DNA of 64,000 bases from Auanema rhodensis (GCA_964057225.1 OZ059894.1:17918001-17982000); one strand, 5' to 3'; positions 1 through 64,000 are shown, counted from the first letter of the stretch. Notes: a model not told the origin generated them from the sequence alone. Program-made: numbers and translations.

Positions 1-587
1 ATATCTTTTGAAAACAGAATGGCAGCGTTCAAATCAGCATTATCTTTAGCTAAGATTTCGTTTGTTTTCGCTACTCTTGTAGCAGAAACAATATCACCTA
101 GTAAAACATTGAAAAATGCTTCAGATCCTTGGTTTTGAAGCAAACTCTGGAAAACCTATTTGAAAAGAAGTTTTCACTCAAATTTTACTTTGTAAGTGTT
201 CATTTTTCTTTCAACATCAACAGTCAATCCATTTTTTGCTAGAGCATTATCACCTACTTGACTCATGTTATCCAATTTACTTAATATTTCAATAGAAGCT
301 TTAAAAGCTTCATCAACCATATTTCTAAAACAAAGGCTTAATTCAAGAGAGAAGAATAAAACCAACTTAATCTTTATAGATTTTGATTCGTCACCAAAGG
401 AACTTTCTGGGGACGCAGGTTGATAAGCGGCACTCACTGATCTGAAGTTTATTCGATAACATAGGATTGTAAGACATGAAAACCGTTCAATGTCATCCTG
501 AAGTCTGCGACGGGCACGGCCGGTAGAAAATCTACCACCTCTAGGATCGTCGAATTCCACCAAAAAATCATCAGCACCTTTACTCAT
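1..587 (-). CDS. Unknown protein, 5' part (runs off the window edge)
   Basis: ATG at 587 just after a ttctag acceptor; exons MSKGADDFLVEFDDPRGGRFSTGRARRRLQDDIER / SVSAAYQPASPESSFGDESKSIKI / NMVDEAFK...MNTYK / SLLQNQGSEAFF joined by short GT-AG introns. No family recognised. Confidence 0.6.
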
Positions 588-871
588 TCTAGAAGCCCAG
601 AATTTTGTATTCAGATATTTAAAAAAATGATAGAAAATAAGAATCGACAGACGTTCATAAATCTTTACAATTAACATAAGACAAATATTTATGTGTTCAA
701 GCACTGGGATCAAAACGAGATCTGAAATGTTGATTATGATAAAGTAGGCCGTTTGGTGGACCTAAACAAAAATGAAACATTGAGAGAGCTATAAGCTCAA
801 ATATATGTGAAACTCCACTAAATCAAAAAAGCGAATTAATTTTAACTAATTACAGTTAGAAAACATTGAAT

Positions 872-3222
872 TCAATCAATAGTTACAATAATTGCAGGTT
901 CTTCATCAGAATTTTCTAGCTCATCGGATGCTCTATCTTCAGCGCTGTCTTCGCCTAGTACTGATGGTAATTGAACGTCTTCTTCCTCCTCTTCCTGCTC
1001 TTCTTCTACCATTTCTATAACGGCTGCTTCACGTCTTCGTCTATCTTCTTCTTCTTTTTTTTTCTTCTGTGCTTCTCGAATTGCCGCTTCTTCGGCTTCA
1101 ATTTCTATGATACTTTTAGGAGGAGGAATAGCCTTTTGCTGGGCAACAAGCTTAAATAGAACCGCTTACAAGGTACTGAAACATTGTGGTTACCTCATCT
1201 AACTTTTCTTGATTTTCAATATAGAATGCTCTGATCATATCAGGAGATTTGTTTCCCACAATCTCCGCAACAGCGCTGAAGTTTAGTTCATAACGTACCA
1301 AAGCTGAATTAAAATTATGTTATTGCAACAAAGTAAACTAAAGTTACCTAAGAAAGCGAAAAATCGTTCTTTATCCGTCCAGGCAGGTACAACACGTGTT
1401 CTTTCTTTTTTTGGAACATATTCCTTTACGATTTGCCTATAAAATTTCGATTCATAACCAAGTAGTTCTATAAACAAACTTGTATTTTGGAAGATCAGGA
1501 AGTTCACTTTTCATGTTTTCCAATAAATACTCAGTTCGATGGCAACGGATGATAATACGATTAATATACAAATGCAAATCACTGAAAAAAAAAGTATTAC
1601 AGCTTTAATCGGAAAAAAAAGATACTGCATAGTTTTTCGAGTTTTTGACTGTTTAGTGAAAACAACTTCCACGTCAGAATCCATTGGAACCTGAAAAAAA
1701 GTTTAGTATCAAAAGCTTAAAACCAAAACTTGCGTTTTCATTATCACTATCACTTGTTGATTTATTACTACAACACAGTTCTTCAAACTCTCCTACAAGA
1801 TCATCATAGTCTGAACAAACAATATTATTTCGGTGAAAAAGATAGAAAACAAAGAGACCATCAGGGCAAGTATATCCTTTGGTGATTACTTCCTCGCGTA
1901 AAGCAGCAATATAATCAGAAGGCCTCATAGCGTTATTTTTTCTAATAGGGAATGTATTAAATAATGACTCTTACTTAAAGTCATAAAACTTACTCATAAT
2001 ATATAAAGCATACATAGCATACTCGCTTATGCTCGCATTCTAATAAACTTGAAACAATATGACCACAATTTTCACACATTCCTTCTTGGAATTTTTCAAC
2101 AAATTGCTTTAAACTAAATATAAAAACATTAACTGAGCTTAACAACGTCATGAGATACAACTAACTTATCTAAAGATATACTATCATAAGTTCCTTTGCC
2201 CCAAGGTAGCATAGTGATATAACTAAAAACATAAATTGAAAACTTTGAAAAAAATACAACACTAACTCATCTTCATCATCGTTTAAGAGAATACCCATTT
2301 TCTCTAATAAGCTATTTTGTTTGAAAGACTTTTTGGTGTGATAATAATGATCAACAAGACTAGCAACTGACCGGTGAGGTAACTGGAATGGTTATATTTT
2401 AGAAAAACAGTTCACCCTGCTACAAACCATTAACTGAATTTTTTTGAAGTTTTTTCCATGAATTGTGTAAGCTTGACGGAAAAGCACAACATCGTCTAAC
2501 GTCCAATGCTCGTTAATGAGAACTCTTGTATCAAGCTGTTTACGAGCTTCATCAAAATTATAATCACATTTCATCAAAATAAACAATGCTCTATCTAAGG
2601 TCATCCCCTTGGCTTGTGCATAAGTAACAAAACTATTATACTCGTCTGTTTCTAATGGTTTAGCAGGAGCTTTCCATAAAACCTAAGAACATTTATTTTC
2701 GATGTTAAAAATTGATTAACCTACCCACTCATAATTATCTTCATTCACTTCTCGATCAGTCGGCCCAGGTGGTGAATCCAATGCTGCCTGAACGAATAAC
2801 AGAATTTGAATATCAAACATCAAAATTATACTTGAAAATTTTGCCCAACATTAATTTTTGATTTGCCCTTGGGAGAAGACAGCGCAGAAGCACAGCCTAA
2901 GAAAAAACAGTATACATGTTAAAATAATTCAGTTGAACGCCTACTTAGCTTACGTGGAGTTACACCATCTTCCTCTTCTTCTTCGTCGAACTGAACTCTT
3001 TTTTTGCCAGCTTCTTTAGAAGTTTTACTTTTCCCCTTCAAAAAATCATGTTTTCATCTAATCAATGTTAAATAAATTAATAAAAAAAGATATCAAAACA
3101 AATTTCAAAAGACTTACAGGGTCAGTTTCTATGTCTTCAGCGGAGTTTTGATTGGAATTTGAAGATGATGAGCTGCCTTCGCCATTGTCTTGCTTATTTG
3201 AACGACTACTTCGAGTTGCCAT
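872..3222 (-). CDS. CoREST/RCOR corepressor (SPR-1/RCOR-1-like): ELM2, SANT1, GATA-like Zn finger, SANT2
   Basis: Spliced translation: MATRSSRS...; ELM2 (INVGQNFQAA...VLWKAP); SANT1 (HWTLDDVVLFRQAYTIHGKNFKKIQLMLPHRSVASLVDHYY); CENCG...CYVCFIYY...MRP; SANT2 (WTDKERFFAFLALVRYELNFSAVAEIVGNKS); acidic tail, TGA at 872-874. Confidence 0.88.
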
Positions 3223-6200
3223 ATAGACCCTTCAAAATAAAAGTTTAGGTGATTGCATACATTGTCGAAATATTTCATAAATTGAAATTGAAAACAGGTA
3301 ACTTAAGAAGCTAATATTCAATTCACACGACAGGAACCGTTGTCTTAAATCCGCGCACACCCAGCGCGTATACAACTATTGCTTGTAAACGCCATGCATG
3401 AGTGTTTTTCAGAAATGTCACAAAAACATATGTTGCATGCTATTAAAAAAGCAACTGAGGCATTTTTAAGACTTTCGACGAGCTTAAGCTGTGATAAATT
3501 TTTTTGTATACAAATTTTAAAATGTAATTTGTAATTATTAAAAAAATAATTGAAATACCCATATCATAGAAAAAAAAATTTTAAAAATACTTTTAAATTT
3601 AGAACAACCGGTTGATAGTGTCTCAGAAATAAAAATACACTCTGTTTCACGTTAACGTGAAATTAACATTTTTTTTAGAAGATAAGACGCAAAAAAGACA
3701 GATAAGAGGGAATGCATTACATATGTTAATGAACACTGAATTAAAAATTAATTGGCTATCAAAATAGTTCTACAATCCAATTCTTTATACAACTAATTCA
3801 GAGGGGCATAATTTGAATACGCCGTATTTACGATCAATATTATGAGAGACAGTATGCCAATTCATCATTCTGATTTAAATGCCTAAGAATAACTTATTTA
3901 TAGATATAATACTCTTATTAAACTATTAAAGCAATTTGGTACTATTAAACAAGACAAAAGAACAAGCTTCACCTCAGTCATAAATATTCATTTTTTACTA
4001 TACATAGAGAGTACAAAGGTTTCAGTTCTCTTTCATCCCATAATTTTTACCAGTTCTCTTAACCATTTCTTCTCTTCTACTCCGTGATCAAATTCTCCCC
4101 TCTCTCTTTCTTTCTCTCTTTCTATCTCTGCTTGAATTCCTATCTCTCTCCTCACTTCCCTCACTTCTTTACAACTAACTCCAGCCCAATTTTTATTCCA
4201 ATTCGACGGCCTAAATATAAAATCCTCTTGATCTGACGTCTTTACCTGTATAGGGTATATATAATATCTTTTTTCTTTCTACATTCTAGTACTACCGATA
4301 TATTTTTTTTGAATTAGTGGTGGCCAAACCTATGTTCACTGAGGTTGAACTTTCCTAGCATAACAATTTGTTTCTAAAACTAAAAACGAATTCCTCACAG
4401 TAAGGATGATATTGAGATTTCCATGGCTATTATATGTTTTATTGATTCTCTCTCTGATTATTTGTATTCATTAACCTATAAAAGTAAATTTGTGTATTCA
4501 GCTTTAGGTAAATAGTTTATAATAATTTATAAGAGTTTAGGAAAAATTGAATGATTTGTCATGTCATAATCTTTATTAGTATTCAATGGTTAACTAGTTA
4601 CTCTATTTCACATTAACTGAAAATTTGAATGCAACCGCTCTGCAATGAAACTTGATTTGAAATGACAACATCCGAGTATACCAGCTTGACTTTGTATGTA
4701 TGAGAAACGTTTATATTATATAATATTACAGTGTGTATGTTAAACATTTAAATAATCTTGAAAATGTTGAAAATGTGTTCAGTTTATAATGTTTCTCAAG
4801 ATATTCATATATAGGCTTTTTGTCATAGAGCTCCTTAAGAGTATATCAAATTTCTGCAAGAATACACCATTTCTTCATGGAGTGGCCAATTACTATTAAG
4901 ATTTATCTTTTTGTTTTCTTAACCAGGTAGATATTGTGGAATTATTATTGTCGTTGGAAATATTTAGCATTTAAGTTCTCCTTTCTTATCGACATGATGT
5001 GCATTAAAACCCTATTATTTATCAATTAAATATACATAGTATATTAATTGTATTTTGTGAATAAGTTTGCCAATTTCCTAGCGTGAACTTGCAATTCATG
5101 TTTAATTTGGTTTTTTATTTCGATTTTTTTATATTTCCAAATTAGTTAACCTCTTTAATTTATTCTGCATCTCTGATTTTCCGATGATTAAAGTTTTTTC
5201 ATATTTGAAATCAATATAAAAAAACAGTTTTTATATTTTTTCTTCTTCTGATGATTAAAATTCAATAAAATATTTTAGCTAATTTCTGGATATATTTGAT
5301 TCAAATTTGTATTTTTTGTCCTAATGTTTTTAGGTGACCACAGTTTTTGTTGTTCCTACGATTAACGAGCACAAAACCATACGCTTATCACTTATCCTTT
5401 TAAAAATGAGGGTTTTTCTAAAAATAAAAGTTTTAAGCAGTCTGGCTTGTTTTCCAAACGTCTTGCGTTTCTTTGTTATAAATTGCTGAGCAACAGATGA
5501 AACTCTATTTACACACCTTTTTACAGTTTTTTTGGAACACTAACATGTCGTAGTAGCGTGTACTCAGAGCCCGTGCGAATTACAGAGGTCTACTATCATT
5601 TTCCAAAAAAGAAATTGTTTCTTTCATAGTATTTTCTCCTTTCGTGCAATAACTCGACTTGTATCTATCCTCCTGTATGTACATACGTGAAGCAAGAAGT
5701 GCGTCTAGAATTGACAGTCAAATTCTTTTTCAAAATGATTAAAAATAAAATAAGGTTTTCTATTTTTTAAAAGAAGTATGTACATATGATTTGAATACTT
5801 TTAACTTTTCTTTTGTTTTTTTTATATACTTGTTGACAATATATGACATTTTCGCTCATAATCGTTCCGATGATGTCACATGCTGTGAAAAATTAATTTC
5901 CCTTTATTCTGTAGTCATTTGAGGATCTTTAAACTAACCTTGACATGGTTATGATACTATTTAGACAAATAAAAAATGTCTGAATGCCATAACCGTTCTT
6001 GCTTTAATCATAAAACTAAGACTATTGTGTTGCAGGTTCAATAGAAAAATGCAAAATGCATTGTTTTCTTTTAGTCATTTGTCTATCCACATGACTACAC
6101 TGTCATTTGATCTTCATTCCCTTGGAATATATGAATATCCTGCTGTTCAACTGTCCTTAACCCATCCGTAAAATAACTTGATTAATGGGTTTTCTTAAAT

Positions 6201-9200
6201 AAACATATTGATAAACAAGGAAAATTCTTCTGCCCCTTCTTGATTCCTAATCCCGAAAAAAATTTATTCCGTCGCTACTTTTTATGTTAGGATTTACTAC
6301 CTTCGAACAGATCACTTGACTTAAAAATCACTTGCTCATTCTATGTTCGTCCTTAGCATCGTTCTACAATATAACCGGCATTCTTTGTATGATCGTTTTC
6401 GCCTTCTTCAATGATCCTCAAAACCTATCCCATTATATCTCATTTGCATGTCAAAGTACCGTAAACGGCAACTAATCCTCAATGACCGAAGCTGAAAAAG
6501 AAGAGAATGTTCACTATTCATAGTAAGTGAAGCATTGCTTTCCTTCAAATTTCTCTCATCTCTCTCTTTCTCTCTCATTCTCTCTTGTCAACCCTACTGT
6601 TCCCGCCTTTTATCCTAACAGTCCGAAAATGTACAAATATCCCATATAATATCATATAGATGTTACTTTTAAGAAGAATTTTCGCTACTCGTATATATCA
6701 ATGATTTTATATTGTATTATTCTCATAATTTACATTTTACAATTTTCCTCTCTTACGTGATTTCTGATCTCCTATTTTTGGATTATTCGTTTAAACTAGA
6801 TTTAACTTTCCACAGCTCTACAACTTTTCTGAACTGTCTTCAAAACATTACCATTCTGTTTTTTGAGGAGTACGTCCTTGAACAGCGATTATAAACAATC
6901 GTCATTTTGGGGCAATATTACCTTTCAAGGAAATCTCACTAACTTCGTGTACTCTTGATGCTTAAGGTTGTGTCTTTAACCATTGCTTATAGCTTACGAA
7001 TAAGTATTTGATGACAACATCCAAGTTTAATTTCGAATGACATCATGTTTCCTTAAGCTTTTGTATACCATATTCAAAAGCATCTAGGATTGTCGAACTT
7101 GATGTTTTTTCGCTTGAGTTCTTGTTCCTTTTCATGATGTTCCCTTTGCTCTTCGTTCATAGCAAGACCGGCTTCCATATGTGAAGCTGTATTTAGTTAA
7201 AGCTAGACCTGGCATCAACATTTTCTTTATTCACTCACTTGAGCTGTGAATGACGCATACAATTTAAGAAGCTCAATGAACATGCTCACCAAATCGCCAA
7301 ATATTGATCAGATAACAATATGTTCATTCCCAATAGCTTTTTAGTGTTCTGAACTTGAAAGTATATCAATATTTACCGAATTATTTTTTTATTTTGTTTT
7401 GCAACATTTTTAAATAAAACTGAACTCAGACTTCTGTCAATCATTTTTTATCTTATTTGACTTTCTTTACATAATGTTTCAAGACATGTAAATTATTTAA
7501 GTATCTCATGCTCTCTATAGTTTTAAGCAATCTTATGTCTTCTATCTTTTCAAATGCTCAACAATTGACCAAAGTTTTTTTAAAAGGAACTCTATTTGTT
7601 CATCTGTTGTTTCTTCGTTCGAACCGAAGCGCAACATGAATATCTATTTTCGACACCAGCCGTGAGTTGTTCACCCACAATTTACTTGGATCTCTAATTT
7701 ATTTTAAAAGATTTTTTTTCAGTTATCTTTTGATAACTATGTTAACTAAATGATAATTCATCTCATTTTAAGCATAATATCGGGAGCGAGGGTTTGCTTC
7801 ATAGAAATTTCAAATGTTTTTCAAATTCCCTTCGATGTTTTTATTTATTTTTAACTCTTTGAAACATCTTCGTTTATACCGAACTCAAAAAGAATATTCA
7901 AATATATCTTAAAGAAATTTTATTGTTATGTTGCTATTCCACATAAATCAAAAGTATTTTATTATTTGTATCCCTCTGAGACCAGATTTTAACGCATTCC
8001 TACCTATTCGTTCTAGGCATTCCTTCTTTTTTTCTCAATCAGGTGTGACAAAACGAGATTTTTTGAAATGCTTGTGCAATAAGTTCTGTGTAAACTGATC
8101 TCCATTGTTTCACATATTCAGCTATATGTATACAACAGTAACTTTATCTAAAAATGATATAAAATTATTTTTTATATTTTCATATTTGGATTAGTACAAC
8201 ACTTGTTATGACCTGATGATTGACTTTTCTTTCTTTCTACACTAAACTATTCAAAATATACACTGTTTTTGGTTTATCTCTTTGAAAACATGTGAAGTGG
8301 TTTCGATTAAAACAATATCTGATGTTTTTTTTCTTTAAGCTATGGTCGCTTGAAACATCTTACAGACTTCGTTTTCTAAACCAGATAACCATATGATTGA
8401 GCTTATTTTATGGTATTCAAACCCTTCGAATCCTCTAATACTAGATACAGACTTGATGGTGATTACCTCCGATTTTCATAGCTTTTCCTTTTCAATACAG
8501 TAATCCTGCAGCTGGAAGGAGTGCTAGTAGGAAAACATACCTATTGTTATTCTGAAAAGGCTAGATGCCAAAGGATGCTAGATACAACCTTGACTTTGAA
8601 TGAGGCTATTATAGGCTTTTTCTACTTATATGAAGGTTATAATCGCTTCATTTAATCTTTTTCAAATGTAATTTAATACCAAAGAAGCCTAAACCGTTCT
8701 CGAGAAAATGTTCGTGAACGGCTTACAGGGTTAAGAACTGTTCTACAAAAAAAACCTCACATGTACAAACTTTTCCATTAAGTTTCTCCTGTACTTGATC
8801 AGAAAAAGGATTGAAGCTAACACAATAATACAAAAACAAAATACGCATTGAATTTTTCTAAGTTCAACAAGCTGCGGCAATAGGAGGATCTTCATTTGAT
8901 CCGTCTTAGATGATGTTTCATCTTCCCTTTTCGTTTTTACCACTCTCTCGCCCTCATCTTGCCTGCTTGTCTACCTGGCTGTCCATTCAAACGCTGAAAG
9001 AACAAGACACACAAACTGTATGTAGATATACCTCAAATGGAGGAAAATTGGCCCGACGTGAATTTCGTTGTATATAACTCAATTTTTCTTTTAGCGTATT
9101 CAGCATGGACTTGCAATGAATCTAGTCTTCGATTGACTTCCTGTTCTATACCTCATCTGTATTTTCAAAATCTATTATAATATTCATTACTTTATTCTTT

Positions 9201-10570
9201 GTTTTTTTTGTTTTTTATTCAAATTTAAAATATTTTTTAATATATGTATATATATATTTTCAATTCATAAAAATTTTATTTTAGTTTTCTAAATTATTTT
9301 GAAGAAATTTTTTTGAACATACAAGTCCAATAACTTCAGGGAAAAACTTGAGATCGTTTTCTTCAAACTTCCACTGTTCCGCCCCTGTATGTCGTTTTGC
9401 TATAAACATGCGATCGGTTTTATATTTTCAATCGTTCTTCTCAAAGAATCTATAAGCTCTATTGAGCAACCGTTTCTATTTTAATTATTTATTATAAATT
9501 TGTTAATAATAAATAAATAATAATTATGTTTATTTATACATAAATACATAATATATCGTTTATTATTCGCTTTATTAATAGATTAGAAAATTATTTTTAA
9601 AGTTTATATTTCAAAAAAAAAAAAATTTTTTTTCCAATTTTGTTCCATCTGCCATAGTTTTCATGTACATTAATAATTGTGATAATAATAAAAAATAAAT
9701 GCGTGAGAAGATAGTTAAAAAGAAAAAAAGTTCCCTAATCTGGTCTTTGTTTGTTCCCTCTCTCTGGCCTGTAGTTGAAGAAATGACCAGTACCAGTCTA
9801 AGAAGAAAAGTCTAGTCAGAAAAAAGATAGAATAACCCTGTTCTCTTCTTTTTCATCTTGAAGTACCTTTCTTTTTTCCACCTCTCTACTTCCTTTCTCA
9901 TCAGGGACTCGTGGGTTTTGAGTAAATTACCCTTTTCTCAAATCCGAATGTTTAGTATTTGATTAGAAAATATTATAAATTTTAACAAAGTTTATACTAC
10001 TTATAAATCTTTGTTATTCCTATATTTGAAAATTCTTTTGAATCGTGTTTTCATATTTACTTCCTACGTACTTCAACTTTTTCTTTGAGTATCTTCATAT
10101 TATATGTTCTTATTGGTTTTCAAAAACCCTAAGACATTCATAATCCAAACCATGTGCCATTATTAAAAATTTAAATCCAGAAACAGGATGAACTTCAAGT
10201 TCATCTTTTCTTTTAATCATTTGTATACACACACCAGCTCCAGTTGGCATTTTTGGTGGTCAGGAACAAACAAACGAAAATACCTTGTCCTTTTCTCTTT
10301 CCCTCTCTCTGTTCTTCTTCTTCTCTCTCTCTGTCTCTTTTTTGCTGGCTCCTCAATTCCTCAATGCGAATTTGAATATGAAATTTTAGTTTTATTATTA
10401 ACTTTCTACAACTGGTTATATCTTACATCATAAGATTCTCTTTAGTATTTATATTCTTATTCTCACGTCATGTGCCTTTCTTATTCAATCTTACGAATCA
10501 ATTTTCCCACTGTACTGGCAACTTCCAATTTTAGGCTTAAGTTTTAGAAACTAAGCCGGCTAACAGCGCC

Positions 10571-10597
10571 ATGGAATGCTTTCTTCAATGCATTCAG
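10571..10597 (+). CDS. Candidate alternative first coding micro-exon of DAAM (MECFLQCIQ)
   Basis: taacag acceptor, gccATGG context, 9 codons, CAG|gtttat donor in phase 0, compatible with the tttcag|ATG acceptor at 12904. Confidence 0.5.
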
Positions 10598-12903
10598 GTT
10601 TATCTAACTCAAGGTCTTTCTACCAATAGACAGTCTTTGAACCTGATCATTTTCTTCTCGATGTCCATAATACACCGAAGGCCGGGATTTTAGATGGCAT
10701 TGTTCAATCCCATTGGTACGAACATGCCCATTCATTTTTTTTCTCATTTTGTGTTGAATTTTTTAATCAGATCATTCCGTTTTGATTATATTCCTCCTTG
10801 AATCAAATTCTTCCGTCCAAGTTCATTCATATAATCCTCCTTTCAGTTTTTATTTAAAATTTTAATTCATAAAGAAATATATCTTTTGATGTTCAATCAG
10901 TTTACCATTATATTTGATGTCTAAAAAGTTTGAAAAAAACATTCTCTTATACCTCTTACCTCCTCTCCTCTCTCCCCAGTATTTGGTCAAAATGTTCGTT
11001 ATGATATAAACCTAGTTTAGTGTTCAAAGGTAGAACGGACTTGAATATCGCATAATCATCTGATTTGTAGTGACTGTTTTAGGTTCTAATGACGGTCATA
11101 ACAATTTTTTAATGCCCTTTACTGATGAATTAGTGTTGAAAGGTTATTATATATTGTGTACTTTACATATAAAATTCTTTTTTTTTATTTTTGTTTTCTT
11201 CATTCGTTTTATTTAAAAAAATTATTTTGTATTCTACTCTAATATAGTCTAACAAACGATCGTAATCCAATACAGACATGATTTTGACATCTATACCATG
11301 TTCTAGACAGTTGATCAGCCGGATGTCAACTATATTATAAACGGAAAACCAGCTGTTAAATCGGATAACTGTCTAATCACGTAGCAAGCTTATCCTAAAA
11401 GAACTTTACTATATGCTTAGTTAAAATAATTGTTTTTGGCTATATTTGACCCTCAAAAACCTTAAAACCTTACCATACGAATAATGAAGAATCTATAGAA
11501 CTTTATTAAAATTTTATCAATTACAATATCTAATATCTTCAAAGAGATGGCGCTATCTATACATGTAATGATTTGATCAATTTTAACACTCAACTGAGCA
11601 TTATTTAGATTTTCTCACCAATATATTCTCATATTTTCCAATTCAATGCACTTAGAGTTACAGATTATTAAAGATTTTTTTATTATCTTATTTTATTATT
11701 AGAACTATTCTTCCTGAAATTGATTCTTCACATTCGATTTATACTTATCTTAACTAACCAATTTGGCCGATTGATTGGCAATACTGGATATCTTAACTGA
11801 TTTTTATGATTACGGCGTCATTTTCCAGCTATCTGCCTCTTTGTAATCCGTTTTACTAGTATTTTTATCTCGAATCATTTTCATGAAGATATAAAGTATT
11901 TTCCAAATCTTTTGATTCCTCTAATCAGAAATCTTTTTAAATATTATTTGAGCTCAATGGACAATTCTATGACCTTTCGCAAATTACGACAAAGAAGTCA
12001 GTAATATCTTAGGCATTTTCCCAAGCCTTTGCCGCCAAACGCTTGACTTTCTTTTCTTCAATAACTATAATTCGCTTTTTTGACCAAATTCCACAAAAAA
12101 ATTCCAACTGAAGGGAATGTCTTTAACATATTTCTGTTCCGTCCTTGTACTCATTTTTCAATAGCCAACTCAGGAAAAACAACATTATTATGAAAACAAA
12201 TACTTTACATGATCTATAAATTATATAAAATATTTAGAATATATAAATCTAATTAATTATTAAAAATTATAAGAAAATATTATAATTAAGTTCATTTATC
12301 AGTAAAATAAACATTGATATCTTGTAAACTATGAAACAAAGTATCAATAAATGATTTAATAATAAATGACCAAAGGGCGATTAAACAGAAAAAGATAATT
12401 AGCTAGAATAAGCGCGATCTTTCTCTTCTTGAGAGCGAAAGGTCTTCCTTGCGATATGAATCGTCCGATCATCTTCATCAGCATCATCATCATCATCCAT
12501 ATCTCCCCATTCATTCCTCTCTATCTTTCATTCTGTTTCTCATTGCAAAACATGAATCAAAATCTTACATATAAGCATATTGGTGTGAATCTACTCAAAA
12601 TCCAAAACGAAACACTACATCACCACACCTTGTTTGAATCCTGCTTCTTCTATTATTTGTTATCCCGATTTCTATAAGCATTCCTTAAGATCTTCCAACG
12701 TTTCAATAGAAATAATATGATGACCATTAAAAAAGTCTTGTTAAATCTGTAGTTATCGGCAAGAAAACAAGATCTTTACTTCTCATCATTTTTTTTCAAA
12801 TTTATATTTTATTTTTCTTGTTGTAAAGTAACAATTTTCTAATTTTTTTAATATTTTTCCCTTTATATTCGTAGTTTTGTGTTTTTCCAAATTTATATTT
12901 CAG

Positions 12904-15900
12904 ATGGAATACATTGAAGACTGGGTTGAGCGAGCCTTATCGTGTTTTTACAAAGATAGTTACAAGAAAGATGAAAAAGAAGAAAAAAAGGTATCAAAGC
13001 TATATTACCTGGATCCTTTGGAATTACTCGATGAATCAAAGCTCAAATCAGACTTTGAAAAATTTGTGGTATGTTAACCATATATTTCAATAAATATAAT
13101 CAATGAAACCGATTTAGGAAGATCTGGGGTTAAGTGAAGAGAAACGGCAGGAATTGTTTGATTATCCTCGAGAAAAGAAAATTGCCTTATTAACGACTCA
13201 GCAGGTATGGTTATTGACTTTTTGAAAAAAAAAACTTCTATCTTTGTTTCTACATGTTCTCTTGTATTATCAGTATATCTGAATGTTGTTGCGTAATATC
13301 TCATTGAGTTGAATAGGCTTAAAAAGAATTTTTTGTTAAAAAACCCTTTTCCTTTTGAAATATTTTGAATTTTTCCACAAAAGTTAATGCAATCAAGGAT
13401 CAAGTTTTATATTTCAACATTTGAATAGACGATTACGACTTAAATCATGATAAAATAATCTAAAAGCAATCATGACTGTCAATATATTTACCTTAGCCGA
13501 CACAATAAGATGATCTCATATTTTCTATTGGAGTAGCATCAAATAATTGACCTCTTAAACTTCTTGATTGAATATCAATAAGCATTTCGCACGTTCTGTT
13601 TACATATCAAGTAAGATCACATCATCAACGACTTTTAATGATCTTCTTCAAGTTTGAATATCAAAAACATATTTCTCGGTTTTTCTTTTGGACATCATTT
13701 AACTTATTTCACAGCTCAAATATTATTTTTCCTCCAACTAAATAATAATTATGAATATATAATTACGTTGTCAATTTGAAAAATATATATATTAATTATT
13801 TATTTTTATTTTTGTTTATTTACTTCATTTTTAAAGGCACGCGCATCTGCTGATTGGAAGCCTTTAATCAACCTTCTAAAGCAGTTGAGTGACAACTTTA
13901 ACGTGGATTTGGATACGTTAGGTCAATTACAAAATCTTGTCATAACATTACGAACACAAGGAGAAAGGTAAGACATTTATATCTTATTTTCATATCTTTT
14001 CCATGAATTCAAAATATTCTGAAAGCATATGCATGTAGTTGTTGTATTGAAACTATTTGTGGTTAATACAATAATGCTTAAGAATGAGAAGAAGGTCAAA
14101 TGGATGATGCAAAACATATACAAATACAAATAATTGCTTTCGTTTTATCTATGCAATAATAAAATTTTCTTTGAAAATGCTTGAAAAGTTGTATCATTTC
14201 ACTTTTTCATTTTGAAACTTTCAAGCATATTAGTAACATATTATAATTTTATTTCAATTATAGCTTTATCTCCGAATTTCTATCCAGTTCTGGATTAGAA
14301 TTATTGACTATTAGCCTTGAATTGTGTCATTCAAAATCAGGACGAGAACCATACGCACTATTACTAATTTGTTCTTTCCGAGCTCTTCTCAATTCTACGG
14401 TAAGCTCTTTTAGTCTTTAAATAAAAACAACAATAACAACAACAACAACAACAAAAACAACCACAATAGTCAATTTTTTTCATTTTTATGTTCCTATTTC
14501 AATAGTATAGCATATTCGTTTTTGCATGCTTGTGTGTCACGTAAATGAGCCGTAATACATAGATTTCACTTAGCAAAATACAGCTTTTGCTAAATTGCAT
14601 ACCTCATGATAATAGGACAGGACTGAAATGTTACCATTTTGCCCCAATTCGTCACACTGTACTAATGAAGAAAGGAAAAGTTTTTCGAACAGATATTCTG
14701 CTCGTCTCGAACAATCTTCTTAAATCAGATAGTTTTTTGGTGGTCCGTATTGCTTTCGCTTCCCACAATTATTTGCCTAGCAGATCATCAGTCAGCTTCT
14801 ACTTGGATGGTCTGTCAGGCGATGATGACTTAGCCATCTGACCAAGCCCAGTTCCGGAGATTGTTGCAGTCATTGGCTGATCCGGCTTTTTTGCAACCAT
14901 TTACATCTTCCTTCTTTCCGTGTTCCGTTTTTGTTGTCCTTCACTTTCCAATGACATGCTCGCTGTCACTAATATGACTAATAGTCTCTCTTTTCATTTA
15001 TACTTTCAAAAGATATTTTCCAAAACTGAAGAAATTGAATATATAAGCATCCTTTTCATTAATCATAATTGTAATATTTCTATATTAAAATCTATTTATT
15101 CGTCAATTTTTAGTTATAAATCACATTGTCTTTACTATTCTGTCAGGAACCTTTTTACGATTTTCTTTTAATTTCCTATTTTAATGATGCATTCGCATGA
15201 GCATATTATATTCTATGAAGATAGACTTAAAAGAATTTTGGTTGAAAAGCAAAGCATCCAGACAGCAAATATCACAAAGCCTTTACTACATTTTCACAAG
15301 ACGGATCGTTTTCTAAAATAATATTATAACGAAAGTCTTTGTGAAGAAAGCTACAATATTCTATATATTCTATGTCACGCAACTATTCTTATAGATAGTT
15401 AAATAATCTATTCTTTACCTTCTTTTTCGGATCTTGCACATTCTTATTAATTATTTAAAAGAACAGATAGGTAACAAATAGCCTAACTATCGAATATCAC
15501 ATAAATTTGAAACAGCTGGATGTTCTGATTCAGTGTGACTACCGTGTAACACCCCTTTACTCCAATTACCATATTTGATGACTCACCAGTAGCAGTAAAG
15601 ACCAAAAGATTTTTTGATTATGTTTGTATTCTCTTGGCTCTTTCAATATATTTTTCACCTTTTTATCCATTTTCCAGGTATCAGCATTAAGCTGTAAAAA
15701 GTTTTTAGCATTTCTTACCATGAGTATGTTAAGATAATAATAAGAAATAAAAAATATAATTTATAATAAGTTTTATTTTTGTTTCAGATTGGACGACAAT
15801 CAGTTCTTCTGAATCGTGATGCTTTATTAATAATAGCCAGATCAATTTATTTCAACGATCCCAAGTGTAAGGTAAGGAATATAATACATTTCTTTCTTTT

Positions 15901-18900
15901 TTTCAAAAAGATCTTTCTATATGTGATATTTCAAATCTCCTCTTTTGAAACATCCATTTTTTTTTCTGTTCAAAACAAATTCCAGTTATGCATGTATCAG
16001 CTCAAACAGTTACTTTGCCATTCGTTTCCTTTTTTTAAAAATCTGAGACGAAACGTCATAACGCGTGTACTCAAGGAAGTCACGAAACGTATGATTGAAT
16101 GAAACTGTTTATAAAAAAATAAATTTTAAACAAATATTGATAGAAAAATTAAAGAAGAGGATGGTGGGGGGGGGGGAGCTACCAATATGTCTATTCAACT
16201 AGTCCCAAGCACATCATGTTTAGAGAAATATTTTGATATGTATACTACTTGTTTGATTTTCGCATACTTTCTTTTTGAATTGTATAGAGAGAGACATGTT
16301 CCTTGATGAAAACAACATGTTCGTATATTCTATTTAAAATGTTTTCTTTTCTTATTCAACTAGAAAGCTCAAATTAGCTTAAACACTGTATTTTCTATTG
16401 AACTGATACTTTTTGATTTTACCTGTTACTTTTACAATTTACTTTTAATTTTAACAACAAGCAACAATAAAATGGCTTGATATTATTGAGTCAACAACAT
16501 GTTACGTTCGGCATGTTTCTGTATTTGGTTTAAACTGGATATTTCTGATATCGTATTGTTGACTTTTTTCGCCATTTCGGTAGCTTCTTCTCTGAAGCGT
16601 TTTAAGGTTTTATCGCTAGTTCCGCGTCATCTTTTTTTGGTAACAACTTCTTTCAATTCCTCAACTATGATTTTTTTCATTGCAATTCGTGTTGCCAGTG
16701 CAGCAAGAATTGTTTTTTCCTTCGTTTGATTACAAAGTCAATTTTCTTCAAGCTTTAAGTAATGTATGTATAAAGTACTATTTCTTAATATATAGTTTAT
16801 ATAGTTAGAAGATTTATTTTTATCAAAAATAAATAAAAGTAATTGAAATGGAACAATGTTGAAGTTGAAAGATTCCTGATTCTCATAACGCTTCTTCTAA
16901 TCCGTTCAGGAATTCTACTAATTTATATAAACAAGCGAACGGTCAACTGACTTCTTTTCCATTCTCTAAAATACAATTATTCATTCTTTTCTCTTAATCT
17001 TTAAGTTATGTGCTGTAAATTTATTTATTTTAGATTATTGCTATTGAAATATTATCAGGACTTTGTTTTGTTGCTGACGAAGACGGCCACGGAAAAGTTC
17101 TTGAAGTGCTTAAGGAGGTAAATCATTTTATATTTTTTATCAACATGAGAACTCCTAACTCTTTAAGGTTTCGCCACTATTAGGAGAAAGAACACGTTTT
17201 CAACATTTGGTCAACGATTTACTTCGAAAGTTAGTGTTCGATCTAGTGTCTTTTGCTAAATAAAAACAAAAAATGATAGTAAACATTTGTTTTCCAGCTT
17301 CTCGTCCTATCGAGAATCAGACCGCGTACGTACAGCCGTCTTAAGTCTCATAAACGCCTTACTCAGCAACGGTATAGCCCAGGTTTGTTAGCTTAAAGTT
17401 TTATTAAAAAGTAGAAACATTAAGAAATTGATACAATATTTATTCTTTTTATGGTCAATTATTCTTCTAGAATATTAATAATCAGAATATAAATATGAGT
17501 TTTCTTAAAAACACCGATTCTTAGTTTAGTACACAACTAAGCTTTGCAATTTCATTAATCTCTTTGCAAATCAACTATTTCCTTTTCGACCCAATATACT
17601 AAATGGTTTTCTTTATAAATTCATCGTAACATGCATATATCATATTGTTAAAAGCTTTCATTTTCTAACTACATTCTGTAAAACATTAAGAATAATTTCA
17701 TTCTAGCTGTTCATATTTTGATTCAACACAAGCAAATGTGACTATTAATGTAGGCTTGCACGTAACATCTGTTCCCCTCAATTCTTCATATTACTCCAAT
17801 TTAAATTGAATCTCTTTACTTAATTAAATATTTATAATTTTTTAGCTCTTTATGAGTTAAAACCAATATAATCCTAATTTCAATTTTTATTTTTAATATT
17901 ACAAAAATTTTAGAATTCTGTTACATTCCGAGCACATTTGAGATTCGAACTTCTCATGCTTGGGATCGAAAAAGTTCTTGAAGCTATAAAGGATGATGCT
18001 TCATCGCGACTCGATGATCACATCGATTTATTCGAGATGATGAGAAAAGAAGATGAGATTGCATTATGGTTAGTACTTTTGATCATTTTTATTTATTATA
18101 TATGTGTGAACAAAAAGGTTATCATTATACATTTCAGCGGAAATTCAGAAGATTCAGGAGCATCATCTCCTGTTGACTTTGAGAGTGTGGTTGGAATGGC
18201 TGAAGCATTACATGAAAAACTATCTTCATCACTTGCTCTACCACATTTCATTTCTTTACTTCAGCATTTATTCATGGTTTTCTTAAAGATGTTAGTCTTG
18301 TAAATATTTAATTATGATATAGGTACCTTGTGATGAAAAGCATACACCATTATGGAAGCTTTTTGATCTAATTCTTCAGCAATTAACACTTCAATCAACA
18401 GTTCAAGGCATGACAGATGTATGCCATCCAATAACTAATAATATAGATATGAATGTTGTACTTTCAAGGTTAACTACTATTTTTAAATACTATTTCAATA
18501 TTTATATTCAAGACTTCAAACTCAATGTGATTATGAAAGAGTAGAGCAAGAAATGGATAAATTGAAAGAAGAGTTGGAGCAAGAACGAACGCGATGTATT
18601 GAATTAGAAAATAAATTGGCTGATTATCAAGATGGAAGATCGAGTATCTCTAGCAGGTAGTGTAGTTTTCCACATAGCAGTCTTAAGTAATTTTCTCTAC
18701 AGAATATCTACTATATCGTCATCTCCGTCTGATCCCTGTCCGTCACCTACTCCAAGCTTACCTCCGGTATGCCCACCCTGCGCTCCTCCTCCCCCACCTC
18801 CTCCAATTATGGGAATGAAGGCTGAAGTGAAAACAGAGGTTCCCTATATGACATAGTGGTATTTCATTAACTTTTTATATGCTTTATAGATTCAAAAGAA

Positions 18901-20740
18901 AGTTCCAACACCGCCAAATTCTCTAAAATCGTTAAATTGGAACAAATTGACCTCCGAAAAAATAAAAGGCTCACTTTGGGAATCCATCGAAGATGAAAAG
19001 TTATACAAACAGGTTAAATTCACAAAGCTCAAACCATTCTAATGATTCTATAATATAGATAGACTTACCTGAACTCTCAACCATCTTTGCCACCACTTCC
19101 TCTCATAAGGACGATGATACTGAGACTGTGGCCGGAACATTACGAAGAAATAGAGACACACAGGTTTTCAAAAAAGTTTAGTAAAAAAAAACTAAAAAAT
19201 TGTTTATTAAAGGTTTCTGTGATTGATTCACGACGGTATCAAAACTGTACAATTATGTTGTCAAAATTAAAACTGACTCATAAAGAAATTCGATCTGTTA
19301 TTATGGGCATGGATGAACATGGAAAACTACCGAAAGATATGCTTGAACAGGTTTTTAAATCTTCATATTTCTTTTACTGAACTCAATTGTATAGATGTTA
19401 AAATTTGTTCCAAGTAAAGAAGAAATATCTCTTCTCAATGAAACAGTAAATCGTTATAAAACACCAACAGTTTTAGCTTTAGCTGATAGGTATTTGTACG
19501 AAATTGCCCAGTAAGTTCAATAAGAAAATTAAGAATATATTTTTATTTTTACAGTATTCCTCGTTTCGAACAACGATTACGCTGTCTTCATCATATTCGA
19601 ACATTCAAAGATAGAGTTGAATACATATTGCCACATATCAACGGTAACATTACATTTCAATATTTTTATTTGAAAAACCCAATATTTCAGCTGTTATCAA
19701 AGCTTCTTCTTTACTGATTTCTAATAAACGATTCAAGCAATTGTTGTCATTGGTTTTAGCCATTGGCAATTACTTAAACTATGGTAAACGAAACGGAAAT
19801 GCTTATGGTAAGACTTTTAATATTGATTAAATTCTATATTCAAATGTTTTCTAAATTTAGGTTTTGATTTATATTCTTTGAATAGGATCTGTGATGTGAA
19901 ATATTCAACTAGATCTGATCGTAATTTGTTACATTACATAATTCAATGGATTGAGAGAAAATCACCAGATATTATGAGAATTAGAAAAGATCTTGCTATT
20001 ATTTTTGATGCTGCAAGGTTCAGGTACTTGAAATTTATATATAGCTTGATTTGAATATAATATTTACAGTCGTTCGGAAGTTTTAGCTGAAATTCGAAGT
20101 CTAGAACAAACAATATCTGCGGTAAAAGCCGAACTCATTCATTTAGAAACATATAGGCAACAAGAGTTACCAGAAGATATTAGTGATAAGAAGAAGGTTT
20201 TGATTTTTCTTTATTAACTTTCTTATTTCCTTTAAATTAGGATCGTTTCATCTCCGTAGCTAAACAATTTCTCTCGTCGTCAATGTCGGATTTTAATAAT
20301 TTAGAGAAAGCTCATAACGAGATGAAGTTAAAGGTATTTCCTATACCTCAAAAATCTTCTAACTAAATCCTTTTTAGTTTGCTGACTGTACTAAACTGTT
20401 TTGTTTTGACAATTCTGCTAGCCCTGAAGAGTTCTTCTCTGTTCTGGCTAAATTTTTCAACACCTTCTCAGAACACTGTCGCCAACATTGGATTCAGAAT
20501 GAAGAAAAGGAAAAAGAGAAGAGGCAGACTTTAGCACGAAGTTACTTTGCCAAAAAAAGTAAGTTGATTACTCAAAGCTATCAGTTTCATCTTGAATTTT
20601 CAGGTAAACGATCAGAAAAAGAACGTGATTTTGAGCAATTGATAAGTGCTCTTCAATCAGGAGACATTTTCAAGGAAGAACTTTGTAGGTTACGAACATC
20701 TTTCCGAATACCGAAAAGATCACGAACAGCGAAAGCATAA
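12904..20740 (+). CDS. daam-1: DAAM-family diaphanous-related formin (GBD/FH3, FH1, FH2, DAD)
   Basis: FH3 [13 protein letters not shown]; FH1 [15 protein letters not shown]; FH2 [49 protein letters not shown]; [18 protein letters not shown]; TAA 20738-20740; about 20 GT-AG introns. Confidence 0.92.
14427..14465. repeat. (AAC)n-rich tract in DAAM intron
   Basis: aacaacaataacaacaacaacaacaacaaaaacaacc. Confidence 0.8.
14799..14957 (-). pseudogene. Possible decayed coding fragment nested antisense in a DAAM intron
   Basis: One 53-codon frame [51 protein letters not shown] with a single internal TAA (14901-14903); GC-richer than the flanking intron. Confidence 0.3.
16483..16756 (-). pseudogene. 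Decayed coiled-coil-like coding fragment nested antisense in a DAAM intron
   Basis: Frame [88 protein letters not shown]; K/E-rich helical character continues across the in-frame TGA at 16627-16629. Confidence 0.45.
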
Positions 20741-21234
20741 AAGAAGTTTTGTACCAAAACGTTCATATTTATAATTATTCATATCATTCCTTTTACTCAG
20801 CATTATGACAGCTTTACTATTTTGTATATTTATAATCACGTGTTTTTTTTTGGAGTTCTTCAGACTCATTTTAGTATTGAGAAAACACTGTAAGATCTCG
20901 TTATTTCATTTGAAATACTTTTCTGTATTTATGTTCATAATCAAACAATAGCTCTTTGTTTGAGCTTAATAACGATACTCAATCTTTATATGTAATATAC
21001 ATACCGAGAGCTTCAATAAAACTTTTAATATTATGATTCTCTAGATATCACAGCCAACAGATAGTTTGAAATCCAAGAGCAACAAATGATTTGAGAAAAA
21101 AATTAAAAGTTAAGACCCGCCACTATTAGACAATCCAATACGACTTCTTCATGGATATTAAGAAAATATATGGAGCATGGCAATCTTAATTTTGAGCTCA
21201 GAGCAATCAACCAACACAGTTGTCATACGAGACT

Positions 21235-22614
21235 TTAAGCTCTACAAAAGGAATGTAATCCTAACATCTTAAAATATGATTACTTTATGATTGATATGAA
21301 GAAAGATTGTTTACCTCAATCCAAATTGAGACCTATCTCCAATATCAGTAAGTGCATTTTGATGACTTAATCCAATGGTTCCCACATAAAAAATTAATGG
21401 AAGAGGTACCAAAAACAGAGACATGAGATTGAAAGCAGATCCACTGAAATTAAAACACATGTTGTGAAGAATCATATCGCAAGTTGAAATTGGAATATAA
21501 TTAAATATTTACGAACCTTGGAATTGCTAGTGCAACGATGGCAAATGCAAGCAAACTCATATTAATACAAATCATAATAATATTGAAAGGGGAAGAGCAA
21601 ATCTTTTCTGAATATGTTCACATATTACTTTCAGAAATAATTATACCTTGACAAACCTATAATACCCTTTATTGACTTCTTTCCCGAAGAGGCCAAATGA
21701 ACAACGTTACAGCAAATACTGAATAGCATCACTATATACGGGAAAGTGTAATAAATAATCCCCGCCTGGAAGAGACATTTAAATGAAATAGTTTTTGAAA
21801 CAACTAAAACTTACAAATATTCCATGAGCCAACGCTATTTTTGGTAGCGTTAGTAAGGCATAGTAATATGAACGAGTATCTTTTCTCTTTTTAAAGACTA
21901 GCACAAATAATAAATTACGAAAGAAAACTATGCAAATGAGTAGAAACAGATAAAAAACAAACGGTAATGTGTATCTGAAAAAAGAAGAATCAATAATTGA
22001 AAGAGAAAGTAATCAATCTTACAAGGGATAAACCATCTCATGAGAGCATCTTAGAACTTTAGAATGTCTAATAACAGGATTATACAAGGCAGGATACCTG
22101 TTAAATAAATAATTACAAACTAATGTAACAAGACTACACTTACCATTCTTTGATATTTGATTGAGAACAACTCCAGATGTTCAATGAACCAAGAGGTGGA
22201 AAAATTAAAATTGTAAAACTACATGCAACAAGACATTCAACCCAACAGCATAATAATTCCAATAAAATAAATTTTTTCGGCCTAAATCATTAAATTATTA
22301 AAGACAAGTAAAGAGCTTATTACGTCTTTTTTGTAGAAAAATAATGCACAGAAAAGCAATGTAAAAATACAGGAAGAAGAAACACAAAAGCTACAAACAT
22401 CCAGTCGTAGAACGGTAAAGATGATCGACAAGGGATGCATTTTGATGATACAGATCGGCTTCCCCAACTACATGCCTACAAAAATTATTAATATTACATA
22501 TACTTAACTGAATGTCCAAACCATGCAATTAGACCATATATCTGTAGAATTTTCGATGGCGGATCGGCCACAGAATCCGGGGCATGCCGGTACCGTGTCG
22601 TGGACCGAGAGCAT
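21235..22614 (-). CDS. jamp-1: JNK1/MAPK8-associated membrane protein (JAMP/JKAMP), ERAD component
   Basis: CPGFCGR...ACSWG...CIPC...FYDWMFVAF; DWYPALYNP...RCSHEMVYPL; GGDYYYTFPYIVML; LVPLPLIFY, matching JKAMP hallmark motifs. Start codon assignment less certain. Confidence 0.9.
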
Positions 22615-23209
22615 ACGCAGAAGTTATACCCGCTATCTACTGCTGACATACCATCTATAAAGAAACATAAAAATAAAAAGCGTGAATTCCAAAGAGAAAT
22701 AAAAAAGTTGAACAAATCAATGAGCACGTCGAAAAAAAAATAAAGAAAGAAATAATTGTTATAACTGTTATAAGACAACAGTGAAGACATGATGGAAATT
22801 TTAAATGAATATCAGGCTTAAACAAATTTAATATACTGAAATAATACGAGCTTTTTATAACTTACTTGGTATATTCAAATTTAATGAAAAACTTCAGATA
22901 TATTTTAAATGAATTTCTTGATAACTTATACAAGTTATTTCTCACACGTTAATATACCTAAACGGTAATTATGGTTAAAATGAAGAAACAAAACTAGAAT
23001 AAAAATGAAATAGCTGGGAGAATAATAAAAAAAGGAAATGTATTTGAGAGATATCACTCGCAATTTCATAATACCGAATGATATAAAAATATTTATACAG
23101 CCCCGTATGATATAACGTGATAAAACTTGAAAAATTAATTAGCTTAATTGGTATAAAGTATGTAGCTGAATTTACCCATAGTCAAATGATAGTACTGAAA
23201 TGTTAACTA

Positions 23210-24768
23210 TCAAGGTTTTCTTTTTCTTACAGAATTCGAAATTGAAGTTTCAGTAAATGCTTTCGGCATTTCAAACTCTGTTAAATTAGAATTATTATTC
23301 CATCCCGGAAAGTTCTCCAAATCAGGACATTCCGGTAATTCATCAACATTATCCGGAATATATCTATGTTTCAGATGCATCTACATAAGATTGATGTATA
23401 TATATTTATAAATAAAGTATTTTGATAAACCTTCAGTGATTCGGAAGAATCGCTTCTACTCACAACCGGTTCACTAGTCACTACTACCTACAATATTTTT
23501 TTTAATTTTGGAAAGACTTTTCAATATTTACAGGTTCATTGGATCTAGAGACATAAACTCTTCGTCCCCAGTACAGAAAAATGAAAGCCACAGTTGCTGA
23601 AACAAAATTGATATTCAAATAAAGTGGAATTATATACCAAATAAGCTTATCATAAAAATTATTAAATAAGATATGATAGGCCAATTATACAAGATATGTC
23701 TGATAATACCAAACCGAGCATTGCTTACTAGTGTTGCGCTGTCAACCTAAATATCATTGATAGTAAAAATTTTAAAACTATTTTGAATGGAAAATTAAAT
23801 ATGTTATTTGCAAAAATATTAATTCACATGTCACTTGCGTACAGGGTTTGACGTGAAGATCACGTGGGCAGACATTTCTCATTTTAATAAAGACGTTTCG
23901 GTTGCATGTATTGTTATTTCCGATTCAAAGAAAATTACCTATACCTGGGGATAACGATCCTGCAGAGTATATGTCAATTTGTAAGGTTGGTTTGCATCGG
24001 CAATAACGAAATCATCAGTGAACAATATCTAGAACTATCATGGTTTTCAGAAATATATATTGCACAACCTCTAAAAACTGGTGATCATGGAAAAAGCCGG
24101 CAAAATACAAGGGGAAAAATGAAACCCACATAATCTGTGAATTTATATAGTTTTAAGAAGAGTAATTTGTTCAAACTTTGGTTAACAAGCTGGGTTGTTT
24201 CACATAAGCAGTTTTATACCATTCTCCCAAAATAGCGTCATTTTTATCATATATTGCCAATTTATTCTACAAAAATCTTTTGAATATTTCACTAAAATAG
24301 TATTCCTAAACCTGGAATAATCCCATTTTAGCATTGCTTTCGAGATCAGCAAAATTCAAACGAACTGTTAGAGAATAAGTTATCGAAGAAGAGAATAATT
24401 GAATCTATAAATTAATTTATGCTAATCAACTTTGTTCTCTTGATCTTACGTTTTGAGTATCAAGAGAAGCAGATGGATACGAACAAGCGCCATGCAGATC
24501 ATCCATACAAGGTGAGAAAACCAAATTCAATGGTTCTTCTCTTTGTATTGAGGAAGGCAGAATAACATGCCTGTTTATTAATACGGTAAACGATTGATAA
24601 ATATGAATCATACCTTATAATAAGAGGACATATAGAAGAAATAAAAAATGCAGCGAAAATTTGAAGAAATATTTGTATTAAAAGCCAAATCGAAGTTGGA
24701 TTTCTACACAGAGTGACAAGGTTTTTCCAATAATGATTGATTTCACTTCCAAGAAATCCGAAAATCAT
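23210..24768 (-). CDS. seip-1: Seipin (BSCL2) lipid-droplet assembly factor
   Basis: TM1, then PLNLVFSPCMDDLHGACSYPSASL; YSLTVRLNFADLESNAKMGLFQ; SATLVSNARFGIIRHILYNWP; TM2; basic C-terminus VRKRKP*. Confidence 0.9.
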
Positions 24769-24985
24769 AATTTCATCTAAAACATGAGTGATTTCAAACA
24801 AAAGGAGAAAATTGACCGATATTAAAAGCTAATTTTATTGAAGCATATAAACATAGTTATTTGCTTGAACAATTCAATAGCAGTCACTCTGATTAATTGG
24901 GAATAGAGCAGCAATATCGCAATAGAGCGTGGAGCAGAATATGGAAGTAGAACAATGGAAATACTTTATACATTTTTATTTTTAT

Positions 24986-27900
24986 TTAATAAACAGGACT
25001 CGTTTCTCTTGTAGTATGTTCATCATCACTACTGTTATTAGTTGTGACATCTTCTTCGTTAGCTTCCGTTGATCCTGATCCTTCACTTTCCTTTTCTTCT
25101 TCATTAACAATTTCTTCTCCCTATAATCAGTATACAATATATAGATACATGTTTGTCACAAACGTCAATGTTTCGGCTTTTAAGAAGTCCAATTTCAAAA
25201 GCTTGATGACATTCAATTCCAACGAAAACTTTTTGGACAGTTCTCATAAACAGTTCATTAGCAGCACGTAGTTCTGGAAGTCCCTTGAGAAGAGCAGCGG
25301 ATTTAACCGTCTGAAAATATTAATATCCATTATTTGAGCTGAATTGCTTATTTACTTTAGCATAAACTCCAATATTTTGCAGAGTTCTATTTCCAATTTG
25401 AACGCTCTTAATTACTGCACTTAATTCAGTTGCGACCGATCGTGCCCGAGTACGATCTTGAGTTATAAATATAAAACTACTGAAATGAGAGCGTATTAAT
25501 ACAAAAAAAAAATTATAATCAACCTATTTTTATGAAAGAGAAGATTCAAAAATTGACGACCTTCTTTCACGGCAGATGTCAGAACAACAGCATTACGCAC
25601 TGATTTAACACGAAGGATTAAACCTAATAGAGAAAAAGAATTGGCTGCATTTTGCCAGTCAGCAACAACCTGGAATATTTTCAAAATTATGATAAATTCA
25701 AAGAGAACAATATACTTTTGCCGTTTTTACTGTTCCACATCTGATTTCATCCGAACGAGATGCCATCAAATAAGAAGATACTGACGTATTTAAACAGGAA
25801 AATAAAACTTTGTAAATCCCAAAGATAGTAGTCCTAAATCACGACTATGAAAAAAGTCACACTGTGAAAATTTACTTATTGAAACAATGAAATATAGAGT
25901 TTTTATCAAGTTCACTCAGCTCTGGATCTCCTGATTTTTCATAAGCAGCCATTTTACTTTTTCGACGTTCGCCATCCGGTAACTGAAAAAATACACGTAC
26001 TCAGTACAGAGAAGATGTTTTATTACCAATTCCGCAACTTTGTTTGCAATCAGCCATTGTATGCAACTGAGACGGGCACTTTCTGGGCGGAGATTAATAT
26101 AATGACTAAACTCGTATATAAAAGCTAAAAAACATGACAAAAACCAAAACCCTAGAATGGACTTTACAGCGTTGTTCAGAATTCCACCTTTCAATGGTTT
26201 GCCATCTGAATCGCTCCATTCACGTTTCAAAAAGCCCAGTGCATACTGCGCTAAAATCACACTTGTAATTATATTATATAATAAGTCTAACAAACCAGCT
26301 TTTTTTTTTAATTCGGGAGTCCATGAATTAAGAGAAACTATGATCTCCAAAATGACTATGGCTACCTAGATAAGAAAGTATAGTTGATGTGTATTACATT
26401 CATTGCAAAGATACTTGAATACTTGGAGCAGATTGAGCTATAGATACTAATGACGACAAAACTGATCTCTCAGCATCTTCTCCTTCTTCTTTCTACATAT
26501 ATATATATATATATATTTAGTTTTAATTTACATTTGAACATACTTGACTATTCAAATTGATAATTGTATGCTCAATTTTTTGCATTACGATGCTCCTTTT
26601 TTTTGCTCGAGATCGTTGAATTCGTGAACTTTCCGCTTTTCGTAAAGAAATATCCTTCCTAAATTTTTTTATTATCGATTCTATTCGAATAGTTATTGTA
26701 ACCAAGAAAATATGCTCAAAAGAACATCAAGGTCAGTTTTTAAAAGAAGAATCATATCTCCAGAAACCTGAAAAGAGCAACAGTTGTTAAATCAAATAAT
26801 AAGCATTGCCTCAGTATTCATATCATATACATCTGATGTATTCATATCTGCACGGAAAAATAAACTGGATGTCTCTAATACACGCCAGAGAACAGGAATA
26901 ACCTAAGTTTAGTTAAATGAAAATAGCAAATTTGCTTTGAAATAACCTCTAGAACTTGATCCCATATATGAGTATTATCGCCGTGGAAGCTAGATGTATC
27001 CGGTGTTCCAGAAACCTTAAACATAGAAAAAGTTAATTGATTCAACCTTCTCAAAGAAAAACCTTTGCAGCCCAGTGCCCAGTAGATGCATCTCGTTTTG
27101 GTAAAATTTGAAGAAATATATCATGTAATTCACTTAGAATAAAGGTTGTTGCTTTGCGTTTTTGATGAACATACTAAATCATAATGTTGAATGATCACTT
27201 AACTATGAATAAATATATCCACCTGAAGTAAGCGCACCATTGCGGATAACTTCAAACAACGAAAATGCTTATGAAGAGATGTGATTGCAACAATATTATT
27301 TCTGAAATATGTGATAATGGTTATTTTAAGCTTTATTTAAAAATAACCCGTCCGTAGAAAATGTAGCAGTTTCGTCGTCATCGAATACAGATTCATCCTA
27401 GAAACAAGTTTGCTGCTTGATCTCAATATGAATAGCATTCAGATCTTACGTTTTCTACTTTTGTCTCATTCAGGGTTTCATTAGGTCTGGCTGACTTTGC
27501 TCCTGTATCTTTCCTCTTGATTCCTCTTTTTTTCCCTCGTGCATCGGCTAACACTGTATAGATTGGCTCCCCAGGCAAGGAAGGAGTAGACCATGTTTTC
27601 ATAACTAAATTAAACTTGAGTTTAATAACTAATAGAGAATTACCTTCCAGTTTTGAAACCAACTCTCTTTGACAACACATAAGTAAAAAGAACTTCTGTT
27701 TCCATAGCTCTTCGAGCAACTCTGGAGACACGTCGGCTATATTCTTTTGGTCACAAAAAGTGTTCATTAACTAAAGAAAAGTAGCATTATTTAAAATAAG
27801 AGATAGATTACAGTTCGAATCCATTGAATTACGTGATATAACTTATCTAGCCCCGATGAGAGTAAGTGTTTATCACAAGTTGTATCAGTTGGAAAATCAG

Positions 27901-30900
27901 AAAGATCAACATTCGCCTCTGAGTTCATTTATAAGAAAATTTGAAAACATTATATATTCAGACTAACCAAATGCAAAAAAGAATGAAGAAAAATGATTAT
28001 TCACTGCAGATTGTGTATCCTCATCTGTATTCCAGTATCTTTTTAATAATGCAGCTTGCTAAACAAAGTTAAAGAGAGTTTGATATTTGGAGAGTCGTCT
28101 AGAACCTTTAATAACTCAAATAATGGAACAGCTTCTGCGAACTTTTCACTGCTGCCACTAATCCAAATATTCGATTTCTTGTTAACAAACTTGTCACATT
28201 CCAAATCGCTGAACATGATATAGAAAAAAAACAGAATTTTTTATATTTAGCAAACTTGAAAGCAACATAATCCGAAGGTCTTTCAATAAAGAATTCACTC
28301 CTGAATTTTGTGAATAAATCATTTGTATATGCTAGCTAAAATGGTAAGATTGCATAATAGAATAGATAAAATGCCTACTAGTGTTTCTGATCTGATACTT
28401 TTCAAATTATTTTTTATTACAATGCTCATTTGTTGATAGAAGAGGCTTCGTACAGTACAGGATTGATCAGTTGCTTTTCTTAACTGCTCAAGCTTGTTCC
28501 TGATTTTATTCTCTCTATCTGCCTCACTATAATAATACATTAATTCTTCAAAGCGCAAGTCACGTGCTTTTCAATTAAACTATGATCTAATTGTACCAGC
28601 ATTCCCAAAATACCCCATATTTGCTCTTTTTCATTAACAGAACATAACATCTTTCCGATTGACTCTTGGACATCTCTCTATAAAATAAAATAAATCGCAT
28701 ATAAATACCAGGAAAAAGGTTACCTTTAGTTTTTTCTGTCCAGGTTCTTTTGTGTAAATTGTAATCAAAATTTTAAACAAGCGCTTGATATTATCATAGC
28801 TAAGAAGGTCAATGAGATCCAAACTTTTCTGGAATATGGATGCTATAACCTATCAGATCGACTAGCAATTACATGTAAATCGGATACAGATGGTAGAAGG
28901 CTTTCCAAATTTTTCTCCACTAGAATATCCAGAGTTGACAAAATTACTTCTGCTTCATTATCGGAAACTGATAGATGGCTTAACATTGAGTCAATCACAA
29001 TTTGACGATGTTTTTCCACAGTGGTAAATAGCTGTCTATATATGAATCCTCCGAAGCAGCGGATTTCATTTAGTGGAGACCAAATGCAATTTTTGGCAAC
29101 TGTCATCCAAGATGTTAAATATTTAGATGAAAACTAAAGATATTACTTCCTTTATCAGCATATATATTAAAATAACCTTCTTAAACTTCATAGCTATTGC
29201 ACATATATCCAGCATACGGTCCAATTCAGCCGGATTAATTTGGTTTGTTAAGTAAGATAGTACAGAAGAAGGACAATTTTCCATTGATCTGAGAGCTAAT
29301 ATCAGCATAATATGAAACGCCGTATATGTCTAAAATACAAAAAAAATATACCAGATAATAAATAAAACCAACTGATTTTGATGTTGGAGCTGCATCGTCA
29401 GATTTCAAAGAAGAAGGCTCAGATTCAGTGGCTGGCCCATCTTGGGAACTGAAAATAGAAAATTGTCTGAATAGTAAGCGGAAGCGTTTAACCGAAGAAA
29501 GCATGAAATTTCTCTCCAACCACGAGCTCCTTCTAACTGTACATATCGGCAAATAACATCGAATGTATTGATGATAACATCATCGATAGAAACTCGACTA
29601 AAAAAATAGGAATAAATTCGCATTTCCATCAACTTACTTATTGCTGTTCCTACCGATTCTTAAATCTTCAATTTGTAAGTATTTATCAACATCTTGTAAG
29701 AGTTGACTAGATAATAGAATGATATAGTATCGGTTAAAATTCAATATACCTGAATGTGTTAGAAGTTGATGACAAAGTTTGGATGCAGAACGAAAGAGTG
29801 TCGGGAATGTTTACAGCTTCAAATGTCATAATGTGTTTACATAAACTGATTCGTATCTTAAAATTCAATTTTACTTAACAATAAACATAGCAATTGCTCA
29901 CCTGTGTAGAGATTTTCTCAGGTAATCTAAGAAGACATAACGTACTTAATACAGCAGATTGGAAACTGGCAGGCTCTTTTGTAGTTTCCATTAAAACAAA
30001 ATCCTGAAAAAGTAACATATAGATATAAGCGTGTAGTATAGCAAACCAAAAGTTGTGAAGCAACATGCCCATGTGTCAAAGGATCAACCAAAACCTCAAA
30101 AAAAAGATGTTTTTCTACTTATAATACAAGCTACCTCTGGTAAACATTCAATTAAGGTATCGCGTGGTTCTGGTGACCATTTATTTATATCTCTGTAATT
30201 ATCAACTATAGAACATTGATAAACTGTTAAATACTTGTCGAATATAGGTGCCAAGAATGCGTTGTTATCATAAATATGCTCTAGGTATCGGATCTGATGA
30301 ATACAAGCTGCCGCAGTCTGACCATCTGATGAACCAGTTCTGAATACTCGATTTATCAAAAAATCCACGAGTGAATTAACTTAGTAGCAAAAATGTTAGC
30401 GTTGTTGATGATAATTTCCACAATTTTTGTTTGAATGTTTTCACACAGAAGTAGACATCTAAACATTGTATCTTGTTCACCTGTGTTTCTAAAAGAATCA
30501 GAATTTTTAATGTGATGAGCCTCAGAATTTTACGTTGTGATTGGTGATAGATATAGCTTGAGCATTGGCTCTTGTTGAGTTACATCTTCTAAGACTTCAA
30601 TTAATTCTTCCCTCAACTAAATAATGAGTAATTTACTACAAACAGCATTTATTTTTAACCTCTCTATCCCTGAATGCTTTGTTCAATTCAACAGTTAAAA
30701 AACTAGTGGTTCCAGGCTCCCCTTTAATAACTTTTCAACTTTAAATATAAAGGAAGATATTACCTGAATAATGAAAAGTGTGTTTATAGTTTTCATCTTG
30801 CTTTAAAATCACTTTTTTTGATTTCAAAAACTCTTCAAATTTATTTCGGGGTTGTACAACCTCCGAATATTCCTTGGTGAATGCATTACTTCTGAATTTT

Positions 30901-31117
30901 AATCATCACCACCATAAAAACAGTAATATTAACCTTTGAGTTCTCTGACTAAATCTAAGTAATCCTTCAGAAACTCTTTGGGATAGTGGAAGCTTGGTTT
31001 GTGCTTCAATGCGACTAGGATCTGAATCAAACTAGAACTAAATAAGCTCAAAACAAGCTTGCCTTTAAACTTGGGGTTTGAGTCCAGATCTAAGAAAAAA
31101 TCATCACTGTCTTGCAT
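24986..31117 (-). CDS. fcd-2: Fanconi anemia group D2 protein
   Basis: Long multi-exon helical protein; ubiquitination-site motif DVQESIGKMLCSVNEKEQIWGILG (K codon 28651-28653, aligns with human IRKQLSS K561); C-terminal EGRQFL...RTLQNIGVYAK...AFEIGLLKSRNIDGEEI; acidic tail; TAA 24986-24988. Confidence 0.92.
26497..26516. repeat. (AT)n microsatellite in an fcd-2 intron next to the acceptor
   Basis: atatatatatatatatatat. Confidence 0.85.
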
Positions 31118-31354
31118 TTTTTATTCAGCTTGAAACACAATTGTAATATGTACTTTAAAAATTAATGTTTGAAGATTAAAGCTTCGCGCGTTCGTTGGAT
31201 GTTAATTAGCAATGGTCCATGTATGTAATATGGCATTTGCTTATACCTGTCAATTTCATTTTATTATTATTTTTTGTAGATTAATGTAATAAATTTTTAT
31301 AATGTTGATAGCATCTCTTGTTGAAAATATTATGTACATTTTATTTGCAGATGA
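31118..31354. promoter_or_regulatory. Compact bidirectional promoter fcd-2 / crls-1 with E2F-like TTCGCGCG
   Basis: Only ~237 bp between divergent ATGs; both genes have acceptors next to the ATG; ttcgcgcg at 31183-31190 is the only CG cluster in the interval. Confidence 0.6.
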
Positions 31355-32496
31355 ATGATGCTGAGGATCGTGCAAGGTAGGGGGATGATTAAAGCAACTA
31401 CAAGTTGCTTTTTTTCCAAATCATGCTTTGGATCAAATTTGCTGTCACATTTTAATCATATAAAACTTACTGGTACAACAGTTATAAGGTTTGGTTTTGA
31501 TCTTTCATGCCAATTATCTTTTTAAATTAAGGTTGTGTTCAAATGTAAATAGCCAAGAAAATACTTCAGCAATTGATCCAGGAAAATACAAAATTGTTAC
31601 GGTTCCTAATGGTCTATGTGTTTTGAGGTGATTAAACGTTTTAGATTTCCAATTTCATTTAAAATAATATATCAAACATTATCTTATACACAACTGCTTC
31701 AATGTATCACATAATGAAGGAACAGATCAGCTGTATTTTTTATGATAATTTGAATGAAATATTTTAAAGGATATCAGCAACACCGTTAATTGGATACCTT
31801 GTTGTCCATGAACATTTTTCACCAGCTTTTGTTTTATTCGCTATAGCTGGGATAACAGACATGGTATGCTTTATTTTTTATTTATAAATGTTTAATATTT
31901 TCATCTTCAGCTTGATGGATACATTGCAAGGAATGTCCCTGGTCAAAAATCACTTTTGGGATCTGTATTAGATCCTATAGCTGACAAGCTGTTAATATCA
32001 ATTATGTTTGTTACTATGACTCATGCTGGTCTCATACCTCGTAAGTTAGATTTTTTATAAAGTACTCAAAATTCTTTATAGTTCCTCTAACTGCTGTAGT
32101 TCTGCTACGTGATATTTGCCTGATTTTTGGAGGGTTTTACAAGCGTTTCAAAACGATGGAACCTCCTTATTCTCTGAACAGATTTTTCAATCCTGAAGTT
32201 TCATCAATGCAGGTTGTTCCAACTTTAACAAGCAAGGTAGGTTTTTTTAATCGAAGAAATAGTCCACAGTAATTGATTTTAGATTAATACGGTCTTACAG
32301 CTGGGCGTTGTTGCATTATCCTTAGCTTCGCCAGTGTTCGAGTTCGGAACTCATAGCCAAAATTTCATAACTGCTTTGAGGTATCCTTGAAATATGAATA
32401 ATTTAATTTTACAATTTTTTTAGTTGCATTACGGCTGCAACAACCATCTATTCAGGATTTCAGTATGCTAGCGGAAAAGCGTTCAAGAAACTCTAA
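31355..32496 (+). CDS. crls-1: Cardiolipin synthase (CDP-alcohol phosphatidyltransferase)
   Basis: Basic, acid-free N-terminus (mitochondrial presequence-like); [11 protein letters not shown]; signature [31 protein letters not shown]; PTLTSKINTVLQ; TAA 32494-32496. Confidence 0.95.
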
Positions 32497-34854
32497 ATTG
32501 TTTATTTCGTTAATAGGCTTTGAATATTGCTCAAGTTTTATATGTTGTTATTATTCTGTTATAAATATATTTTTGAATTATAATACGATTTATGAATAAT
32601 TTTTGAATAACCTAATGTAGCGTTGTTTACATCATAAGATAACAAGAACCCGCTGACCCGACCTGTCCTATCGAGGAGTTCTGTCAAGGAAATGTCTCTT
32701 TCTCTTAGTATTTTGATGCTTTGCTCTTTGAAATGAGAGCAGTATAAGACATTCTATAATTTTTGAATTGATTGTTTGTGATACCTCGTCCAACCGGTCA
32801 AAGAGTGTTTGTGACGTACTGAGATGAAGAAGTTCATAATAATAATTTTCAGATATGATGATCTTAAAACAGGATTAGTCGTTCCCTTAGCAAAGATTTG
32901 CCCAAAACAGATTTCGAGACAATAAAATATGAATTATAATCGACAATTGAACTTTCGCTGTAAATATTTTACTAATAGAGTGACAATTTGCTACTATTAA
33001 TGTTGAGCGAATGAAGTACACTGTTTTTAAAATATTTATGTGTGAATCTCTTTGGATCATCTTTTTGTCTTTTTTCTCGTATTTATGCGTGTATGATCGT
33101 TATCAAATTACTGTAAGAATAAGCGTAAAACTTGGCGAACAAGCTATTCTTTCAGTTTCTTAAAAGCTTTGATGTATAGGATATTTGCTGAAAAGACGCA
33201 GAAAAGTGGAAGGGTGGAGTTTTGATGGCCTTTGGATGAGTGTATACCTTTAGGATCGCGATGTGATTTGTGTTTTACCATCTCGCCTCTCTAAATCCCA
33301 ACAATCTCTCTTTAACTTCTTATCCCAGATGCTATAAGGAATAGGATAGGAAGGTAAATGAGGGCGGAGCTAAAACTATCCTTAGTGAGTGCAGTTGTAC
33401 CGGATCAGTGCATTATCCTACTTCACCCCAGACCGGCTTGCCTAGTAATTTCGCTGGCTATCCTTATTGCTCTCTTGCTCCCAGGCTTTGACGACCTGGT
33501 CATTGACTTGTGTCCGTCAAATATAAACATCAATCATACATTCTGATTCGTGTTCTTTATTTCCATCTAACAAAGCTACTTTCTATATAAAGAAATTTTA
33601 GGTGGAAATGACGATCCGGTTCTACTTTTCTTTGGATTATTTTCTTAATCATCAATTCGAAAATTTCTTAATCATCAATAAATGTGATTGAAAGAACTTT
33701 TCTCTTTTCTGAACTTAGTTTAAAAGTTTCATTATAACTTCGATCGTTACTCATTCTCTCTATTTTTGTCATATTTCCTACTCGAGGAAAGTTTGATGAT
33801 GAATCTTATCTTCTGTTTTATGTCTTTTCTGCCTAGCGGTTCTTTCTATTTGTGTAAAAAGAACTAGACTTCCGGAGACCAATTCTTACTTCAAAATTTT
33901 AGGATAAGGTGAAAAAAATCACTTTCTTGCCATATTCTAACTATTAGAAAAGTTTTAATTCTTTATTAATATTAGAATGTTTAAAAAATCGCAGGCATGC
34001 GATAAAAATTTTACTTATCTATGCTATTCTTTGCAATTTGGTCTTTAACGACATGTTTGCAGTGCATATGCAGTTTCAATTTTTGATACCAAATTTATAT
34101 GTGATAATCAAGAGGGAATTCATATTTTGCGATAGATGTTTGACCTTTTTGTTCAGGGAGAATAGCTAAATTAAGCATCAGTAAACAAGCCTAAATTTTC
34201 GGTTTTTCTAGTCGGCTAAATTCTGACCAATAGCCAGTTGCTTGGTTGCGATATGTTACACAAGACATTCAACAGCTAAAGAAATTGGCGTCACAATTTT
34301 CATAGATATCATTTTTAAAAAAATATTTGAGTGCTGACCTTAGCTTATCTTACTTTTTGGCATTTTGAACAAAGTTCACTTATACTTTTATATTGAATGA
34401 TAGTCTTAGTGAATTTATACATTGATCTTTTCTTTTTTTTTGCGATCAAAAATAAAAAGACGTTGTAGGACAGTAGATGGTGGGGGAGCAAATAACCTTT
34501 CATTCTCCCACTAAACGTTCTAATAGCCCCTTTTACTCATTTTTTGAGTGTTTATTTTATTTCAAATAAACATATTTTTTTGAAATAGAAAAGGCTGTGT
34601 TTAGAATTCTTTCCCATTTTTCTTTGTGTCGTTGAAATGCGGTGGTGCTGTGTGGTGAATGGGCGGACGACCATCTAATTGGCTGATAAAACGGATTACC
34701 TTGTCCATTTTACTGGCATTCTTCTCCACCATTAGACTGTCAAATATTCTCTTTAATTTTATTGCTATTTCATTCGTGTTATGTTCACATTTATTTTTTG
34801 TTGTGATTTTTACATGTCCGAAAAGTTAAAGACATAATTTTCTTCCGATTTCAG

Positions 34855-35325
34855 CTTTCTTCGCTTAAGCCAAGTTCATCGTCAACTTGCTTGAGCGTTT
34901 GAAACCAATCGACGGTCTCCTCGTTGCCAGAAAATCAAGTCAATTAATTCTCACATTGAACGGATAGCGGCTTCCGCATCCCAAAAGGTTAGCTAATTTT
35001 AGCATCCTGAAACTTCGATATATTTTGGCCGATCAAAAACATAACAAATATATGTTTGGTCTATCATCTATCTTCTTATGAACCTAGAGTTATATTCGTC
35101 ATTATACAGTGTTTTGAAGTGATGACGTAGTAACTACCACAACAGATCATGTTCATGAGTGGGGATAAAAGGACATTTGTGTTCAAAAAACAAAAAATAA
35201 AACATATATAATACTTAAGATTATAATTGAATCTTCAGGCTTCCGTGCGTCGACGACCCGGAACAGTTAACAGCTCCTGCTATTTCATTTTTGACCCACT
35301 CCGCTCCGGAAAGCCTCCTCCCTAA
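34855..35325 (+). promoter_or_regulatory. Spliced ODC 5' leader carrying an AUG-less uORF ending KPPP-stop
   Basis: Exon 34855-34987 (tttcag acceptor, AAG|gttagc donor) and exon from 35239 (cttcag) join in phase 0; stop-free frame from 34895 to TAA 35323-35325; no ATG in the spliced leader. Confidence 0.7.
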
Positions 35326-35343
35326 TTACCTCAAACTCCAATC

Positions 35344-36981
35344 ATGATTTCTAACATGGAACTTATCGGCGAGCACAAAGTAAGTCAAATGACATAACCT
35401 ATATAACGTCAAAGTTCATCCCCTTTATTTAAGGTTGGTATCTTGGACCACACCATCAATACTGTTGCTCTTGCTCGCGAAATCGCCAACAACAAAGATA
35501 CCCAAGAGAATGACGAGGCCTTCATGCTCATCAATTTGGACATAATTGTGGAACGTTTCCGATTATGGAAGAGAGAACTACCAATGGTCGAAGTAAGTAA
35601 TCAAACATCATAACAAAGCTCAAATTCAAATTTTAGCCTTTCTATGCTGTAAAATGCAACACTGATAAAGTTCTTGTTCGCGTTCTTGCTTCCCTTGGAA
35701 CAGGATTCGACTGTGCCAGTCGGGAAGAAATTGATATTGTAGGATTATTTATATAGCCTTTTCTTGATTATGCGCCTCTTTCTACAGGTTATGGATATGG
35801 GTGTTAACGCAGATAGAGTTATTTATGCAAATCCATGCAAAACTCGTTCTTTCATAGCACATGCTCGTGAACGAGAAGTCAAAATGATGACTTTCGATAA
35901 CTGTGAAGAACTCGAGAAAATAGCTAAAATATATCCTGATGCCGAGTTAGTTATATAGTTTATAATATGTGATTATAAGTTTAATTTCAGGTTGATTTTG
36001 CGCATTGCTGTCTCTGATCCTACAGCCACATGTCCATTGAACTTGAAGTTTGGTGCTGATCCCGTTTCTGCTGCTCCCCAACTTCTTAAACGAGCTCAAC
36101 AACTTGGAGTTAACGTTATTGGTATCAGTTTCCATGTCGGTTCTGGATGTAATGATGCTACGGCATACAACAACGCTATTGCACATTGCAGAACTCTTTT
36201 CGACATTGGTAGGTTTGCAAGACTCCTTAAGTATAAGACCAGTTATTTTCCAGGAAAAGGCCTTGGTTTCAACATGAAAGTTTTGGACATGGGTGGTGGG
36301 TTCCCTGGTGCCGATCATCATATGCCATTTGAAAAAGTTAGATAATTTATGATAGACAAGTTTAATTTATCATTTCTAGATAGCTGAAGTGATAAGAACA
36401 AGCCTCGAGGAGTATTTTCCTCTTGACCAAATCCGTTTCATTGCGGAGCCTGGCCGATTTTTCGCTGCTGGCCCATTCTCTCTGGTTTGCAATGTTATTC
36501 ATGCAACTGAGGTCCAGGCCGAGAAAATCTCAAAGAATTCCAACGACGCTGATAAAAAAGGAATGATGTACTATTTGAATGATGGAGTATATGGATCGTT
36601 CAACTGTATTCTTTTTGATCACGTTCAACCTGTTGGCCGTCCTCTGTTTGTAAGACATTCTTTTATTTTTTCAAAAAGCATTCTGCGCATTACAGAACAT
36701 TGAAACAGAAGAAGTATTAACAACTGTTTGGGGCCCAACATGCGATAGTATGGACAAAATCGAAGATATGAAAATTATGAACCGTCTCCGTGTAGGAGAT
36801 TGGGTTCTATATGAGAACATGGGTGCATACACTAGTGCTGCATCAACTACATTCAATGGTTTCCAAAGACCAACTCCTATCTATGTGATGGGTCGTAATC
36901 AATGGTAAATAAATCAAAATAGTTGATCAGTTTGAACTTGTTTATTTCAGGAAGAAAATTGCTAACTCATCTTATGTTTAA
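35344..36981 (+). CDS. odc-1: Ornithine decarboxylase
   Basis: PLP lysine PFYAVKCN; FDCAS; IYANPCK; KFGA; SFHVGSG; LDMGGGFPG; IAEPGRF; [10 protein letters not shown]; catalytic WGPTCDSMD; NMGAYT...FNGF; TAA 36979-36981. Confidence 0.98.
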
Positions 36982-37683
36982 TGCAGTGGAGGTTTTATAC
37001 CCAAGTTTATTTAATTGATTTGAGTATTTTAAAGCATTTCATTTAGTATGTATTTTAAAATAAATATTATTTATATTTGTCTAAATTTAACAATTTATAA
37101 TAATAATCATGAAAAGATTTACAGATTAATAATGTTTTGTGACGCAATTTTATCTCAATTCGATTTTCAAGACATCTAAGCTGCTTTCCTCGCATTTGCC
37201 CGTCATCCAGTGAGACAATGCTATTTTAATGAGAAATGTTTCTTCTTTCTATAGATAGACAAAACAGTTTATAAATAGAATTAGCTTTCAACTCTAGGAA
37301 CGATTTAAGCAGATTTCGATGTTCCAAGGTACTTACGTCAAAGTATTCAGATGGATGTTTAATCGTAACGTGGTCATTTAACTTGTATTGAAACAATGAA
37401 TCGGCTGACATTTATCAATATTTCATATTTATGTATTGATGTGTAGACATATTAATAATGAAATTTTTTTATCAAATAATTATTAAAAGACAATTATAAA
37501 TTGAAATAATTAACAAAGATTAGTTGAACAGACCCGTAGTTGTTGAAGCTTAATTTTCAAAGATGTAAGATAACCTGTACCATAACTGTTTTCTAGGAAC
37601 AAAACAATTGTTTGTTAGTATAATTAATTGGATTAATTAATTGTTAACTGTATTTGAATATTAATGAAAATATAGTTAGAGTG

Positions 37684-39155
37684 TCAAGTTTGCTTCATAT
37701 TCACAAAGGAAGCTAGCATTGTTTGTAAGTCAAACATGGAAACATTTTGAAACAGATTTGAGCTGGGAGAAATTAAAGATGTAGAATAAAACGGAAATGA
37801 TGCAGGTATACTATGATAAGTATATAAGTTTGTTAACAAATTAGGAGTAATAATAGGCACTCCGTTGCACATTGAAGGATAAGTTGAAACTGTTGGTGCT
37901 ACTAGTATAGATGGTACGTCCTGGTGAGCGTTGAGCAAACCAAACGATGAAGGCATTGTTGGTGACGGAGAGACAGTAGCTGGTATCTGAAAACGTATCC
38001 TGTTGATGTTTGATGCTCATGAATAAAAGAATATTTGTTTTAGTTTCGATGATCAATTTTCATTAAATTTGACTATTCGTTGAAATATTCAGGCTTTTGA
38101 CACCTGGCAAAAGGTGTCTATCCTGTAAAACAGAGGATATCCTGTTCAAATACAAAATTTCAAATATTTCTTCGAAATGTATAGTATAATTAGTTCAATG
38201 GAAAATAATCAAATATCAATCTATCTGAAAAATAAAATAAAAAACTACTTACTGAAATGTCTGTAGTGCCAATTGAATGACCGACGTAGTTAGCAGCTTG
38301 AAGACAAGTCCCTTGACGGTTACCGTCTGAACTATCGGGAGAATTAACAGAAGAAGCTTCTGACGAATTTGTTGAATCAGATACTGTAAATTGAAAATAT
38401 GATACTGCTAGATCATTACAAATTCATACATGAAGGTTGAGATTTGTTTTTCTTGATATGTCGATCGAGAGCTCGCCGAGTATCAATGAGATCACATTGA
38501 ACACAGCGGCAATCAGCGTATTCGCAGTTTTTCTTATGATCCTATATAGATGAATTCAATTATGACTGGGAGGGCATTTATCAAGCAACCTTTTTCCACA
38601 TTAATACTCCATGATTTTTACATTTTTGGCAAAAATAACACAGGTTTATTTCTTCTTTCTTCTCCTTCTTTTCAGTATTCCATGGTACTATATCTGCTTC
38701 AGATTCATCAGTTGTGCGCTGAAAAACTATTTATATGAAAAACTTCGAGTAGTAAATTCATTAATTTACTTGAAACTTTTTGTCCTGTTCACGACGTAAC
38801 CGAATCTGTGTAGACATTATTGACCTACGTTTTCTAACCAGATCACACTACAAGAATAAAAAAATTAAAAAAGCATAGCAGTAGGCTTATAGAGAAGGGT
38901 CTGAAATAATTTTGCTTAAACTTACTTTCCAACAATCACAGTCTTTGAACTGGCACAAGTGTTTTCTCGTTTCCACAACAATTCCATGTTGTCGACAGAT
39001 TCCACAATGTCGTTTGACATCTGAGCTCATCAGAAATCATAAAAATGATGCAGTGCAACTGGAAAGATACCCTTTGGAATTTTCTTGCCGTAACCAAAAA
39101 ATCTTCGACAATCGTTGATTTTCTTCTGTTCATCGACATCGGCGAGTCCAGCCAT
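37684..39155 (-). CDS. Doublesex/MAB-3 (DMRT) transcription factor with two DM domains (DMD-10/DMD-11-like)
   Basis: DM1 RHCGICRQHGIVVETRKHLCQFKDCDCWKCDLVRKRRSIMSTQIRLRR; DM2 CYFCQKCKNHGVLMWKKDHKKNCEYADCRCVQCDLIDTRR; S/P-rich C-terminus; ATG 39155 after ttttag acceptor. Confidence 0.92.
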
Positions 39156-42100
39156 GTTCAGCTAAAACGTTTACTGGTCAATGTTTAAAATATGAAAAAA
39201 AATTGAAAAAAAAACAAAAAAGGAAAGAATAGTTGAAAGAATATAATTCGAATACAAATTTATTTTGATAGAATTGCTGGTTGACGGAAAATATCTTGAA
39301 GAAGGTAGACAGTTGAGATAACTTGGAAATGTTGGGCAAGTTTATATACTCGTGATTTCGGATTTTCATATAAACCGCTGAGATAGGACTTCTTTCTATA
39401 TAATAAGTGATAATCAGTGATTGTGATCGAATAATAAAGAATAGAGAAAGGATGCTAATATATTTGGAAACGGAAGACGACGTGTCTTTGAGCATCATAA
39501 GAAAACAGTTATCCTTGAATTGACGTCAGCTTTTAATTTTTCTATAAGACTCATTGCACATAATTGCTTAATCATCAAAAACAACTAAAAATTCTGAAAA
39601 TTAAAAAAAATTATTTTGAGCCTAAAACCTTTTTGGAAACTTTATTTGCCCGCAAATTAATTATAAATATGTAAGCCAATTAATCAAATTAATCAACTTT
39701 ATAACCAAAAGTTTGAATTTTTTGAATTAAAATCTTTCAAGTTATCATTGTTCATATGTGAATAAAGGATAATTATATTAATTATACCAATTTTCTATTT
39801 TTTATATATGCTCTTCTTCTTTTTCTGCTGTTGTCGTGTCAAAAAGTGAAGTAGATTAGCAAAGATGATACAGCTTTGGTTTGAGCATGTCGTCCGGAGC
39901 CAGATGGTTCTCTACGTCACATCGTCTTAAATTATTTTTGAACCATTGTTCTTTATGTTTTAAGACCAAATGACAAAAAAAAACAAATATTTTACACAGC
40001 TCATCCTCTTTAACAAGTATTCAACTTTTCAATGTAGCGGTATCAAGGGGTACTAAGTCGGGTATAGATTACGGTAATTCAGAGGCTTTTCAACTAGCAA
40101 ATCGCGTTTATATACGCCATACAAAGATTCATATATACATATATATATACATATATATATATATTATTATGGATATATAACTATTTATATATTTGAAATT
40201 ATTATATATATTATTTTGGAGAAAAAGAAAAGATTAATATATTCAAATAGGCATATTTGAAACTTATAGAAACATTTTGTAGTTTAGCGGATTTCATTCA
40301 TAACTTCACAACTTGTATCAGAAAATTGAAGAAGCAAGTAAAAAATGTTCATACATTTTATTTTTTTTTATTTTAAAAAAGATTAAATTGTAATAATATC
40401 ATGAAATCGTGTAAATTCTTGCTCATGTTGAAAACAGGGAAAAATATAGAAATGTTAAAATAAAGTATTATTTTACACAAAACTACATAAAACGATAAAA
40501 TCTTTAACTTTTATGATTTCTATGTTTGCGATAATTTCTTTAATTTTTCTTCAATTTCATCGTTCTTTTGGTAAAAAATGTTAGGCAAAATATTCACGCG
40601 TTTTTCTTGCAATCAGCAAGCCACTAGCTGAAACCGGTATGATCTAATACGTGCACGAGTGTTTTTTAATTTTAAAGATACTAGATCAAAAGATATGAAA
40701 AATATACATTTGTTGCAATTTTCATAGTACAAGATCATAAATTAATATTTAAGTTTTAAGAAATTGAATAATTTTCTCAATATTACTTTTTTTGTCGTTA
40801 AAAGACATTTCTGAAATATGCTGCATTCTCTATATTTGAACATTTTTTTTGAAAGAATGAAGTAACTCAGTTATTAAAAATGATTTTTCTCAAAAAGAAC
40901 AATGGTATACATGTGTAGCTAAGGACATCTTTTCATATTCGGTGCGTGGGTTTGTAACAGACTAGTGCTATATCTAGTTACGGAGAATGTATATTATTAC
41001 TAGCCAGTTGTTCAAAAGAAATATTTTTTTTGATAAGAAAAATAGTTAGTTGATATACAGTAAAAATCTCATTTGTTAGTTTAAAATTGATTCTTAACTT
41101 GAAACATTTTGATTGGAAAGTGCGATAACCAAAAGCGTAGAAGAAATGCGCAATGATATTTGAAGTATATTATGAAATTTATAAATTTTAGCTACATATA
41201 TTACCGGAAAAGGAAAATTTAATATAATATTCTTTTCAAATGAATTTGAATGACAAAAAAGTGTACAATAAGTTTTGCAACAGTGATTTTTAGTTGTATC
41301 ATATTTCAAAAGGTCGAGAATCTATCAGAAATCTGATCTGCACACAAACTATATGTAAGATTAGTGAACTCCAACTGTAACACATATCTAACAATTGAGA
41401 AGGTTGAAAGTTGAAATTTTTTAAAAAATATTTAAACTATAGTGTGGAAATGGATAATAGAAAGTATGATGTGTTCTGGGTAGAATGTTTAAATCAGAAT
41501 ATTGTGTTCTTAGATCTGGACCGACGATAAGAGCTGTTCATCAAGGCTCAACCTAATCCGTTCGGTATTTTTTGCCAAAAACAAAACAGGACAATTTTTT
41601 TTTCATAGGTAAAGGCAATGAAAAAAAGTTAAGCAACCAAGGACATCTTGATAGCTTGCGATGAATTTTTTCGGGTATAAAAAGATTAAAAAACGAAAGA
41701 AAAAGAAAAAGTTATTGAAAAGCTTCGGTAATAAACACATACAGACATTGGCCATCAACATAAAACCTGAAAAAAACATGAAAATGAATGAACTAGAATA
41801 ACAGAATACTATACATATATGTATGAGACCTGATTTTGGCTAAAAAAATATCTCAAGAAGGGCAGGTGAAACTATACTATAATGTTGTACCACACACACA
41901 TAACATACACACATACATAGAAGAGCTGGAAAACATAGTACAAAGCTTTAACTAGAACAAATTTTCAAAATAAATCATTCTTGTCTTTTTATATTTTACT
42001 TATCATTTTATGGTGATTTTCTTATTGGCTCCTTTTTCTAAAATGAAGTTTCTACCTGTTGAAAAAAAATGAAAAATCTGATGTTGATAACAAAAGCCAT

Positions 42101-43753
42101 AAATTCCATATTTAGTGATGTTAAGGGATTCGAGTGTAAATCATTTTGTTGTTTCACTTTGGAGAAAGAAATGAACATAAACGACGAGCTACAGAGAAGT
42201 TGAAATGAACAGAACATATGGAAAATATCAAATAATGAATATTTTAGATATTTATATGAAACTGATTTGAAAACATTTTGAAAAATAACTGTACCACCGA
42301 AAAAAAAAACAGTAACAACTGTGTTTTTTTCATAATTTTTGTGGAAATTTTTCTAAATATACTGTATATATGATAGCAGATTTATCATAAGATATGTAAA
42401 TAAATAAGTTATAAAGGAAATGAATAAAATAAAATAATAATTAAAGATAAAAAAATTGTTAAATGTTCTATGATCATTGAAATGTGTCAAAATAGGCTTG
42501 AACAAGACATGAAACAATGTGTATAGATGTTAGCTCAGCCGGCTTGAAAAAGCTTATAGATACATAGAGACAGGTCGCGAACAGACGTCGAAATACATCT
42601 CTCCATTTTTCTAGGAGTTAAAGTTTCACCCTATTGAACAAGTGATTTTTCTTTTTTTTTAATTTAAAGGAAACGATCGTTGTTATTCAAATAACATTTC
42701 GATAATTACATGAAAAAAATTGTAATTTTAAAATTCTAAATATAGATGTATTAACTAGAACTAAATAAATAAATTTATATGTTATAGTAAATAATTAAAA
42801 AAGAAGTAAAAGTTCAACGAATATCATCACAGCATATACATAGTTAGTTACACATACTTGCCAGCATGTATTTTGAAATAATAATAAGTTCAAATACATA
42901 TGTATTATTATTTTTCTTGTATCAAAGGCATATATATTCCAAACGATATAAATCCATATATTTAGGTGATACAAATGAAACATTCAGAAGAGGAATCAGA
43001 AACTTTGAAGACAGGTGACAGAGAGTGATAGAGAACGAGGGTCAATACTTTAGAAAATAAAAAGTTTTGCATTTATATGTTTTTTTTTGAAGTTTTTTGG
43101 GGCTACATAAGAGGAACTACGTTTCATTTATACCACCTAATATACTATTTATATATTATTTCGAAGATCGATTATTTAAGTTTATGTGATTAATTTGTTC
43201 TCCCCCCTTGATATTCTTAAACAAAAATTTCTCCACATTCTTAATTATAATCAAAATAATTAATTATAATGCTAAACACATTAAAAGCATATATAAAAAA
43301 TGTATATAAATCTACTACGATAGCGGCTCTTATGAGCAGAATTAGAATTGCAAACGTGTTTGAAAGACGATAATCGCTTCGTAAGCTGTGGAATCAGATG
43401 TTATATGGCAAACGGTAGCTACAAAAAATTAAAAATTTTTGACAGTTCGATAAGAAATTAGACGTTCGGGAGACTGTCAATCAAATATGAATATCAGTAT
43501 AATATTAATACAATTACATATATATGTATGATTGGAAGAGAACCTGGAGAATGATTAGTAAACAAGGTGATTTTCATGTTATATCTGACATTTCTTAGAA
43601 AATGACCAGAAATCAGCAACATAACATAGAAATAATTAGTAATTTCTCAATGTTATTTCGTAAAAAAAATAAAATAAAGTTTTAATTATTTATTAAATAT
43701 TTATCCTAAAAATAATCAATTTGAGATTTAATATTAATGTTATTTACAATATA

Positions 43754-46700
43754 TTATGAGCAATCGGTAAGAGTGAATGTTGGTGTTTCTATTGTAGCCG
43801 TACTTTTTCGTCGTTGTCGTTCAGACAGTGGACTCATCTTTCGTATGCTTCGAAGTGGCATAGATACAGCTGATGATGCATCTAACGAAAATCTTTTCGG
43901 TAAAAACGAAGAAGTTTCTCCGTCCGAATCAACTACGGAACTCACTAAGGAATGTCGTTCATCTCGCTAAACGAAATTAGTTTTGGTTTTTTTAGAAACA
44001 AGTTGAAGAAAAAATTGGGTGGGATTCTTAAAACAACTAACAGTTCCCATTGAAGTTATGCTTCCTCTGCCAGAATCTTGACCAAAACTTTTTGCACTTT
44101 CATGCCGATTTCTGCTTAATAGGCGTTGCCAACTAGGCTTAGATGGCTGAAATTACACGAATAAGGTTAATATAACATATTAGAAGATATTCTAACTCTT
44201 TCTGTTTCCTCACGAATTTGATTAGGTATATGCTCATGATGACTTTCACTTGAATGCTCTGATAAGTCTGATACCTAAGTTGAAAAAATTGATTTAGTAA
44301 AGTAAATTTAATTGTTTCACTTCAGGTATTGCTGATATACGTTTTAGAAGTCCAAATGATCTTCGTGTTGATTCAGACGATGATCTATGTCCTCCACTGT
44401 AATCTTCTTGAAATGAGACTCTCGGAGATGAGCTAAAAACAACAATCAGCAGAAATTCTTTCTATATCTTTTACCTATTTCTCTTTGTTGGAATTTCAAT
44501 AGTATCCATAGAATCTATAGTTCTAGTTGTAGAGCATTTTGAGCCTCTTGGTGTACTATTCAATGATGTCATCTTAAAAATATTTTAATGTATTAATTTG
44601 GATTATCAATTACTTGAGTTACTTGAAGCCTTGTTGGACTACATGGCTCATCACGTCTACCAGGAGGTTGAGAATTGTAGAAATTTGACAGTGTACTGAA
44701 GAATATGAATTATTTAGAAGAAATTATTGTCTATTACTTCAAAGCAATTCCAGGTGTACTTGTAATTCGTCGTAAAACAGGAATTGTTTTCGTTTTAACT
44801 TTACGAAGAATAACCTTAAGAATGAGACTTATCTTATATATTAGATAGAATACTTACCTCAGTTAAGAAAACGTATAGAAAAGGATTAGCAAATGAATTT
44901 AGAGGAAAGAAAAATACTAAAAATACTTTTGCATTGCTAATAGAGATGAGAGGATATCCTAATGCTGCTGTCATGCCTGAATCAAACTCAAATTTCTTAC
45001 ATTTCTAAACTTTCCACAAACCAAAAAATATTGTGGGAAACCAACAAATCAAATCTGTGAATATCAGTAAAGCCATTTTAGCTATTATAGCTTTGTCCTC
45101 ATCACGAGAAGGAGTTGAAGGATCCTAAACGTTAGATTAAAGATTCAGGTTTTAAATTCTATTCACCTTGAGCATTAAAATGATAAAAGCATAGCAAACA
45201 GCCATTCCCATAAAAGAAATTAAGTTAAACGAGAGACCGAATATCAAGTAAACCTGCAAATTCTCATTCTATTACATGACAATCAGAGAAAAGTAATGTA
45301 CCTTATCCAATAAGCTGTCGGCTTTCAATGGTAAACATATACTTGTCGTACTGTAACTAGAAATGCCAAATATTGGTAATAAAGCCATCACAATGGAATA
45401 TATCCATCCAGTAATCAACATAAGAAATGATACTTTTAAACTGAGTCTTCTTCCATAAAAACCCATTCTAAGTAGATAAATTATGAATATTGATTATTAC
45501 TTGTTATATTAAAACCTCGTATTATAGGCCATTTCAAATGCTATTAAGAACATTGAGATTATACTTAGTTTAGATGCGAAAACAGCTAAAAACCCAGCAG
45601 TTTGGCATCCCCAGCCTGTCTGCCAAGCAACAGCATGACGATAATATTCATTTGACGTTCGCACATCCTGGGTAGCAAGAATTCCTAGATAGACACCTGC
45701 AAACACATTTTTGCTTGAATTCGGGAACCAAATCATACCTGTTAACAAATCTGCTATTGATAAATTAATCATAAATAAGTAATGTATTCTCATACGACGT
45801 TCAAAAGCTAACGCCAGAGATACCCATACAAGAATATTTCCTAATATTGCTAATATCCATACTACCCATATTGTTTTTCTTAGCAGAGGATAGCTGAATA
45901 ATTTTCAAATATGTTTTTAGCAAATATATCTCGTGGTTTCTTACCCAACGATATTCTCGCATGGATTGAGGGCATCTGGTTGTGGTGTACATGTAATATT
46001 CTTGAATAGCTTCTGCGCTGCTGTATCTTGACCTTCTGACAAGCATTTCAAAGCTCCAATCATATTAGGAGGAAATTCGGGTAATTCCTCTTCATAATCT
46101 GCATCTGATGGTTCAGGTAGCCATGAATCGGAGAAATACGGTAACCAATCAGGAAACTCGAATGGAGCTGATGCAGCCTAAAAGCTAAATCATAACATTC
46201 CCGACAAAGAGCTGAAGCTCATCACCTCCCGCTTTTTCCGTCTAAGTTTGAGATCTTTCGTCTTACTTTCTTGTTCTTTGCACATACGGTTTTTATTACT
46301 TTTGCTTTTGCTTCCATCGTTCTCGTCAACACTGTCAACATGCTGAAAAGCAATAATATGATCGTAAATATCATATATGATATGAAATAATATTGAATAT
46401 CATAAATGTCGAAACTGAAACTTTTTCTTCCTCTTACACATTTCTCTCAGATTTAAAATACTAAAATATGAATATAATTTTTGTTTTTGCTATTCATATC
46501 ATTCAAAAATATCATATAAAAGAAAGGGTAGGCTGTAAAAGGAAAGAGTATGATAAAAATTGATTCGCAATGTTTGAGCAACAACAATAAAGGAAATTGC
46601 TACCTTGAATAAACAGCAATGATGAGGATATGTGAATTGTGCTGTTTTCAGTTTTGGAAAGCTGCAATTTTTAAATCTATTAATATATTTTTTTATTTAA

Positions 46701-48473
46701 TTTCAAACTTGCCTCAATACAGATGGTAAATGTTTTAATGTTGGAACATTCGTTAAAGTTAACGATTTAAGATTTTTCAAACCATTTTTCGGTAATTCCG
46801 TAATACTTGTGTCGGAGAGTTGCCTGGAAATCAAAAAAAAGATGATGAAACATCTATAAAACTGAATTACAAATGATGTAGTTCACTTATTCCTCGAAAA
46901 GAATCTACAGAGAGTTCTGTAAGATCTGGATTGTTATTCAAATATCTGAATGAACATAAATATATTTTTCTGTATTCAAATATTTCATACAGTTTAGCAA
47001 AGCTACAACTTCGAAATGCAAAAGCTGATATTTCACGGATGCGGTTATGATTGAGACGAAGGCTTCGAGCACGAACACCATGAACACGTCGTTCACCAAT
47101 GTATTGAATCTAAACGTAGATTTATACATAAAAATTTATTTTTTTGTTCTTCACCTGATTACCAGATAAATCAACTTCAACTTCTAGTTTATGATCATCC
47201 GTCATTCGTAATCCTGGCATTCGTTTCAACTTGTTATCTCTTAATATTCTGAACCCCAAAAATAAAGGATGAATAAAATAATTTTTCAATTCAATTACAA
47301 TGTCTGAATTTTCAAATTTTGCTCCATCAGTGTTCCAGATATTTCTTCCAATTCTTTACACCATGTTAGAGAACTTAAAGAATATTGAAATTCTTGAAAT
47401 CGAATCTATGTTTCTTAAACATACAATTTTTTCAAATTACGTAAAATATCCAGTGCAGCTCCATTAAGATATCTCAATTTAGGTGAAGAGAAGATTTCAC
47501 TAAATAATAAAAATTATATTAAATCGAAAAAAAATTTCATGTGTTTATACATTTCTTCTAAATTTAAATATTGTGAAAAGAAATCAGAAGATATTTCTTC
47601 TAAACTCGTATTATACATCACTCTGAAATATAAAAGTTAGACTTTAAGCTCACATTAGTTAAACACACAAAACTTTAACAGTTGATGTTAGATTTTTTGG
47701 AAGATCTTTAACATCATTTCCTCTGCAACAACATTCTCCCCGTTCTCCTCGTACAACACATTGACAACCGTCGCCTTCGAATCGACATGATTTCTGTAAT
47801 GTGAACTTGATTTTTATAAAAATATGTGGAAATTTTAAAGCTTTTTTATGTGAAACTGTTTGCATTTTTTTTTTGAATCTCTTCATCTTATGAATAATCA
47901 ATACCTAATTTTAGTTGTGAACCTAATTAACTTAAAGAAGAAATGGAATGACAGCTGATAATAATCTTATATAATGATAAGAGAAAAGTTGTACAGAACT
48001 GTTTTTAATGAAAAAATTTATTTTTAGAAACTAAACCGCCACTACATCCCAATCTAATCATGCTTAATTTCAATTTTTCTATGATTTTTGATAATACTGT
48101 TAAGCCCTGAGGGTACGGAACAGTATTTTAGCTCATTAGCGTCAATTGGCTACAGCAGAAATGCAAACAAACAGTTCTTAAGCAGTAAACTGATGTGAAC
48201 ACAAAAAACTGTTTTTATTAAATGATTGCATTGACGAACGAACTTGAGACTTTTTAGAAAACTATGCGTCATCTATCTTCTAGAAGAACTTACTTTGGTT
48301 AAGGACCGGGGTGTCTCGAGCTGCCGGTTGCCGTAAGAATCTACGTATGGTAAAAGAGAAATCAAACACAAGAATAGAAATAAAGATATGGTAAATGAAG
48401 ATGCTAGAGAAAATGGATGTCCAATAATCGTCGATAGTTCACATTCACGTCTGTACATCGACGGGCGTGACAA
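43754..48473 (-). CDS. fshr-1: Glycoprotein-hormone-receptor-type LRR GPCR
   Basis: Hydrophobic signal exon 48293-48473; Cys cap; LRR exons; FTYPHHCC; [10 protein letters not shown]; [10 protein letters not shown]; WQTGWGC; SICLP; [11 protein letters not shown]; [13 protein letters not shown]; S/R-rich tail. Confidence 0.93.
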
Positions 48474-49356
48474 GAAAAATCAGGCAGAAATGAGTGTTTG
48501 ATGTGAGACTGTCTGGCTGACTGATAGCTCAAAGTAGAGAATAGAGAGGGAGAGAAAACGAAATGAGAAGAGAGAGAATTATTGATAACAGTAGGAGACA
48601 TGATGAGACTTATGTCTGCTCTTTATGGTCCACAAAAGAAAAGAGAGAAAAATGGAAATAAAGAGGATACTTTGATATAATAATGTGCAAATAATCGGAA
48701 GTTTAAAAACAAGGACAGATTCTGGTAGTAGATTTTTTTAATTAATCATCTAAACAATAAGATAAGTGATGTTTTGTTGTTTTTTAATTGAACATCTAAA
48801 TAATACAACCGTAAAAATTCTTCGAAGTTTAGTATTGTTACAGTACTTTCACATATAATATGTTGTGTATTCTCTTTACTTTATATGTCATCAATAAGCC
48901 TGATAATTATTCTTTATAGTTTATTTAGTTAACGTTTGTAAACATTCTTCTAAAATAGATATAATTATAATAAGATGACCAATTAATTAGGAAAAACAAT
49001 GTTTTCATCACATATAACTGAAATTGAAAATGTATTATTTACAATTATTATTAAATTTTCACTTTTCATTAAGAAAAATATCAAAATTTTATGAAAAATA
49101 AAATTTAAAAAGAAATAAATTTATTTGAAAACGTTTGAAAGAAGATGCTAGCTATTTTCTTAAATGACAACGTAAATCGAATTTGAACCTCATATCCGAA
49201 CTAAATTTTCGAAGAAGGCTACTTGCTTATTTACATACGCATAGTATATGCATCTTCAAGCACTTTTCACTTTGAACTTTTCTCTTCTTTTCACCAACTT
49301 CTTTACTATCATGCATGGCTTATGTTATTCTTTCTTTTCATTTTTTACCTTTCATA

Positions 49357-49441
<85 letters not shown>

Positions 49442-49450
49442 CTCTCTCTC
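49357..49450. repeat. (TC)n microsatellite
   Basis: Long near-perfect TC dinucleotide run between fshr-1 and the next gene; generates the spurious SLSLSL ORFs. Confidence 0.97.
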
Positions 49451-50313
49451 TTCCTTCATCTCTCATATACATATCGAGTTTTTTAAACTCTTGTACCTTT
49501 TGGATGTTGAACAGTTGTAAAAATAAATCTTTTATATTGTCTCTATAGAATAAACTAAAAGAAGAACAAAGCTGCTTCTAATCCAACCGTGGAAATTTTT
49601 TTCAAAGTTGCGCGCAGTTGGGCTCTTTACTTCATTGTCATTTATTTTTGCAATATTTTCAAACTAAAAGAACAGAAAATAATTGTTAAAATCTCATAAC
49701 TTCGTTTCAAAATGTAATTTTCAATAAAAAATAAAATATACAAATGTATTCATTAAGTGATAAAAAAGGTTACATTTCATATTTTCAATAAAATCATATT
49801 TTTCAATCGATGAGCTGTCGTGGTATCTGTTTGTTCTCACTTGAATATCTCTCTGTTGATTTCTGTTGATCTAGTCATGCTCATTTTGTCTGAGAATCCT
49901 TCTCAGATTCTTCTTTCCAATTCCGAATTCTGTAGAAAGATTCTAAAATTTCATATTTTTGTCTTAGTTTTTCAGTAATTTAACTCCTATGCTTAACTGA
50001 AAACTGAAAAAAAATTAAAACTTTCTTAGTAGTTGATTTTCTAGTAATATTCTTCTACATCTTTATAGAATTTAATTATTTTTCAGTTGAATTATTTTTA
50101 AATTTTTCTTTTTTCTCTTTTTTCGAATAAAAAATTGAAACAAAGAAAGTCCGCCGCATCACAACTTCTACTGAAACTGCTCTCAAAGCCTTTATCTTAG
50201 TGCTCAAGCCAAACACAACGAACATGCAGTTGCGTTCAAAAAAAGAAAATACGTTCAGATTCTTCGTTTAAAAAGAAATATTTATGTAATTTATTGAATT
50301 TCAGATTTCATAT

Positions 50314-52418
50314 ATGTCAGTTCCTAAGGATGTCAAGAACATTATAACATTTACTAAATTTCTATTATATATTTTATTTCGACTTATTCGCTCTTTGATC
50401 CAATTAGAATCTGACGTTATAGCGCTTTTACGAATAGTATCTAAAGAGAGCGTAGGAAATGACGTCGAATTCTTTCATATTCTTGCACGGTATACTTATA
50501 TAATAACTATTTTTGAGTTTTCAGCTATTATATTTCAGATATCGACTAGATAAATCTGACATTTGTAAAGAAACAGATTTCTTACTTTTTTACGATCGAT
50601 TTGGAAGCTTTGAAGAAATATTAACCGTAAAGTATTTACTAACTTCAATACTTTATTCAATTTTCTTAAATTCAGATGGCACATATATTCTATTACTGAT
50701 CAGTATGTGTACTTTTGTCAAGTTCCTTTTACTGATTCATCGATTTTAAAACATCAAAAATTATCTGTTAGTTTATTCGAGAAAGCTGAAAGATTTGCTC
50801 GGATGAAGCATACAACTTTTGCAGCTTGTACAAGTAATATGAACCTGAATTGTAAATAACCAGCAAGCTTGACTTATATAAGTTTTAAACATTACAGGTA
50901 GAGCCATATTCATGCATAGTACTCCAGCTTGTGGAGCTACTGCAACGGCTAAGATGCTTCAATCAGCAGATTCAATGGCTAAGCATTTCATTGTAGATAT
51001 TGAAAAGAATGTAAGAGGATCTAAATTTAATTTTCATAGGTGCTCGGAGAACCTCCTATGCTATCTTCTCTTTCTCTTCTAATGTATAGCCAATCAATAG
51101 AAAAACTTCGAGAGCTCACGAAGAATATTATTCGATTTTCGTTCAGTAACTTCTCAGTTTCCCAAACTGTTCTTATTAAAACGAGGTTAGTTTCATACTT
51201 TGTCAACAGAATCCACAAAACTAGTTCACGGATTTACAAACCTGACTAGGCTGTTCAATTTTTTTTATTTGGCAAAACCTGTGAAATTATTTTTTTATCT
51301 TTCTCATCTTCAATTAAACTTTGCGGCGGAAAATGCAACATTTCTAACATAAATGGATTAATTTGAGTCGCATTTACCACCCGTGAATGATCAAGAGATG
51401 CGACGACGAATCTCAAATCGTACGAGGAGTTTAAAAACGTAACTCTTTCTTGAATGAAGAAACTTTAATACTTTTCGATAAAATTCAATCAAAAACACTA
51501 TTTTGCAAATAAATTCCCAGTCATCATTGTGTAGCACGTCACTTCCGTTCAAAAACAGGTCTTGGACAGCTTTTTTCAAGAAATCAAATTTTATAAAGGG
51601 ATGTCTTACAAAAACAGAATTTTATGGTTTCCTATCATAATACCTGTGATTTTTCTATTTTATGTAATTTCAGATTTTTACAATTCTATCAATTTTTCGA
51701 GCGTTCTCTCGATTTTTAATAAATGATTTTCTAAAATGTTCTGGAAAAATTGAAAACGAGAAGTGGAAAAAGTCAAGTTTTATTATTTGCAGATCGAGTT
51801 GTGGTAAAATAATTCCATATGTTCATCACGCTTATTCATCAATTCAACATATTTTTGTGACATCAAAAAATCCATCGGATGGAATTCCTCGGTTGATCGC
51901 AGAAGCTTCTCAATCCGTTCCCATTTTCGAAGCTGTAAGATTTCTTCTTCTTTTCTATGAATTTATTATATGAAAATTTCTGCAGATTTGCTTTCTTAAT
52001 CGACATTCATATCCGTTTTGTGATTTCTTCACAAGTTGGCGCCGGTTTGAGAGAGATACTGTAATCAAGATAGGTCCAACTGACCCGGTCGAATTTTCAT
52101 TAGCTCAGATTATGGGTGCTACAGTGAATTATCAAAGAAATTTAAAATATTACGCATTAGACACCATATATTTCGAAGATCTGGTGGTCAAAAATACAAT
52201 AATTTATCATAAACGAAATGTTTCAGATGATTGATACAGCTAGCGTGTTACGATCAATTTTATATTTGTGTGGATTATCAGAGTTTGTGATCCCTGAATG
52301 CATTGAATGGAAACGAAAGGAAGAATTTGAGTTAAAGAAGGATAAAGTCTTGTCTGATGAGCAAAAGATCAGAATCAAAACTTTGGTTGAACTTTTACAA
52401 CAAGAATGGAATCAATAA
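50314..52418 (+). CDS. Nematode sulfotransferase-like (P-loop) protein, degenerate
   Basis: Spliced frame: WHIYSITDQYVYFC...LFEKAERFARM; IFMHSTPACGATATAKMLQ (PAPS 5'-PSB-like position); VLGEPP; VLIKTRS; HIFVTSKNP; IYFEDL; ends LLQQEWNQ*. Confidence 0.65.
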
Positions 52419-55400
52419 TCCTCAGTTATCCCTATATCGAAAGTAATAGAACGTAAAACCACGATTACTCCACGTTTACTCCACGTGAAACGGAGAGATC
52501 ATTTTCATTGAAAGCTAACATAGTGAACGGTTGTTTTTACTTCATTTCAGTTATATCTTTATCCCTATTTTTTTCTTTCTTCTTCTTCTTCTTCTACGCA
52601 TCTTCTCACATTTTCGTTTCTTTTCTCTCACTTAGGTTTACTTATCGGTTATTCATCCTGTCATCCTATCGTTTCAGTCTTCAAGAATTATTATGTTCAG
52701 TTTATTAACGATATAGTTCATATAGTTTATTTCGAAGAAAAAAAGAGATATAACATAGATTAAACAATGATGCAATTCGAGAAAGATATTTTTCATTTCT
52801 CTTCGAACAAAATTCAGGATTTTTCTCAAGTTTGCCTGAACGATTTCAAAAAATTAAAAACGTTTGATATCATTTCATAAATTTAATTTGGTGCGCCAGT
52901 TTTCTTTTATCAATTTTGTATATGATATTAATCATTCTGTTCAAATGAAAAAAAGACATTAAAAAGTAAGTTAGGCTTCTCTTCTCTTTCCTGCAAAGAC
53001 AAGCCTGTTCTCTCTATGTTACGTCAAAATCAACAAAAAGTGTTCAATTTTTTAATCTACGCCTTGAATAAAAAACTCTTAAATCCTTGGACTGTAGATG
53101 AACTGATGATCATATATCTATGTACTTTGCATCTTGAACATGAAAAATCAGATAATAATTAATTAATATTTGAATATAATTTACTTAATAACTATCTTGT
53201 GTTCTCAAATTTTCGGACTATTTGTTTATTTATTTGCTCTGATCAAAGGTATTGTGATGATCATATGATGCGACATTATAACATTTTCCGTTCCATTTAT
53301 CAAAGACCGTTTAAGATAATTGCGTTTTGTAATAATAACGTGTAGGTACGTATAAAGTTCAAAAAAAAAAATTTACATATTCTTCTCTATTTTCAACAAC
53401 ATACATAAACATAAATATAAATATATAATATTAATAATTTTTATAAAATATTAATTTTATTCAAAAAATGCACACACACACACACAAACCTTTAAATGTT
53501 TTATTGTAAAATATTGGATAAATAGAACTATCTTGAATCAATATACAGAACTTGATTTTATCTAACATTAACAGTGTCGTGATTGTTTTTAGGTGAAAAA
53601 ATCACTTAAAGATTTCCGGAATGAAGAGGTTAATGCGCAATGCTTAAATGGTATGTTTTTCTTCTTATGTGGTTTTTAAATCATCAAATATCCATAAAAT
53701 TAAGTGGAAATCAAATCCATTGGTCTTGATATTTCCTCACATGTATTCTTATATGAAGGATATACTAATTACATATAATTGAGGGAAAAGCTAAAACTGA
53801 TAAAGCTCTTCTATAAAAGCTATAAAATCCTTTTTTTCTCTTTTTGAACTTGGGCAGTTGATATTTTTCGTAGATCAACTATTCTTTATCAGAACTTTGT
53901 ACAACATGTATATTTTTGAATTTTTGTTTTGTTTTTACCATCAATATCAATATAAATACTGAGCTAAATACTGAATTATACAAAACAATATGGAAAACAA
54001 AGAATTATTAATATCAGATTATAAAAAAACTGTTATACATAAGTAGTTCTTGTACGTATAGTTTCTTTTTCATTTGATCAAACTAGTTTAATGTTAAGTT
54101 TGCTCATTAATCGTACTTGTCCCTCAGTTCTTTAAACTAAAACATCATTTCAATATATTGCTAAACTGTATAAACCAATAAAGAATATTCAAAACTAATT
54201 TTTTGTATGTTTTGAGCAAATATAAACTATAAAATACATTTCTAAGAAAAGGACTAACAACAATAATAATAATAATAAGTTTGAACAACAAAATCCTTCT
54301 TTCAAATCGAATAGAAACATTCGAATAGGCTTTTTGTAAACAAAATTAGGTGGAATAGTACAGTTGGGAATGATTTTCAGCGGAACTTCGTATTGTGTGA
54401 AACGGAAATATTGGTTCACGCGTGCACTAGTTCAGCTAATTTCATGTTTTAAAGATTGTAAGGAATAAACTATTTTTTCTTTCCTTTTTTCATGTGATCT
54501 AGGTAAACGTAAAGAGTGTCGACGTAGTATATAAAAGTCGACCTTCCGAAACACTTAACTACCTCTATAAATTGAATTGTACACGCACATCAGCTCTACT
54601 ACTTTAAGTAGTATAAGCTAATACTGAATTCTTTCAATAACATTTAGAAATTACCTCGAACTCATCAATTGAATTGTACATTGCCTTGTTGAACTTTGAA
54701 ATGAGTTTTTGAAAAAACCTTTTTTGCTATGAACTTAATGATCGCTTTCTTTTCTTGTGTGGGTGTGTGGGGCAAGAAAGGTGATGACAAGAAGAACTTA
54801 GATAGAGAGATAGAGATAGAGATAGAAAAAGTGAACGAGAAAGGGAGAGAGAGGAGGAAGGTAGAGAAAGAGAGAACGAGAAAAAGAAAGAGAACATGCC
54901 CAAGAAAACAAAATACATTAAAGGTTAAATGAACAGTAAGAGTAGATGCATAACTTTTGCAAATCTTTTGTTTCAAAATTCAAACATTTTTCAAAAAAGG
55001 ATGAAAGATGTAAGAATTATTATCTAGCATTGCAGAACACGAATCCAGATTTTGAAATAATCAAACAGGATATTCTTGCCAGCGAACATCTGAAAAGGAC
55101 ATTGTGCCTTGCCCATATATCAAAGGTCCATCCACAGCCCTGATTTTACTTTTAAGGTTTTTCTCTCCATCAAAATGAAAAATTGGAAAATTACACCAAA
55201 ACACTATCCCTTAGTTTCTTGCATTTCCGGAGCAAATTAAACAAATAGAGAGCAAAAAAAGATTAACTAATCGCGTTCCTGATATTGAAATCAAGAGAAA
55301 TATTATGAATTCGCTCAGAAAAAAGTAAAAGAACGTAATAGTCTTTGAAAACAAATAATTATGATCAATGTCTCATGGACATCTGCTCCAAACAATTGTT

Positions 55401-55891
55401 AAATAAATAGTAGAAGTCGGTAAAAACTCAATATTTAACATACAACGCAATAATCTGTGATGTTTCTTGTATGATTCGTTTAAGAAGTAAAGCCTAAGAG
55501 TTCAGCGTCAGAATGTCCAAACCATGTCATTCTCTCCGATTCAATGATTCGGATAAACTACTATCGAAACAAGGTGATCATGACATCTAAACCTGTTGAA
55601 TACTTTTCTGAACAAGATTGAACTACTAGATTGTTTTCTTAAAATGTCTTCGCCTACTGACGATGATGAATTCGGAGGAAATGAAAGATATATTCTATTA
55701 TTTTATAGTTTGCATTTGACACCCACCTGAATAAGAAATGAAAAATGTCTTATTCACAGACAGCCTCATCTGAAGTTATTGATAATATGATGCTGTTTTG
55801 TCAATCCTCCCACATCCGCCTACTATTTTTCCAAAGACTGTAGATGGCGCCGGAAACGCTTTTAGCACCGCCCACAGACGAACACCGCACA

Positions 55892-55898
55892 TATAAAA
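55892..55898 (+). promoter_or_regulatory. TATA box of the C-type lectin gene
   Basis: TATAAAA preceded by GC-rich boxes (caccgccc) and followed by a CAA-rich leader ~180 bp upstream of the ATG. Confidence 0.55.
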
Positions 55899-56070
55899 GT
55901 ATCGTCTGGCCATCTTGATACCCCAGACGACCAGCCGCCACCTACTGACAACTCTACCTACAACGAGAACAACAACAATAACAACAACATTCGGAGAAGA
56001 ATAATTAAATAAGCTTATTCTTCTACTTTTCTGTGCTGTGGTTTGAAACTAAGACTCAACAAAGCTTAGA

Positions 56071-57988
56071 ATGAATTCACATATTATTCAATTGGCATTT
56101 TTGGCCTCTGTTTTCATTGGTATGTTTTAAACTTCATTTATTCTCTGAATCACACATTGCCAACTCATAATTACTCTTAATTTTTTTGCAGGATGTTCTG
56201 CTAATCCTTGTGGAAGTTCCGATTGGAAGTATAATCCAGGAACTAACGCATGCTACAAGCTTATCGCTGATAGTCTACCATGGACCGTTGCCGAATTCAA
56301 GTGTCTCTTCCAAGGAGCTCATCATGTATCCATTCATACTATCGAAGAAAACAAATTCGTTAACGGTATGTTTCTTATTTTTCTTCTTTTCTCATTATTT
56401 CTTTTCCTTGATCTTCTTCAACAATTTAAAGTTTTCAAGATTTTTTATCATTCAATTTTACATTTTAACGTTATGATATCATAGCGCAACATCTGTAAAA
56501 TCTGAACATTTCTTTAAAAGAATTACAACTTAGCATTAAACCTTACATCCTAATCACTTTCTTGATTTTTACTACTTTTTTTTGTCTTAAAAATTCAACA
56601 ACCGTCCTTTATTTTTTAAAAATGAATTGATTTTCATTATTCTTCAAAAATTCTATGATAATTCTGAAAATTGATTCTTTTGTTAGTTATTGTTATCATC
56701 TTCAATTCCTCTTAACGATCTTCAAATGTTTGCATAATTTTGAAAAAAATTTTGAAATTTTGAAAAACTTTTTATTTCTTTAATAGAAATAATTTCAAAT
56801 AATGCTTTGAACTTTTAGAAATCTCTCAACACCGTGAAATCTGGATTGGATCTGCATACTTTGGGCGCAATGCTGTTTACGTGAACTCAGATCAATCAGC
56901 CTTCAATTTTGAACACTGGACTGGAGGTAAGATAAAATATTTAACTTAGTTGAAATGAACGACCCGAATAGAATGGTTTATGTCACCGAGTGAAAAGAAA
57001 TTCAGATGTTTTATGTTAGTGTTAGTGTGTTCAATACACCGGAAATGACAACGTTTAAGTTCGTATTGATCAGAAACCTAACATGAACAGAATAAAAAAC
57101 GTGGGCTACATTAGGAAATTAGGATGAGAAATAGAGATAGTTTGAGAGGAAACGAGAGAGATCGGGTGATAAATGCAGAAAATGATAGATGAACACTAAA
57201 AATTAAGAGAGTGAAGAACAGTGATAAGATTGAGAGAAACAGGGAGAATTGTACAGGAAAACTGCAGGAGATGAGAAGGTAGCAGGCAGAAATCAGCACT
57301 TCAACGAAAAAATCAAAGCTAAAAAGTTCTCAAGGAAACTGCTATATCACATTAAAGTTGTCTAGCAGAATATAGTTTTGAGTTCAGAAAGTAACTAAAG
57401 ATTCATCTTTCACTTCTCAGTATTCATAGCTTTTACTAGACATTACATGATATACAAATTCAAGTTTTAAGAGATCTTAAAAGAGAAAGGTTGCATTGAA
57501 GGTTCTAAACTACAAATTATTTCTTTCAATACATTATATTTCAATTTAAAATGCATCACTTATGTCCATGTTTTATAGAAAATCGTCCAACAATGAACCG
57601 TGCTCGTCGTTGTATCAAGATGGATCGTAATGGAAATTGGTTCCAATCTTGTTGCAAGAAACGCACTGCTGCCATCTGTAAAAAACCAGCTGTTATGAAC
57701 TCACCTTTCAACAATCAGGTACAGTTTACAAATCGTTTTTTTGCATCTTAATGCTTATTAACTTAAAAAGGAAAAACGTTTGAAGATGTCATAAGTAATG
57801 TTGTTTTCGTAAAGTCTCGACAACATCTATTATAATCAACATTAGTAGAAATCATAGTACAAAGTCTATTTCCGCATATATAGTTCATTCTGACATCTGG
57901 AGTTAATTGAAACAAAGCCAATTACCATAGTTACTGTTTATATTTGCAGGTTCAAGAATGGCGTCGCGCTAAGTTCTACCGCCGTTAG
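56071..57988 (+). CDS. Secreted single-domain C-type lectin-like protein
   Basis: Signal peptide MNSHIIQLAFLASVFIGCSA; C...W...CYKL...PWTVAEFKC...HHVSIH...EENKFV; IWIG; FEHW; RCIKM...NWFQSCC...AICKK; ends WRRAKFYRR*; five exons. Confidence 0.92.
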
Positions 57989-60802
57989 AAAGCTGTAGCC
58001 AATGAAGTTTGAAAGCAATCATCATCCACACAACAACATATCGTATTCGACTTCACCCTCGAATCGTATATGTACATAGTTCAATTTTTAAAGATTTTAT
58101 TTAAATAGCATGAAAGACATTATACACAAGAAACAAATATAATTCATTAATAATTATAATTGTTTCTTCTTTGTCTTCGATGTTAGTAAGTAGTTTTGTC
58201 CATACCATACAATCATATCGATTCTATACGAGTAAGAATTATCTTAATTTACATAAGCTTTTCAAACTTATTTTTCTATTTTTAACCTAAATACATTTAT
58301 ATTAATGTAACTATATGTATATTGGTCTAGTCTACATATCAAACGTCCATAAACACCTTTGTAAACCATACGGCGTTGCCAAACTCTGACAACAAAAAAC
58401 AATTTGTTTTCTTATTCTCTGTAAGGTGCCCAACAACATCCAATCACAGATCCTCAAACTGCGTAGGCTTCTCCCTCGCATTCCGACGTTATTGTCTTAC
58501 GTGTATATTCCGTTACAATGAGAATATATGATTTTTTCCAATAAATTATTTTTTCAAATCAATTGTTGTTTATAACATAATGTTCCTGCAAAACACATAC
58601 TTCCGGTGATGAATTGAATCATATGGTTTCTGCATCTGAACAGATTACTCTTGAACCCAAAAGAAAAAGTTTGGAGTTCACAATTCACGTTGATTCCTGT
58701 TTATTTAACATAAATTTTCTGATTATTTTTTTTATTTTTCATTGAATTGAAAAAGTGTAACGGTCTTAGATATCTAATTGGTAGAAAACCATACTAGCAG
58801 TTATTGCGAAAAGAACTGTGTAAGCGATATTTATCAATCTGAAAGACCAAGGAGAGACTTCAGATGCAGAAACAGTGAAATACCAGGGACACTATGGAGA
58901 TGGTAGAGCCTACTAAGGGTCATTCTTGCAGATATTAGTCATTGTCGCCCAATTGTCTTCCTGTCGGGGGATTCTGTTGTTCCCAAACTATCCGATTCAT
59001 CAGCACCCTAGATTGACTTCCTATTTCATCAATCGTCTGGAAAACCGGGGTGGAAAAGCAAAAGTTTGTTAATTGCCCTTAAGCGTGGTCTCGTTTCCGA
59101 TTTTCGTGTGAATTCAACGCCTTGTTCAAGCCGAATATAATGAAAAACGTCCCATAAAAGACATGATAACAGCTCATCTTTTATCAAAGATGTGAGAATT
59201 AATTAAGGACTTTGTTATTTCCCAAATCATTTTACTCCTTAACAGTTTTATCATCGATCGCAATTTCGGTTTCTGTTTCTTACTTTGCCAAAACATAGTT
59301 ATTAAATGATAACGTTATTACTAATAATGCCAATTTATCGTCTCTGCGTATCAACATTAAGTAAATATGTTACACAAAAAAAGAATTAATAAGTACGAAG
59401 CTTGAGATTAAATACATAATCTTCACAATTACATTAAATTTCTGAGAACGACGGTTTTTTTTGTAAGCAAAAAAACCGGTTGTCCTGTTCGTCTCCATAG
59501 CTGAACTGATCAAGCTCGTTGAAGTGCATGTTCATTTTGACCATTAGCCATGCTTCGACATTTCATCTCGTTTTTCGTTCTTCATGTACTTCTTAAATGC
59601 TGGGAGAATCAAGTAAAACGGAGATGAGAATATCAGTTGTATACATTTTTCTTTTCAGAAAATATATTTAACATGTAGCATACTGATATTATCCAAATAG
59701 AGTATTATTAACATATTTACGCCATTAATATATAAACAATATACAATTGGCTACTGATATCTTTAAGGAATTTTAAGGAACAAAAGAATTAAGCATAACA
59801 CCCGTTAATAACAAAGGGCAGCATTTTATAAACAAAGGAACAATTCATTTGATTCATTTGCTTAATTATAAATGTTTTTCATCTTAATCTGGAGGTTATA
59901 GTTAAAATGTGTGTCATAATATTTTAAACATCGTCGCAAATGTATTAGGTTTTGCTTGATGCAACATAGAGCAATGATAATAAAGTTCACCAAAAAAGTA
60001 TCTCAAAAAGTGGAACTCGCAAGGACAGAATGTTATAGTTAAGATATCAAATGAATTTTTTTTCAAAGAGGATAAGATAAGGCAACATTAATATTTTTCA
60101 TATAATAAATTAACCAATGCGTTTAATGTGCTTCGTAATACCTTTTACAACTGATTGCTCTTTCGCACAAAAAAAACTGTCCAGTTTCTGAAGGATAGTA
60201 AAAGCGATTCATATACTCAGAAAAGATTTGGCTTAAGAATAGTATTATCGCTTAAAATCTGAAGGAGTTTAATTTAAATATTCTTCAAATATAAAATAAC
60301 TCTTAAAACAACTGTTGTTATACCTGTTTTCTAATTGCTAATGGTCTGTGAAATGCACACTGATAATCAAAGCACCCCCTAAAGTACTAATCAATTTCTT
60401 TTTCGTGGAATTTGACAACTTCACAGCTAATTCTTAAGCTTATCTTATCATGAGATAAAAAAGACAAAGAATACGAGAAAATTCATAAAGTAAAATATGA
60501 AGTAATAACTTTTGCGTAAGAATAAAACAGACGGTTAATGAAGAAAAATAAACTGTTTAGAAAATATAGTAGTTCGAGTTCTATAAAATAAAATTAACTA
60601 CTTATCAAACAGCTTGATTCAACAGTTGTATTATTTAGAATTAATAAAGATTTTAACTTGTCGAACGTAAAAAGAGTATGTAGCACAATGATGGAAAACT
60701 TCTTGTAGTTTCTAGACCTGAATTATTGAAAAGTAACACATAATGAGTCTGTGATGTCCTTAAACACTTCCAACACGTAGTTTATAAAGAGAGCTTCATT
60801 TT

Positions 60803-61562
60803 TCAGAAATCCATATGAACAACTAACTCATCCTTATAACTAATTTGAATAGCTGTCACAGCATTGTCAGCTCTGAAATTGAGATAATTCAAACTTTTAA
60901 ATTTCAATCACTCACTTTAAAGCGAAATCTTTGATCAAAGCTAATGTAGGTGCGGATATTGCAGGTCTGCCTAAGTAATCGGCTACTCGATTTCCAGAGT
61001 CAGACAAAACACCTCCAGATAGAGCTGAAGTATGATTATATTAAAACGAAATAAAAAATAATACTTACGTCTGGATGATGAGCTATTATTGCGAGCTAAG
61101 ACAGTATCGTGAGACTAAAAAAGAAATAATTGCAAACAAATACAAACATCGACTTACTAAAATACATTCTTCATAACGTCGAGCTCTTGCAAAATAGTCC
61201 GATGTCGGTAATCGACTACCGTCAAGATGTGAGAGATCGATTATGCTCTACAATATTCAAAGTTATGGGGGGATAATGATAAGATATTATTACATTTTGG
61301 GTTGAATTTAAAATCCTACTATATTGCTCCTGAACTTGTTGTTCTGCTGCGTCTTTGGTAGATATGGAAGACTGATCGGCATAATCTGATCCACTAAATA
61401 GGATTTTTCATATTGTTAGCGAAACCAGCCCAACCCGTTGGTGTACCCTTCTTGTCGTGCTCTAACAGTAGTTACATTAGCATTGTCATGAAGTCGTTCA
61501 TAGGGAGAACTATTATCATCATCATCTGTTGCACAACAGCATAACATACGTATCACATCCAT
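60803..61562 (-). CDS. Ragulator scaffold LAMTOR1/p18-like protein
   Basis: Spliced product (~180 aa) MDVIRMLCCCATDDDD...SRILNSTQNSIIDLSHLD...DYFARARRYEE...AVTAIQISYKDELVVHMDF*, colinear with human LAMTOR1 SSILAKTASNIIDVS / EYMDRARQY / IRVDAKEELVVQF. Not represented in the ORF track. Confidence 0.85.
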
Positions 61563-64000
61563 TTCCGCTAAAAAAAACTTAAAACAATATTCTCATAGAA
61601 CATAAAATTATTAAGAATGATAAAAGCAAAGTAAAATGTGATGTTTGGTACGTGGACATTTCTATTGCGTATTTACAACTACCGTACTGCGGAGGATAGC
61701 TGATTAAATTTAGGGTGGCACGGGTAACTCTATGTCGTGTTTATTGTTTTGACTTTTAATGGCAAGAAATTCTAAATTATTTATATGAAAACTTGTGATA
61801 AATCGTTAGTCATAGGTATGAGCATTACAGTTCCAAGTCAAATGTATTAAAATTTTTCATATGCTGAGAATTATTTTTATTATATTTCGTTCTCTTATAT
61901 TAATGTGTTGTTGTTTTTTTAAATTTAAATATATTTTTTTTTAAACCTTCAATTTCTTCCTTTTCAGTACCAATTCATTGTGCTATTTTCCTATAATTAT
62001 TTAAATATACAATTTGTTCTCTGTGCTAAAGTACATATAATTATCATCAGAGGCAGCACGAACGGGCAATGGGGTTGTTCTTTTTGCAGCACTCCATGTA
62101 TTTCTGTTCCATTTTTCTCATAAGCAAGTAAGGCTTTATGGAAATATTCAGTTCAGGATTAAAGGAATATTCTTAGTTCATAATATTTCAGTACAGCGGT
62201 TTCGTATGCTGTATTTTGTCTCAAAAAATTTATCGTCTTAGATTTCTAGCTGGATCAGAGAAAGAAAAAAACTTAGACGGGAACGTTCGACGGGAAAAAG
62301 ACATCCATATAAATAAATAAAAAAGGTGGTACAGGTTTAAAAACCTGTGTAAAATTGGTGGAAACAAGCACATATAAACTCATCGACTACGGGAAGAGGT
62401 TGATGTAATTAACGATATTTCTTGTATTTTACTGATTATATGATAACAATATATTATAAGATCACTGAAATGATTTCATTGAACTGAGTATAAGAAATAC
62501 ACGTTGTAATATAGTTAACATTATGTATTGAAATATATTTTGCACAACGAACGAGGCTGCTATTTACGGTGTTTCATAAATTAAAAGACTTATCGAATAC
62601 AGACTATCATAAAGTACAATGAACTGTTGATCTTTCTTCCGGTAATTTATATTTTTTACGACAAAATAGTGAAAACGTCGCACAGATTTATATTTTAAAG
62701 ACTAAAAAATCACATGAACTTTTTTGAATCTAACTTATATTATCAGAGTATTTTCAAGGTTTTTTCAAAAATGTGCAATGGTATTCATACACAATAACAT
62801 ATTTAATATAAGCATATCTCATGACTTTTTTGAAATATTTCATAATTTTATGATAGATGGCTAAATAGATAGATTAGGATATAGAGGATGATGATAAAAA
62901 AAATACAAAAAAAAGAAGAAATTTCATCATTATTCTTTAAAGCTTCAAATATATCCATCCTACTATTTAGCTTTAGGATTTAGCTGAACATTTCACATAA
63001 ACTTTTAATATATTCGAAATGATTTTCAAATTTAAAAACTGCCTTCTTTTAATCGTGATACTCTGTAATACTTCATTCTATTTGGTATAATTTGTCTTTT
63101 ACAAGCGATTAGAAGATCCGTAAAACGTTTTAAAACTTGTAATTAGTTATCTTAATTCATATTGGTTCCACATCATTCAGTTCAATTACTTCTATATCTT
63201 TTACATTAGGGTAAAACTTTCCATTTTCTATATAAGAGCTTTTCTAATAGATTTCTTAAAAATTGAAATTTCTGAATTCTTTTTATATTTTTCCCTCTTA
63301 TGAACTTCATTTTTTAAAAATTTTGAACTATTTTTGAAAAAACATTAAAATTTTGACTAAGTCCTGTAATGGGTTTATAATTCCTTATTTATCTAAATCT
63401 AATATGTGTTTCCTCTTTTTCGTATTTGATTGAGCTTTTTTCTTTGTTTGTTCATAATTCTCGTGTAGAGGGTTCCTTTGATGAATACTCAGAGCATATT
63501 TGAAGACTTCAAAGGCTCCGCATGAAGGTTAATATCTGCATCGTCGCAAGAATCAATCTTAACGAAACAAAGAATGTGAAGATGTTTTTTGAATGGAGAT
63601 ATTCATACTATCTTATTAGAAGAGAATGGCATCGTACTTCAAATATGAATTCCAATAAGGAATCTGTATGAAGAGGTTAAACAGAGTTATTTTGCAATTA
63701 CCCCCATGAAAATGATTCAATGTCATTTACTCCTCTACAGTCGTGCCACCCGGTGCTGCTCTAATTGCCTAATGTTCTATTTTTCAAACTTAGTTCATAT
63801 AACTGCGGCATCCTGTTGAGTTTCGGTGACATGTTGTAACTTTTTTTACTCAATAAGTTAGAATCAGTTAATTTGAACTGATAGATGACATTTGACAAAA
63901 AAAATTGTCGTAACGAATGGTTGTTGTAGTTTATCCAAACGAGGATGAAAACAGTTCTTTTTTCTAGTCTCTATGATTATAAAACCTATATAGATTTGAA

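Follow-up and report, generated by a model that had tools for sequence, protein, structure and literature searches.

An AUG-less, probably AUC-initiated coding region ending in Pro-Pro-Pro in the leader of Auanema rhodensis ODC mRNA: a likely nematode ortholog of the animal uCC

The mRNAs of ODC homologs carry in their leaders a coding region called the uCC, which was reportedly described by Ivanov and colleagues in 2008. It is about 50 codons long in animals and, as an example of start-codon choice governed by an elongation stall, is among the best understood. Members of the uCC family are AUG-less, mostly AUU-initiated (UUG and ACG are also used) and 22-100 codons in length (PMC2811004). A pair of adjacent prolines lies close to their C-terminus, and their repression of the main ORF is strengthened by spermidine (PMC2811004, PMC4458265). 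At the Pro-Pro-Trp (PPW) motif ribosomes pause in a manner that depends on polyamines and requires eIF5A, and the pause increases initiation at the weak start upstream (PMC8705083, PMC9082881), and polyamine dependence has been shown experimentally for the uCC of AZIN1 (PMC2811004, PMC8705083). The canonical uCC of invertebrate ODC, the "six phyla" group, ends PPW-(D/E)-P-S-stop (PMC2811004). In C. elegans, a study from 2026 refers to "uCC, uORF or ORF1" regions for odc-1, smd-1, oaz-1 and the AZIN homolog F53F10.2 (PMC13578949). Further removed are the AMD1 MAGDIS and plant AdoMetDC uORFs, the small one in plants ending Pro-Ser (PMC2811004). Like the element described below they are cis-acting uORFs on a polyamine-pathway mRNA with a polyamine-responsive stall, but they are AUG-initiated, encode unrelated peptides (of 6 codons in mammals) and belong to a different gene.

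The window analyzed here, a stretch of 64,000 nucleotides of A. rhodensis DNA, contains an ODC gene for which RNA contigs give the following coding structure.

35344-36982, + strand: ODC coding region, 9 exons, 421-aa product
35344-35379, 35434-35592, 35637-35738, + strand: ODC exons 1-3
35788-35945, 35991-36208, 36254-36336, + strand: ODC exons 4-6
36380-36649, 36696-36904, 36951-36982, + strand: ODC exons 7-9

Every coding junction is present in RNA contigs (that of the last intron in X1 and X2 only), which fixes the nine-exon gene model, and the leader is joined to the coding sequence within RNA contigs. The 421-aa product shows 84% identity with its counterpart in Auanema sp. JU1783 and is 60-71% identical to full-length ODCs of strongylids, Caenorhabditis and Pristionchus; ODC homologs have the domains PF02784 and PF00278. 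It contains the PLP-lysine motif PFYAVKCN (residue 66), the catalytic cysteine motif GPTCD (residue 355) and likewise HVGSGC, GGGFPG and EPGR. By these retained motifs, the gene is judged to be a true, catalytically competent ODC and not an antizyme inhibitor. The last intron (36905-36950) is spliced in the X1 and X2 contigs, and the X3 and X4 contigs end before it. Retention of this intron would give an ORF ending ...NQW-stop, through a TAA formed at the donor site; an alternative ODC C-terminus is possible.

Upstream of the coding region lie the features of the leader and of the putative uCC.

34850-34854, + strand: trans-splice acceptor (ttcag), SL1 joining between 34854 and 34855
34855-34987, + strand: ODC leader exon 1, 133 nt, spanned by RNA contigs of 4 runs
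34931-34936, + strand: AAA-AUC, probable near-cognate uCC start by conservation, AUC at 34934-34936
34934-34987, + strand: uCC codons 1-18, IKSINSHIERIAASASQK, by translation; frame open in all species compared
34988-35238, + strand: ODC leader intron, 251 nt, GT..AG, phase 0 inside the uCC, from RNA contigs
35239 onward, + strand: ODC leader exon 2, joined in phase to exon 1
35239-35325, + strand: uCC codons 19-46 and UAA; C-terminal 15 residues CYFIFDPLRSGKPPP
35314-35322, + strand: Pro-Pro-Pro codons CCT CCT CCC, predicted eIF5A-dependent stall site
35323-35325, + strand: uCC stop UAA, directly after PPP
35326-35343, + strand: spacer from the uCC stop to the ODC AUG, 18 nt

Four public RNA runs, in the form of assembled contigs, cover the locus, and one contig from each of the four lacks 251 nt bounded by GT..AG, in agreement with a junction of 34987 to 35239. 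The 5' ends of the RNA contigs fall at 34849-34853. Three contigs start at 34849, with a single mismatch over tttcag and 4-5 unaligned letters at the 5' end; SL1 ends in ...TTTGAG at its 3' side, so that such a one-mismatch start over the genomic tttcag is expected. In transcript contigs of orthologs, CCAAGTTTGAG is joined directly to the equivalent first base of the leader. The 5' end of the ODC mRNA fits SL1 trans-splicing between 34854 and 34855. The two leader exons have GC contents of 0.45 and 0.52, compared with 0.29 in the intron and 0.33 in the upstream DNA. The intron occupies the same place in Auanema sp. JU1783, and C. remanei has no leader intron. An earlier note, made from the DNA alone, had placed a probable trans-splice site at 34854 and joined 34855-34987 in phase 0 to an exon beginning at 35239, giving a GC-richer, AUG-less, stop-free frame of 59 codons. 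The acceptor agrees with the contig ends and the SL1-bearing orthologs, the junction with one contig in each of the 4 runs, and the frame with the sequence.

The spliced leader is 238 nt long without any ATG. Its stop-free run of 59 codons ends GGA AAG CCT CCT CCC TAA, the UAA being 18 nt before the ODC ATG (35344) and in the same frame; the uCC itself, from AUC through the third proline, is 46 codons. In 20,000 dinucleotide-preserving shuffles of this leader, the probability of having no ATG was 0.17 and that of an open run of 59 or more codons closed by a stop was 0.29; the two coincided with a probability of 0.049. The window alone is weak evidence, barely above chance (P about 0.05), and the case thus rests on conservation across species.

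Orthologs were collected by searching one ODC exon against protein representatives and following the matches through a list of nematode ODCs to their loci or transcript contigs. This provided 11 further leaders, with species labels taken from the best ODC matches: Auanema sp. JU1783, a strongylid, three Caenorhabditis, Mesorhabditis belari, Pristionchus pacificus, Strongyloides stercoralis and three unplaced rhabditids, one of which is diplogastrid-like and has a 5'-truncated leader. All 12 leaders, the window included (236-335 nt), lack AUG. The distances from the AUC or AUU to the PPx end are 138, 138, 138, 156, 159, 153, 144, 141, 159 and 138 nt, a multiple of 3 in each of these ten leaders despite six distinct lengths. 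No stop interrupts the frame in any of the ten, and the remaining two frames usually have stops. Measured from the start to PP[W/P] or SPW, the spacing is 46-53 codons (11 leaders, including the window). Between the window and JU1783 the uCC aligns without indels at 78% identity; the differences are distributed 9/6/16 over the three codon positions, and third-position identity is 65%, compared with 38% at the 4-fold sites of the ODC coding sequence, which are near saturation. In the last 15 codons, 7 are changed, 6 of them synonymously and 1 conservatively, as read off the alignment. Substitutions between the two Auanema species lean towards synonymous changes. Only the beginning and the last 12-15 residues of the peptide are well conserved, and its middle drifts. 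The frame conservation and synonymous bias for which the earlier note had proposed to look across nematodes were both found, with the frame kept in 12 leaders, in-frame indels and synonymous-leaning changes. It is this comparison across species that makes the case for an ODC uCC convincing.

Conservation also points to the start codon. Eleven nematode leaders, including that of the window, contain an Ile codon that is in frame and has A-rich surroundings. Seven have cagAAA-AUC at leader nt 78-81, and the variants are ccgaaaAUC in Mesorhabditis, tcaaaaAUC in Strongyloides, ttgaaaAUC in Pristionchus and agagaAUU in one rhabditid. The uCC start is thus likely to be the AUC at 34934 and not an AUU, and we infer its use from conservation only; AUC is a weak near-cognate codon. 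Of the candidate starts named in the earlier note, AAA-AUC at 34934, which it listed first, is the conserved one, while AUU at 34943, AUU at 34955 and AUA at 34964 are not conserved beyond close relatives and were rejected.

At the other end, the terminal motif varies by lineage as follows.

Caenorhabditis: uCC end APPWS-stop or APPWT-stop
Mesorhabditis, Strongyloides and one rhabditid: uCC end KPPW-stop
Two further nematode species: uCC end PPW followed by 6-7 residues
P. pacificus: uCC end SPWV-stop, in a leader predicted from GT-AG sites only
Two Auanema species: uCC ends KPPP-stop and KPPPG-stop
Strongylid: EPPP followed by 13 more codons, the stop overlapping the main AUG

The third residue of the motif is Pro in the window, in JU1783 and in the strongylid (PPP in strongylids comes from one transcript set, L002-L009); PPW occurs in eight leaders and SPW in P. 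pacificus. The motif PP[W/P] is kept despite changes in codon choice, for example from CCT to CCG, and is followed by tails of 0-13 unrelated residues. A conserved PPP-stop, suggested in the earlier note as a check, was therefore not found as such; what is kept is the PP[W/P] end, or SPW in P. pacificus. Similarly, its description of a nematode version with PPP-stop rather than PPW suits this lineage, but not nematodes generally, most of which end in PPW. Since P. pacificus would have only SPW in its predicted leader, a strict Pro-Pro requirement is apparently not universal. That leader (L014, 3387-3845) is predicted to have three exons, with the 5' stem-loop H1 described below, ttgAAA-AUC and a uCC end of GLSPWV-stop. 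The position of the stop relative to the main ORF is less constant. As the earlier note pointed out, the UAA in the window is 18 nt before the ODC AUG and in frame with it, but in relatives the uCC stop is in frame 0, 1 or 2 with the AUG at a distance of -1 to 98 nt, and between the Auanema species the 18-nt spacer contains indels and is not conserved as coding sequence. The in-frame placement of the stop is consequently judged to be incidental. In L012 (247-262), the called gene begins at a second Met (MELIG...), and an upstream in-frame ATG gives MISQMELIG, which matches other nematode ODC N-termini; the uCC stop is then 2 nt before the true start.

Canonical uCCs outside nematodes were obtained from a metagenome scan with an ODC alignment, which returned many non-nematode ODC transcripts; in their leaders, open frames with PPW close to the end were sought. 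These leaders contain AUG-less ORFs ending PPW-DPS, PPW-EPS or PPW-DPC that start with cagAAA-AUU, tggaaaAUU, gacaaaAUU and similar sequences, 43-47 codons before the PPW end. A Cys lies 15 residues before the PPx end in the window and in L036, L039, L047 and L057 (CYF... compared with CLF...). The shared start context, spacing, PPx end and Cys indicate that the nematode element is orthologous to the animal uCC. The window element occupies the leader of an ODC homolog, is AUG-less with a near-cognate start, shows coding conservation and has the length and the adjacent prolines of the family. Two family features differ: the third residue is Pro (CCC) in place of the Trp of Pro-Pro-Trp, and in place of x-Pro-Ser-stop the stop directly follows PPP. 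Taken together, the comparison argues strongly that the window element is a genuine, selectively maintained uCC ortholog. It is best regarded as a member of the known family and not as a separate invention, with three derived features: AUU has become AUC, nematodes in general have lost the x-Pro-Ser tail, and in Auanema and a strongylid P has taken the place of W. The earlier note was right in calling it a nematode version of the ODC/AZIN uCC, since frame, start context, spacing and PPx end match canonical uCCs. Its view of the peptide as distinct is not upheld, because other nematodes retain PPW and the Cys position is common to canonical uCCs.

Set against its closest counterparts, the element combines inherited and altered parts. 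With the uCC of vertebrate AZIN1 it shares an AUG-less leader region of ~50 codons, a near-cognate Ile start in a favorable context, C-terminal adjacent prolines and a position just upstream of the main AUG of an ODC-homolog mRNA, and the same stall-queuing logic would be expected. AZIN1 has AUU, PPW and an x-Pro-Ser tail, whereas the window has AUC, PPP and an immediate stop; moreover, its host gene is ODC itself, an intron interrupts the uCC, the mRNA receives SL1 by trans-splicing, its leader has an additional 5' stem-loop and the uCC is known here from sequence. The canonical invertebrate examples compared (L036, L039, L043, L047, L051 and L057) are in the same gene and have cagAAA-AUY and 43-47 codons (46 in the window), with the Cys in four of the six; relative to them, the window has W changed to P, has lost the three-codon tail and has no recognizable QGGF or SPEG motif in its mid-region. 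The other nematode ODC uCCs (Caenorhabditis, Mesorhabditis, Strongyloides, the diplogastrid-like species and Pristionchus) are AUG-less and share SL1, AAA-AUC, the PPx end and two hairpins, H1 and H3, but end APPWS/T-stop, KPPW-stop or SPWV-stop where the window has KPPP-stop. The non-nematode ODC contigs with a canonical uCC come from metatranscriptomes or metagenomes (L033, L035, L036, L037, L039, L040 and likewise L043, L046, L047, L051, L053, L057); their flavors are ...NAEPPWDPS-stop and ...PEPPWDPC-stop, with an AAA-AUU start 43-47 codons upstream. L068 and L081 have a longer type, possibly fungal, that ends PPW-LPGTLGLV-stop or PPW-HPGTDGLV-stop.

The two hairpins in the leader RNA are located as follows.

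34862-34897, + strand: H1, 14-bp stem-loop shortly 3' of the SL1 junction, from folding
34962-34981, + strand: H3, hairpin in the uCC (GGAU-A-GCGG, loop CUU, CCGC-AUCC), from covariation

The two Auanema species share 87% identity in the first 79 nt of the leader, before the AUC, without codon periodicity. H1 was found there when leader nt 1-50 were folded (-16.9 kcal/mol, z = -4.5). In 10 of 10 nematode leaders the corresponding segment forms a stem-loop of 12-15 bp (-13 to -18 kcal/mol, z-scores of -2.3 to -4.5), and the stem sequences differ widely. In four alignable species, RNAalifold gives 14 pairs for H1, 3 of them compensatory, and a covariance model built from these four matches the same four and the P. 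pacificus leader (E = 0.03). A MAFFT alignment of H1 from 10 species yielded no consensus structure, the sequences being too different, and support across all species therefore consists of independent single-sequence folds together with a non-nematode control. In that control, the 68-80 nt before the AUU were folded in ten uCC leaders; only one gave a stable fold, the remaining nine having z of -1.0 to +1.9, and H1 accordingly looks nematode-specific. It is conserved in position and strength, not in sequence, and always ends ...GCG followed by UUU or UUC. Its coordinates in the other leaders are L001 2553-2588, L002 19-53, L010 8-43, L011 13-50, L013 2732-2768, L012 10-45, L015 15-46, L017 7894-7935, L018 53-85 and L014 3417-3461. 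H1 may throttle 43S loading. No Rfam family matched the ODC leader.

H3 (alignment A1 columns 115-134) begins 28 nt after the AUC, and this offset led to its rejection as a Kozak-type hairpin, which would be about 14 nt after the start. It has 7 pairs with 84% of cells paired, 2 of the pairs being compensatory, and its covariation score was matched by one in 500 shuffles. The residues encoded by H3 vary (AAS, AFN, AAP) while the pairing stays, suggesting a constraint at the RNA level, so that some of the uCC's N-terminal half is probably constrained as RNA and not as peptide. The conserved 5' stem-loop H1, which is unreported, and the natural swap from PPW to PPP appear to be modestly new parts of this system.

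Translation of the uCC, stalling and the response to polyamines and eIF5A are features that we infer from the family. On an SL1-trans-spliced ODC mRNA with its 238-nt AUG-less leader, scanning 43S complexes would pass the stable stem-loop H1 and meet the weak AAA-AUC at 34934, where most would leak on to the ODC AUG. The few ribosomes initiating at AUC would cross the junction of the leader exons and, after translating 46 codons, arrive at K-P-P-P-UAA, where both termination and the formation of Pro-Pro bonds would require hypusinated eIF5A. At high polyamine levels, with the action of eIF5A impeded, ribosomes would stall about 20 nt before the ODC AUG and block scanning. The queue behind the stall would lengthen the dwell time over the AUC, with more entry into the uCC and less ODC. 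The near constancy of the distance from start to stall (138-159 nt) fits a queue of about five ribosomes, and the natural variation of nematode uCCs may support the queuing model: the device appears to survive with AUC for AUU and PPP or SPW for PPW, the start-to-stall spacing being kept. By analogy with AZIN1, the uCC probably works in the same way, as a polyamine/eIF5A feedback on ODC.

Whether the open frame matters at all is the first point on which other explanations differ. The leader might be conserved only as RNA, as a structure or protein-binding site, with the open frame an untranslated by-product. The near-identity of the first 79 nt without codon periodicity, the conserved hairpins H1 and H3 and a third-position identity in the uCC (65%) above the neutral 38% would suit such an explanation. 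It is nevertheless quite unlikely, because the length differences from AUC to PPx are all multiples of 3, the frame is stop-free in 10 of 10 species in which the other frames have stops, synonymous changes dominate the C-terminal 15 codons, and PP[W/P] is kept as codon choice shifts. If the frame is translated, its product could in principle act in trans as a micropeptide, as might be expected from a conserved small ORF of 46-59 codons, but only its two ends, the start and the final 12-15 residues, are conserved, with almost free divergence between them. Conserved ends with a free middle are typical of cis-acting nascent-peptide or stall uORFs, and a trans-acting role is very improbable. An N-terminally extended ODC isoform, made from a near-cognate start by readthrough of the UAA, is suggested by the window itself, where the uCC and the ODC AUG share a frame and a single UAA lies between them. 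In relatives the uCC takes any of the three frames and its end ranges from a 1-nt overlap with the AUG to 98 nt ahead of it, and the indel-bearing spacer is not coding-conserved between the Auanema species; an extension by readthrough is ruled out by this unconserved frame relation and is scarcely credible.

A closer competitor accepts a translated, inhibitory uCC and makes it a constitutive damper, or a general sensor of eIF5A hypusination or proline, instead of a polyamine feedback. PPP-stop is a generic eIF5A-dependent motif. Moreover, in C. elegans, Ribo-seq of a polyamine-transporter mutant gave changes in odc-1 translation that were inconsistent across replicates (PMC13578949), and polyamine homeostasis in this species has been argued to rely mainly on transport (PMC13222480). 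Against a mere damper, the element is specific to ODC-homolog mRNAs across animals, and the orthologous uCC of AZIN1 is polyamine-dependent (PMC2811004, PMC8705083). This alternative is considered unlikely; long conservation on ODC-homolog mRNAs makes feedback within the pathway the best explanation, and polyamine/eIF5A feedback is the reading preferred here. More tentatively, the nematode ODC sensor may have been rebuilt from several parts, with H1 metering 43S loading, the AUC, an internal hairpin and a swappable PPW/PPP/SPW stall. If that doubtful proposal were true, the PPP-stop found in Auanema and strongylids would amount to a natural experiment in motif swapping, with Trp and the PS tail dispensable, the sensor would need only an eIF5A-dependent stall ~46 codons (roughly 5 ribosome lengths) from a weak start, and H1 would be a previously undescribed nematode-specific part that sets queue dynamics on a trans-spliced mRNA. 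C. elegans odc-1 and Auanema offer genetically tractable systems for whole-animal sensing of eIF5A and polyamines.

Recognition of uCCs also improves the annotation of ODC gene models. Because the frame is open and AUG-less, leader or uCC exons have been taken up as false N-terminal extensions of ODC in P0172 (Heterorhabditis bacteriophora) and P0186 (M. spiculigera). The same artefact is seen in P0185 and P0270 (Mesorhabditis belari), the M. belari model splicing around the KPPW-stop. In the Heterorhabditis model, ...CQKIKPIARDTRIAASATIQ is fused to ODC exon 2.
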